Part shown: positions 1 to 64,000 of the stretch, piece after piece
How the letters are laid out: each line of letters begins with the position of its first letter
Numbering within the stretch: the first letter of the stretch is position 1
The notes under the pieces: model-generated
What the model was told of the DNA's origin: nothing
The model's input: only the letters and a program-made list of their open reading frames with translations
Databases searched by the model: none
Program-made: the position numbers and the translations under genes
DNA from: Dicyema japonicum
Lineage: Eukaryota; Animalia; Dicyemida
DNA length: 64,000 nucleotides
Direction: 5' to 3'
NCBI GenBank assembly: GCA_011109175.1
Contig: RDEW01000030.1
Span: 552,094 to 616,093, forward strand

Positions 1-324
1 CTTTGCTAGTATCTTCTGATTGTTTCTGATCCGCAGCACCGTTAGAGACTTGAGCAGGAGCGGCGATAGCCATGGAGGGAGCAGCCACAACGCCAGATAT
101 GATGCTCTGTACGTTAATCTTGCTGAAATATTCGGCATATTTCTCTAGAGAGGGTCAAATTAAGGAAATACTAGCAAGAAATGCCTTGCAGTTAATCGAC
201 GCCGCCCTCATTACTCTGGTGAGGTTATCAGCCTAAATATGATAAAATTTATCCGTACGGTGACTGGAGTATTCAAATCATTTAGAAGTAAAGCAGCGTA
301 TGTATACGACCTTAGTTCGTCCAT
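1..324 (-). CDS. RPLP1: 60S acidic ribosomal protein P1 (3' end outside window)
   Basis: ATG at 324. Exons 324-259, 232-172 and 144-1; GT-AG introns 258-233 (26 nt) and 171-145 (27 nt). Spliced product MDELRSYTYAALLLNDLNTPVTADNLTRVMRAASINCKAFLAKKYAEYFSKINVQSIISGVVAAPSMAIAAPA matches the P1 N-terminus and Ala-rich hinge. Confidence 0.85.
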
Positions 325-1199
325 CAAACACGTTTTTTAATTTAAAATTAATAAATTAATAAAATTAAAAAACATAAATTTAGAATTCTTAAAAATAAAA
401 ATTATGAAATCAACAAGGAAACCTCTGCTGAACAGAGAAAGGTAAATAAGTATTCACCCCTCAGGGATAGCTTCCGTGTATTCCCAATCCCCTTCGAAAC
501 CTCTGGAGCGGTAGAAAATCAAGAACGGGGAAGAAAGATCGCATCCATCTGAAGAGACGAAGACATTTACATTTGATTTGCTAATCCAATCGATAATCCA
601 ACTACAGCATTTGGCTGAATAAATTTATTTCCAAAAAATTACAAACTTTTACGCTTCTAAGAAGAGCTTTCAACTTAACTCGATGTTTTTCCTCGATCCA
701 ACACAAATCCGTGATCAAAGAGAACTTAATGGACACCCGAATCGTTTAGGCGAATTAGGGTTCGATTTATATCATAATTTCCTGGGCCTTTAAAGGAAAC
801 ATCAGATTATGAAGTCTATTAGGTATCAGGTTGCTTGGTGGTTCAGATGTCGTCACTAATAATACTCAGTTGGTTAGTTAGTTGAGTTATTATAAAGTAA
901 ACACTGCTAGTTAAGTTATGGGGGCAAAGTTTAGTTTGTTTGCCATTTTACTCTAAAGTAAATAAATGAAAATTCCGAAGACCATCGTAACGGTTCACAA
1001 ACTAACTATTCACATTATCCCAACACACTCCATCTGAGACCTCATTTTGATCTGACGTTTTCCCTTTAGTCCACATAAACAAATATTTGACGTATAACTG
1101 GATCTTCATAATTGAAAGGGAAGGCCTTCGGTTTTTACGGGTTAAAAATTCCGAGACGTTAGAGAGGAGTCTTTTTCGGAAGTCTATTGCTAGGAACAT

Positions 1200-2620
1200 T
1201 GAATGTCTTTTCTAGCTAGTTTCGATCAGGTCATATGTCCAAAAAGTGAATGAACCGGACGAGGCGCATGGTTAAGATGTATGGCTAATGGCTGTAGATA
1301 GTTTCTAAGATAGGTGATTTAGCCCCGAGAGACTTTTCAGTACGTTGGTCTTCTTTTTGCATTTGTGCCATATTTTTAGAGGCGATAAGCACATCTGCTT
1401 GTCAAAAATTCACCCTAATCTTTGTTTGATGAATAAATCGTTGTGACGGACTTTTCAAGTTTCAGGTTCTTCAATAACAAGGACTTTTCAGGATAGTGTG
1501 AATCTCCACACAGCTGAAGCATACTCTACAGTCGGCGATAATTTGTCAATATATTGTTGTGGTGGTTCGTCCAAGTTGATAAGACTGCTGGGATCCAATG
1601 CGTGATAGTATTCATTTTTGGAGTCCGTTCAAAAAAATATTTTTCTGTGGCTGGTGAAACACATAAACCTGTCATAGGTTACTCCCATAATCGTAGGAGA
1701 GTGTGTGACGGGTATTTGAATAGATCCAATTAAGATATTGGGTTCTCCGCCCGTCAGAGGTGAGTAGGGTACATTTTTTTGAACCAGAAAATCACCGTCA
1801 TAACCAAAATAAACAAAATTCAGGTGATCCCGGCTTCCCTCAACAGTCTTGGCATCTTTTCTCGGTGTTCCGACTGCGTTCCTGCGCATATTTGATATGG
1901 ACGGAGTCCGCATACTCGAGTCCTTCGCAGGGGCACTGTTCCAGTCGCCTCCATCATATTTTCATTTTGACTTGGGGGTTGATAGTAAAAGATGGCTGGA
2001 TACCAACTACTCGTGTATTCTGTCCAATTTCAGTTTGGTGTTGGTGACTGCAAAAGATGCAGGTCGGTTTCTCTTCGCAATAATGAAGTCATCCACATAG
2101 GGTAACAGAAGGGAATTGTCTTCATCTGCTTTATGTAGGTCATGCAGAAACAGGTAAAAAATGATGGAAAAAGTAGAGAGCCCTGGGGCATTCCATTTGG
2201 TAGTAATCTCAATCTTGAACTTGAGTTGCCGTAACAAACTCTTCCACGTCAGTCACGATAGAAGGTTCAATTTCTACAGCTTCAGATTGATAAATTTTGT
2301 CAATAAGATGTTTTCTTAACGCAACGTCGAAAGCCTTGTAGATATCAATGGAAACTACCACTGTCCACATTTGAGGCGTTCCACTTTAAAGGTGTCCACA
2401 GTATACTGTGACATCGCTGTTAGATGTGTCGTTGTCGATCTTCGGAACCAAATCCGTGTTGGAATTTCTACCGCGGGAGTGACCGGTAATTATCAAATGT
2501 GCTAGCTTTTCAAGTACTTTAGAGGGCATGTAAGTCAGCTAGATAGGTCGGTAGCAAGTGGGATCCCTTCCACTCTCCAGGATTCAGAATGGGAGAAATA
2601 ATTAAGTTCTTCAAACCTTG
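1200..2620 (-). mobile_element. Degraded I-group/Ingi-Vingi-like non-LTR retrotransposon (RT and C-terminal remnant)
   Basis: Frameshifted RT motifs: PNGMPQGS, YVDDFIIA, PTIMGVTYDRF and a PILxPG/YRPISL-like segment near 2520-2600. Boundaries approximate. Confidence 0.7.
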
Positions 2621-2646
2621 GGACTGATGTTATAGTTTATCACGTG

Positions 2647-2848
2647 AAGTATAAAATTTTGAAACAACTTTTAAATTTATTCTGTTTTAGCGTTTTCCAG
2701 AATGAGGCTCGCCTGGTTTTGCTATTTTTTGATACTCAACCTGATGTTTTTTATTAGCATTCACTGGGCCGACAAGTTGTTGGTCCATATGGTGGTATCG
2801 TTTCAAAAGGATTCTTCGTCTCTTGAAGGTGTCTCTTGAAGGCAGTTA
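2647..2848. repeat. About 190-bp direct repeat, copy 1
   Basis: Near-identical to 3631-3819, from AAGTATAAAATTTT to CTTGAAGGCAGTTA. This copy has an extra tandem TGTCTCTTGAAGG. Confidence 0.9.
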
Positions 2849-3164
2849 TCTACCACATACTTCTCCTAGTTCACAACAAAATCATATTTGATGTCTGAAC
2901 ATGCATGCTGTCGCCGCCTACCACGCCAAAGTTGATCGATTAAGGGAGCAGCAGTCATTTTCCATGTCCTACTTAATGACACTAGTCTTACATGTTAGTG
3001 AGGTTGGAAATACTTACCTAACTTGTGTCGACTTCTAATGACAAGGATAACCGCTCCACTGAAGGATGAGGAGAAGATATCGAAAAACAGAGAATTTTCC
3101 TACTATTCGTTTTTCCATTACCATTTTTTGACAAAACACGTTATATTTAACAATAAAATATTAT

Positions 3165-3620
3165 TTATTAACAATACGGGAAAGACGAAGTAAGCATTTC
3201 CGCGGACAAGTGCAAACCCAATTCGTTGCCTCAGCCAGACCGATCCCGCATTTTCTTACGATGGCGGCCAATTTCCCCCGATTCCTTCAGGAAAGACTGT
3301 GATACTTCCCGCAGCACCAGACGTTTTGATTGCCGCCGGTACAAAACGAAAGCGATCTCCAATTTCACCATATTTTTTAATCTTGATTTTTGACCAAATA
3401 GGCTGCCGAGCTGACATCATCGAGTTCGAGAAAGAATCCACACAAGTGCAGTCAGTCCCACACGAGCGATTTTTCCCTCAGAGAACGGAAGATCCTGTCT
3501 TTTCCCGTCTCCGCAGTCCAAACCCACGGGCTCCAGCACTGCCAGGAAACCTGCAGCTTCAAGAGCACGCATGATAATGTTGTTCATAGCAGCGTGGCGG
3601 GGTGCTCTGCCGCACTCCTT
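3165..3620 (-). mobile_element. CRE-type non-LTR retrotransposon C-terminal RLE remnant
   Basis: RHAAMNNIIMRALEAAG..LEPVGLDCGDGKR..VWD..KKY..RFVPAAIKTSG..RQRIGFALVRGNA matches the restriction-like endonuclease C-terminus of CRE-clade elements. Confidence 0.8.
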
Positions 3621-3630
3621 TTTGTACGAA

Positions 3631-3819
3631 AAGTATAAAATTTTAAGACAACTTTTAAATTTATTCTGTTTTAGCGTTTTCCAGAATGAGGCTCGCCTGG
3701 TTTTGCTATTTTGTGATACTCAACCTGATGTTTTTATTAGCATTCACTGGGCCGACAAGTTGTTCGTCCAATATGGTGGTATCGTTTCAAAAGGATTCTT
3801 CGTCTCTTGAAGGCAGTTA
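3631..3819. repeat. About 190-bp direct repeat, copy 2
   Basis: Near-identical to 2647-2848. Confidence 0.9.
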
Positions 3820-4086
3820 AAACGTGAATTTTATGTGGAAAAGAAGGGAATAAATATCCTGTTAGCCTTTTGGTGGATTCAATTTAATATTTTCGCAACT
3901 TCATTGAATAAGTTCGGTTGTGATAGGAGCTCTAACAGCTAATTTCATTACTGAAGTCTGTCAAATCCACCTTATTTTAGTTCTTGAATCACTTCACTTC
4001 CACTGTTGCATGTGGACCAGTAGGAATCCTCTCAGGTATAAAAAGATTGCATTGTGATCGATTAAAAAATCTTAATTCACTAGAGT

Positions 4087-5615
4087 GGATGCAACACACA
4101 AGAAACACTGGATGCAATTAAAAAATTGAAAAATGACAGATCGGCAGGACCAGAGAATATCCCAGCCGAACTTATAAAGTATGCCCCAGTGAAGTTGGTA
4201 ACAATCATTACCAATATACTCAACAAAATATTTGAAGAAAACACTACGTTAGACATTGGCAAGGGTTGGTTAATTCCACTGCAAAAACCGGGAAAACCCA
4301 AAGGGCCCCTTTCCAACCTAAGACCAATCATCCTACTAACTACGCTGCGAAAAATCTTGTCAATCATTACATTGGAAAGAATCAAAGACAAGGTGGAGTA
4401 TTTTCTGTCACCAGGACAAAGTGGTTTCCGGTCAGGCAGATCCACTGCCGATGTCATTTGGACACACAGATGGTCAAGTGCTCTATGCCAAAAATATAAA
4501 AAGTGCATAGATGTTCTCGGAATAGACATGTCCAGAGCGTTTGACTCAGTTCATAGAGGCAAACTTCTTGAAGTACTCACAAGCTTCCTAACAACGGATG
4601 ATGTCAAAATTATACAAAAACTACTGCAGAATACGCAACTAGCAACCAAACTCGGAAAAACTACTTCAGAATTCTTTTATACTTCACGTGGAATTCCGCA
4701 AGGAGACTCTTTGTCACCAGTTCTATTCATAATCTACCTGGAGGCTGCACTGAGAGATTTCAGGCCTTTAATTGAGAACAACAAAATAATCGAGTTAATA
4801 TATGCAGACGATCTTGACTTTGTTTCTGAAGATGTTGAAATTCTTCATCACGTTCTCAAGAACTTACCAAATGCCTTTTCTAAATGGTTCTTAGTTGTCA
4901 ACCAAGACAAAACTGAATATACAAAACTTGTACGAGTTGTACGCACTTACGATGAATCATGGAGAAGGCATAAAACAGTTGGTTCACTACTTGGAGACTC
5001 AGAAGATGTTACCCACAGATATATCCTTTCCACTGCTGCATATAAAAAATTCTTAACTATCTGGCGTTCTAAAATGAGCATAACTACGAATACAAAGCTA
5101 AAATTGTATAACATTCGTAGTTCCAGTCCTGACATACAACTGTGGGACATGGGGGATTACGAAACGGGAAATGGACAATCTGGATCAATTTTATAGAAAT
5201 CAACTAAGAAACATCTTGAGAATACATTTCCCGAAAAAGATATCAAATTCAGAACTGTACAAAAGATGTGGCTTAAGGCCATTATCAGAGGAGATTCTCA
5301 AGACTAGGTGGAGACTTTTTGGTCACATCTTACGAATGGATATGTTGACTCCACCAAACATTGCAATGGAGAACTATTTCGCACAACTGAAGGGATCATT
5401 CCGTGGCAGGCCTAGAGTGACGTTGCCTTCAGTACTAAATGATGACCTAATCCGAATAAACAAAACTCTACGAAATGGTGAAGATCTTGACTCACTACGA
5501 GCAATGGCCCGGAACAGGGGAACATGGAAAAGGATGTGTGGAGGATACTGGACGTGGCACAAGGGGAACTTAATTAATCTAATTAATTTTTGATTTCCCG
5601 GGAGTGCTTAAAAAA
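4087..5615 (+). mobile_element. 5'-truncated RTE-clade LINE with 13-bp TSD
   Basis: RT ORF 4126-5196 (GIDMSRAFDSV, GIPQGDSLSP, YADD) continues after a frameshift near 5113 into 5171-5593 (RWRLFGHILR, GRPR). Short A tail. AATTCACTAGAGT is duplicated at 4074-4086 and 5616-5628. Confidence 0.92.
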
Positions 5616-5695
5616 AATTCACTAGAGTTCGGCTAGTGAAGGAAAAATATGGTCAAATCCGGAGATGTACACGTGTCATTTCTTTTCAGTGGAGT

Positions 5696-5974
5696 TTATT
5701 CTGGAGGATCAGGTTTCCAATGAGGCTTGCAATTGACTTCTTCCGGTTGTCGGATGGTTAGCCGGACAGAATGCTTTCCATTTAGGTCGCTGCATATCAC
5801 TAAATTTTCCGGTTTAGATGTCAATCTCTTCCACGCACCTATGTTATTATCTAGAACTCTAAATGAGTCCAGGTGGTCAGTGGAATTCAGTTCTAGTCTT
5901 ACTTTTTTCAGGTCCTTTTGAAATACGACTGGCAATGTTACTCTAAACCGAATCAAAACCCCCATGGATTTCAA
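5696..5974 (-). mobile_element. RTE 3' remnant fused to an APE-domain shard
   Basis: RVTLPVVFQKDL..AWKRL (RTE C-terminus) followed by NLVICSDLNGKH (APE GDLN.KH motif). Confidence 0.55.
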
Positions 5975-5989
5975 TCGATCGCAATAAAG

Positions 5990-7500
5990 TTTTTAAGTTC
6001 CTAGGCTTTGACTCAAGTCCCCCCATAATAAAGTTTGTGAGGATTTGCAGATGCATACTTGTAGATAGGCATTTCTTAAATCCGTGCTGGATTCTTTAGG
6101 TAGATATAGGAAGCTCTTGTCCAAGACCATTTTCTCAAGAATTATTGACAATGCGCATAATAGGGATATTTGTCGATAAGAAGAGAACTCTATTGGTTTT
6201 CCAGGATAAGAAGAGAACTCTTTTGGTTTTCCAGGTTTCTTAACTGTGTGGATATGGGCCAACTTCCACATTGTTGGAATTGTGTTTCTTTTTATGGATA
6301 TGTTGCATATATGTTAGTGCTGAGTTCCCTGGGACCAAACTATTTGGTAACAATCATAGGAATTGTTATCTGGTCTGCTTAAGTAGGTTAGCTTTTGGGA
6401 TTTAATGGCATTTTCGACCTCCACAGGTGAGAATGATATATCATGACGACATCTTAGTTTTATCAAAGACAAGGGTGGACCCTCGTACTTTTTATGAGAT
6501 AAGTTGCTGTTCTTAGCGTAGAACTTGATCATTCTATCGGTTTCCTTATTGCTGAATTCAGGACTGTTTCTCTTTTGATTTTGAAGGGTTTTTCTCCATT
6601 TGTCCACTTTCTTTTTCTTAGAGATGTTCTTTATTTTTCTATCCAGCACTCGAATCCAATTATTGGGGATGGCATTGGATGCTTCTGAGTAGATTACGTT
6701 CATTCATAATCTTTTTTTGTTCAAAACATTTAATGTATGATTTGATTGATCTTTCTCTGATACTTTCATTGCCTGCTGGATCTTTCTGTTAACATGGGAA
6801 ACTGCATTATCAAGTGAATTGATGCGTAATGAATCGAAATCTACTAAGTTTATGTCAAAATATTGCGCAAAATCTTTCCAAATAACGGTACTGTTGTAAT
6901 CCAGAAAAATGTAAAACATCCAGAAGGAAACTCCTTTGGGCGGGAGGTGGTAAAAGGAATGTACATGTTTACAATTGTAATATTTCCTATGTTTGTTTGA
7001 ATGAAGATCCCAATTTATTCCACGGGCGATGGACGATCATAACGCGAAAACGTGTGACAGATCTCTCTCAATGACTCCTCTTCCACAGCCAAGCTGGCAA
7101 TCCTTTCTGATAACAATGTAACCCGGAAGTGTTGGAATGGAAGAAGAGAGGTCAGCTATGTCTTCTGTAGGAGGCACATGTCGACTTCACACTTCTTTAA
7201 AAAAGTTCTGAGCTCGATTATCTTCCCTCTCATTCCATTTATGTTGAGTTGAATGGTGGAGAAAGACTTCGCTAGTCCCGGATTAGGGTTGATGCCTCGA
7301 GAGATGATTAAGAGCGTTACTAACAGGTCAGATGAGTAATACAGAGAGAGCCTTCCAAAAAGACATTTTTCTTGGATTGGGATGAGCATATGGTCCTTTT
7401 TACTGTGTCTCTAATTCCACAGTCGCCTGCAGGAACGGAGAACCACATGACGCGCACTTATACAATCGATCTTCATGGAAAATGTCCAAGATATAAACGG
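5990..7500 (-). mobile_element. Degraded I-group/Ingi-Vingi-like LINE: 2A-like motif, APE, linker, RT N-terminus
   Basis: LLIISRGINPNPGL, QLNINGMRGK..LQKT (APE start) and KPGKP..SSYRQISLLCALS..LEKMV (RT start). A weak Cys-containing PHD-like remnant lies near 7400-7490. Confidence 0.75.
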
Positions 7501-7525
7501 GAAATTATAATTTTTATTTTATATA

Positions 7526-7860
7526 CCGTATTTTCCGGTGTATAAGTTGATCCCCTACTATTTACTTTGTAACCCTGTGATATTACGCGCCGAGAAGAGA
7601 CTAACAACAATGAACACTCTAGAAAGTGATTTATTTTTAGTTAAGAAACAATAAATTGGAATTATAAAGTGCTTACATCGAGTTCAAAATCCGTCTTCAT
7701 TGTCACTATTTCCAAAAAGCTCATTCCATTCATTTTCGTTTAGTCTGTCGTCATAAAGGGCATCTTCTTGGTCTTCTTTATCCTCAGTTTACTTCTCTTC
7801 CCAGATAAGGTCGTCTTCTGCTCCTTCGAGAGCGTTGGAAATGCAGCATTTCTTATCTTT
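7526..7860 (-). mobile_element. pogo/Tc2-like DNA transposon 3' end
   Basis: TA followed by terminal CCGTATTTTCCGGTGTATAAG at 7526. Transposase C-terminus KKCCISNALEGAEDDLIWE plus an acidic tail ends at TGA 7686-7684. Confidence 0.7.
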
Positions 7861-7864
7861 TCCT

Positions 7865-9950
7865 CTAATTGATCCATGCGCCACTCGATTCGCATCTTCC
7901 AGTGACGAGACAGGCACGTCTGTGTTGGTTTGATTGGTTCAGAAGCCTCTCATATTTATCCTCGCAAATGGTCCTGTAACGGAATTGTTTCTAATAGTGT
8001 CCCTGATAGCATCCTGTTTATTTGTTTGGTGATAGCCAACACGAGCCGGACCCCAGAGTTGCCCGTGTTATGAGAAATGAGATCTTTGAGGTGACCCGGG
8101 ACGGAGCCCCATCTATACCATTTTCAGGTTTAAAGTGGGTCTTACCAAAAGCAAAAGTGGGTCTTACCAAAAGCAAAGTGGGTCTTACCAAAAGCAAAGT
8201 GGTACTTACCAAAAGCAAAGTGGTACTTACAAAAGCAAAGTGGAACTTACCAAAAGCAAATTGGAACTTACCAAAAGCAAATTGGTACTTACCATAAGCA
8301 AAGTGGTACTTGTAGGATATAGACGCGTAATATTTTATCAGTGTGTCTGGTTTTATGTAGAGTCGACTTTTCTCTCTGGGGTGGATCTTTGGTGTTTAGA
8401 TCCACATCCATACTCTCTGCATTGGGGGTTTTTGTAGAGAGCCTTCGATAGTCTCGTCCATCTATTTGCATTTTCTGTCTTTATGTTGTTGTCGATCTCT
8501 GTGTTCTGCTCTCGTATTTTCCTGATGTTCTTTTCTGTTTGGCGATTTTACCATCTTTAGATTATTTCGTTCTCTGATCAGATGTTTCGTCGTTGTGTTG
8601 AATGTACTTCTTTTTCGCAGCGTTTATAATGGAGTTGAACCATTTCACTAATTGTTCGACGGAGGGAAAAGTGAGGAAATTTAATAGTCCAATACAATTA
8701 TCGACGTATTCTTTGAATCCTCTCCAATTCGCAAGGCTGAGTATGTTATCGTTGGGTATTGTCCTTTTATCCGTGACCTCGTTTTGAACTCCAAAAATAT
8801 TGGATTGTGGTCACTCCTGGGGTCATACTTCACTGACCAGTCAATAAGAGGGGCCACTGATAAATATTACGCGTCTATATCCTACAAGTACTACTTTGCT
8901 TTTGGTAAGTACCACTTTGCTTTTGGTAAGTTCCACTTTGCTTTTGGTAAGTTCCACTTTGCTTTTGGTAAGTACCACTTTGCTTTTGGTAAGTACCACT
9001 TTGCTTTTGGTAAAACCACTTTAAACCTGAAATGGTATAGTCTTCCACTGCTGCTCGGGACGAAAGAGAGAATCCCATCTTTTACGTCCTCTTCAGAAAC
9101 AAGTAGATTGGGTAATTGTCCTGGGCAAGGAGTAATCTGATGGTCGTAGGGATTACTTGGATGTCGCTTAACAAGTGATGCGTAGGACTGTTCAGACGGC
9201 TCAATTATACATTATTGATCTGCAAGGATCCTCACGGCTGCATGGATGCCACCTTTGAAAATTTTTGACGGATCGCACTTTTTAATCTTTGAGTGTCCGA
9301 GATAGTCGATGCTGGCTTGTAGGTGACCTTTTCTGAGTCTGCCAATAGGTTCCTTGAGAAGAATGTGTGGACATTCTCCTTTACTAATGACGTAGGTAAT
9401 TTCTCTTCTTTCCCCCTCCTATGGGGTATGCATAGTGTGAATGGAGCGAATCAAAATAATCGTACCCAATCCTCAGAGTCGTCCGAAGAAACTGCCTTTT
9501 CAATAAACTCACCTAGGCAGTCTGCGACAGATATACGGGCAGTTTTGAGAATCCTGATTAGGAGTCTTCGTGTGTGTGTCAGGATTGAGATCAATTCAAG
9601 TATTTCCTGATGGTCTAGTGGAACATGTTCAGAAGGGTAGCTTAGAGAATAGTTTATCATATTGAGACAAGACCGACAGTCTCAATCGGAAATGGCAGCC
9701 AGGGCTCTTTTAGTCATTCCGGTACAGGACATGTGGAAGCCACACGAACAGGCTGTGCAATGGATCATCCGCTTTTTTTGTTCATTATGTTGCATTTTTT
9801 GCAGATCTCATCTTCTTTTGCAGGTTTCTGCATGTTCTTTTCTGATTTTCCATTCTTTTTCTTTTCTTTTCTCTTAGCACCACAAAGACCACAACGAGCA
9901 ATTGCGTAATCCCCAAATATTCCACAAAATCGGCCCACTTGTCAGCAAAA
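7865..9950 (-). mobile_element. CRE-type non-LTR retrotransposon with N-terminal PHD finger, internally deleted and interrupted at 8116-9037
   Basis: PHD-like CKKC..HCTACSCGFHMSC..DCRSC (9660-9830). ARISVADCL..W. GGIHAAVRIL..VSEEDVKDGILSFVPSSSGRL, then the insertion, then DGLRP.HLKDL. CESSGAWIN near 7870. Confidence 0.75.
8116..9037. mobile_element. Foldback-type non-autonomous element with long modular TIRs and TA target duplication
   Basis: Inverted repeats 8116-8343 and 8855-9037 with TACCATTT termini, holding 8 and 6 copies of a ~21-bp unit CTTACCAAAAGCAAAGTGGTA. TA at 8114-8115 and 9038-9039. The spacer is a minus-strand LINE APE-end/linker fragment (SDHNPIFL, LANWRGF). Confidence 0.85.
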
Positions 9951-10745
9951 CTCAAAATAACTGAAACTCAGCCGAAACAAAAAGAATTCACAGAGAAACC
10001 CGATCGACTTTAAAAGGTTTTGATTTTCAAAAAATGATTGGTCAGTTCCTGAAAAATTTCCTAGCTACTTGAGCCGAGTAAAACAGGATAGAGGGGAGTA
10101 TAAGCTAGACAAAAATAATATAACGTCTAATATTGAAAACTTGAGGAATTTACATCAAATTGATCCGAACCTGTTTCAGTATAAATTTAGATTTCATTCT
10201 TCCTCTCAGTTTCCTTTCTACAATTACTCCAACACCTTGACGTAAGAGGTAAGGATCTGCTTTTTCTTAAAGATGACGGCTATCAACCGCCTCTCTTGTT
10301 ATGTGACGTTAGGTCATATTCCAGGAGAATACTCATTTAATGACTCGTTGAAAACTAATATAAGGGAATGGAGGCATAAGAAGGATTTTAATGACATTCT
10401 GTTTTGAAAGACTTGTACTCTTCGCGGGATCCTCTTTCCTACTATCATTACTCCAGCATCTTGGGCAAAAGGCCTGCTTCTTACTGATGACAATATCTGC
10501 CTCTTAACCGCCTCTCTTTTTTCAATTTCTCCTCAGGTCCCATCTTGGTGAGAATAGAGCGCAAATCACGTGTTTCCAGTATCCAATTGAAAGATAAGTA
10601 GTAAGTGGTTCCACGTGTACAGCGAAAATAGACAAAACTGTCCTTTTGTACAGTTAAACTATTTAACAACCAAAACACTTGAATTACACAAACAGTTGCA
10701 ATAATTAACTTGAAACATTAATATAATTGTTTCCGTAGAAACGAT

Positions 10746-11974
10746 ATGGTGATTTTACTAAGTCACAAATAGAGTGTTAATTATCTTATTGAGGATTTGG
10801 AAAAAATACGGGATTATTATCTGTCAAAATACAAGAAATTGCTAAATCAAAAAATTAAAGGAAAATCGGTAAAGTTGATAGATTTGTATCCCAAAACAAC
10901 AGTTATAACGGAAACTGCCCCAAGAATACTCTTAAAAGAACGTTTCAAGCTTCAAAATCATCCAATAACTTTTAAAAAATCGACATTTCAACGTGTAGCC
11001 AACTTTTATAACTCAAAGCTTGCGGAATTTGAATATAATTTGAAGAGAAGGGGGATATTCGTAAATCGAGACAAACTCCAAGAACTTTTTGAAAAAAATT
11101 TAAAAGAAAAAAGCAAGCAAACAAAACCCGATTCCACGGATCCCCCCAAAACTGGTGAACTCAATGAACCAAATCTTTAGAACCTCCTGATGAAGGGAAG
11201 CCAACTTATAAAAAGACGATTCCAAAATTGATTAAGAAACACAATATTATCGAAGAAAGGAAGTATAAAACCGACCAACAAATAAACGAATACGTCCAAG
11301 AATCAATCAATGAAGTTTACAAGCAGTACCCTCAGGTTTGTTACCTTTCCATACCATAAGGCTAAAATGGCTGAGTTGACTTCACTGAAAATTGATCTGG
11401 GGGAATCCCATACTTCAGGGGGTCAGAATGTGGTATTGTCTGGGTTTTATTTATCAGACCGGTACTTCTACTCAAGTATACCAAATAAAAAACAAAATAA
11501 AGCTGATGATTAACAAGAAAGTAAGAAAATACGCGGACAAGTCCATGAGGTGATTTTCAGCTAATTTCAGATTGCTGGACACGAAGGAGTTTGACATTAA
11601 TAAAAATGTCAAAAGTTTAGCAATCCGAGATGTTGACCTTAATTTGTTACTATAGATCTATGAGGCCACGTTCGATACTAAGGTGGAAGAACGTTGCAAT
11701 AGCATAAATACGGGAGAACTATTTTCGTCAGTGATAAGCGATTTTCATGACACCAATCTCACTTTAAGCGAATCATCAGGATCATTGGATGAATTCAATC
11801 AGTGACCTCATAGTATTATTTAGAAGAAAGGAGATTTCAGAGCTGAGTAAAATTGTGGATTGGGACGAACTCACAAAAGAAGGAAAAGTAATAGAATCGG
11901 TAACAAAAACTATTCATAATTCAGAATTCACAACCTGCAGAAAAAACCACGTGGACGAACTACAAAGTAAATGA
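10746..11974 (+). CDS. Hypothetical Lys-rich protein, 353 aa, 7 tiny introns
   Basis: Introns 10749-10772 (24 nt), 11155-11180 (26), 11336-11360 (25), 11433-11457 (25), 11550-11570 (21), a 24-nt intron near 11632-11655 and a 22-nt intron near 11802-11823. Splicing gives a continuous 1062-nt ORF ending at TGA 11974. No family recognised. Confidence 0.7.
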
Positions 11975-12429
11975 TGAATAAAAATAACTTTATGGGCAAA
12001 CTAAAACCATTTAATATTTTTGTTAAGACGTCTTCTCGTAGAAGTAACACAGTGGAGTTTCTTAAAGTTCCTTAATTTCTTTCGGTCATATTTGGGCCTC
12101 AAACGAGTCATTAGTAAAATAAGGATTTGTTTACAAAATAATAATTTGATTCAAGCTATTTTCATCGTAACGTCTCCATAGGTTACTTCCCCTAATCACA
12201 GTTGGGGGTTTATCAAATAGAAGTTCTAAAAATTTTGTCGATTATCCTCATAACCTATTTGAGTACAAAAGTCACCTCATGTTTTTTTATAGCTACAAAA
12301 TTATATTTAATCACAGAAGCACTTTGTTTCTAATAATAAAAAAAATCGATTTTAATAAAGTTAGTTATCTCCACTAACATGGAAAAATCTAGGGTTAAGT
12401 TCAATGGTAGTTGAAATAAACTATCTGGT

Positions 12430-12830
12430 AGTCGTTTGGTAAGGGGGAGAGATTGAGTTTGTTCGCAACAAAAGTGAGAAGCTTTCTCCATGAGCAGGTG
12501 GGACACATGAAAAATTCAATATCGAATTCTGCGTCACACGAAATATACTTTACGGATTTTTGGAAACATCAGCTTTTGGCAGTTTCCGCACAAATCGATG
12601 ACTTGAGCAGATCCGCGCTGGAGAAAGTACAAGTTGAAACCCAATCAAGACACCTCCCATGACTCTACGGTATGGTCGTTGCGCCATTCGATCTCTTGCC
12701 ATCACCTCTGTCAAGTCCAAAGGGTTCAAGAAAGCAAATAAAACCGACGTCTTTGATAACCACCCTTGATATTTTAATTCCATCAAATGAAGTGCCCCCA
12801 TTCGGTTTAGATGAGCGACGTACCTCTATT
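12430..12830 (-). mobile_element. CRE-type RLE C-terminal remnant
   Basis: LEPFGLDRGDGKRSNGATTIP*SHGRCLDW.STC motif. Confidence 0.7.
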
Positions 12831-13757
12831 CAAAGAATGTCAATTAAGCTTCATGATAGATGTAAGCTTTTTGTCTTCCCGTGAGCATAGAAGAAATTAC
12901 AGACTCAGAAGACATCAAAAAACCGAAGTTTTTAGCAAAAGAAGCGTCGGGTGCATAGAGAATCTTATCCCTTCTAGCCAAAAATTAAAAAAAAACTTGG
13001 AGAAACGTCTATAAAATGATAGTTAATATGACTCTGTATGTTGCTAAGGGTGGTGGTTGCTACTCTGTGAAACATCTAAATAGGTCAGAATGTCTGGACT
13101 TTGGTAATGTCATACAACCGTGAATGCTTCAAGAATTCAGTTATTCAAGACTAGATTAGTTTTGACGGCAATACTAATGAACAAATGACCGAATATTGAT
13201 TAAAAAAAAGAACAATCGACAATTTTGTGCATTAAAGATGATTTTCTATTATTGTAGCTACGGATAGCTTTGTGGTTAAAATGTAGTATAACAGTGGCCT
13301 AGGTTCGGTTCCCGTCTGCTGGATACATTTGGCTGGTTCTTTTTCTATGTTCTGTCCCCTTCTTCCCTCGTTCAATTAGAGTAGTGCCATGCGATCTACA
13401 CGGTAAGCGTTTTATCATAAAATTTACAAATACTAAAAAACATTGAACAGCTATATTATTAGTTAAATCAAATTTATTTTATTGTTCCAATTTTTCGTCA
13501 ATAATGTCACTAATAAACATGTAGAGCATAATGAATCCAAAGGCTGCCACAAATAGAAAGTTATTGATCGTGTTCAGCTGAAGTTCGTTAATCATCTAAG
13601 AATAACAACAAAAAATAACACAACACTGATAATTTTTAAACTTTAATTATTTTATTATTAAAATATTTTTTAACAATAATAATAATTTAATGAAAGAAAA
13701 TCAACTCTAAGTAATTAAATTAAATTAACACTAATAAAAAAAATAATAATGCAAGCT

Positions 13758-14064
13758 AGCTGTGGCACCATGTGGTGCTTCGTGGCTAATTGGTTGAAGT
13801 TTCTGTTGTTCGTCTGTTCTTTCTCTTTTTTCCTATTAGAGTGGCGTCATGTGATCCATTGTCTAGGTGGCGTCCAGTGCCAGGCCGGCACGAAAAAGTA
13901 TCATTTACTCTCCCCCACTCCACTGGAGGGGTTTCCACAACTGCAAGTATGGACGTCTTTTACCCTTTATGCTAATTACCGATGGACTCTGTTTCTGTAG
14001 AAGTGGAAACTGGATGCAGTTGTTTACTTTAACCTCTTTCTCGGTGTATCCGAGGTTAATAAAT
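13758..14064 (+). mobile_element. Full-length SINE-like element (family A), 307 bp, 9-bp TSD
   Basis: ATGCAAGCT is duplicated at 13749-13757 and 14065-14073. Related segments occur at 20543-20632, 23010-23085, 46084-46250, 53003-53219, 55677-55865, 56490-56545 and 61800-61920. Confidence 0.8.
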
Positions 14065-14309
14065 ATGCAAGCTGAATTCTTCTCCTCTTTGGGCATTGGC
14101 CCTTTGTATCACCCTCACTGATCCCTCGTATACCACTTAAGAAAGCGAATCATTAGACAAGACAGCTGTTTCTCCTAGTTCCTCTTCGACGTCACTTCCG
14201 AGTTCAGAGTCTCTTGAGATAAGATGATTAGTCACTCTTGTAACCTCATCATAGTTATCAACTTTCAGCCCATGTCTATGCTCGATTATCATGTTCTCTA
14301 AAGTTTTTT

Positions 14310-14935
14310 TTAATTGTCACTGATTGGATACACGCCCTTGTAGAGACATCCACGTTGAGTCTTTCCATATAGGACTTGTAGTACTTTGTTACTACTCCAT
14401 AATCATTTATATAGGAAATGAGAGCCATGCTCTTCCTCTCCCAAGCAACAGTCTAGACCATCCTTGCCACTCTCTATGCAAACCCCAAAACAGAAGAAAA
14501 ATTATTATGACAACCATGACTTGTCTCGAATGCTATCATCTATCACCCCCAATGACAGGAGTCGTCTGAAACAGATACACGATTTTGTTTGTACGAGAAG
14601 CATCCGAAGACTTGATGATAATAAAATACTACACGACCCCCTCCTCCAATAGACCAATCAGAATCCTTTCGTCGAGGGACGTCCGAGTAAACCTGGCTCG
14701 TCTACGATGTGGGCATCATCCCTATCTACCAACATACGATATCCTCTGTCCCTTTTGCAACCTCTACGTGTTAGCAACAAACCACCTATTTGAATGTCAT
14801 GAATAAGCACAACGTCCGTCTACAATGCCGGGACTGACCGATCTATGGGAGCGACCAACATCTGCTCCGTCTTATTTAATAGCTGCTGGTCTCCTACAAG
14901 TTAGTGAGGCTGAGGTTACTTAACTAACTAACTAT
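14310..14935 (+). mobile_element. I-group/Ingi-Vingi-like LINE 3' remnant
   Basis: LARLRCGHHP..CPFC..TNHLFEC zinc knuckle and DLWERP, followed by a TAAC-rich tail. Confidence 0.75.
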
Positions 14936-15639
14936 ATTAGGTCAGGGGTTTTACGGGTCATCAATCAAAGAAGACACATATGACCATTATGTAGAATTTT
15001 TATGCCGAAAATATAAAGCTCAAGGGCCTCATATTCTCATTCTCATCCTATTAAAAGAACATCCAAAGAACTATCTAATTGAAGAAATTCAAAAAAGCAG
15101 TTACACGGAGTCCCCTTCCACTGTTTGTGTGATATATCGCCGAATTTTCCCTTTGGTTATCGGACGGGAACAACTCTTCCAGATCTGAATAGATTCTGTG
15201 TCTAACAAAAAACCGAAACTTTTTCTTTGATAATGCTGGGGCCAGTTAGAGTCACTTCAACTGTGCCAAAAAAGATAATATTGTACCAATCGTACTAACA
15301 TGGGTATTGTGAACAAATTCTACAGACACCTTCACAATTCCCTGAAAGTGGAGGTTCCAATTCGAGATTATATCCAATCAACCGTCATCAAGAAAACCTT
15401 GAAGAGTGTGTTTATAAAGCACAAATATAAAATGACTTTCTTGGACGATTTCTAGAAAACGTATAGCATAAGGAGAACGAATAAAGCAGTATCATCGTGC
15501 CAAGACAAAGTGCCAAATCATAACAAAAGAGCGACATTATTCTCTGTACTGTTGCACTTTAAAGGAAATTACATGCGAAACAATGTGATTGATTGACTGG
15601 ACCAATCTGACATTTAAGGTCTCGTGGCAGAATCCCATT

Positions 15640-16260
15640 CCTAGATAAATGCTACCAAGACTACTCTGCGCATATGAATACGTGGATTGAAGAATCAGTT
15701 GAATTTAATTAATACTCTTTTCGAAAGGAGTGATTTAGTACTGTAATATAACAACGTCCCCTTTTAAAATGTCAAACCATGAGAGAAACAGACCATTAAA
15801 GGTATCATCGGATCTACAAAAGTTCTAATTTGGGGTACTCAATGACATAACGGTAAATAGTTCCTTTAAGTGAAAAATATAAATACCTCCAATTTTGTGG
15901 GATAGCAAGCTACTGAGTTTGGTATTGCCGTTTGAAGATATGCTTGTTAGTATCACTATACGAGGACCCAGGTCATGTAGAAAGTTAATGGCATTGACTG
16001 CTGACTTTAAATCTTTCAAAGCTCGTTTTGAGAGGAATCTAACAAAGTAGAATCAACAAATACTCTAATTCAAACTGGTCGGGAGTGATAATATCTGCAA
16101 GAGGAATAAATGTATTCATGAACCCCGACAGGAGGGATTCGTCAACGTACTAAAGATTTAGTTCATGCAGCACTGAACACTGACTTTAATCCAATAATGA
16201 ATCAGATTTAGTTAAGGCTAGGAAATCCAAGAAGAGTCCGCTGATATATCGTCCATAACA
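15640..16260 (-). pseudogene. PDXK: Pyridoxal kinase (PDXK), decayed or mis-assembled
   Basis: YVDESLL..FIPLADIITPDQFELE, a 25-nt intron, then FLSKRALKDLKSA..LHDLGPRIVILTS and EYPKLE..GSDDTFNGLFLSW. Two indels near 15811-15825, an in-frame TAA near 15706, and no recognisable N-terminus. Confidence 0.6.
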
Positions 16261-16899
16261 CTGTCTTTATACCTCGAAATTCTTTGAAATTTGCATTTAT
16301 TAAGTTCTACCTATTCATCATCGCTGGTGGGATATCTCCTCTTTCTGTATAAATCGAGATCAAGTGGAGGAGCCATTGGGTTTCAGGACTTCATGGCTCC
16401 TAAGTGTAGCCAGACGACCCAGGCTTTTAGGAAAAGACTACTGCTTATTACTCCAGTTTTCTCAACGGAAATCGCACAGAATATTTATTGAATTCCTAAA
16501 AACTATTAAATTCGTCAAAATATGAAAAATCTTATTACAATTTGACAAACTCTTTTGTAACCCCCAGTTCCTGACGTGACGAGAATAAATGACCAAGTAA
16601 TCAACTATTCCTCCAGAAGATCCTTAATTCGAAGCATGGTAAATATGGTGGATGGGCAAAATTCGGTTCTAATTTCTTACGAAAGCATTTGTGAGGTCAC
16701 ATCTATCTTGGGGAGATGAAGACATTTCGTACAATAGAAGTATGTTACCACTTTAATCATCCAACCAACTAACCATTTGGCTGCTTCCTATTTTGTCAAG
16801 AAAATGAACTTTATGACCTTGTTGATCTTAATTATGAAAAATTCCTGCCAATTATTACAGTTTCTAGAAACAAATTGAAAACAGGGCTATTCCAGATGA

Positions 16900-17640
16900 T
16901 TTCTATTGCTATTGTGAGAGTCCATCAATTATGTGAATAAAAAACTTAATATATGGTAACAGTCAATCTGGTTTCCGCATCGGCATGGATGCAGCACACA
17001 GACTTTTAATCCGAGTCGTAATGAGATCCCAATACGGACGCATTCATCATCCAGAAAAAGACCTAAAACTTCATTAGGAATGGCACCGACTTCAGAAGAC
17101 GCCCCGACAACAAACAAGTACAGATCTTAAATGACTTCCGGATTACGACATCGTCCAGACCCCGTTGAGAGATCATGCAACGTTGGGAAAACTAATAGGT
17201 ATGGCTCCAGGACTCACGAGGATGACAGAAGTTCTGGTCAGTCAGGGAGGAAGTGTACAATCCTTTTAAAAAGGGTGTTACAGGCCATTATCAACGAGAG
17301 ATATACAGATAGAGAAATGTCTATAGAGCTGTGATTCCAAACTCTCCGAGTCTGAGTGGCAGTTTGGTCTGCTTTCATGAGTATTCCTGAAACTGGACGT
17401 TGAAGATACACTTCCGTCAATGTGTACGATTTTGTCGAATTGGGTGAAATAAGGAGCAGTCCTCAAGACAAGCCTCTGTACGTTGAGGCTGTTCTTTTGG
17501 AGGAATAATGATGTATGGACATTAAGTAGACACAAGCGGTCAAACTCAAAAAGATCCAAGGGCCCATTAGATAATATGAGTATACAAGCGGGCCACACTA
17601 ACAAATCTAAAAAAAACTTATAAAGTGTAACAATTTTCAA
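16900..17640 (-). mobile_element. CRE-type retrotransposon remnant (post-RT region to zinc knuckle)
   Basis: HTSLFLQKNSL..LRTAPYF, (W)KQTKLPLRLGEFGI, QRGLDD, LGLFLDDECVRIGISLRLGLKVCVLHPCRCG. Confidence 0.75.
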
Positions 17641-17649
17641 GTTTACTAC

Positions 17650-18260
17650 AACGGTTATATTAATCTAACGCTCCACAACGCCAAAGATGTCTTCGCTCGT
17701 TGTATTGTCATGCATTAAATTTACTGTCACAGGCCTGTATAAAAACTGCATGTTGTGCTATTCCAGTGATGTCAATGGTCTCATCAATAGCAATAGAGAA
17801 GTGTTCAAATTTCGATGATGCAGCCTTCAACTGTTGTTTCAAATCATCCTCCATTTCATTAATCCGTCCAGCGAAAGTGTTCCTGGTTAATGAAGCGTCC
17901 TTAAATAACTGTTCTTTCTACGGGCACACAATATCAATTGTTTTTCATTCACTATAAAATTTGCCACTCATGGGGATCATTCGCCTGAATTCATACCTTG
18001 CAGTAACAGAAGCGACATTACCATACTCTATTTTTTGTAAAACATGCCTATTGCTGTGTCAACTTAGCCTTCTATTCTTTGAGTCTTGAAACCTCGTATT
18101 TATCGCAGATCGATGGTTAGTTTCATAATGTCTTTTTAAGTTGTACTCTTTGGTGTGGCAATGCTGTTACTACAGCTAAACAGTGTATCTTTGCATTAAC
18201 ATTATGCAAAAGTACTGTAGTTCACATTTTTCTTAAATACCCGTCTTTCTTCAAGTTTCC
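17650..18260 (-). mobile_element. hAT (SPIN/Charlie/GTF2IRD2-like) transposase pseudogene, N-terminal part
   Basis: KEYNLKRHYETNH, SLTRNTFAGRINEM..FSIAIDETIDITGIAQ, TTSEDIF. Confidence 0.8.
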
Positions 18261-18719
18261 TTTTCTTCATAGCTGAATAATAATAAAATTATCGCCAATA
18301 AATGAATCAAGTTCAGTATCATGTTATGGACTTAAGCGTCCAGTGCTCCGTCGACACGTGGAAGCACGAACACGTAGGAAACTAACGTTGTTCTGGAAAC
18401 GTTCATATATAAAAACGAGTGTAAAGTTTATGAACGTCTTCTGACAACTTAGAATGCTCATAACCACGACTTGTCAATTTGACGCCATTAACAGGGGTAA
18501 AATTGTTCAAAATGATTATCTACAAAGCAAGGAAACTTTCATTGAGTAAAATTTAATTTTCGACAAGACAATTGGAAAGAAGAAACGATTATCAAAAAAC
18601 TGAGTAGTTTAGAGGAAATTAACTCACCTGATAGTGACACTACTAGAATGGGTCAACAGGGAGATTAATAAACAGGTCAAATACAAAGGCCTGAAATGTT
18701 AGACAAAGTTATTCAAAAT

Positions 18720-19380
18720 CCTCATGGAAACCCCCACGAGATCTATAATGTTTACGTGTTATGAAATCAACAGAGTAATCACAATAACCCTCAACTCCAA
18801 GAACGGAGGCCTCTCCATTGCTATCATGGAACTTAAGCACATAGATCTTTACCCAATAGAACTACCAGAATTCATATCGATCGACATTAATGTCATTCCA
18901 GACATGAAAAAATCACAAATTAAGAAAATACCCGAGCCAAACAAACTTATAAATGAGTTCCAATTCCATCCATATTCACTCTCCAGAATCCTTGGGAAAC
19001 TAGTTCTCAAACGTATCCAAGATTCAATCACTATATCCTTTTCAGCACCCTTCATTATAAGTCAACACATTTAGCTACCGTCTCGCAATTTATCGGTGAA
19101 GAATTTAACGCAACAAAGCCTCATCATAAAACTGTCATCGTGTGTGCTATTCGAAGGAAGCATTCGATTCCGATCATCAGAAAAAAACTCACAAAAGAAT
19201 ATTTTCTAATTAAAGAAAGCAGAGAATAAAGAAGTCACTCGACCAGGCAAGTAAAGACATGGAAATCGACCCTACAGCTAATTGCGATACGAGCGACAGC
19301 ACTAATCAATATACTACCTGTTCAGATTATTTAATTTATTAACCTCGAGACCAAAAGATGAAAGAGTTATCGTCTAAATT
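18720..19380 (+). mobile_element. Highly degraded I-group/Ingi-Vingi-like RT remnant
   Basis: IPEPNK..SLSRILGKLVLKRI and SQFIGEEFNATKPHHKTVIV..AFDS resemble the intact copy at 36918-38072. Confidence 0.55.
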
Positions 19381-20542
19381 AAGTGATCCCAGTGTCCATA
19401 CCAGGCTTTCCCCTGTTTTGGCGTCATGAATTAATCTCCACCTGGTCAGATAACACAATTATTTATTTTATTTATTTAAAACCAAGAATCACAGACAAAA
19501 TAAAAGTCAGATAACAAATAAAAAATTTCAATTTTATTTATAGAAAAAATGAAAAATTAAAAGCATAATTAAAATTTATTTTTTTAAACCCTACACGAGA
19601 ATATTTGGAATACTTAAATTCAATCTAAGTCTGAATTCTACACTGGAATACTCAGCAGTATTATCATTGGAACAATGATTGTCACTTAAAAATAAAATAT
19701 TAGTTGGGAAAATAAAAATTTTGACCTGTCACGTGGACAGAACATTCATTTACTAACAAGGAATAGTTTCTTATTGGACTAGAAATAAGACCAATAAAGA
19801 TGTTTTCGTCGTAAAACTTTTTGCTCCTTTAAATGTTAGTAAATATAAAAAAATATGAATTTGACAAATTAAGTGGATTTGAAGCACAAAAATAAGCAGA
19901 GAAATCGCACAAATTTTACAGAACATAACGAAACCGCCGAAGCTTTAATGTAAAACAATAGATGCCATATTTTCCTTGCAACACTTAATGCTTGTTGGCT
20001 AACAAAATTGAAAAAAATTTATTTTACAACGTAAAAAACTTTAGCGTATTTGACTACGATATTGAAGTTATTACGGCAAAGTAGTTGTCTACCTCCAAGA
20101 TACCTCATTGTGACTCATATAATGGAGTTATGTAACCAGATACATTCAATTTTCTCTAAATTTTCTAAACAAAAAGTATAAAACTAGTTAAATCCCAAAC
20201 AAGAGAGCGACCTTTCGTAAATGAGAGATCTCATCTCATCTGATTTTCTCCCATCTTCTCGATCAATTCTGACAAGTTCAAGGATTGAATACTTATAAAA
20301 AACAATAAAGACTTTATTTAAAAAGAAAAAGAGTAAAGACTTTTAGTTAAGAGGCTTGGAATGTGATGGCGTTCCCTCAAATCACCACCATTTATGAAAT
20401 TAAGAATTTATTAAGTCAATATTTTCAATCTCATCGATAATTATTTCCATTTCATCGGAAATACCGTCATATTCATTCTCTAATTCAACATATGCGACAA
20501 GGCTGTTTTTGATAACCTTTTGGTGTAAATTCTTTGACATTG

Positions 20543-20632
20543 ATGACGTCACTTTAATAGGAAGGGAAAGAGGAGGAACAGACAAAATAAACAGAAAACT
20601 TCAACCAATTAGCTACGTAGCACCACATGGCG
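20543..20632 (-). repeat. Family A SINE 5' head only
   Basis: Reverse complement CCATGTGGTGCTACGTAGCTAATTGGTTGAAG..CCTATTAAAGTGACGTCAT aligns with 13767-13850. Confidence 0.8.
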
Positions 20633-20725
20633 ATCCAGTGACTAAAATAGTAAAATTCTAACTTAAATAAGAACCATAATTTAATTAGTTATAAAATATT
20701 TAAATAAAAATTTAAAAAGAGTAAA

Positions 20726-22950
20726 ATGGCGGTCAATATTATCGGTACAATGCGTGTTGTTTAGAAAGAAAATGACTTTTACTTAACAAAATTTAAATTC
20801 TCACTAAATTATGTCTATTCAAATTACAAAGACTGTCCATATCTTCAAGGGGACCTTGAAGAATACAACAAATTTCTGAGTTTAAACGGTAAACTAGTAT
20901 AGGTCATCGTAGAATGTTGCCAATATCTATATGTGAGGATATTTATGAGAAAGTTTAAGTGGCATTCAAAGGATAGCGTAAAATACAAAGAAATTATCAA
21001 TTTTGAGGAAACTTACGCTACTTTATGCGCAAAAAACTACATTTTAACAGGTTAATTCATTAAACATTTTAGAAAACAAGTTAGAAGACACTGAGGAATG
21101 CTTGAAGTTAGTAAATGCCCGGAATATTAAAAGACTGGGGAAAGAACTAAAAATCCCGGCGTCAACTATAATAAACAAAAATTCCGTTTCGCAGTTTATA
21201 TCCAAGTTAAAGCGACAATCAAATTCGATGGAAAACTTTTTAAAAATAAAAGATAAAAATTATATATTAAAATTGTAAACTATTAAATAAATTTTACCAG
21301 ATTAATTAAATATGTGGGAAATTCATGTAAATTGAACGAAAAAGTGAGAAATTCCTTTAATAGACTTTTCATCACAATCTGCCTCCCCCAACTGCAAGAG
21401 GGCCCAATTAACGTGTACAATTTATCATTATCTCCTAGTTCCGAGTTTTTCGGCGAAATAGTCAGGACTCGGTTTTTAAATTACGAAATTTCCACTAAAG
21501 TCGACCTGTTCTTATCGAAAGAAAGTTTTTGCGGGTAAAATGTTCCAAAAATAAGATATTACGACTGTTTGCTACTGGAACTCGACCTTTTGGAGGGAAT
21601 TCGACGACAAAATTGGAGGTTTGTGATCGGCTTGGTGGAAAAGGCCCACAATATATTGATCTCTGCGTCTCCTTCAAAGTTTTTTTTATGTGGATTGAAG
21701 GGAGTCGATTCCTGAATGGCTAGATTTCTTACGCCCAGAAGTTGTTGCTGTGAGGATCATAGAGCACGGGATTACGGGATTTGTCAAGTTAAAAGAGTGA
21801 GTTTTGTATGAATTACTAGGTTCGAACGTGAAGTCTTCTACCTAGAGTTCCTCTTGAACACTCAGACAGCAGTCACGTGGCACAGAGGACGATGGTGGCA
21901 GAGATTAGTTCTAGTATATCAAATCTACATTAAAGATGACAATAAAGTTCTTATTATTGGTATTTGTAGGCCATATCAGCGGTACTATCAGCTCTGAGTG
22001 ATCCTTTTGTTCTTACTGACCGCCTATATTGGCTTTGTCAGCGAGGAATCAAACTCTTGCCATCAAATGATCCACGAAGACACAAAATTGAAGAGAACAG
22101 GCCTACTGTTAGTCCACCAGTGGTATTTGTGGGACTTATACAGAGTGTCCACATTCAGAGACAGGCCATTTCGTCCTCAATGCTTGCCTCAGGGAGAAAA
22201 ATGATTTTTGTTGACTCTAGAATGACTCCTGTAAGTGTTGAACAGTCGGTTTTGGAGTATTACTTGGATGTGAAGGGATTCAAATATGGTTTGCGGTAGT
22301 TACTCAGTTTGGGTATCCATGGTGAGGGGTGATCTTCACCACTTTAGCTGGAGTGTTGTTCTGGAGGGAAATTATTGCTCCAGTAGACGATGTCTTCATC
22401 TCCCCCTTTCAGAACAGACCATTGGACTCTTATTCTTCATTTTTACAAAAATAGAAAGGAATTGATCGATAAGCGACTAAGTTGGATCGCAGATTGTCAT
22501 ATTGATGTTGTTAGTGGGTATATTTGTAGAAACTGGTTGAATATGCCTCTGAAATATGGGACTCCTACCATGGTGTTGTTCTCTATTTGGTTGATTGGGA
22601 GATTTTTGGTGATAAGTGTACTATGGCTGTATTCCCTTTGGTCATTGGCATAGAGTCTTCTCAGGGCCTTTCCTAGGGAAGCCTTAGTTGGTGTGGTAGG
22701 AAGGATTATCAAGTCGTATAAACCACTGAGAGCGGGGATGCCTGATCTTTGTTTGTGGAATGAAGACCCTCCTAAAGTGAAAGTAGTTGTGGTGTTGTCA
22801 TATTAGTTGGTGGAAGTCAAAGGTCCCGGGGACAGTCTTTCAGATAAGCAAATTATTTGGGTGGATTTTTTGATGCATTTGAATGGAATTGAGTGTGATG
22901 TGTGTTACGTGACTCCATTGAATGATAAATTCTTAAAGAAAATTGAATAG
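20726..22950 (+). CDS. FAN1: Fanconi-associated nuclease 1 (VRR-NUC); broken as written by two indels and one non-AG acceptor
   Basis: YLYVRIFMRKFKW, RGRWWQRL, GIHGEG, FQNRPLD, GMPDLCLW and VEVKGPGDSLSDKQIIW; TAG at 22948-22950. About 12 introns of 21-33 nt. The start exon is less certain. Confidence 0.88.
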
Positions 22951-23009
22951 CGTTTACTTTTATGTTATTTGACAAATAAAGTTGTATTTTGTGCTTATGT
23001 GGGTAAAGG

Positions 23010-23085
23010 ATTGCTTTCTGTTTTTTCTATTCCTAAGAGGCGTATGAGATCACTCTATCCAAAGAGACGCCCAGTGTCCGGCCAA
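23010..23085 (+). repeat. Degenerate family A head
   Basis: TTCCTAAGAGGCGTATGAGATC..GAGACGCCCAGTGTCCGGCC resembles 13831-13888 and 61859-61904. Confidence 0.5.
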
Positions 23086-24123
23086 TGTCTAAAAATAATT
23101 ATTTGGCTTCAGTTTTCAAAACTAGAATGGGCCAAAAGATCTCTAAAGATCCCTGGGGTGATTTTTTGACATTTACATGTGCCTATGACTCTAAGTTTTC
23201 CACTTGAATGAAAATGAAAATACATGAGGGGGTGCAACCTACCAAATATCCCCCTCTACAAAATCTTTCTTAAGTACATCGAAAACCTTCCGAGATAAAA
23301 GAAGCCTCAGAGGCCCCATTTTGGAGAGCAAGATGCCTATCCCCGTCAGTTTCGACCTCCCCCTTGCTGGTTTGGGATCACATAGTTTGATGGGACATTA
23401 TTTTTTTGACTAGTGATTCTGGTGCAATAATAACAATGATGAATCGATTCAGTACCCGCAGAAACTAAAACCCGTACATGCGGAGTCTAATTCCTTCGCT
23501 TTTGAAAAGAAGACAGAAATCTTCCTCGTTTATCTCCTTCACGGGCAAAGAAAAATTTCTCAACCCAGAAGTTTTCTACTCGGATCGAAATATTTTTGAC
23601 TGTTTGTGCTGAGCTCCAAAGATTGTAAGTCTGGGGTTAATAAATATCTGAGTGAACACTCAGTCTCGTTCTATAAGAATCCCACATTCTAGTTAATATA
23701 GGCCTTAGTGCTCATCAAGGACTGTTGGTGTATGTTTATTATAATCTGATTATTTTCTGACAGGAGATTGTAGAAATCGTCCCAAAGAGCGTCAAAAGCC
23801 AGACTGTTTTTTGGCTAAATAAAGTTCCCTTTGATTAGAAAAAAGCCAGACTTGGAAAACAAAATGAAATATCAGAGATACTCAGCACATCGAGCGTGTA
23901 AACTTTGTTGTTCAAACTAACCATATCCACAATGTCTTGCATAATTGATTAGGTTTGTTGGAAGACAACCAAGTATGGATAGTGTGGGAATATTAGGAGT
24001 TCTTACGGATTAAGGTTCCAGAGGTATTGGGGACTGGAACTTTCCAGAAGTCCTTAGTTCCATAAATTTAAAAACTCGTTTTTGACTAATTTAAATCTTC
24101 AAAGTTTTTTTTCCAGGAAATGA

Positions 24124-25140
24124 GTGACTCCATGGGGCACATGGATAATAAATGCATGGCTCAATGTGTTATCACGTTTTCAACATGAGGCGAGATTGAC
24201 ATGTAAATGTCAAAAAATCACCTTGAATGTGTGCAGAATGGATGAGTATCAATTTATTTATAGTATCATCAGCAAAATGCACCCTCACGAATTGAATAGG
24301 AAGTCCAAATGTGAGACCGAAGTGTTCACTGGAGACAACCTTATTCCGATATCTAATAAACGGAATATTCTCGGAGTCGCATTTGACACACTAATAATTT
24401 TCTATAATCATACCCACGATGTCCTGATCAAGGGAAGTGGAATATGATGAAGGAAATTGTAAAAAAGAGTCCCTTCCCTCTTGTTGACTGCATCTAAAAA
24501 TGCATAATAAGATCATCCCCAACTATTCAATAAGTTTGTCCCGGATGGATATCCACCTCCATGATTAATAAAAAAAGCTCAATCAAAAGAATTTTTTGTC
24601 TTCTCGTACTGATCCCCCCTCCCAACTTTTCTCTCTGAGGAATCCCCAATGAACCATAGGGCGGTTTTCTCTGCTTGCTCAAATAATCAGGAAATTCACT
24701 AGGCAATGGGAATGCTCACGGAAAGGAACGATTATTTTGAAAAGAACAGTGGTGACATGTGGCTACTTGATAGTTAATCATAGTTACGTCATAAAGAGAT
24801 GCCCAATGCCTGGGAGACATTCAAAAGAGCTTGACTCCACCGGGAGACTATTTCGCTCCCTGTCGACGAGTTCTGGCTTCGACATTAGCTTCCCGGATAA
24901 TGTCCTCTGAATTACTGTGGTTGGATGTGAGCTCTATTGGCACACGTCATGATCACAGGATCAGACATATATTGAGGTCTGAAATGGATACCCTCACTAA
25001 TATAGCGATGGAGGAGTACACTGGACCACGTTTTTGTGGACATCCACGAGTCACACTTCCTGGGATACTTAAAGATGATCTCAAGTACGTCAAAACAAAA
25101 CTGAAATTAAAAACATCTGGACGACTTAATGGAGGTTGAA
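24124..25140 (+). mobile_element. Mosaic of degraded LINE shards (Vingi-like RT and RTE C-terminus)
   Basis: NILGVAFDTL (24360-24400); RHILRSEMDTLTNIAMEEY..HPRVTLPGILKDDL (24960-25085). Confidence 0.55.
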
Positions 25141-26924
25141 AACGACCATGAAGGTGGAACCACTTAGTTTAATCGTTTTTAACGCCGCATCTGTTAAATT
25201 CAATTTCTTCATTACTTGGAGACCAATTTTGCAAAAATATCGGAAATCGACTTGTCTCTTTGGATTTCTGCATAAAAGATCATTTTTACCTCATTTTAGG
25301 ATCGCATAGCTTTTTATTAATTAAATCTAAATTTGGGAATTCATACGAACAAACATACAAACATAGTACTTTTTATGTGATTTATTTAACTCCCAAAGTA
25401 TCTTTAATTAGTAAGCAGCTCCCATGATTGAGGGCATTCCGTCTTGCGATTTGTATAGAAATGGGCTCAATTAACCATCTCTGTCCTTGATCTATTTGTC
25501 TGTCAACAATAGTTTCCTGAGACAAATGGATCACATGAAGCCTTGGATCTTAAATGGAACTATCAAAGAATGACTGTCAAGAAACATGCATACCCCTCTT
25601 TATAACAGTCTAAGTCTGGAAGGGAATCAAGACGTCATTCCAACGGAGTCAGTAAGATCATTGGGTTTGACCAAAGGAGAGGAGAATCTGTAAAGAAGCC
25701 TATATTCCCTTCTGACATTTTAATCAAAATTTTAAATTTTAAATAATAAACAAAAATTAACTGAAATCATTAGTGAAAAGGTTGTCTAGAATAAAATTGA
25801 CTGAAATTACAATTTTGATCGAAAACAGAAAAATCACGCTTTGGCTCAAAAGAACTTAAATAAGCAGCAAATTCATTTTCAAAGTTTGTTTGCGAAGTGT
25901 TGGAAAATTCTAGAAAAATTAAAAATAAAAGTTTCTAAATTTAAGGATTAGTAATCTAAATTTACAATATCCGAGTTACTCCCGTCCAAACATTTCGAAA
26001 GGTTCTCTCTTCCACTCATCCTTCAAAAAGTGGTTTAAACCTCTCCGTTCTGTAAATGAACGTATTTTTTGTGGGAGTGTATATAATAAGAGCAACATCA
26101 CTTCCTGTTAAAACTGACAACTCGTGAGCCTGCCATTATTTTTAAAGTCACTTTTTTCATTAATCCTTGTTTTCTTTTACTTAGCGTTTGTCTCCTTCTT
26201 ATGATGTCGTCAATGTATTCTATTTCTATTTTAGACTTTCCGTGTGGCATTAATACTTTCAGTGAGGTTCTATTTGAATTTAAAATTTATTGAAATTTAA
26301 ACTTTTATTATTTTTATATTTAGAAATATTTATAATTAAAAAATAATTCCAGTTTTAAAGTAATAATCACCAGCATAAGATATAAGAGGATGTCTCCCTT
26401 CTAATCTCCTTACATTTGATGCTAGAGTAATCTCCAACTACATGAGACGAATATTTCAGGCAGCGAAAATATAGACTAATATATCTACTTAGTGATTTAA
26501 AGCATTATGGGCTCAGATTTGATAATAGATTCAAAATAAAATCTTTGAATACACCACATTTGACATGTGAGTGACAGATTTGATGTCATCCAAATACGTC
26601 TGAACAACTGATGCCCTAAAATTTCCATAAAAGAAAAGGTTTCTTATCTTCAAGATATAATAAGAAGAGAATCAAAACGGGCCATCAGAGTGGGACTTGG
26701 AAACCTACATTGCCCATTCCTAATCGGAAGATAGGTTAAGGATCTATTTGCTTGGCCTGGGCTAAATAATCGACATGAAACATGAATCTCTGAGAGTGAC
26801 CAGTCTTAGAGCCTAATTTCTAATGAACATCAGGAAGCTGTGAAGTAAACAAAAGTGGAAAAAATCTCATTAACTGTAAACAGTAAAAAATTTCATAATT
26901 TTGAAACACATGATTTACAGTAGA

Positions 26925-29900
26925 TTACAAAAAAGCGGCCCAACCTATAAACATTTGAGCCAAATTCTTGACGTCAGTTGCCTCCTACCAAATAATAAAT
27001 ATATTGACCCTAATAAGCAGATTGACATGACCATCAGCTGACAAAGGTAGAGTTTGTGACAACAAATTGTATTTATTATCGAAAAACCCACCAAGCCTTC
27101 TCTCCACAGCATCAATATGTTGCAAAGCCTATCATCACACATCAACAAACCAGTTCATTAAACTCCTCAGAATTTCGAACCTTTGACTTTTTTGGTCTGT
27201 TATTCCACTCCACAAGTGGATCATACATGAAGGAACTCAGAACACTAAAGTCAAAATTCAGTCAACTTGAGAAGAGAAGTTGAATTACCAGAAAGAATCT
27301 CCATAACAAGCTGACACGTCTTCCTAAAAGTCCCTTCCGTACCACACACTCCCATGGCTTCAATCATGTTGTGAGTCAAACGGAAGGGCACAACCTCTGG
27401 CCACTCAAATCTGTCCCCCTATAAAATCACATAGAGCTTCAACCAGATTAAACAAGCAGTTAAAGTCCACGTGTATGCATTGGCCTGTTTTTCCTTCCAT
27501 CATTATATTTTCGCCATGTCTGTCCCCCAATCCCACAATGTACCCGACAATCGACATAACCGCACAACTCCTTATATAATTCTCCCTTGCTTTGAACCTT
27601 AAATAAAGAAACTAGAAAACCAGTCAGGAGCATCCTCAAAATTCGACAGAAACCAGTCAGAAAAAACCGGGGGATGCCAGGCGAGTAGTTTATTACGGAA
27701 AACTGACATCTTTTGCCTTAAATGAAAAACAAAGAAAACTCAATTGAATCGCCAATCGACGGGGCAACTTGCCTCAGAATCTTAGGGGAAACGAACATTC
27801 CACGGTCTTTGTAAATATCAGACAAAATGCTGCGGAAACTGCGGGTATTATTAACCCATTCAATAAGCCCACACTCCTCATTGAGGGGGATAACACTCTA
27901 AAGTTACAAAACCCGAAACATATGTCCTAATGGATAGGTTCCGTTGTCTGGTCTCCGGGTTGTTTCTAAGAAAGGAGTTAACCACGGTAAAAAATTCCAT
28001 CATTCGGCTATCCTTCCTCAAATCATCCTACATAATAATCAAATCCTTACTTTTGGTTTGCACATTATAAAACGAGTTATCCCATCACTGCACAACAAAC
28101 TTAGCTTTTTTGGTTTCTGCAAAGAAGGCAGTACCTCAATATGATCATTGAACCCGATTATATGTATTTGTTCAGAGGGAAATACATCGAACATATGTAA
28201 AGGACCCTCAGGAATATTAGGAGTCATTTGCGATTGGAATGGGAGCATAATTTGACTCATAGAACGACTATTCATAACACACGTGGGTAACGATTTGTCG
28301 AAAAGATGGAGAAGAGACCTAAAGTTGTCCTTCAGTGAAGAAGACTTGGCGAGTCTGCGGTTGGAAACGAGAATAAGCTCATCAGCTAGCTTCGCAAAAT
28401 CGTCGATCAGTTTCCCCAGACTTTTATCCCCCCTGAGATTTATTAAATTGCCTACCTGGCAAGACTAAATATTTGTCGACATCTTTCAACTCTCATTGGA
28501 ACAGAGGACTAAATGACAATAAAGATTACCTTTGAAATGGCGATCATCCCCCACAGAGTCTGTTGTGGGTAGGACTGCAGCAGTTTTACCAGAATATTCT
28601 ATTTAAATAAGAAGCATACAGACAAAATTTTGAATATTTCGTTATTGGCATGACAAATTCTACAGGTCAACTGAGAAAGCACAGTCATGAAATAATATGT
28701 AGGGAAGGAGTCAAAAATAGTTGCCAGTTTCTACAAATTAGTCCCTATCTTACCTTGTTGGGAGGATCAGGGGCTTTCAGCCAAAGGAAGATCAGTCTCT
28801 GCATAGATTCATGAATGAATTTACTTCCATACCGCAAGGAAGTAGCAAACATTAAAATTGCCTCGTTACAGTGTCCACTGGGGATAAATTATAAGACTAC
28901 GATTTCAAGTCTTCAATATTTCCCTCACAAGACAATCGATCGTAGTACTTGGCCAACTGGAAGTACGCCTTTTCGTTGGTAGGGCGCAATCTAATCACGG
29001 TTTCAAAGGCCTCGATGATCTCTTCCACTGGGGAAGAAGATGATTCGGCTGAGCACTGCGCCCACATTAGATACAACTTCTATATTTATTAGAAAGTACC
29101 TTTCCTTTCAACTGTCTGTTACCCTCCGATGAATCAGTGAGCGACTTACAGAAAGTCAACGAATCATGTAGAATTTTCATCAGTCGCCCTCGATCAGTCT
29201 TTAATGAGTAAAAAGAAAAACCTGATATATCGCCTTGAAAATCTTGGCCTTCTCATAGACAGACGACAGAGTCCACTCAGAAATAGTCTGCAAGCAGGAG
29301 AGTGCTTCCTCGAATCTTCCTCCTCTTCTCAGAAAACGTGTCATTTGTAGAATAGCTGAAGTTTTATGCTCATCATCAAGAATCCCCGAGAGATGCCTTC
29401 TTAAAGACAATAAAGACTCAACCACACGACTCTAAGAAAAATACAGCATTTCAGCCAACAGAAATGAAATCTTTGTTAAAATTCCAATAGTGCTTTGAAT
29501 ATGTCAGTCGTTCAATGTCGTTGATAACGTGGAGTCTGTCTACCAAAAGTTTATTGTTCACAAAAATATTGGATTTCGATCCGTAAATGTCGACCTTGTT
29601 GGCCAATTCGACCAATATGTAATCCCTTCGCTCACAGAATGAGCTCAAATTCTGTATAAAAGCACACTTTACCTTATTGACTGCGTCATTGAACAAATCC
29701 GACATTGATCGCGTCCACAGTGGTTCAGTCTAAAGTTATATAAAATTAGACCAATTCGGGATTTGTCCAAATAGACAGACTTTCAATCTTCGAAAGGGAA
29801 TCATTTGTAACTGAAACAGTAGACAACACGTGACAAGACATGCGACGAAAATTTAGGACGTCCCTAATCAACTCTACGTTATCTTGGTTCCAAGGGAGTG

Positions 29901-32900
29901 AAAGATATCATGCAGAAGAACTAAATAAGCCAAATAGTACGCAAGTCGTCATCTTGGACAGAAAATACATTCTTTGGGCTCACAAATCTCTCAATATATT
30001 GTAAGGACTGGTAGTATAATCCACAACGTTTTGCAGCCACTGACAAATTTTTTAAAGAACAGCATTCTTGAATAACAGTAGTAAATTCGTTTGTCTTGGC
30101 AGCACACATTGAGTTGTAAAGCCCTACAAGAACACTGAAAAGAGAGGGCTCGCAGTTAGATTTGAGGATCACTCCAAATTCACAAACAGTCTTAAATAAT
30201 TAAAATCAGATTACCGCATCTCCCACAGATTTGGGAGAATCTTTAATGGCAGCAATGTGGAGATAGTTGAGGAAAAAGAGAATTAGATCATCAGAATTGA
30301 GTAATATTGGCATTAAAATATCCACCAATCGTCGTACATTGAAGGAAGTTACCTTGGTGGCAAGAAAACACGTCCATTTTCTAATCCAGTCCGACGTTGT
30401 GTGGCAATTATCAGAAAATAGAGGAAAAACGAATGAATCATCAACAGGATTCCACACAATGCAGTAACTACTTCATCAATCAAATTATACGTGGAAGTCA
30501 GTAGTGGAAGACATACGCTCCTAATATTCGGCAGAAATCGAGACCAAAGAACGTGATCTTTAACCTTTTGTGTATTCTTATCAAAAACAATGTCGACCCA
30601 CCGCAGAAGTTCTTGCAGAGTAAAGGCTGCTAGATTCTACGATAAAATCGCATTCATGCCTGAAACTTTGTCTCAGTGGCCGAAAAATAGTAATCAATCA
30701 GATTTAAGATTAAATCATGTTTAAAGGAATTGTCATTGATTGAGATTTCTTTTGTCTTTACGGATTTCTCACACGTGGAATCCAATCTGCTGTTAGAACA
30801 AAACTACAAGGAAGAATCAACAAGGCCAATAATTCCAAGACAGCGAGCAAACATGCGACGAATGTTATCGTTGTTGTGCCTTTCCATTCCAATCAGCAAC
30901 TTCATATTAATAATAGAATACTTCTTTAGTGATGAGGGATGCGAGTTCACGGTGTGATTTGCAAAGCAAAATTTCACAGCTTTCCTGTTTTTTTATTTCC
31001 GCCAAAAGCTGTGGCAATGAATACTCACAAACGACAGAGTGCTGACTTTTTATTCCATTTAAGATCAAATTTATACGTCCAACAACAGTAGTGCTACAAT
31101 TAAGTAAAAGTTACCTTTTATGCTGCCTTTTCTCATCGAACTGAGTCTGTAGCCTACCAATAAAGCCTTCACTCGGAAGCAGAATCAAATCATCCAATTT
31201 TCTAGATCAAAATGAACAGTAATACTCAGTATGCGATGGAAAGATGACATTAAAAATCGTTTGCGATGCTGAGGAATCAGAATTTAGCGACAGAACGTAA
31301 ATAGCAATCCGTGAACGAATACAGCACAACAAACTTTCATCAAGGCTGAGTTAAAAGTTAAACAAACCATCGTACAAAACACTCGAATGCTTGATAGCAT
31401 GAATCTACAAGACGAGAGGACCTTGAAGCAATGCAAAGTCCTCTATAATTAAATACCATAGAATACAGAATATCGCATATTTTCTGACAGTTTAAAGTTA
31501 GGTCATTAGAGTCAATTATATTTATTATACAATTAAGACCGTCAGAGATCTAAATCTAATAGACAACACACCTCGAGTCTTCTTGAATCCTTGCAGTCTT
31601 TCTTTCTGAGTTTAGTCTCACAAAAAAGCAAAAGTCCGAGCAGTCTGTGCCGAATAAACAATTTCTACAAAAAATTATAAAAGAACGAACGAAGGCATCA
31701 TTTCGGCTCAAATTTAACTCCTCGTACTGAGAAAGGGCAATGATTCCGTCCACTGCCTTTGATTATTAAATACACAACCTTCTCAGGAAATGCAGAAATT
31801 TTAAGAAACAAATAATTCAGAATATTTTGCAGGCGAAGACGGAAAATAGAGTCTATTCTAGGTTTGCAGAAATCCTAAAAATATAAAATTTTAAAACTTG
31901 TAAATTTTTCAATTTACGGTTGAATTCTTCGCTAGTTTGACACTGGCAGACTAGGACGGTATATATTTTTTCAATAGAGTCCACAATAAGTCGACTACGA
32001 CTCTAGGGATCATATAAAAGTGAATTCTCACAATACAACAGAAAGTGGCCACATAATGCAAAAATTCTGAGACGAATGGCATTTCAGTTAAGAAGATCAA
32101 TGGAAGAGACCTTTTCGCAATTTTCTTCAAATAAAATAAATTTAAAACAAGAACTAAACGAATAGAAAGTGGAAGTTTTAGGAAAGACGAAATCTCGGTA
32201 AACAAACTGTAAACATTAGTAAAATTAGGGGAATTTGTATAAAAACTGTCAGAAATATACTAAAATTAAATAAATTTCAACTCGATAAATAACGTCGAAA
32301 AAATCACTCAAATACACCTCAAAATTAATGTTTTTAATCAATAATATTTTATGGAACTAAAAAAAGAACAAAAACTTACTAAAATGTAAAGATTACTATC
32401 CTTTGATAATAAAAACGAGTTAAAAATCAGACTCAATGTCTTAAAAATGGATTCTTCTCGTTCACAGCTATCATTAAACTATTAGAGTACAAGATAATAA
32501 TAGTTGCTACAGGAAGCTCCCCATATGACGTCAGTACTGAAGGGTCTGACCTTGAATTGATAATCATTTGGTAGCAAGTGTTCCATTTTATACTTTGTCT
32601 GAGTCGACTTAGAAAACGTCTGTTCTATTAACTAAAAGAAGACAAACTTATGTTTTAAGGAATCAACTAAAGGACACAACTCTAGGGTATCCAATAGAAG
32701 CGAGAACAGAGACTCTGCGGACATGTGTGAGAGCACAGAATCAAAATGAAGTAGAAACCTTGAAATGGATTTCAAATTCTTTAATTTATTCTAAAAATAT
32801 TGATATTTGTCATACAGATCTATTTTCAGCTAGTTTTACATAAATCTCAGAAATCTCGTGAAAGAACTGCAAATCAACTACTGGAGTGTTATAACATCCG

Positions 32901-34102
32901 TCATGACCATCACAGTTTTCACATTTTCCGTCAGATGTGAGTGATCCCGCCAGACCACAAGCCATTCTAGTAAAGTCGACATTTGTAAAAATTGATATTC
33001 TCTCCCTAAAACTCAACAATTCAATAACTTTAAAAGAGGGACAACTTCCTCCATTATTTTTGAGTTTTTCTGAATAATGAAAGGCAAAAAATCAAGCACG
33101 TGGAAGCACAAATATTCTCTATATTTCCCTTCCTTAAAATGATTACCTAAGATTACCAAAGAAGACATAAAGAATTTCATTTTCAGTTCTAAAATAGCTG
33201 AAGATGATGAGAACAAACGAACAAGCAAACGGTAAAACCTCCCTAAAAATTTACAAACAGTAAGAACATCTTTCTGGAGAGTCGGAAAGGGAGCTGACTC
33301 TAACCAAAAAACTGTCAGTAAATCAACCTCAAGGAAAGCTAAAATACTATGAATCGAAAAAACCAATATGTTCATGAAGGTCAGAAAGCACGACAGCATT
33401 CATATCAGATTCGTTCTCAGATAACAACTGTTTATATAGTATTACTGATAGCTCTTGGAAGCTACAAATGAATTAATAATCAACGGCAAATCGATCGGCA
33501 AATTTTCATAAATTTTTACAAAGAAATGAATCCCACATAGATCACTCGTAGAAAGTTGATGATTTGATTCAGAAATTCGGACCTTTAGAGAATCAAAGAC
33601 CTGAGAGAGTTGTAAAACAAAACTAAAACTTAAAATAAAGACGACCAAGAATCAAATGGAAGACAGGAAAGTACTAATTTACTAGCAATCTAAAAATGAG
33701 ATTTCAAATATTACGTTCACCATGTTCTCAGAGTTGAGATTATTGAAAACACCCAGCACTAGTTGCTGCTTTAGAACAAAAAACGAAATCTCTGAAGAAT
33801 TTACCTTCAGAAAATGTATAAAAATCGTGTCACAATGTTGGTCACATTCAACGGCACTCTCTTTGAGGGATTTTAGAGAATTTATAAAAAATCTGACAGG
33901 CAAGTCGATCGAATTTCGAATTGGAATAGAGTTATAGCCATCAATTAGATTAGTAAACTCATCAGCAGAACTGAGTCTAGCGAATAAAGACACGTGTTAC
34001 TTTTGACAGACGGCAAAGGAAATAAACCGATAAATAGCAACAAAATCCAGAATGCTAAGATAAACGTCTCCACTTAGAAGAGAGTTGAGTAATCGGAGAC
34101 AT
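26925..34102 (-). CDS. ATR: Serine/threonine kinase ATR (Mec1/Rad3), many tiny introns
   Basis: [64 protein letters not shown] and [23 protein letters not shown] (TAA 26927-26925). FAT-type [16 protein letters not shown]. The helical N-terminal region can be spliced in frame to an ATG at 34102, but that part of the model is less certain. Confidence 0.93.
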
Positions 34103-34949
34103 TTTTAAAATCAATCTAAATTTTAGTAAAAATATGAACCAATTTGTATATTTTGAGAATCGTTTCTATAATTATTGAGCTGTCGCACAAAAAAGCAATT
34201 TCTCTCCCAAATTTGGTAAAAAATAAGCTTAAATAGTTATTATATAGAAACATCAAAAATGTGAAAACATTATAAATTTGATTTGAATACAAAATTTCCA
34301 GATATAGAGTAGGATGACAAGCCTTGTCTGAGTGGTCCTACAATAAGCAGAATTAATTACAGTTAGAAAAATCGTCGATGGAGTGCTCCCTGTTACTTGG
34401 TTTTTAATTTCTACCAATTTTTGTAATGATTTTTCTATTCAAAATGAAGATTATTGTCTTGATGATTAGTTCAAAAATTTTGTAGTTCCTCTGTCTGTTT
34501 TCCAGGACTAATTTGCAGTTTAGGTCAAGAATCTTATCCCTTAATGAGCAACAAGCATCATTTGCAAGACACAAGCTTAGTTCAAAAAGCCACATTAATG
34601 AGTCTGATTAATTAAGAGATATAACACCTAAATCTTATGAAATAAATACTTAAGAAATTCTCTCACTTTCGAGACATTGATCAATGAATTCTATCAGAGG
34701 GTCCACACAATTTGGATTCGAGTTTACTTCTAATGAAATTAAAGTATCCTAGTACCATGCAAACACTTCATTGCAAAATCATTAATGAGAGAGCAGGCAG
34801 CCTTTTTAATCTCCAAATCACTTGAACTTATAATGCTGAACATTGACAACAAAATTTACAAAGATTTTGCCGCTAATGCTATTTAAATTTAAAAATAATG
34901 TTTATAATATAATATTTTTGTATATTATTAAATATAAAAAATCGGATTT

Positions 34950-35400
34950 ATGCGAGTGGTTTAACTGTGGTGATCTGAACGCCAAACATCCCCACTGGCT
35001 GCGGCAACAACCAACCGACAGTCGTGGCGAGTACATTCTGTCAGTCTTGAACGAATTGGTTATTCTTAATAATTTTGCACCATGTGCTAGAGACTCCTAT
35101 TCTGGTGGCAATCTCCCTTACTCTGCCAATTCCTGCGTTCCACGTGACTCACTTGGGATTTTCTTCCCAATTTTATCACGAATGGTTTCAATGAGAAAAC
35201 TCACTTACAGATGGTTTTAGTGTCAATCGACACAGATATCGACGCCACTCTTTACTTAAAAGATCTTCCCCAAACGTACAACCAAACATAAGCTATAGCT
35301 GGAAAACTTTCGGCCATGCTGAAAAGTTAATGTTTATGAAACAAATTCAAGATCACGCTTATTTCATAACTGAGTCTCACAGGGGTCCCGCCTGTCTCTG
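34950..35400 (+). mobile_element. LINE APE-domain remnant
   Basis: CGDLNAKHPHW..DSRGE..ELVILN. Confidence 0.65.
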
Positions 35401-35639
35401 ATTCTATTTACTTTGCTTCTACACGGTACAATTGAGGATCATAATATGTCACATGGGTGGCTAATGCCTATGGGCAACCTGTTTTTTTACGTGTTTTCAT
35501 GGTAACAAGATATCAATTGCTAGATTTAACAAAAAGTATATTTAAAATAATAAAAAACAATTACTTGACATTAAGACCGATCTTCTTCCATCAGAAAATT
35601 AACCTATACATAAATTTGAAAAATACCTTAGGCGCATTT

Positions 35640-36380
35640 TCCTTTCTGTAGCACAACACAATATCCCCAAGCGCGTTTGGATATCCTTATGGATAGCGCT
35701 ACATCAATAGCCATTCCAAAGGAGGGCACCTGCCTTCTTCCCTGTAGTACCTTCTCCGTAGTTTTTTGATACAGGGGCATCTTGAATGGCTCGTCCTGTG
35801 TCCCTCCTCGCCACAGTTCACGCACTTGAGAGACCTGACTTTTGATTGGCAGGCCTTCCGCGAATTTGGACCCCCGCAATTCAGGCACTTCTCTTTATAA
35901 GTGCATCGAGCTAGTGTGGCCGAATCTTGGCAGCTATAGCACTGGATTGTTGTTGTTCGCTCTAGGGCCACACCAAACCTAGTAACCAATGCATGCTTTC
36001 TCGAGGCAGATCCTCTCTGGCTCTGCTCCAGAGCGAAGCCAGACCTTCATGGTCTGGAGTCTCCTCTCCCCGCTTGTAAAGTCCTTCTTGATGTGTTCGA
36101 CTACATTATCATCTACGAAGTCCAGAAGGACTCCGGAGACTAGCCACTATTGAATCCGAAGCCTTAGGAACGACCCGTGACATGTTATGTGCCCCGGGTT
36201 CAAAGGATACCTTAGTATTGACCTCAGCTTCGAAAACTGAAGCGTCGTCCTCATTCCTGAATCCTACAACAAGTGGGATTCTCCGGGTTTGATAACTCTT
36301 CCTTTGGCATAGATAGCCAGAGTACCTATGCCGCCACAGGAGCTTAACGACTCCCACCTTCGGCACCTCTACCAACTATT
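35640..36380 (-). mobile_element. LINE ORF1 (gag-like) remnant with three zinc knuckles
   Basis: QCYSCQ..RC..KCLNCGG..C..KCVNCGEEGH..CP pattern of I/Jockey/R1-type ORF1; frameshifted. Confidence 0.7.
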
Positions 36381-36695
36381 AGTCCCAATCTAACAAGATT
36401 TCAACTTTTCTGTCTTTCCTTTCAAGAAAAGTCTGAATTAAATCAGAATTAATCTTATGATTTGATCAAATTAATCAATAAAAAATATTAAACTTCAAAC
36501 TTATCGTTTCTAAACGAAAAATGTGAGGCATTTTCACGTACTCTCCGTTTCTTTTGTACTTATAGCCTCAGGGTCAATTCCACATAAGATCTGTTTAATT
36601 TTTTCATATTCGACAAGATCTCTGATATACCCCTTAAATTTGAGACATAAGAAATCACTAAAGCCATGCTGTTAAAATTAAAAGAAATCAGGTTA

Positions 36696-38070
36696 TTATT
36701 TATTTATTTATTTATTTAATAACCCCGAAAAGGGAACACCAAGAAAGAAGGAGTAATCCAACTAATTAAGTGATCCCGGTACGCCTCAACAGGATCGAGA
36801 GGTTTTTCCTGTGTTCCTCCAGAGTACCCACGGCTTTCCTGAATAGACGACGATCATCTTTCATTAGAGTTTGAAGAGGAGTGGGTTTTTTCCCCAAATT
36901 TCGTGTATTTGAGGCCTTTAGCCTTGAATGGAAGAAACGACTTGTTTCTTGGCCACACAGACAGATGAAGCCGGAGCCATTATTTTTGATTGCGGCGTGG
37001 TCAAGCATTGGAGGGAAAAGATCGGGGGTAGATTCGTTTGACGTGCTAGTTTTCCAATTAGGGTATTGATCTTGAGTGAATTTGATATCGAAGCTCCATA
37101 GGCCCATGAGGCACAAGCGTACTCAATCGTCGGTTTTAGGAGTTGATTGAACACGACGAGGGCGCATTCCTGTGAAGGTTTGGACTTCAAGAGCGGTTTG
37201 ATTATATTAAGTTTCCTGAGACCCTTTGTCATAACGTTCTTCACATGTTGAGAAAATGTCATCAAAGGGTCAAATGTCACTCCCAGGATAGTTGGACGAG
37301 TCTGTAGTGGTAAGGAGTCTCCAAAAATGTTCAAATCCAGTGTATGTTTTTCTTTTCTGTCCGTGGTGAAGATTGTATATGTTGATTTGTCCCTGGATAC
37401 GGAGAGACGATTCAACTTCAACCAGGCTCCCAGGTCGTCAATATGTGACTGAAGCTCTGATTTTGCTGTACCCACGTATTTGTTCCTGCTAGCGATGATT
37501 AGGTCGTCAGCATAAGTGAGAAGCATTGAATCTGGTCCTCCAGGGCAGGGTAAATCGTTGAGGAACAAGTTGAATAATGCCGGAGAGAGGGGCGATCCTT
37601 GAGGGACGCCATTTGGTAGGAGACGGGACCTCGATCTTGCGTGGCCTATACAGACACGTCCTCTTCTTCCGGAGAGAAAATTGGCTATCCATCTTTTCAA
37701 ATCCGTCTGAATGGTGGTGTCAAAAACCTTCTTCGTGAGTAATATTCTCGAGACAGAATCGAACGCCTTCTGGATATCCAGGGAAACCATTATTGTCCGT
37801 AGATGGCGTTTCGGTACGTTGAACCCTTCTGATATAAATTGAGACAGTGAAGTCAAATGTGTCGTAGTTGAACGCTCACATTTGAAACCATGTTGAAAGT
37901 GGCAGTCGGGCAAATGGGGTTTAATTTTCCAGAGTACGAGTTTCTCCATTAGGCGCGATAATGCGCACGTTAATGAAATTGGACGGTAGGAAGAAGGTGA
38001 GGTTTTCGGTTTTCCTGGTTTAAGGATCGGTATTATAAGTGAGTTCTTCCATTTGCATGGGATGACGTTC
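36696..38070 (-). mobile_element. 5'-truncated I-group/Ingi-Vingi-like LINE with 22-bp TSD
   Basis: 384-aa RT ORF (YRPISL, DIQKAFDSV, GVPQGSPLSP, YADD) and a (TAAA)n tail. AAAATTAAAAGAAATCAGGTTA occurs at 36674-36695 and 38071-38092. Confidence 0.92.
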
Positions 38071-39059
38071 AAAATTAAAAGAAATCAGGTTAGCCATTTA
38101 ATAAATAGTTTGAATTAATTTTTTATTTATAATTAATGAATTAGTTAAATGTTGTTCTTAAAATAGTTAAAAGAAAGTTATATTATGTAGTATATCTCTG
38201 TTTACCATGGAAACACGTAAAAAAACAGGTTGCTCATAGGCTTCAACACATAATACAATACTTTTATTTATGCAAATAAATTCATTGTTGAGATGAAATT
38301 TGGGAATTCTAAGTGACAATTACGAAAAACGCTGACGGATCACACTAAAAGAAAGCGAGAATTACTCGAAGCTGGAATCAATTAATTAGTTGGCTTTGAC
38401 AATTTTTTCTGGTGATCTGAGGTTTCTTAAATAAAGAATGCCTAATGCGGATCAAGGATGGGAAAGTATTTTTGCATTTTTGAGATACATAAATCCGATC
38501 TTTGGGACGAGAAAGTGATCTCCAAAAGAGAACTCCATCAATCAACCAATTTTATTTAAACTACTTGTTGCTTCACTCAGATTCGCTTTGGATATTTCAA
38601 AGAATGAAACAAACTCAGACTCATGTCTAAGTCGTGCTGACCTAGTTAATTTCCTTCTTAAAGAGACTTTCCCTTTTTAGGAGCCCTCATTCTAATGGAC
38701 TTGTGGAAGTGATTAGCAATCGTGGTTGAAATAATTAACTAGAACGAAAAATAACATGAATACAGGAAAGTGAATTTTAGAGGAGTATAGAGATCCATTA
38801 TGATCGTTAATTCCAGGATCATTTAATTAGCTTGGTTTAAAACCTTTTTTCTTTGTGATTTGGGGGTAAAATAAAATAAATGAATCGATGAGATAGATGG
38901 CAACCCAAATTTATAAACTAGCCGATGACGCAGTGTACAAGTGTCGGGCAAAGTCATGATACCCCTGGGTTCGAATTTTGCTGTTGTAGGTTTCGGCTCA
39001 TGGTTCCACGTATCTACAAAAAGGCTTAATTAAATTATTATTATTTTATACCTGTTGAG

Positions 39060-39490
39060 AGTCCCCCGTTTCCCAAGACATGCCTGTCTCAACGTGACGT
39101 TGAAAAATGCACTTTCATCTGCCGGATACCACTGCATTTTGGAGCCACTGATTTCACCCGAGAGTATGACAAACGCTCCGAGGGATGAAAACATTCCCTT
39201 TTGGAAATGGTCGGAACCTGGTTTGGGAGCTACGTGTTTTAAACTATTCAGTCTCGGACTTTAAACAAGCCGAAGATCAGAAAATAAGGAAGTAATAAAC
39301 ATTTCAGAGGATCACTTATTTGTCCAATTTGCTGTTGATACGTCAGGAATCCTTGGCCCACAAGCGGATAGTCTAATCCGTCGGATCAGCTTAATGATCC
39401 AAAGGGTAACAAGGATCCACGTGAGACTGGATGGCATCGAGAGCATATCTCGATAGCTATTGTCAGAGGAAACGGAATGCCAATTCCAAC
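39060..39490 (+). mobile_element. CRE-type RLE C-terminal remnant
   Basis: RHACLNVTLKNALSSAGYHCILEP..LFVQFAVDTSGILGPQA. Confidence 0.7.
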
Positions 39491-39688
39491 TCTCTACCTT
39501 AAAATTTATATAGTTGTTATCCCTCAACAATTTCGTGTTAAAATTTAGTTAAAAATACACGAATTCAGACAATGTCTCTTAGCAATCGTATGGATTATCA
39601 CCATTAATTATTAATTATATCTAATTTGGCAAGAATACATGGTTTCTGATCAATATTTGTATATTAATTATTTCCCTTACTATCGACG

Positions 39689-40201
39689 ATGAAAAATACT
39701 TCCAACATTGAAGAAATTAAGGATATCGAAGGTACTCAAATTATTCTCAAATTAGTTTTGAAAAATCATGAGTGGAATGCCGAAGACTTTGGGTGCAACC
39801 AAAAAGACGTCGAGGACCAGTATTTAATTGGCTACTTTCAAAATGGACAAATTAAGGCTGTATTTTACTTTTTAATTTAAGTATGCCTCGACTGGCTTAG
39901 TAAACAAAGGTATTTCTAGCTTCTATTTTAGAATATGCGAACATTGTGCAACTCTGCAGTTTGAAGAATTTGATGAAAAAATTTGTAATTATATTATTTA
40001 GTTAAGAAAATATATGACATGCTTATTAAGCATATTATAAATAAATACAAAATGTGTGCAAAAATTAATATGATCAAACTTCACTGCAGGAGTGGATTGA
40101 TCCCTGTTGTAACGAGAATTGGATTTGTTTATACTGGAGTTATGCTAGAATCCGAGAATTTTAAATATAAATACGAATTTGTCGTTAAAATTACAAAATA
40201 A
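39689..40201 (+). CDS. 148-aa protein, possibly a GNAT-fold acetyltransferase
   Basis: Three 22-nt GT-AG introns (39860-39881, 39910-39931, 39985-40006) join ORFs 39689 and 40019 into one frame. YLIGYF..IKAYA, MLIKHII and IKLHCRSGLIPVVTRIGF resemble GNAT strands and helices. Confidence 0.65.
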
Positions 40202-40309
40202 TGTTTTAATAACAAATATAATAATTTATCATTAAATCAAGACAGATTTTACTTTTCCCTAAACCTACGCGGCGAACTAAAAAATTAAATTTAATTCCAA
40301 CGACCACTG

Positions 40310-42500
40310 TTAAACCGAAAAACTAAACTAAGTGATCCCGACGAATTGGATCAAGGCTCTCATCTTTGCTCGGTGTTGATCGCTTGAGCTTACACAAGTT
40401 CGTTGTGGATGACACTTCTTTTTGGCATTGTGTTTATTTTTGTTTTTTTCGATTAGTTTCTCCATGGGCGTCGGTGATTTAATGTTTTCCTGTATACCAT
40501 CTCTCGGTTAGTTTGAAGGCCCTTTTCTGGGTTTCGCAGATTTTCTGGATGTTCGTATAAGAGGTCAGTGGTCCCCATGAAGTAAACGCATATGAAATTC
40601 ATGGTTCGATGTACTGTGAGTAGAGCGTTTTAAGTATAGGGTGATGTCCAATTTTCCATAGACATGTTAGGCATTTCAGAAGGTTGATTTTCTTCTCACA
40701 TTTGTTCAGCACGTAAGTGACGTGTCTCGTAAAGTTTATGTACGTATCGAAAGTTAGACCCAATATTTTTTGCCATTTGCTGAACGGGAATGCTCTTCCC
40801 TCCGCAGTAACTTTTATTGACCTGTTCGACAATTTTTTGTCCGAGGTAAAGTTGTAACGATTTTTCGGTATTGATTGATATCCGATTTTCATTAAACCAC
40901 TGGAGTAGTCGATCCATGTGGTGTTGTATTCTTTCCGTGGCTGATTGGGTGTTCTGATCCTGTGAGGCTAAGACGATATTGTCTGCATAAGCCAGAAGCA
41001 GGTCGTCTTCTCCATACGGCGTCGGAATGTCAGCTGTAAATAAATTGAATAGTAATGGTGATACGCGAGCCCTGGGGTACTCCATTTGAAATAAACGGGA
41101 GACAGAATGAATGTTTCCAATGCACACTCTACCTCTTCCGTCCACTAAGGAAGTTTGTCAGCCAGCGTTTGAGGTTTTCAGGGATATCTGATTTGTAGAT
41201 TTTCCATGTTAGGGTCTTCCTCGGCACAGAGTCGAAAGCTTTGTGGACGTCTAGTAAGCATAACACAGTTTCCTGGTTGTCTTGGTTTGTACAGAAATCC
41301 AGAGCGAACAAAGTTAGTCAAGGATGTGAGGAAACTTGTTGTGGACCGATCCTTTTTGAAACCATGCAGGAACGGTTTATCGGGAGGGTCCTCTCAGTAT
41401 TTTTGCGAGGATAAGCTTTTCCAGAATTTTTGACATGGAGCATAAGAGAGAAATAGACATGAAGGAAGCTGGGTCTTCTTTCGGTTTTCCTGGCTTCAAA
41501 TGTTTGCAAGTGTCAATATCGTTGGGATTGAGTTATAATTAATCGATCAGTTGTAGATGTTGGTCAGGGTACCGATTCCCTCATTGCTTAGGTTTTTCAG
41601 AAGAATTGTGGGAATTCTGTCTGTACCATGTGAATATGTTACTTTTGTTTGGCTTAGGCATGCCATTACCTCCTTTACCGTGAAATAAGTTAATTGATCC
41701 CTTTTCGATTTTCTTAGCGGCGGTTTGGGTGGTCAGTCCTCATGTGGTTTTTTTAGAGATTTTCGCGTAGTATTTTATTAGGGCGTTTAGGTCCTTTTGG
41801 CTGAATTCGTCATTTCCGGTGTCCCTTCATCCACTTTCGAGATATTTCGAATAGTCTTCCAGAATTCGGATGTTGACTGGTTACGATTTAATGACGTAAG
41901 GACCATCTTCCATTTAGCTCTCTGTATTTTGAATTCATTGGCTTTTATTTCCTCGTTCAGCAGAACGATCTTTTCAGAAGAACGGATCCCTGCTTTTTTG
42001 AGACGGTTTCGTTCCTTGACCAGAGCCTTCCTTCCGTACTTTCTCGTGTAAACGACATATCTTTTAGGGACAGCCATTGTTCTAGCTTCCAGGATGACTT
42101 TGTTGACGTATGCAACCACTATATCAAGGGAGGTAAAGTTTTCCAGCTGTATATAAGCCAAACGTTGATCCGTAACTGATCGGAATAATTGTCAATTTGC
42201 AAGATTGTATATATGCATTTCTTCTTCCACTGGTAATTACGCTTTGATTTTTAGCAGAATAGGGTTATGGTCACTTCGGGTGTCGTGGATTACGGACCAA
42301 TTAATCGTTGTTGAAAGCTGTGGTGAACAGAGTGTGATATCTGGGGAGGTTGGATTGTCAGAGTTCCTTTGAGGTGTTCTTGTGTTTTTTGATGGGTCAT
42401 TGATGATTGTCAGATTGCCAGACTGCGACAACAGCAAATTTACTCTTGTATCTGCAGACTGATTTAACACTCAGAGAGGGTGTTCAAATCGCCGCATATC
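40310..42500 (-). mobile_element. Degraded I-group/Ingi-Vingi-like LINE (APE end, linker, RT, 3' tail)
   Basis: TSPDITL..WSV..RSDHNPI, LIKYYAKIS, DVHKAFDSV, LLAYADNIV, ILGLTFD; GGGATCACTTAGTTTAG tail. Confidence 0.85.
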
Positions 42501-42600
42501 ACAAACTGAGGAAATTTGTTATTCGTTGTCATTTGACTGAATTTTAAAATTACAATATTCTTTTCATTTTCATAAATTTATTTTATTTTCTATTATTAAT

Positions 42601-42808
42601 TTATTAACCCAGGCTTACAATTTTTGGTAAGTCCAGGACAAACAGTCACAACTATTAATTCACGAAAGGAACCCAAGAGAGAACGTCTACTTGCACCGAC
42701 CAAATTGATCCTCCAATAATCCATTATAGGCTTCCTCTCTGGAGTGGTGGAGAAGTAGATCCACCTCTTCCATTGTCATCGCACGTCCTACTGTCGCGAC
42801 ATAATTTC
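42601..42808 (-). repeat. SINE-like family B, 3' part
   Basis: Reverse complement aligns with 48890-49103 (GTAGACGTTCTC.CTTGGGTTCC..GACTGTTTGT..CTTACCAAA). Confidence 0.8.
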
Positions 42809-43139
42809 ATTCTTTAGAAGAGTTTTCATTATGGAAAATCTTCGGCAACCGATTATAACTTATACGAATCCTTAATTATGGATCTTTGAAGAAGTCTCGA
42901 AGATATCTCCATTCTAAACAAATTCTGACTTACAGTAAAATCAATTAAAAAACAGTTTGTGTGTTTCTTCAACTAGAGTGTTGAGAAAATATGGATTGGG
43001 TAAATAAAATTGATCTTTATGTTTAAAACCCTTTTGGAAGTTCCAATTAAAAAGTCAGAAACTTATACTTCTTAGAAATATCCAATACAAACTAATATAC
43101 TGGAATCAATAATTGATTTCTTCTAAGATTCTCAAAATT

Positions 43140-45976
43140 TTTGGTTGAGGTGGTGACGTCCCTCTTGAAAAGTATGTCTGAAAAACACGAAAATATCAAC
43201 CTAAATGACTTCTCTCTTTTAACGTTCAATGTCAGAGGACTCTCTAGTGCATGGAAAAGAAAAGAACTTTGTGAAGACCTTTCAAAATACAAAATATCAA
43301 TCGGATGTCTCCAAGAGACAAAAATATCGAAGGAGTTTGAAGAACAACACGGAAAGTTTCAGTTAATCTTTCTCTCTGGGGATCAAAACATTACGGAATA
43401 TGATTCGCTGTAAGAAAGGACTTAGTCCAGCGCATATACCGTCACTTGACTATCAACGAAAAGATTGGGATTTTACAAATAACATTGGACGATCATAATT
43501 CTCCGAAGAATTATCTAACTATTATTAACACATATGCTCCACATAGTGGATGGATCAAAAAGAAACCCGAGGAGATTGACGACTTTTATGCAAATCTGTC
43601 TGATGTTTATTCCAATTATGAAAATTCCACATTAATATTGATTCCCGGTGATCTTAATGCAAAAGTTGGAAATCGAATCACTATAGAAGAATCATTCATT
43701 GGAAGACATGGAAGGGGAAAAAGGAACATTGCAGGAACCTTGTTAGCTAGCTTTTGTCAAGCAAATAACCTATTCCTTTGTAACACGGCCTTTATGCACT
43801 CGGCAAGACACAGGACAACTTGGTCAGGCAATAGAACTAAGTCTGACGGAAGCATTGCGAAAATCTACAATCAAATAGACTACATTATTTGCAGACAAAA
43901 AGACCGCAGTATTGTCACTGATGCCCGTGCTTATGGAGGGTCTATAATTGACAGCGATCACAAGATGGTTATTGCCAAAATGTCCTTAAAGAAACTTATG
44001 GGTTTGCAAGGGATGAAAAGAAAGTGCAATGAACACACGGAACTGCGGGGAAGGGATACGTTATAGACCATCTAAAGAACAATACTATCCAGGGAGAGGA
44101 ATTCAGAAAATACCTCGATGAGGGATTGGAAGTAATATCAGTAGATTTGGCACCGCAAATTGCGTGGACCTTGGTCAAACAGAAGATCATGATTGCTGCG
44201 GATATATACCTGAAAGAGGACTACGTAACTAAAATACCCACTGAAGAAGCAACCGCTTTGAAACTCCTTGCAAATCAACAAAAGGCGATATGGATACAAT
44301 GTCCAAATACAGATGACAAAAATACGAAACAGCGGCTACAAAAGGAAAGAACAGTCATCAAAAAGAAAATAAGAAAAGCTGATATTAAAGAACGAAACAA
44401 TAACAAAAATAGAGAAAATCGAAGGCCATAAAGACAATGCGAAGTTTTATGAAGCTGTCGGACAAATCTGAAAACTACCAAAGAAAACACTGACTTTACG
44501 AGATGAAGAAGAAAAACATATTGCTAACCAACAAGAAATTGCAGAACTTATAGCGGATTATTTTGAAGCACTATTCGTATCAAAAAATAGCAAAAAACTC
44601 ACCATTAACACGGATAAGGGAAAATTAGACGAAGAAATAACTTTGGAAGAAGTGATGACAGCAAGTTACAAACTGAAGGACAATAAGAGTCCCGGCCCAG
44701 ATGGCTTAATTGGTGAATTTTTCAAATATGGAACTCAAAAGCTATATATGATAATTGTTTGGATTCTAAACGAAACGTATATTAAAGTTGCCACTTTGCC
44801 ACTTTGAGAAGGACTATTTATACCAGTACAGAAGTCAAACAAAAAATCGGGGAAAGTTGAGAACCTAAGACCAGTGGTCTTAACCAACACATTACGGAAG
44901 ATACTAGACAATATTACGCTTTAAAGAATGGAGGGACGCCTAGACTAATACCTGTCGGCTTATCAAAGTGGCTTCCGCAAAGAAAGATTAACGTCAGATG
45001 TTATGTGGTGCCACAAATAGAGATGTGCACTGTTCAAAAATTTAAAATAACGACAACCATTCTGGGGATTGATATGTCAAAGGCGTTTGATTCCGTCAAC
45101 AGGAACAAACTGCTGCAAATTCTGGAGCACTTCTTGAAGACTCAACGATTAGGATGGTAAAGACACTCTCGACGGACACGAGTTTGATGGTCAGGACTGG
45201 GAAAGCTTTATCGAGGACATTTGAAACGACAATTGGTACCCCTCAAGGAGATCCATTATCCCCGATTTTGTTCATTATTTATCTGGAGGCAGCTCTACGA
45301 GACTTGAAGCCTCATATCAGAGAAGGCGTAGATCAAAAAAACTAGGATCACTTCTCGGTGACACAGAAGATATAACACGAAGGAAGACACTAACTAATGT
45401 CGCTTTCAACAAAATGAAGAAGACCTGGCTTCTGCACAAAGGGCTTGACCCTAAAACTCGAATGAGACTATACAATACCCTAGTGAGGCCAATCCTATTA
45501 TATAATGCCGGTACATGGGCATGTACAGGGCAGGAACTCGAAAAGTTGAATTCTTTTCACAGAAATCGTCTCCGAGCACTCCTTTTTTTCTCGAAGCTTT
45601 TTCAAAATGCCGTTCGAAATCTTATACAAGAGAACAGGAACAAAGCCAATATCATGTGATATTACTGATTCAAGATGGAGGCTCTTTGGACACATACTCC
45701 GCCACGATATGGGGACCCCTGCCAACATAGCAATGGAGGAGTATTTTGTTTTAGAAGCTTCTCGTTTCCGCAGCCGGCCGAGGACACACTGCCGGTTATT
45801 CGATGAAGATCTCAAGAGGATTGGAAAGTGCCTTAAAGATGGGGACGATCTAGATATGCTACGGAACATGGCAACGGATCGAAAAAGATGGGGGACGTTA
45901 ATTAGATTGTTAGCTTTTCGTGTTGCACATGCTTTGTCATGATCTTGGCATCGCGTACGTGCCTATAATAATAATA
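43140..45976 (+). mobile_element. Near full-length RTE LINE (APE+RT), frameshifted, 12-bp TSD
   Basis: TFNVRGL..CLQETK, YAPH, GDLNAKVG, NQIDYII, SDHKMV, GIDMSKAFDSV, GTPQGDPLSP, RWRLFGHILR and a (TAA)n tail. ATTCTCAAAATT occurs at 43128-43139 and 45977-45988. Confidence 0.9.
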
Positions 45977-46083
45977 ATTCTCAAAATTATCTTTCATTGA
46001 TGAAAATTGCTCTCAAAATTATTTCTGGTCATCAAAACTTTAGATTTCCATTTAAATTGGTACAAAAAAATTTTAGTTAATTT

Positions 46084-46250
46084 ATTAACCCCGGATATAC
46101 CGAGAAAGAAGTTAAGGTAAACAACTAATTAAGTGTATCCAGTTTCCACTTCTACAAAAACAGAGTCATCCGGAATCAACATAAAGAAAAAAGACGCCCA
46201 TACTTGCAGTTGTGGAAACCCCTCCAGTGGAGTGGGAGAAGATAATCCTC
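46084..46250 (-). repeat. Family A SINE, 3' portion
   Basis: Close match to 13910-14063 and 53003-53160. Confidence 0.85.
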
Positions 46251-46254
46251 ATCC

Positions 46255-46655
46255 ATGGAATTAACTTTGATCCGTTTGTGTGATTCACACATCATGTAGA
46301 CCTGTTAGCTTCAAGGATTCAAAAGAAGATAAGGATGCTGAAGGTTTTTTCGCACTTTCTAGTATTTTTCATCAATTACTTTGAACTTTTATATAGCATC
46401 AAGCATGCTTCTGCAAAGAATGAATTGCTCCGCCCATGCTGTCAGCTGAAAACAAACTTGAAGCGACACAGAACTGATGCCTGAGTCTTTTTGTGAGGCC
46501 TGAACCAGACGCCTACTTCATACCTGGAATCTAGCCATGAAATGAAAATTTCTTCTTATGGGGATTAACCAAGGATTCCAAAATTACAAGGGCATCGGAT
46601 CACTTAATTAGAGGATAATCTTTTCTTGTCTTTAGGGGGTTAATGAATAAATAAT
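46255..46655 (+). mobile_element. Short internally deleted Vingi-like LINE shard with 3' tail
   Basis: GI.FDPF..KIRMLK-like segment followed by GGATCACTTAATTAG..GGGGGTTAAT tail. Confidence 0.5.
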
Positions 46656-46676
46656 AATTCACATCAGAATATGGTT

Positions 46677-46850
46677 CCCTTGCGCCTGCGACGCTGGAAT
46701 CGGCTAGGGAATCAGATTTCTAGACAAACAGAAGATCCCCGTGAGTACTTCTGGCTATTTGAGCGAATCTAGCTCACCATCCTGAAAGGGAATACCCACG
46801 CAGTCATGGATGCCACTGTATGACTGTTTCTTTACTTTATTTTGCTTTAA
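46677..46850 (+). repeat. Structured short repeat, family C, copy 1
   Basis: Core 46723-46830 aligns with 49235-49350. Confidence 0.75.
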
Positions 46851-47564
46851 CACTAAATAAATTGGATTTATGGGAGTGGTTTAACACCATTTTAACGAAA
46901 CGCATCCTTATCAAGCATCACTTCCATATCTGCCTTTGTGGGAACTCATTTGAGTAGAGAAGAGCGAGATCATGTTTAGATGCTGGTCAGGCACAGAGCG
47001 TCACCTTAGAAAATCAGATCACATAACACCCCTTAGGAATTGAAGTGGACAAAGACCAGAAAGGAATCCTTCTGGCATCTAGATAGTAGCGTTCTGGGAA
47101 CCGATTCCACATCCAATCGCGACATGAGCTAAAACTAATTATCACGTGATCCGATGCGTTCAATTAAAGTCCTCCCTTGTGCCCGCTCATGACCTTATTG
47201 GGCGGCTGACTTAATTTTTAGGGCCGCATTCCGGAGTCGCATAAGATCCTCAAGGGGAGTCAGCCAGGTTCGATGTTCCCTACAAATCCACAAATCTGGA
47301 ACTTTGAAAGTCTTTTTTGCATTTCCTCGATCTTCCTCATATTTGTCCAAAATATGGACAGTCCCCAAGAGGCGCATGCATATGAGAAACATGGCTCGAC
47401 GTTCATCAGGACTGGGTGATTATAGATCTTCATATTCCCGAAAAAACAATATTAGTAGATTTGATAAAATAAAATTAATAAATTTACCAAAAATATTTTA
47501 AAATTATTGGCCTACAATAATAATCAATAAAAGAATTAATGTATTTTATCACTGGCAGTCTATA

Positions 47565-48466
47565 ATGGTTAATTACTTTCAATAAATTGAAAGAGCACAA
47601 GGGACTCTTCATGTGGGACTTCATCTCAATTATCACCTATGAGTAGGAAAAACTTAATTACATGGCTTAACTGGATCCTCAAATCAAGTTATGAACAACT
47701 TGAAGATTTATATACGGGTTTTTGTTTTGTTTTAAGACTTGTTAGGAGCTGCTTATTGCAATTACTACACAGAGCATACCCAAGTAAATAATTAGGACGT
47801 GATTTAGGATGTTGTGCCTATCAAACGAGTGGCTTTTCCACAACAAAAGACTTCGAATATTCCTCAAATTATAATATTTAAAAAATGGGTTTAAAAATTT
47901 AAAGATTGATAAAGTCATATTTACCACTAATTTTTAGTCCATAGATTCCGCAGATTATCAGATGGGTGTTACCAAGATCATTTGAGCCTCCTTCAGTGGT
48001 TTCAAGCAAATATTTGACAGTCTCGGCATTCATAAGTGATGAGGACTACGATGCTCTTGTAGTTCGGGGACACCAATATCTTGGCTCTCCACCAAGTCTG
48101 TTTAACATTTCGATTAGAAGACAAGAAGGGATCTTCCAAAATGTTGAATAAAAAAAGTCTGTTGAATCGAAGACAAAAACGAGTACTCAATCGTCAAAAG
48201 CTTTGAGGAGCATAAACTGCAGCTAAAAGTAAACGAACTGACAGAACAGGTTGGCTTCTCTCTAAACTTTTCCAAAGATGGAGAAAATGTACAAAGAGGG
48301 TTGTCTGGTTGAGGACGAAAGGGACTTTTATTACCAGAAACTGAAATCCATCGAGAGACTATGCCACCAAGTTTTGTCAAGCAGTATAATCAACCCAAAC
48401 TTTCTGTTGACAGAACTCTATGAAATTTTATATGAAAATCAACTATCGGATCAAGGAGACGAGTGA
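47565..48466 (+). pseudogene. MAPRE1: EB1/MAPRE microtubule plus-end protein; about six single-base indels as written
   Basis: MSRKNLITWLN, GAAYC, IDK, QDHLSLLQWF and DYDA in the CH domain; ERDFYYQKLKSIERLC..ILYE in the EB-homology domain. ATG is followed directly by a 26-nt intron. It may be an intact gene with assembly errors. Confidence 0.8.
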
Positions 48467-48776
48467 GGTGACTGTTAGTTTATATTCTGTCCTTTTTTAA
48501 AGTTATGGTCTATGGTCATCATTGCTGGATAATTTTAAATACCACTGGCAATAAACCACAGTCATATCTAATCATATATGATAAGATGATCCCGGTTCCT
48601 CTTATCACCCTCGCTATTTTCATCCTGTGCTCATAGACGGATCTTGACGCATCACTTCCGCGTTCACCTAATTAGTTCGGTTATCATGCGATAAGAGCCG
48701 TTTTTAAGTTTTTTATATTAAAATCTATGTTCCCCACGAGTTATCTACTGAAAACTTCTTTATTTTTACTTCAACA

Positions 48777-49103
48777 GATCCCACCCGTGAGGCGACGAGT
48801 CAGAGTCGAAAGGGATCCTCCTACTTTCTCCTTGACCGAATCCACTGGTTAAGATTTTCCGCTATGAAAACTTTTCCTGTAAAGAATGAAGTAATGTCTG
48901 CGACGGTAGGACGTGCGATGAAAATGGAGGAGGACGGACCTACTTCTCTACCTCTTTTTGGAAGCAGAAGCCTGTAATGGACTGTTGGAAGGTGGATTTA
49001 GTCAGCACAAGTAGACGTTCTCCCTTGGGTTCCTTCCTTGAGTTAATTAGTTATGACTGTTTGTGCCGGGCTTACCAAAGAGTATAACCTTGGAGTTAAA
49101 AAT
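48777..49103 (+). repeat. SINE-like family B with structured head
   Basis: Body matches 42601-42808. Head GATCCCACCCGTGAGGCGACG..CGAAAGGGATC. Confidence 0.75.
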
Positions 49104-49234
49104 AATTATATTTATTTAAATTTTAAGTAAAAGTAATTATTTTATAACGCCCGTCTAACTCAATCTTCTTTTTGAGGCAACATCTACATTATAAAAATAT
49201 TACATATTTTAACTAATGAGGCTCGCTTAACGCT

Positions 49235-49350
49235 ACACGAACAGGAGACCCTCGTAAGCGCTGCTGGTTATTTGAGCGAATCTCGCTCGTTATCCTGAGA
49301 GGGAATACCCACGCAGTCAGCCGCTATATAACCGTTTACTCGTTACTCTC
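49235..49350 (+). repeat. Family C repeat, copy 2
   Basis: Shares TATTTGAGCGAATCT.GCTC..ATCCTGA.AGGGAATACCCACGCAGTCA with 46723-46830. Confidence 0.75.
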
Positions 49351-49479
49351 TTTTTGTAATTATGCTTTATTATTTTAACTATTGTTTTTATATTCAATAT
49401 TTTTGGATTAAATTTTAATTAATTAATATCATTAATATTTTTTGTGATGTCTGGAAAACGTGTTAAAAGAAGTAGAAAG

Positions 49480-50112
49480 ATTATTCAAGAAAATCGTGCA
49501 ATTAACCCCGAATTGAAGGAAAATTTTTTCGTTTTTTAAGTCAATTCGACGCTCAATTGCCTGAGTAATATACTCAAGTTATTTGTGAAGTAATTGAAGA
49601 ATTTGAAAGACGTTTTAATAATTTCATGGATGCCTTGTCAATGATGAAATTATTTTTACTCCTATAGAAATAGATCCTGCAACCACTCCAGACGAATTTC
49701 AAATGGAGTCATTGAAATGCAGTAGGATATAGAGCTCACCTCAAATATTCAAGAAAAATCAACTATTAGAATTTTGGAGTAGAATTTCAATTTTAAAATA
49801 CCCAAATTTGGTTACGAATGCGTATAAAAATGCGTCTGTATTTGGATCAACGTATGTTTGTGAAGCTGTCCAGCAGACTCACGTGGTCCAAAACCAAATT
49901 TCGCAACCAATTAACTGATGAACATCTTATGCAACTCTTACATACGTCATCATCAAAACTGAGTCCATGTTTTGAAAGAATAGCAGAAGGAAATAAGATT
50001 CTATTCTCAAATCAATTTTAGTTAATAAAGTTTAATTTTCTTTAAAAAATTTTAGCGAACCAACTGTTAATTATTGATTTGGCCCGCAGACCAAAAAGGT
50101 TGAGAACCACTG
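49480..50112 (+). mobile_element. hAT (SPIN/Charlie-like) 3' remnant with terminal inverted repeat
   Basis: YPNL..ASVFGSTYVCE..KFRNQLTDEHL dimerisation region; ends GGTTGAGAACCACTG at 50112. Confidence 0.82.
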
Positions 50113-50291
50113 CTCTATTGTCTGTATAGGTCCACATTCAGGAACTACCTTGGTTGACATTCCATGTCGTCTTCCTCCTCAAAAGGCCTCTCCAGCTTGC
50201 ATAAATAATAATAAATATTTTAACTGAAATTATAAAATATGTAATGGTCTCCGAGTATAATTAGTCATTATTAGTATAGTAAATCTTCCCG

Positions 50292-51462
50292 TCTATATTC
50301 AAATCTATCAAGATATCGACTCCTACCAAACGGTGTTCCCCAGGGATCAGTCCTTTCACCCTCACTTTTCAACCTTTACGTCAAAGACATCCCAACAACC
50401 CAAGATACGTTACTATTGACATATGCCGATGATCTAGTAATCGCATCCAGGAGTGGCGATGTTCGACTGGCCACCGAAAAAGTGCAGTACCACCTGAACT
50501 TGCTATCCGACTGGATGAACTTAAACTGGATGAGTGTTTCCACCTCGAAGTCATCAGCTACCCTGTTCACAACCGATCGAAGACAATTCAACCTAAACCC
50601 CACACTCTCGTTGGGTGACGAACCACTCCCCTTAAATAAATACCCGAAGATCCTTGGAGTTGTCTTCGATCCTTCACTCTGTTTCAACAGACAAGTGGAG
50701 GAAGTAATGACAAAAGCCAAGCGGAAACTTAACATATTACGGGCAGTAGCTGGCCACTCAAACGGTCAGCAAAAAGAAAACTTAACTCTTCTCTACAAAC
50801 AGTTCATCAGGACTACACTCAACTACGCCTCACCAAGTTGGGCCCCCTCAATCTCCTTGTCCCTTTCTCAAGAACTGCAGAAAGTGCAAAACTCGGCGCT
50901 GAGAATAATAACTGGCTGCTTAAAGTCAACCCCCACCGACCATTTACATTGGGAGTCGAAAATCCTCCCGCTCTATGACCACCTGGAAATGCGTAATTTA
51001 CAATTCCTACGGCAGTCGTTCGACCCGAATCACCCAGTTCACGCTTTGCTAAGTAACAATAACCGCAGATACATACGCAGGACCCTCTTTGACCTACAAA
51101 GAGCCTTGTCGAAGATCACCCCCCCTCAAGAAGACTCAACTTGGACCCGCCGAATCCATGATTTTATCTCAACACGGGCCATTAGGACACTTCAATATAA
51201 CAAAGTCTTGGAGCGCTTCCCCCCGATATCAGTCCAACGGAACAATCGCTCCCGAGGAAGATCAGAATCGGACTGGCTCGCCTACGGTGTGGACACCACC
51301 CTTTTCTGGCTGGCAGAGTAGTTCGAGACCTTTTTCCCTGCCCTGGACCACCGGATGCAAAAGTCGAGGATCTCTGGGAGCGGCCTGTCCGGACTGCACG
51401 CTCTTTGATGGTCGCCGGCTTCCCACTTGCTGGCGAAGCCGGGGTTAATAATTTAATTTATT
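50292..51462 (+). mobile_element. 5'-truncated I-group/Ingi-Vingi-like LINE with 12-bp TSD
   Basis: GVPQGSVLSP, YADD, ILGVVFD, YASPSW, QNSALRIITG and GGGGTTAATAAT tail. TAAATCTTCCCG occurs at 50280-50291 and 51463-51474. Confidence 0.9.
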
Positions 51463-51569
51463 TAAATCTTCCCGAATCCGCCATTTTGGGACTTTCGAAA
51501 AGTTGCGTGTTGAATTTGGCGGGTTCGATAGGATCATTATTTCACAGAACCAAAGAACGTTATATTAAG

Positions 51570-52480
51570 TAAGGTCCCGTTTGTGCCACACGTTTCAAAA
51601 TCTGCTTCACTAGGCGTCTCCATTGCCCTCTCCTTTGCGCATATGTCCTTAGATCTTCTAGGTCTTAAACAGATTTAAGTTTTCTTCCAATTCCATTAAG
51701 ATCCTTGCTCAGAGCCACGGGTAGAGTGACTCTGGGTCTTCCTCTGAACGATGGTTTGTTCTCATTGTTAAAGTAATTGTCCATTATTATATTTGCAGGA
51801 GTGTTTATGTCCATTCTAAGCACGTGCCCAAACAGTCTCCATCTTGATTCAATAATGTCGATGCTTATTGGCTCGATTGTGCCACAGTATAATTTCTTGT
51901 TTGAAATCTTATTGGACCAGCCTAGGCCCATTAAATTGCGTTATTGTTTTCGATGAAATATATCAATTTTCTTGAGCTCTAGTTATGTGACCCCCCATGT
52001 ACTCGAGTTGTACATAAACACCGGCTTTATATATGCGTTGTATAGTCTTATTCTTAGATTTGTTTTTATTAGTTTTCGTCGACTCCATATCTTCTGCATT
52101 TTCTTATACATGGCAGTGGCTAGAACTCTTTCTATACATCATGTCCTCACTATCACCAATTAAGTATCCCAATTTTCTTTTTTCCCTCCAATTTTCATCA
52201 ATATATTTTAATTCCCTTGTGATTCTTAATGTGTTCAGTCTTTTCCTGATTAACTCGCAGAGACCAATTCTTAAATTCTCCAGGGATTTTGTTCTAAGAG
52301 CTCTCAATGCCGCTTCTAGGTATAGGACGAATAGAACCGGAGATAGAGAGTCTCCCTGAGGTATTCAAACTGTTGTCCCGAAAGGCTTCGATATTGTGTT
52401 CCCAACTCGTACAGTTAATTCAGTGTTTGATAATAGGAAACGGACAAGTCTTATGTTATCCTCATCAAGAAAACTCCCAG
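51570..52480 (-). mobile_element. Degraded RTE LINE (RT to 3' end)
   Basis: IPQGDSLSPVLFVLYLEAALR, LGYLIGDSED, SRWRLFGHVLR, FRGRPRVTLP. Confidence 0.85.
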
Positions 52481-53002
52481 CAACGTCCAACAATGTTCGA
52501 GAGGATTATTGATTTTATTAACAAAAAAATATTTATTTCATTTTTTAAATACACCGTATCTACTTCGTCAAATTGTTTAAAATAATTTTTTAATTTTTTG
52601 ACTTATAAACATATTGACAAGTCACATACTTTTAGAATTGCTATTCCATATCTTCTGTATTATCATTAATTAGATTTTTTTCTTGCTGAGTTGAAGTTGT
52701 TAAAGTAATTCATCTCTCGTTAAGATATCTTCTGAAATTCGATCTACGATATTTAATTTTTTATGAGTTCAGAAAAAATTATATTCGCGTTTCCCACGAT
52801 TATTATTTGGCGCTTCTTTAGTAATCCATTTTTATGTTTGTTGCCCTCATTTTTTTGGATAATATCGACAAACTTCATGCTGTTGAATGAGATTTGAAAA
52901 CTTTAATCACTCTTTGTCCATTGGCTGTATATGTGTGCACATACGGTGCTATTTAGGGCTCTTTTGCTGTTATTACACTATCCTGGTAAATTTTAATTAA
53001 AT

Positions 53003-53219
53003 TATTAACCCCGGATACACCGAGAAAGAAGTTAAAGTAAACAACTAATTAAGTGTATCCAGTTTCCACTTCTACAGAAACAGAGTCCATCCGGAATCAG
53101 CATAAAAGGTAGGACGTCCATCACATGCAGTTGTGGAAACCCCTTCAGTGGAGTGGGGAAGAGCAAATTTTCCTTTTTCGTGCCGGCCTGACACTGGTCG
53201 TCACCTAGACAGGTGGATC
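53003..53219 (-). repeat. Family A SINE starting at GATCC of the structured module
   Basis: Reverse complement GATCCACCTGTCTAGGTGACGACCAGTGTCAGGCCGGCACGAAAAAGG.. continues to the GGGGTTAATAAT tail. Confidence 0.85.
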
Positions 53220-53782
53220 TTTCATTCTTAAGGGAATTATCTAGATGCTAAAAAGACGAGGAGATCGGCTTTAAATTTTGCTCTCCTGATGAGGTCCAAT
53301 ATGAAGTTAAATGAAGACCAGTAAAAAATTCTGGAACCAGTAAAGGTGAATGAAAAGGAGAAGAGAATAGCGACTTTCAGTATAAGTGGCTTAAAGGGTT
53401 ACCATAATAACGGATAAAATTGGATGTGATGTTTAGAAAAACTGAATAACACCTTTTTTTGGTTTATCCGGAGTTATTAAGAATATAATATAAGTTTTTA
53501 TGTTTAATAGCAGTCAAGATTTTCAGAAAAAATCCCTGTGGGAAAGAAGAGAAGGGTCTTTTAGTTGCTAATAAAAATAACATCATTTGTGGCCCACATA
53601 GAAAATTTGCCATTCTCCCACACGTTAATGAGACCTCGGCTTCTAACTGATAGATGAGAGTGAAACGAACTGTGATTATATCCTTTGAATCAGGATTCGT
53701 CAAAATCTAAATCTGCTTAGTTTTCATAACATTTTTGTGGGCAAAAAAAAGTTACAAATATAACATTTAAAGGAAATAAAAG

Positions 53783-55224
53783 TTAAAGAGAAGAGTCTGT
53801 GTCATTATCTCCATCAAAAATATTAGAGGGAAGATTATCATCAGAAGAAAGAGCAGTCCTGTCCAATTGAGGCTCATCAGGCTCGCTTTCGACGTCTTCC
53901 AAGGGATTAATCATTTCAAGTTGGGCAAGTCGTTTCGACTGCAATATCCAAAAAAGCCAACCTGTGACTGCAACTCAGACTCATTAAAGTCTCTGTGTCT
54001 GACAATCAGCTTGAACTTATTCACATTCTCAATGTTGTTGGTTCGACGTCTTCGGGTCAGTTTTACACTTTAAATAAAGAAAACGCCAAACTGAGCCTGT
54101 AGTTTGTTATAGTACACTGCGTCGTCATGAAACGTGAAAAAACACGAGTCGGCAGTCTTCGCCAAACTGTTGATGTTCCAGTCGTAGTCTCTCACCAGAT
54201 CGTACTTCAAACTCTCACCGTCGTCGAAATCACCCTTCACCTCGGAATTCGACCCACTTGATAACTTGTAGTGAGTTCTTGCATCAGGCACAAAGTATCC
54301 CACAAATTGTTTGTTTTCTGAGTCAATCATTCCTCTAAAGTTAACTCCAGAAGGAGACCTAATCATGGCCTTGGACATCAAACTCTTCTGCTCATCTGTC
54401 GAACAGTTCTCCAAGATTGGGTCACTGTCAAAGACCACGTGGGAAAAGATTTGCTTGCACAACTATAATAAGAAGCCAACACAACCTTAAAGTCAGGGAA
54501 TACTGGTAGGTTCTCAACTGGAAAGAGGTCGGGTTTAGTAGGATGGCGATTTATCTATAGTATTACAATCACGTGGACTGGGATCTTGGAGTCTTCGAAA
54601 CTCTTCTCGATAAGGTTCAATTGACTGTCTCTGCCTAGGAAAAAGGAGGCAACATCAGCTTTCTTTATGTTGGATTCCAAGCTCGATAATGATAAATTGG
54701 TACCCTCTGTCCTGAGATCCAACTGGTACTTCTCTGTCTGTAGTGTTCGTTGAAATATACGATGTCTTTCTCAGCCACGATACCCGTTTTCCGTGACGGG
54801 TTGTTCTACAGTTGCCTCAAATCTATTACTTTGAAGAAATTTCTGATTCGGCTGTGTCATCATACAGCAACGCTACATCTTCAGGGTCCATAGGAACTAA
54901 GAATACGACCAATAGGATACCATTTGGATCAGCTTTGGCGAAGTCGATCAAATCGATGTCAATCCCCAAGTCCTGTTCGATGTGCAACTCGTAGGAGTAG
55001 TAGTTCTCCAAACAGGTTGGCTTGTATGGAACAAAACTGGAATATGAATGGAAATTACGTATTAATGTCGAGGGGGTAAGGAAGAAATTTTGCGTCGAAA
55101 GGAATATCGGGTAATCTATTTCGATATTGGATCGGACTGATCAAGTCGAAACTTAGAGGATTTATCAAAAAGAATACATTTTATCTGAAATTTGAGCTCT
55201 TTTTTCTTTATTGTGAATAACCAT
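53783..55224 (-). CDS. PAF1: RNA polymerase II-associated factor 1
   Basis: YRNRLPDIPFDAKFLPYP, DLGIDIDLI, SWLRKTSYIST, HPTKP..LPVFPDF, FVGYFVP, YYNKL, LIVRHRD. ATG at 55224, TAA at 53785-53783. Eight or nine introns of 22-26 nt and no frameshift found. Confidence 0.9.
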
Positions 55225-55676
55225 AACAAGAACAAATTTCAAAATTTTAAATATTAATTTAAAATATTTAAATTAAACTTAATAAATATTAAACTAAAAT
55301 CTTAAATTGGATGGTAATAAAAGTGATATAAAATTTTTTTGAAATATATTGTACGCAGTTGATCTCGTGATTGCAGCGAAACTCGAAAACCCAAGGAGAA
55401 CTCTAAACCTACAAGAGACATTAAGTTTTGTTTCAACAACCGCTTAAAAGTCCCACCAGGTCACATGTAACGGCATCTACCTCGTCATGGAAAAAGAAAC
55501 GGATAACGGAACGGTCATGCACTTCTCACAGACCCTTTAAGGTTGTCTTTTCTTGGTGAAATCACATCACCTGTGACATAGTTAAACTTAATACTCGAAA
55601 AATATCCTTGATACATCATCTTACAGAACCAATAAATCTCCTCGAATTAAGTATGAAATACAACAATAAATTATTA

Positions 55677-55865
55677 TTATTAACCCCATATAAACTGAGA
55701 AAGAAGTTAACAACTAATAAATTGTATACAGTTTCCAACGTCACATAAGCAGTTCGTCACACAAGTCCATCCGGAACCAACATAAAAGGTAAAAGATGCC
55801 AATCTTTGCAATTGTGGAAACCCCTTTAATGAAGTGAGAAGAGAAAATGATCCTTTTTTCCACCC
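55677..55865 (-). repeat. Diverged family A SINE
   Basis: Reverse complement GAAAAAAGGATCATTTTCTC..GGGGTTTCCACAATTGCA..GGGGTTAATAAT. Confidence 0.7.
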
Positions 55866-56697
55866 TCAAACTTTCTCAACTTTTCTGCCTGATGATTTCC
55901 AAATTTAGAAATTCCAAACAAGGAAGTTTTGGCTGCTTGTAGGATATCGGTTCAAAACCGTCCAACAGAATTAAAAGCCATCAATCAATGCTTCACTTAT
56001 AAGATGGCAGTTAATATGGTTTTGTGTATGTTACTAATTTTAGTTCCCCAGTCCAATCTTCCAAGGACTCGGAAAATAGATTCAAAAGTTTCACTTCGTC
56101 CAAATTGCGTTCGAACTCTGGGTGTGGTCGAGCCTGTCATCGAATATATTCCCTGATATATTCGAAGCTTAATCTCCTCAAAGCTGAGAGATCCTAGGAA
56201 GCGACGTTGAATTCAAGAATATCTTGAAATTACTATTGTTCGAAGCAATGATGATTAGGTAGGGAGATAAAGAATCAACTCGACTAGAGATTGAAATTCA
56301 AAGAAGGGAGAAATGTAGGTGGTCCGTCTGGTCTCAGGAAAGCATGATGGGCAAAGTGGAGGGACGATTTTTCAATTCTATACATATAAGTGTTTATTTA
56401 TTTTTCAAAAAATTTGAGGAGCCGAAACTCCGTTGAGAAATCTGTGCCATACTAATGAGACTTCAAGTTATTTTATTTTTCTCAAAAGTGAAGAACCGGA
56501 AAAGGGATCTTTTTTTCCCTACTCCACTGGAGGGGTTCTCACAATGGTGGACATGGGTGATGCTTAGGGAGAATGTGTTTCATCCTGACAGTGGGGACTG
56601 GGATTACTTAGTTATGAGGCCTCTCTTTCTGCCTCTGAAGCAATAATAAGAAGCGGCAAAAATCGTAAATGCTAAAACATTATTAAAAATAAAAATA

Positions 56698-57276
56698 TCA
56701 CAGAAAAAAACTGGACATCTTTGAAATAATTTCATCAAAAATCAATTCAATGCTCTAAGTTATAAATGAAATCAGCACGTGATTGAGTTTGACAGAGACC
56801 GTGAGATGGGGAATGGAGATATATTCTGCCAGCGCTTTCACCACGAGTGATCAAATCCTCTTGAAAGGGGGCAAACAAATCGCACTTATTAGCCACTAAA
56901 ATAATCGGGAGACTAGTATTAAAGTTAACTACAAACCGCAAAACCCCAATGCAATCATTTATATCACAAATTATCTTTTTAGCTATGTGAAAACTTTCAA
57001 CTGAATTTACAGAGTATACTACAACGTAGCCGTGAACATTAAAGTTTGAAAATAACGATATCTTGGAAACTCCCGTGAAAATTCCGGTATCTTCTATGAA
57101 TTTGAGTTCATGTTCGATGGAATTTATGCAATTATTTCTTTGCTGCTTATTTATTCGGTTCCTTTGAGTTTTAGGAGAGTATAAGTTGATTAATTCTGAT
57201 TTTCCTGGCAAAATATATAACCCTTAGAACCTACTCCCGAAGATCCAAGAAAGCACACTTTACGAATGACTTTCAT
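56698..57276 (-). CDS. Divergent Ras-family (Rheb-like) small GTPase, one apparent frameshift
   Basis: MKVIRKVCFLGSSGVG, a 26-nt intron, then KS (P-loop), GYVVVYSVNSVESF and PIILVANKCDL (G4). KALAEY..SVK appears in a shifted frame near 56836. G3 reads EDTG and there is no CAAX. Confidence 0.7.
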
Positions 57277-57384
57277 ATTTAAATTAAATAATTTTTTAAC
57301 ATTTAATAAATTTACCAATAACTTTTTTTAATTTAACAGCTATTTATTAAAAATTATTGGAATTTAAATTTATTCAGGAAGTGT

Positions 57385-57512
57385 GTCGGCTCTCGGCTTT
57401 AGCTTCAAAGTCATAATAATAATATTCGCACTTTCCGAGCTTGCCCGACATAATTTTTCTGTTATTCTAGCGCTCACCTAATATGCTACAGCGCCCCTGT
57501 TAAGAACCACTG
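57385..57512 (+). mobile_element. hAT right end (non-autonomous remnant)
   Basis: Ends TAAGAACCACTG at 57512, followed by GTTTAGAT. About 45 terminal bp are shared with 59577-59621. Left boundary approximate. Confidence 0.65.
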
Positions 57513-57900
57513 GTTTAGATGATCTACTGCTGTGTCGGTAAAATCAATTGTGCAGGGATCAAATCCTGTTAGGTTACGGTCAATGAATAGCTTGAAATTT
57601 GGCCAGTCTGCTTCCTTATAGTTCTTGAAGGTTGCTTTGCTCCTATGTGAGCTATTGATTGGCACAACTTTAGTATAATTAGATTATGATCACTATGGAA
57701 GTCGTAGGAGACGTTCCATTAAATTTAATTTCAAAAAAGTCAACAATTAGATTACCTCTCTTGTCGCCCAATTTAGTAGTCAGCCATTGATGGTGTTGAG
57801 GTCGCCACATAATATAATATTTCACAGTTCATGGAGTTTATCCAGTTTGGGCGTGTCCATTTAAAATGGCCTCCAATTAATTTTTTTCAGGTTTTGGATA
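57513..57900 (-). mobile_element. LINE APE-end/linker remnant
   Basis: HQWLTTKLGDKRGNLI, DHNLIIL, NYKEADWPNFK. Confidence 0.6.
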
Positions 57901-58049
57901 AGTTCATCAATAAACATCACGAGATTTTAGCGAAACGACATCTTTAGGTAAAAAGTCATCTTTTTTAAATCTTATAAAAATTAATTTTAATGGGTCTTTG
58001 GGTAAATGAAACATTTTACCAAGGTCCGAAATGGAATTTTTTCTCTATT

Positions 58050-58900
58050 TTGTAATCTTAAGAATTTTATCATTATGCCTTCTTTTATTAACTTCTTTAC
58101 AAAATTTCTTGGCGTCTTGTTTAGTGTCCCAATGTACTTCTAAAAACGTTGTGCCAGCCTTCAATGGAGTCATTTGTCCGAGGTAAGTCCTCATATAGAT
58201 TATCCAGATTTCCAATAATTAATTGGAAATCTTGGAATTAATCCATTTTCTTGATTTCCAATATAATTGATCAAGAAATATTGATATAATGGAGTTAGAA
58301 TCACAGGAAAATCTGATCTCGACACTATCCAATCAAAAGTGTTCTTTACAGTATGTGTAGGAATAAGGAGAGGCATTTCAACAGTTTTACAAATCTATCG
58401 GTAATTTTAAATCACATTTAACCTATTTACATCTTCATTATTTATGTCGTTGAAAATTCCTAATTCCAATATTTTTATTAATATTTTGTCCTAGATGGAA
58501 CATGAAGCAATTTATCCGTGCGTTTGGAAATGACTTTTGAAAAGAGTTTATTGCTCCTTTTTCAAAATCTGAGACAATAACTCTTGGTTCTAAATCCGGA
58601 ATGAGACGTTTAATTATTAGAAGCATTGTGTCATATTCAATTTCAGTTTTTTGATGTTAAAAGACAGAATATTATCGGAATTACATGGTGATTAATTATC
58701 ACCGATATTGTGAATAACTGCTTCCAAGGAAGAGGGCAGATAAAAAAGTCCCGTCAATAGACCATATTTTATGATTTTTTAATGGTGTCGTCATTTCAGA
58801 ATTAAAAAATAACCATATTTGACTCAACATCTGAAAAGTTAATCATTAATATACCAATAGTTTGCGAAAACTGTGTCCAAACTGATAGAATATTTGGTTG
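58050..58900 (-). mobile_element. MULE (Mutator-like) transposase pseudogene
   Basis: WSIDGTF, VIVSDFEKGAINSFQKSFP..CFMFHLGQ, LPRTNDSIEGWHN. Confidence 0.85.
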
Positions 58901-59576
58901 AACTGGTGAGGTGACGTGGTTCTGATTAATATGTCTATTTCACACATGACTAATGATCTTTCCATCACGTCACAACGCGTCATTCAACGTCCGTGGATTT
59001 AAAAAAAAAAAACATAAAAGGAAAGGATTTAATAAATGACTTAGCATCATACAAAGTCACGTTTTATCTTGTTTTTTGAAAAATCGAGGAGAGCAGGATC
59101 AAGATTGCCCTACACAAAAGCTCGACGAGAAGCTAGATGAAGATGAAAATTTGTTAGTAATGTCGATAAGAGATGCAGCATAAAAAAGGATGGAAAACTA
59201 CCTGAAAAAAGATGTCATCATTGACTCGTATGTTGCAGCACAAAATAAACGATAAGAGGGGTCTGAGAGCGCAGAGAAGAGTCCAAGCGTTTGCAGGACA
59301 TTTGACATGAGGCCAAATAACTCCCTCTTTAATTTTTTCTTGCTAATGAAGTTGTTAAAGTTAATGTTAAAGCCTCGCTTGTTTTACTGTCCGAGCGACA
59401 GTAATATAATGGTTTGTTAAGTTCTGATACTTAATGGGTCGTATTTAACCGTCTCAACCGGTAATCGTTACTTTCGGTCATACGGTTAAACGGCTTTAAC
59501 GGTTAAATCGATTTTACGGATCGTTTTCAACCTGGAGTCGTTGTCAACCGGTCACAATAATTAAAAATTAAAATTC

Positions 59577-59621
59577 CAGCGCCCTCCTAATATGCTCCAT
59601 CGCCCCCTTTAAGAACCACTG
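59577..59621 (+). mobile_element. hAT right end
   Basis: AGCGCCCTCCTAATATGCTCCATCGCCCCCTTTAAGAACCACTG followed by CTCTATCC. Confidence 0.6.
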
Positions 59622-59719
59622 CTCTATCCCATCCTGCTAGAGCCTGCTGGGATCACGTGATTAGTTAGTTTGTGTAACCGTGGTCTCTGGTGTTATTATT
59701 ATTGAAGTTATCTAATATA

Positions 59720-60860
59720 TGACCGATTTTGAAACCAGGACGGCCTAAAGACACACCAGCTTCTTACAAACCGATGTATCTTCTGTGTGCCTCTTCAAAA
59801 ATTATAGAAAAACTCATTCTCGGTCAGATTAAACCTTACCTTCCCGAAGTATCCTTCCAGCATGGAATTAAGAAGGATCACTATAAAACTACTCACCTTA
59901 CATGTTTAACAAAATTCATCAATGAGGGACTACAATGTAAACCTTGGCATCAAAAGACCCTAGTGTGCTCCATTGACGTACAAAAGGTTTGTGACTAGAT
60001 TCAGAGGAAATTACTCACCAGGAAGATCTTACTCACTGCATTCTAAACAATTTGAAAATTTACATTGCAAAATTCCTCAACGGACGAAGAGGAAGGGTAC
60101 TTGCACGTTCCACGTATTGATCCCTATTGTCATCCATTCTCTTCAACCTCTTTATGAGCGATATGCAGCGATAACACTCTGGTCCTCGCTTATGCTGACG
60201 ACATAATTGTAGTAACAAGATACCAGTGTGTTTACACAAAATTTACTGGACAGCCTAAGCAGTTTGCCTATGAGGAACACATTATATACAAGCCCTGAAA
60301 AGTCTAGCACAATGATTTTACTTCAAAAAGAAGACTAACAAACTCGGCACCTTTCTCTACCCTTAATGGAATGTCAATCCCCTCCAGTAACTTCATCAAA
60401 ATACTTATGACTTTCAGCAAGCATGTTAGCAACGTCATTTCCTCCTCCCAAAAAACTAAACTCTAAAACAATTCTTAGATACTACAAAGATTGTTTCTAC
60501 TCAACGTTACACTACCTTTATATGCAATACATTCAACCGACAATTGTTAGGTATGGGGCACAAACCTGTCTATACGAACCTAAAGAAAATTAATGTCTTT
60601 CAAGCGACAGTCATGTGGGCCCTACAAAGGTTCTCCTCAAGATTAATGCCAACTCCGTTCGAGGAACTTGTGAGGGGAACGGGAACCCGACTGGCATCTC
60701 CGAAATCCATTAGTGTCCCGTAAATACAAAAAGTGCGTCGGTTCTCGAGACAAACACCATGAAAGGATGAGGCTGATGCTAAAGGAGGCCGGTATCTCCT
60801 GACGGCCACATATCTTTTTAATATGTCGGTGATTCTTGGTTTTAAATAAATAATTATTGC
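59720..60860 (+). mobile_element. Degraded I-group/Ingi-Vingi-like LINE (RT to tail)
   Basis: KPGRPKDTPASYKP..IIEKLIL..FQHG..IDVQK, AYADDII; tail GGTGATTCTTGGTTTTAAATAAATAA. Confidence 0.75.
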
Positions 60861-61615
60861 AGTGTCAAAGTGCATGCATCTACGATATTTTTGGTGGATG
60901 AGTGTTGCAGTCATCAGTAAATATTTCAACAAATCGTCTACTAGGACTCACTCAAAGCAAAAAAGATAAAAGAAGTAAAGAATATTGCTTGGACCCCTTC
61001 TTAATTAGTTTTTATAACTGTCTTACTCTAATAAAGTGTGTGTCCTGCCTATGCAGCATTGTGGCTCTCGTAAAAAGTGTTTTTGTTTTTTTTAATGCGA
61101 ATCATTCTGGCCGGCATCCAAAAAGAATAACTTTCTTATTTACTCTACTTTCAGATAAGGATGGACGAGATGCTTAGAATTGACTGGTCTTAATCAGACC
61201 GTGGGATCAATCTATACCTTAATTCGATATTAATTAACTCTTAACTTCTTTCCGGTATATTCGGGGCTATTAAACATAGAAATTCTGTCAATTTGGTGAA
61301 GGTTCCATTAATCTAAAATGTTTATGTTGAAGAAAACGCCGTCATCAGTGTTTCATCACTGCAGAACTGGATTGTCTTATGGACTCAGATAATAGAAGAG
61401 AATAAAAACGAGAAGTCAAGAACATTTACAATGTCTAGGATTAATAAGTAGTACTATTCTTTTAAAATAGAGTATGAGTTCTGCATAGAGATTTAAGAAA
61501 TGAAACCATTAGATTTTTTTGCCGAAATGGCTGTTTTTTTAATATAAAAAATTTAATAATTAATATTCACTGCCATGTGCTTTGTAATTGTAAGATATTA
61601 TATTTAATATAAACT

Positions 61616-61687
61616 GGGGATGTAGTCTAACGGTATGACGTCTGCTTTGCATGCTGAAGGTTCCGGGTTCGATTCCTGGCGTCTCCA
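61616..61687 (+). tRNA. trnA-UGC: tRNA-Ala (anticodon TGC)
   Basis: Acceptor stem GGGGATG/CGTCTCC, discriminator A, anticodon TGC at 61648-61650, T arm CCGGG-TTCGATT-CCTGG. There are T-T mismatches in the D and anticodon stems. Confidence 0.88.
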
Positions 61688-61693
61688 TTTTTT
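61688..61693 (+). terminator. Pol III terminator (T6)
   Basis: TTTTTT immediately follows the tRNA 3' end. Confidence 0.75.
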
Positions 61694-61799
61694 CATTATA
61701 GAGTTATTATTTTTTATATTTTTTTGTGACTTCTCTGCAATGAAGGAAGAAAAGAAGATGAAGGGATACCGAAAACTACTAAAAGATTAAAAAAATTAG

Positions 61800-62035
61800 C
61801 GTGTTAGCTGCGTAGCGCCATGTGACTAGTTGTCATAATTTATTTTCCTTCCTTCGATGGCGTCATATGATCCACCTTACTAAGGAGACGCCCAATGCCT
61901 GGCCGGCATCACGAGGATCCAACTATTCCTTCCTCGGGGACAAATTCGTTACCTGAGACAAGTTCTTCAACGCTGGAGCGGCTAAGGGCCAAGGAGTTAG
62001 TTAGTTTGGTTACCCTTGGTTTTTGGAATAAATTT
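61800..62035 (+). repeat. Family A-related short element with structured head and a different body
   Basis: AGCTGCGTAGCGCCATGTG start and GGCGTC..GATCCACC..GAGACGCCCAATGCCTGGCCGGCAT..GGATC module; GTTAGTTAGTTTGG..AATAAA tail. Confidence 0.65.
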
Positions 62036-63224
62036 AATTTTTAATTAACAAAAGAACAGTGGATGTACTACCTCACATGCTAAATGTGAGATCGGAGGAG
62101 TGCGCATTTTCCGGTCATTGAAACGTAAGGAAATATGACCTGTAATGTCGTCTTGCGGAAGATTTTTTTATTTCGGGTTTGTGAGAATGTCGAAACTGAC
62201 CGTGGGATCTCTTTACAAATGGGACTGCGTTTTGTATCGATGTTGATCCCATTCGGAACCTCCAATTTGTTGAAATAAATCATTCCCCATATTCTGGAAA
62301 CATCAAACCCTTTTTGCTAGGCTAATCGGAGAGTCTGAAAGTTAGAGATTCCACTAAAGATACGGAATACCTCACCTCATTAATCGATAAAGCCATCAGT
62401 ATCAACGACCTTTTTGTGAAAGTGTCGATTGGATGTCCGTTTGGCTTCACTATTTTCAGCGATGGATGAGAAGAGGCCCTCACCATGATGTAATAACTGC
62501 CGGCTTACGGACATATAGCTGCTGCTCTCTGCAAGAAGAGATGTCTTTGTTGTGCTGGAGAACATGATCTTGCCAGATGTGAGGGCATACCTGGATCGAA
62601 GATTGACTGCATAAACTCTGGTCAACCAAACATTGAGCAAGGTACGGAGGATATCCAATTGCTAAAACAGCTAAACTAATTTTGCGAAACAATTAAACAA
62701 AGTCTATCCCAAAGAAGGCCTTGGCAAGTCATGTTCCAACGAAGACCGTGTCACCGGTAACTAACAATCTTGGCCTGCAAAATCAGCTTCGGTTGAAATT
62801 ATGCAGAAGTACCAGAGAACTTTAGGAGGCCTGTCATTTAACCTCCCTGAGAGAGTGTCTAACGAGTTGAAAGAGGTAATATCCCGACTGAAGGAGTCAT
62901 GTTCAATAGCGAAAGAAAGTAGTGACCCTGGCTATGGAGGGACCAGGCTGGCGAAATGTTTGAATATATGTTTAAGGATGTTTTTTTCGTGTCCAAAATT
63001 GACTCCAGATACAACACGGAGAGTTAAGTTTTCATCAGGACTTTAGGATGATATGGTCCACGTGGGACGATAAAGAAAGTGGTTATTAATGATCCCAAGT
63101 ATTTTTGCAGTTTTTGTCACAGGGAGAACATTTCCAGATATCTTCATTTCAGGTTGAGCGTTAAACAGTCGACGATCAGAAGTAAAACTGTAAAGTAATT
63201 TATTTAATTAAGGTTCCGCTTGTG

Positions 63225-64000
63225 CCGTATTTTTCTTCAGGTTATTATTTCTCCCACAATTCTCTTAACTAACTTCCTCCATACTCCACGGTTACTGGCA
63301 ATTATTCTGAGCATATCCAAATCGTCTCTGTTTTCAGCTTTCATCTTACATTGGTCAGATCCTTTTGTAGAACCTCTGGCAAAGTTATGTGAGGTCTTTC
63401 CAAACTTATCATGTATTGTGATTTTTGATGACTGCGTGTCTCTATGTAGTAGATGAACAGCCTTGAACATCTGCGCTCCGTTTTTGAGCCTTTTTACTTC
63501 TTTAGCCATTTCAACAAGTTTATTTTCCTTTATTTCCTTCGTTTTTTTATTTTATTTTATACAGGGTTTGGTTCCTTTGCCTGGTCCTGACAGGTTTCGA
63601 CCTGCAAACGTAGGTTTTGGATAGTTCTTAAAGCTCGTGGCCATAGTGTCCGTTGAAATGCTTCGGTTTTACTCCAACTGTTGAATGGGCCGCGAACTTT
63701 ATTGCATCGATGGTGTCTTGCCACAGCTCCCCAGGCATTTTTTCTTTATTCCACCGTCTGATCTTTTCTCTCAATGTATTTTGATAGCTTTCCCGAGTTG
63801 GTCCCACCATGCAGAGTTGCTCTACTGCGAACCTCCCTTCAGATATCCTCATGCCAGCCGCTTTGGAAACCCCATATTGGTTGAGCTGGTGACGTGGCTC
63901 TATTGCACACATGTCTTTTTCGTGCTTTTCTTCGGAATCTTTCACTATTAGCTCGTTCAATGTAAGAGGATTAAAATCGGATACTAAAAGAAGAAATTTA
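63225..64000 (-). mobile_element. Internally deleted RTE remnant (linker joined to C-terminus)
   Basis: YQNTLREK..LWQDTIDAIKFAAHSTVG (RTE linker); DDLDMLRIIASNRGVWRKLV; 3' end GGCACAAGCGGAACCTTAATTAA also seen near 5555 and 51570. Confidence 0.7.

Follow-up and report, generated by a model that had tools for sequence, protein, structure and literature searches.

A LINE-carrying hairpin element of Dicyema japonicum as a non-autonomous member of an IS630/Tc1-type transposon family

The window, that is, the whole analyzed stretch of 64,000 nucleotides, contains at positions 8116-9037 a 922-bp element without coding capacity that is flanked by a TA duplication on either side. This element is a non-autonomous member of an IS630/Tc1-type transposon family. 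We consider it likely that the LINE fragment in its interior was captured during gap repair, and that the product was subsequently spread in trans. The features on which this reading is based are the following.

7868-8113, minus strand: host retroelement, downstream part in the sense of the host (BLAST to the paralogue L062)
8114-8115, unstranded: left TA of the target-site duplication; the host C at 8113 completes CTAG
8116-9037, unstranded: entire non-autonomous element, 922 bp (from its ends, the empty sites and the fold)
8116-8131, plus strand: left terminus; the family consensus TACCATTTCAGGTTT has one T fewer (judged from 90 genomic termini)
8132-8311, plus strand: left arm, 8.6 tandem 21-bp units (TRF, 93% matches)
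8312-8856, minus strand: captured internal LINE fragment (BLAST to 20 LINE copies; the LINE sense is the minus strand of the window)
8312-8341, plus strand: first 30 bp of the LINE fragment, source of the inverted duplicate (inverted-pair and LINE alignment)
8857-8885, minus strand: inverted duplicate of 8312-8341, 29 nt with one A missing (same LINE positions, reversed)
8886-9022, minus strand: right arm, 6.6 tandem 21-bp units in opposite orientation (TRF, 95% matches)
9023-9037, minus strand: right terminus, inverted copy of 8116-8131
9038-9039, unstranded: right TA of the duplication; the host G at 9040 completes CTAG
9040-9897, minus strand: host retroelement, upstream part, with remnants of a PHD-finger ORF and the beginning of the RT ORF (BLAST to L062, 88% identity)

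Structure, host and target site

The outer ends of the element are TACCATTT at the start and AAATGGTA at the finish, with a TA at both extremities. The element has long inverted arms made of tandem repeats, a foldback-type feature. Including a 30-bp extension into the LINE sequence, the arms comprise 226 bp (8116-8341) and 181 bp (8857-9037). The initial annotation had given 228 and 183 bp, which are the same arms plus the flanking TA, and its count of 8 and 6 copies of a unit of about 21 bp corresponds to the 8.6 and 6.6 units obtained with TRF. The best inverted pair, 8230-8335 against 8862-8967, was 96% complementary. When folded as a single strand, the element formed one long hairpin with -231 kcal/mol, compared with -83 +/- 6 kcal/mol for shuffled sequences (z = -24.9), in agreement with the earlier proposal that it is capable of forming a long hairpin. 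The window copy carries the extra T in its left terminus, and its outermost right unit is altered. Given these small changes at both ends, this copy itself may no longer be mobile.

The element is inserted into a retroelement. The host copy is decayed and has an internal deletion of its own, of about 1.17 kb, between 7981 and 7982. When the element and one TA were removed in silico, the host read SSGGLDGLRP, as its paralogues do. The intact paralogues encode an RVT_1 reverse transcriptase, and in these the SSGGLDGLRP stretch spans the target CTAG. In the paralogue L062, RVT_1 and PHD were both detected by Pfam, with the PHD-finger ORF lying upstream. The claim that the element is nested in a retroelement encoding a reverse transcriptase, the frame of which is restored by its removal, is therefore borne out by the paralogues. 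An APE domain was not found in the 3.1-kb paralogue locus, with the C-terminal region lying beyond the locus. In the CRE clade, to which the initial annotation had assigned the host, a restriction-like endonuclease follows the RT and no APE domain is present. The absence of APE fits a putative CRE clade host, but does not prove it.

The paralogues also revealed the empty target site. At the position of the window insertion, 11 paralogues of the host retroelement read C-TA-G. A second copy of the element with the same LINE cargo, on contig C46, resides in another repeat family, and nine paralogues of that repeat also show an empty C-TA-G. At every locus read, the flanks were identical in form, with C-TA-TA at the left end and TA-TA-G at the right end. 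Because the empty sites are C-TA-G, only one TA was duplicated, and the other TA at each extremity is part of the element. The initial annotation had proposed a TA duplication of the Tc1/mariner type and had left some ambiguity between TA and TATA; the empty sites at two independent insertions agree with the former, and the 11 uninterrupted host paralogues settle the latter in favor of TA. A 4-bp duplication of TATA was ruled out, as the 20 paralogous empty sites at the two loci read CTAG and not CTATAG.

The sequence preference extends beyond the duplicated dinucleotide. The host base beside the TA was C in 45 of 46 family ends, and the preceding base was A or T in all 46, from which the target WCTAGW follows. 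C was also found beside the TA in 86 of 90 genomic termini. Thus, the duplication is TA within CTAG, and the broader target is the palindrome WCTAGW. An autonomous copy on contig C35 struck the same CTAG in another copy of the repeat that hosts the C46 element.

The transposon family and its autonomous member

The genome-wide search covered the 67.5-Mb assembly with 377 contigs, in which the window lies on the contig labelled C224. A search with the left arm yielded 51 matches, many of them as inverted pairs 0.5-1.9 kb apart. A 25-nt terminal motif occurred 90 times, while the reversed control pattern did not occur at all (0 matches). The 90 termini could be arranged into about 28 pairs with a spacing of 0.46-1.9 kb. 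At least 24 loci were read, and identical ends were present in all of them. Complete copies were read in 20 cases; about 8 further pairs, including a 3.9-kb pair on the contig of the window, were left out. This search had been suggested as a check by the initial annotation, and it recovered paired arms as well as TA duplications. The possibility that the arrays are unpaired minisatellites was ruled out by the roughly 28 pairs. Nested and clustered family ends are also present, for example on contigs C157 and C333.

Inverted tandem arrays are difficult to assemble, and a misassembly, or a mis-joined unpaired minisatellite, could in principle have produced a structure of this kind. However, the same architecture and the same junctions were found on ten other contigs with distinct flanks, and the empty sites were clean. 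An artefact is hardly credible as an explanation.

An autonomous form of the family was found as an element of 1890 bp (loci L017 and L020). What it has in common with the window element is limited to the termini and the 21-bp arrays, which are 92-94% identical. It contains, on the minus strand at L017:1708-2790, an ORF of 361 amino acids, which matched Pfam DDE_3 (4.5e-21) and passed the NCBIfam model for IS630 family transposases with 113.5 bits (cut-off 100). Alignment to the catalytic core of Sleeping Beauty (SB100X) yielded a DD35E spacing, with 35 residues between the second D (in VVDNAP) and the E (in NPIENIW). The search for a transposase in copies with the same ends, which had also been suggested, thus led to an IS630/Tc1-type protein. 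By these sequence comparisons, the parent transposon is of the IS630/Tc1 type (DD35E), and the window element represents a non-autonomous subfamily of it.

The transposase ORF was present at four loci with different flanks without a single nucleotide difference over 1083 nt. Four identical ORFs in distinct surroundings argue that the family moved very recently, and it is probably still active. The lengths of the arms vary among the family copies by whole 21-bp units, from about 1.6 to 9.4 units. The units are presumed to be repeated binding sites of the transposase, and the cargo-carrying element would have been mobilized in trans by the transposase of the family.

Cargo, junctions and proposed origin

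The core of the element (8312-8856) is a 545-bp internal fragment of an APE-type LINE. It matched about 30 dispersed copies of one LINE family, and BLAST comparison with 20 of the LINE copies yielded 87-88% identity with gaps and 93-95% without gaps. One copy of the donor family, L049, has an open frame of 593 amino acids in the locus, in which Pfam assigned residues 48-262 to Exo_endo_phos and the part from residue 525 onwards to RVT_1. The captured stretch corresponds to about residues 242-436 of this frame, that is, to the last part of the APE domain plus the linker leading to the RT, as had been deduced earlier from the sequence of the spacer. A peptide near 41760-41790 of the window, which had been put forward as a relative, belongs to a different LINE, and at the nucleotide level the cargo had no other match in the rest of the window.

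The captured fragment lacks the 3' end of the LINE and therefore is not an ordinary LINE insertion. This observation bears on the idea that target-primed reverse transcription placed a LINE copy in a family element, with deletions trimming it later. The fragment (about 242-436 of the L049 frame) is internal to the LINE, whereas every target-primed insertion carries the 3' end; its borders show neither a duplication nor an A-rich tail; and the arms are the sole surviving sequence of the element. We regard such a nested retrotransposition as very unlikely.

The cargo was found in at least 11 copies including that of the window, which reside on separate contigs with differing flanks and have both junctions in common. 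Ten of the cargo copies share 15 substitutions that are fixed in comparison with six sampled LINE copies; identity is 96-100% among the ten and 93-95% between them and the LINE. Eleven copies with identical junctions mean one capture event, and the LINE piece was thus captured once and then spread. The copies also differ in informative ways. A stretch of 35 bp of the LINE is kept in four copies (C312, C356, C346, and C374) and is lost in the window copy and five others, and a 530-bp copy on C301 has kept both junctions and lost the middle of the LINE piece. From these differences, the events can be placed in the order capture, spread, 35-bp deletion, further spread, and larger deletion.

With the exception of the 530-bp form, the cargo copies have a length of 835-1012 bp; they have no coding capacity, and about 11 were found. 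MITEs are small (usually under 800 bp), have no coding capacity, and reach a high copy number.

Among the 20 complete copies, 11 contain the LINE piece, and the other 9 are the autonomous form or plain internal-deletion derivatives of it. The breakpoints of these derivatives appear to be individual to each copy. Three short pairs (465, 930, and 949 bp; L091-L093) turned out to be internal-deletion derivatives of the autonomous element, and a second type of cargo was not found in them. Differing captured fragments, a feature of Pack-type elements, were absent from the 20 complete copies. On the evidence available from these copies, carrying cargo is not a habit of the family. The initial annotation had envisaged a cargo-carrying family, and the check for other cargo returned a single LINE piece.

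It had also assigned the element to an undescribed foldback family of the FB/Galileo type. A distinct family of this type, which habitually captures fragments of the host or of other transposable elements, would account for the long array arms, the strong hairpin potential, and the one captured fragment. Against this stand the 2-bp duplication, the transposase of the partner, which is of the IS630/Tc1 type and not P or Mutator-like, and the occurrence of only one type of cargo in 20 complete copies. With an intact IS630/Tc1 DD35E relative in the same genome, the assignment to FB/Galileo is highly improbable.

The two junctions between arrays and cargo were compared at the nucleotide level. At the left junction, the array ends in the phase ...ACTT and is followed by the LINE. 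At the right junction, the homology to the LINE extends as far as 8856. Next come the first 30 bp of the captured piece as their reverse complement (8857-8885), and beyond them lies the array, which shows the ...ACTT phase here as well. Both copies of the 30 bp have in common one difference from the sampled LINE copies. The sequences overlap by 2 nt (CA) where the LINE end meets the inverted piece and by 1 nt where the array meets the LINE; microhomologies at the junctions are thus short (1-2 nt). The inverted-duplicate junction was identical in 10 copies. Because the array phase is the same, the 30 bp are mirrored, and the difference is common to both, the junction between array and LINE was itself copied to the other arm, such that the inverted repeat reaches past the arrays by 30 bp. 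Alignment of both arms to the LINE thus upheld the earlier view that an end of the captured LINE had been duplicated in inverted orientation into the second arm; the duplicated part measures about 30 bp.

A composite origin was weighed against this anatomy. One LINE could have received two insertions of the family close to each other, either two elements or an element plus a solo end, after which the outermost ends were used for transposition and the inner halves were later deleted. Elements of the family often land in repeats, the identical CTAG can be hit in two copies of a single repeat, and nested and clustered ends, as on C157 and C333, are known. However, the LINE adjoins the inner ends of the arrays and not the termini of the elements, so that at least two extra deletions would be required. 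Furthermore, both junctions have the same 21-bp phase and the mirrored 30 bp, which independent deletions would not give. A composite origin is therefore quite unlikely. Like the nested retrotransposition discussed above, it needs more steps and leaves the mirrored junction unexplained.

The most likely origin of the cargo element is abortive gap repair in which the template was switched to a LINE. Each terminal inverted repeat of the family consists of a 16-bp terminus and a tandem array of 21-bp units, and in one ancestor the transposase gene and all of the remaining interior would have been replaced by 545 bp from the central part of the LINE. When a family element was excised, it would have left a double-strand gap, and the repair would have used a copy in which the element was still present. 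One strand, while copying inward through an array, would have switched to a LINE template. The strand from the other end, having the same array sequence, would have annealed to this product and been extended by 30 bp past the junction. With the two strands joined at the 2-nt microhomology, the inverted repeat would have come to exceed the arrays by 30 bp. The family transposase would then have moved this element in trans to at least ten further WCTAGW sites, with duplication of the central TA. Later changes would include the 35-bp deletion, which places the window copy in a younger subgroup, the larger deletion leading to the 530-bp form, and gains and losses of units. We infer the repair pathway from the anatomy of the junctions. 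Abortive gap repair with template switching has been proposed for the MITE Goblin derived from Ozma, and filler DNA is likewise described as being captured in the course of such repair (PMC3814204).

Significance and comparison with known systems

The element joins three things that are usually separate, namely an IS630-type transposase with strict CTAG specificity in an animal, array ends in the style of foldback elements, and capture of foreign DNA, probably by gap repair. The copies also preserve the succession of events, from the capture and the inverted duplication of the junction via a first spread, the 35-bp deletion and a second spread to the larger deletion. Because the transposase genes are intact and identical, the family could be used to test how the number of units affects transposition and how arms are lengthened. 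For genome annotation, hairpin elements of 0.5-1.0 kb of this kind should be classified as non-autonomous TcMar/IS630 elements and not as LINE fragments, minisatellites, or FB elements.

A broader interpretation is tentative, and we hold it to be rather doubtful. The family might represent an active, undescribed animal lineage of IS630-like elements in which variable arrays of 21-bp binding units replace the short repeats, and in which template switching lengthens the arms into captured DNA. If this were true, it would offer a living model of how foldback-type ends originate and grow. As a weaker possibility, the LINE piece in this hairpin-prone element could give rise to antisense or hairpin RNA directed at the donor LINE, and this could be the reason that the cargo derivative is the only one that has multiplied.

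In its transposase, its duplication, and its target site, the family groups with IS630/Tc1, and close parallels exist with IS630 of Shigella sonnei. The transposase passes the NCBIfam model and has the DD35E spacing, the target is CTAG, and the ends read TATA when the duplication is included. IS630 inserts into the TA of CTAG with duplication of the TA (Tenzen and Ohtsubo 1991, as cited in PMC2170065), DD35E is the classical IS630 spacing, and intact copies of the IS630-type element IS630-NC1 have TATA at both ends (PMC11544213). However, IS630 has short and simple inverted repeats, whereas the ends of the present family consist of a 16-bp terminus and up to about 11 tandem 21-bp units. Also unlike IS630, the family resides in an animal, and the window copy has a LINE piece in place of a transposase gene. 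A literature search, which was incomplete and thus constitutes weak evidence, yielded no description of IS630/Tc1 ends built as head-to-tail arrays of one short unit, and nothing relevant on dicyemid transposons.

Goblin, the MITE of the Tc1/mariner element Ozma in Aedes aegypti, is likewise non-autonomous and has inverted repeats that were lengthened by an inverted subterminal duplication (PMC3814204). Goblin duplicated its own sequence, whereas in the present case the 30 bp stem from a captured LINE and the arms are tandem arrays.

Internally repetitive long arms, many non-coding copies, and hairpin potential are also features of Drosophila FB, Galileo, Tetris, and Tm1 (Mutator/Foldback), and the ends of the present family would function like those of such elements. 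These belong to other transposase superfamilies, and the duplication in the present family is 2 bp. Foldback elements of the FB/Galileo type generate duplications of 7-9 bp. In Galileo (P superfamily), the DNA-binding domain of the transposase binds to sites inside the arm repeats (PMC3688188).

Tc4 of Caenorhabditis elegans is, like the present element, a fold-back member of the Tc1/mariner group with a palindromic target. Tc5 of the same species is grouped with Tc4 as a comparable fold-back element. The long arms of Tc4 are not known to be arrays of one short unit. The target of Tc4 is CTNAG, of which the central TNA is duplicated (PMC11071193). Tc4 is a DDD element with a 3-bp duplication, whereas the partner of the window element is DD35E and the duplication is 2 bp.

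Lastly, Tc1-like elements of the Sleeping Beauty, Bari, and Paris types have inverted repeats of about 200-250 bp that contain repeated transposase-binding sites (PMC3688188). In these IR-DR ends, each arm has two sites with an unrelated spacer between them, whereas the arms of the present family consist of up to about 11 units arranged head to tail, the number of which varies from copy to copy. The ends of the family resemble, in exaggerated form, the IR-DR ends with two sites found in Sleeping Beauty or Bari.

Unit order in the terminal arms, and a second array

Along the arms, the variants of the 21-bp unit succeed one another in a fixed order, and this order is mirrored between the two arms, both in the cargo element (window 8132-8311 and 8886-9022) and in the autonomous element (the arms of the copies L017 and L020). 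From the outside inward, units with a central GTC are followed by units with TAC and then AAC, after which the cargo copies contain TAC once more. This fixed and mirrored succession of sequence variants suggests that copying from arm to arm keeps the two arms alike.

The autonomous element additionally contains a second array:

L020:1115-1403, degenerate 21-bp tandem array, located between the start codon of the transposase and the right arm

It lies directly inside the right arm array and comprises 13.8 copies of a 21-bp unit with 74% matches. Because the core CACTTTTGC is common to the arm unit and the unit of the degenerate array, the latter may represent an older, decayed portion of the arm, or else a promoter region.

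Target sites and copies of the family

The cargo copy on contig C46 (L005) and the autonomous copy on contig C35 near 833667 (L027) occupy one and the same CTAG in two copies of one dispersed repeat. Either the target choice of the family is very narrow, or the dispersed repeat is a preferred landing site. Two further cargo copies, L039 on contig C346 and L040 on contig C374, have identical flanks in opposite orientation. They probably represent either haplotigs, with one locus present twice in the assembly, or a segmental duplication of recent date, and are to be counted as one copy.

On the contig of the window, but beyond it, lies a pair of family termini with slight sequence divergence, which point towards each other at a distance of 3.9 kb (G000:C224:58371-62264). 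This pair may delimit a longer family member, or a member with a nested insertion.

The host retroelement copy and the donor LINE

The host retroelement copy lacks about 1.17 kb, corresponding to positions 328-1500 of its paralogue L062 and including most of the RT. The deletion has a single breakpoint at window 7981/7982, 130 bp from the insertion.

In L049, a copy of the donor LINE family, a DVEANPGP motif is found at the N-terminus of the ORF (L049:1003-2784, minus strand), directly upstream of the APE domain. Such a motif is the signature of 2A-type ribosome-skipping peptides. The 5' end of another LINE in the window (7156-7389, minus strand) carries a decayed version, NPNPG, at the matching relative position. 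Peptides of the 2A type that mediate ribosome skipping occur in some APE-type LINEs.

Follow-up and report, generated by a model that had tools for sequence, protein, structure and literature searches.

A double-pseudoknot module in HDV helix order in APE-type LINEs and their short derivatives of Dicyema japonicum: a fold that is probably copied uncut

Introduction

HDV-like ribozymes are thought to serve LINEs by freeing their RNA and by aiding its translation. An element of 307 bp at positions 13758–14064 of the stretch analysed here (64,000 nucleotides of Dicyema japonicum contig RDEW01000030.1, called the window below) was described in an initial annotation as SINE-like and as carrying a module with the helices of such a ribozyme. 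This locus raises the questions of what kind of element is present, whether the helices represent a selected RNA structure, and whether the RNA copied back into the genome has been cut by it.

The genome of D. japonicum comprises 67.5 Mb in 377 scaffolds with 49% repeats (PMC6736024). Dicyemid mobile elements have barely been described, and the Dicyema genome paper mentions only LINE-1-type ORF2 copies (PMC6736024). The assembly searched in the present work contains 67,542,437 bases in 377 contigs.

The element and its parts

The element is bracketed by a perfect 9-bp direct repeat, and other copies of the same family (family A) possess target duplications of their own, 10–14 bp long. This repeat and the abundance of full-length relatives confirm that the bounded 307-bp unit of the initial annotation is real. 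The following parts are distinguished.

13749–13757 (+): 5' target-site duplication ATGCAAGCT, identical to the 9-mer at 14065–14073.
13758–14064 (+): full-length copy of the non-autonomous retroposon family A, about 10% from its closest relatives; positions 6–318 of the nhmmer consensus correspond to 13762–14063.
13762–13796 (+): head, two degenerate tandem copies (13762–13778 and 13781–13796) of the LINE 5'-terminal motif CGTGGCGYCATGTGGT, from comparison of the consensus with LINE 5' ends.
13797–13842 (+): pyrimidine-rich linker with the 3' end ...CCTATTAGAGT, abutting helix P1.
13843–13904 (+): LINE-derived double-pseudoknot module, 62 nt, from helix reading and alignment.
13905–14003 (+): body, whose initial ~40 nt on direct reading still resemble the LINE 5' UTR 3' of the module (ATTTGCTCTCC and a short hairpin).
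14004–14064 (+): 3' tail, LINE-derived according to the LINE 3'-end alignment, with the hairpin CTCGG-TGTAT-CCGAG at 14040–14054 and terminal GGTTAATAAAT.
14065–14073 (+): 3' target-site duplication, the same 9-mer as at 13749–13757.

A search of the assembly with the stretch 13758–14064 returned 1,782 first-look candidates of family A. The 40 that were scored are all full-length, with 87–91% identity, and are located on many contigs. The exact 20-mer GGCGTCATGTGATCCACCTG at the module start occurs 424 times genome-wide (reversed control, 0); with a decay of about 6% per copy this number fits roughly 1,500, and the family size is about 1,500–1,800 copies. Contamination from the octopus host, whose kidneys the parasite inhabits, is conceivable, yet the repeats occur on hundreds of contigs.

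Related copies and LINEs

The module recurs in at least two short-repeat families and is also situated at the 5' extremity of several subfamilies of APE-type LINEs. Family B is represented by 824 candidates in the assembly and has a 40-nt head and the module in common with family A. A covariance model built from family B modules with helices P2, P3 and P4 only recovers families A and B and more diverged versions, some of them at the 5' ends of APE-type LINEs. The related features of the window are listed below.

61807–62040 (+): family B copy, head and module (61859–61925) as in family A, body and tail different; covariance model score 97.5 bits.
53001–53219 (−): family A copy, 5'-truncated within the module (it begins in the P2 5' strand); profile match.
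55677–55859 (−): family A copy, 5'-truncated at J4/2; profile match.
7390–7455 (−): module heading a decayed APE-LINE of subfamily G, P2 and P4 intact, P1 unpairable, J4/2 TAAAAA; model match.
36714–38072 (−): LINE from the module-bearing group, 3' part, with the reverse transcriptase (RT) open frame 36918–38072 and a 3' UTR, the end of which matches the family A tail.

The additional window copies named in the initial annotation are thus genuine: the copy with the module at 61859–61925 is a complete member of family B, and those at 53219–53001 (−) and 55859–55677 (−) are 5'-truncated members of family A.

Exact LINE-type module starts number 97 in a whole-genome pattern search, and about 60 complete LINE modules were obtained from pattern searches (subfamilies H, C, I, E, F1 and F2). 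At locus L058 (−), subfamily E, the module begins at 1339 and an ATG about 27 nt later opens a frame ...ISVIQFNVNGINGKILELRTLISKIKIDILLIQESKL, which on its sequence is a typical APE endonuclease N-terminus. Other LINEs headed by the module are found at L034 (from 1807), at L049 and at window positions 7455–7390 (−).

Relatives of the RT open frame have 42–48% identity, and labels of the 'jockey/X-element' kind appear only further out. The module model search found no module on the two foreign contigs with the closest RTs. The closest foreign RTs sit on GC-rich contigs; one ENA contig of 5,588 bp (L092) contains two LINE copies head to tail, and their junction has GGTGTC...GACACC followed by a CTGG/CCAG hairpin, where the module model gives no match.

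The window is rich in non-LTR elements. LINE fragments with RT or endonuclease open frames are located at 4126–5196, 43446–44066 and 50416–51321 (all +), and the '1303-aa open frame' of L091 (G000:C64:9000-17000) results from reading through the N of an assembly gap and does not represent a gene. A family A head and linker only (consensus 8–96), without module or tail, is present at 20543–20634 (−). An additional short-repeat family, at 48777–49090 (+) and about 42700–42950 (−), begins with a 5'-truncated, more compact module (P2 GATCCC/GGGATC, P4 CGAC/GTCG, J4/2 AAA), and one of its copies lies inside a minus-strand LINE. An old, decayed short-repeat family (22980–23110 (+), 46919–47048 (−) and L078:1928-2093) has the linker ...TTCCTAAGA before the module; its intact relatives with ...CCTAGA directly followed by GGCGTC are found elsewhere in the genome.

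Origin of the head and the tail

The head has the consensus GCGTGGCGCCATGTGGTGCT, which differs little from the LINE 5' end ACGTGGCGTCATGTGGTCC; the latter consists of the leader CGT, the P1 5' strand and the P2 5' strand. The second head repeat, TCGTGGCTAATTGGTT, is more degenerate. At the other end, the family A tail is 76% identical over 67 nt to a LINE 3' end (window 36776–36714 (−)), situated just below the RT frame 36918–38072. Both the tail and this LINE end have terminal CGGGGTTAWTAAAT and (AAAT)n.

A tRNA-derived head was considered and rejected, the head matching the LINE 5' end. No tRNA, 7SL or 5S head was detected by ARAGORN, which reported only a tRNA-Ala at 61615–61688, or by the Rfam search of the heads at E<=10. 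The tRNA-Ala(TGC) in question (+, 59.9 bits) is intact and unrelated to the element head; about 120 bp separate it from the family B copy downstream. The body contains a TTTT run (13958–13961), which would be expected to terminate pol III transcription.

With LINE 5' and 3' ends, target-site duplications, 5' truncations and no open reading frame, the element fits best among LINE derivatives with an internal deletion and a partial duplication, of the NARTc/RIME/SIDER or R2 SIDE type, and not among pol III SINEs. The term SINE-like in the initial annotation therefore stands in the sense of a retroposon family with target-site duplications; in the pol III sense it falls, since the tRNA, 7SL or 5S head is missing and both head and tail are LINE-derived.

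Fold of the module and covariation

The module presents a nested double pseudoknot with the strand order P1, P2, P3, P3', P1', P4, P4', P2'. In the window copy (+ strand) the helices and junctions are located as follows.

13843–13848 / 13869–13874: P1, with two G-U wobbles.
13851–13857 / 13898–13904: P2, with one mismatch (C13856/T13899).
About 13859–13860 / 13865–13866: P3, with L3 at 13861–13864; compared with the family consensus it has lost 1 nt and shows a C-to-T change, both of which weaken it.
13875–13876: J1/4, CA.
13877–13881 / 13887–13891: P4.
13892–13897: J4/2, GAAAAA.

The helices were placed correctly in the initial annotation, in HDV order, and the damage in P2 and P3 of this copy was noticed as well. 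With these mutations the copy at 13758–14064 is almost certainly inert; given the P2 mismatch and the P3 deletion, self-cleavage by it is highly improbable.

An alignment of 95 distinct modules was fitted by the model with P2, P3 and P4, P1 being outside the model. Standard pairs in the four-helix pseudoknotted structure occupy 90.2% of its cells. With shuffled partners the value is 84.9%, and none of 500 shuffles reaches 90.2%; when partners are slid by 1–3 columns it falls to 30–46%. Because copies within one family are not independent, the comparison between families carries more weight.

This comparison shows P2 and P3 changing on both strands. The P2 core is GAUCC/GGAUC in family A, GGAUCC/GGAUCC in family B, GGUCC/GGACC in subfamily E and GGUUC/GAACC in H, C and I, while subfamily F has GGUCU/GGACC, which includes a U-G pair. 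The outer P2 pairs are U-A and G-U in family A and G-C and U-A in family B. P3 is CCU/AGG (A, B), ACC/GGU (A, C, H) or CCA(G)/(C)UGG (E, F, I). Four positions covary in P2, and one or two in P3. P4 is always a hairpin of 4–7 bp with a sequence different in every subfamily (GUGCC/GGCAC, AUGCC/GGCAU, GUGCA/UGCAU, GAGUGCG/CGCACUU, GGGUGCA/UGCACCU, GUGUA/UACAC, AAUGCU/AGCAUU and CUGUG/CACAG).

The P1 5' strand GGCGUC is invariant, and its 3' strand is GACGCC, GGCGCC, GGCGCU or GACGUU, all of which pair with it. Double compensatory changes are absent from P1. Since all variants of the 3' strand are one-sided transitions tolerated by wobble pairing, they lend P1 weak support, and this helix is plausible.

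Chance complementarity within a repeat, with no selected structure, could be considered as the source of these helices. The nested minimum free energy (MFE) z-scores are unremarkable (−2.0 to +0.8), and the copies of one family do not count as independent observations. However, MFE folding works without pseudoknots and is uninformative on this module, pairing is lost when the partners are slid, and the same four helices, built of other sequences, are found in independent LINE and short-repeat subfamilies. Chance is accordingly a very improbable explanation. The double pseudoknot, with its helices in HDV order, is concluded to be an RNA structure under selection; P2, P3 and P4 are well supported.

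Ribozyme features of the core

Rfam HDV-like models, to which the initial annotation had pointed as a check, gave no match: none at gathering score in the window and none at E<=10 on copies of family A, family B and LINE subfamily E, four stretches in all. Since pseudoknot pairs carry no weight in Rfam models, the test is a weak one for such a module. A hammerhead was also considered and rejected, as the CUGAUGA core is absent.

The C of CGAAAAA had been proposed as the catalytic residue. In family A this C closes P4 as part of a covarying pair (pair 56–97, G-C in A, A-U in B), and J4/2 of family A is GAAAAA because the C belongs to that pair. An unpaired C in J4/2 is found in B, H, E, I and F2, with CAAAAA in H, UCGAAAAA in I, CAGAAAA in E and GCGGAAAA in F2. 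It is missing from AGGAAAA (F1), GRAAGA (C) and UAAAAA (G). Subfamilies F1 and C have thrived, multiplying although their J4/2 has no C; as F1 is among the best-represented subfamilies, the LINE has multiplied without any C in this junction.

Nearly all subfamilies have CA as J1/4. L3 offers a UG partner for it in A, B, C, H and F2 and none in F1, E and I, and no consistent P1.1 can be drawn across the subfamilies. The length of L3 varies from 4 to 13 nt and that of J4/2 from 5 to 8 nt. The cleavage-site end of P1 is G-U in the LINE subfamilies (P1' GGCGCU) and G-C in families A and B and in the window copy. The caveats of the initial annotation, namely a non-canonical L3, a long J4/2 and upstream sequence travelling with the element, all hold.

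Census of 5' ends

HDV-like ribozymes cut immediately 5' of P1. Genomic copies are a natural record, in thousands of examples, of the 5' ends of reverse-transcribed RNAs, and the 16–20 nt upstream of intact module starts were therefore inspected with genome-wide patterns. An intact 14–18-mer was required, and up to 100 matches of each pattern, taken in contig order, were considered.

The linker ...CCTATTAGAGT or a mutated form of it precedes the module in 98 of the 100 listed family A copies; of the remaining two, one has the linker of another family and one is truncated about 8 nt upstream, so that none begins at G1. The family B pattern gave 100 copies among the matches listed: about 94 have variants of ...TTCCTTCCGAT, 3 have the linker of another family and about 3 are ambiguous, with unrelated sequence right up to G1 in only one. 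In all 97 LINE-type copies the flank is variable up to a conserved, subfamily-specific leader of 5–15 nt (AAACGT, TTCTCGT, (ATG)TTAGCGT, ATGAAACGT or ATGTTAATGCAACGT). Clear starts at the predicted cut are thus found in none of about 300 copies listed.

Among 100 heads from the matches listed, about 95 retain the 6–7-nt leader GCCGCGT, comparable in length to most LINE leaders. An alternative pairing of P1 with the palindromic GGCGCC of the head was rejected: it predicts starts at head G1, but about 95% of the listed heads keep GCCGCGT. The statement that some 85 nt upstream of P1 travel with the element is borne out by the linker, kept in 98 of the 100 listed family A copies, and by the wide retention of the head.

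Since leaders, linkers and heads are retained, the reverse-transcribed RNAs still held what cleavage would have removed. This argument is indirect and speaks against cleavage in vivo only as the source of the genomic copies, not against cleavage as such. The sequencing runs that contain the stretch are four of unrecorded type, from one 2019 study; RNA runs are not among them.

In many members of family A the target duplication is separated from the canonical start by additional nucleotides, which in some cases are inherited. Four copies share the 5' extension GATTTYRAAAATA. At L021:1500-1834 (−), a family A copy, the head is directly preceded by ATATGCAAGCT, which equals the flank plus target duplication of the window copy (13745–13760). 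Inherited 5' extensions mean that the transcripts begin upstream and are untrimmed. The L021 copy suggests that a source gene, either the copy at 13758–14064 or a close relative in its place, formerly gave rise to transcripts that began upstream, L021 being its daughter.

Alternative readings of the module

The module could be a working variant of the HDV-like ribozyme that cuts 5' of GGCGUC and so separates the element RNA from longer transcripts; R2 and L1Tc are precedents. Several features are in agreement with this: the helix order with supported P2, P3 and P4, the location at LINE 5' ends, a C followed by a run of A before P2' in most subfamilies, and the G-U pair closing P1 in LINEs. Moreover, active HDV-like ribozymes have precedents both at the 5' ends of LINEs and in short elements derived from these (PMC3185411, PMC4035085, PMC3774820). 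However, none of the listed LINE-type or family A copies begins at the predicted cut (about three of B type are ambiguous), and the subfamily leaders, the whole 85-nt head and source-flank extensions are inherited. The putative catalytic C is paired in family A and missing from F1, C and G. A consistent P1.1 is lacking, J4/2 of 5–8 nt and L3 of up to 13 nt are off-pattern, and Rfam yields nothing at E<=10. A working ribozyme is therefore unlikely, and a self-cleaving ribozyme capping the element, as the initial annotation had it, is not upheld, in view of the missing Rfam match, the paired or absent C and the sequence retained 5' of the cut. The C-bearing subfamilies (B, H, E, I and F2) and the G-U-based P1 of the LINEs indicate that some variants could still cut in vitro; residual or full self-cleavage in at least the C-bearing variants has perhaps one chance in several.

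Alternatively, the DNA of the conserved block could be what chiefly counts, serving the LINE as an internal promoter or start site, with the RNA fold secondary. No family departs from the 5'-strand sequence GGCGTCATGTGG, whereas the strands paired with it differ; precisely this sequence recurs at the extreme 5' end of the short elements, and the leaders are of fixed short length. Pr77 of L1Tc provides a precedent, being a promoter that overlaps an HDV-like fold (PMC3383444, PMC4748587). Nevertheless, this reading leaves unexplained the compensatory changes in P2 and the ever-changing but always paired P4, 40–60 nt downstream, and the source-flank 5' extensions of many copies point to imprecise starts. 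It appears more doubtful still than a working ribozyme.

Proposed explanation and role

The reading preferred here, with a probability of roughly 0.6, is that the copy in the window is dead and belongs to a short, non-coding kind of APE-type LINE derivative, in which the module would be a selected fold in HDV order, copied uncut and structural rather than 5'-end-making. The build of such an element could be summarized as one to two partial LINE 5'-terminal motifs, followed by the linker, a complete LINE 5'-UTR domain and a LINE-type 3' tail. The short element is presumably copied by the LINE reverse transcriptase via this tail. The module may well descend from an HDV-like ribozyme. The RNA copied back into the genome would be uncut, and the fold would act as a structure instead of an enzyme that makes the 5' end.

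Judging from position and conservation, the module could be a cis-acting 5' signal for translation initiation or for (co-translational) RNP assembly on the LINE's own RNA. The distance of about 27 nt to the start codon in subfamily E suits such a role. Family B retains a remnant, CAATGTCG, of the LINE start-codon region. The short elements would keep the module for access to the same LINE machinery. The invariant GGCGTCATGTGG, repeated at their extreme 5' end, probably serves in addition as a promoter or start-site element, acting as DNA or at the 5' end.

A more specific version of the preferred reading is that the HDV-type fold has lost self-scission in this LINE lineage and that compensatory evolution preserves it in another capacity. 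Without catalysis, it would be a 5' platform on which cap-independent translation or RNP assembly takes place, and non-autonomous elements would require it for their mobilisation. This version is offered tentatively, its probability being about one third.

Significance

HDV-like folds at LINE 5' ends and in short derivatives are already known, including the folded but inactive SIDER versions and the two-signature SIDER2. The Dicyema repeats stand apart in systematically retaining upstream sequence, in having a non-canonical core, in carrying the module behind a duplicated 5' motif, and in their host. New results are the census of LINE 5' ends, the J4/2 survey, the derivation of the head and the match between the tail and a LINE 3' end, and the reading of these repeats as pol III SINEs is corrected.

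A well-conserved, HDV-shaped fold whose cut appears unused is of wider interest. If the fold is non-catalytic, its structural role (translation, RNP assembly) would be separable from the catalytic one, which would explain its capture by short parasitic elements. If the exapted-fold reading were true, retrotransposition in the highly reduced genome of this parasite would rely on an exapted ribozyme scaffold as its cis-acting signal.

Comparison with known systems

The SINE superfamilies CORE, V, Deu, Ceph, Nin and Meta have a conserved central domain and pol III (tRNA or 5S) heads. The Dicyema repeats resemble them in an internal domain common to several families with different tails. The difference is that no pol III head is detectable here and that the domain traces to the 5' UTR of the partner LINE.

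With the HDV, CPEB3 and drz ribozymes the module shares the order P1-P2-P3-P1'-P4-P2', a P3 of 3–4 bp, a purine-rich J4/2 that often begins with C and, in LINEs, the G-U pair at the base of P1. In contrast to them, it has a P1 of 6 bp, a J1/4 CA without a consistent P1.1 partner, an off-pattern L3 of 4–13 nt and a J4/2 of 5–8 nt, and it has no covariance-model match.

The R2 ribozyme and the R2 SIDEs are similar in having an HDV-like fold at the LINE 5' end and in derivatives that keep this 5' fold together with the 3' end recognised by the RT (PMC3774820, PMC3414825). R2 ribozymes show rigid conservation of the catalytic C and of four further positions, and their cut, at or upstream of the 5' junction, agrees with genomic junctions (PMC3774820). 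The Dicyema core, unlike that of R2, is not conserved, and its junctions disagree with cleavage.

A close parallel in architecture is Pr77/L1TcRz of L1Tc/ingi and of NARTc, RIME and SIDER1/2. L1Tc is cut at +1, in agreement with genomic 5' junctions (PMC4035085), and its kin cleave at the same position, whereas in Dicyema the sequence preserved ahead of the expected site amounts to 5–15 nt in the LINEs and to about 85 nt in the short repeats. The host is a kinetoplastid in one case and a dicyemid in the other, and the likeness seen is one of architecture. SIDER2 has a second signature, and some SIDER versions fold adequately without cleaving (PMC3185411, PMC3383444, PMC4035085). Pr77 in L1Tc combines promoter and ribozyme (PMC3383444). 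In both systems a 5' block of about 70–80 nt, with an HDV-like double-pseudoknot fold and a proposed promoter role, is common to an APE-LINE and its abundant short non-coding derivatives.
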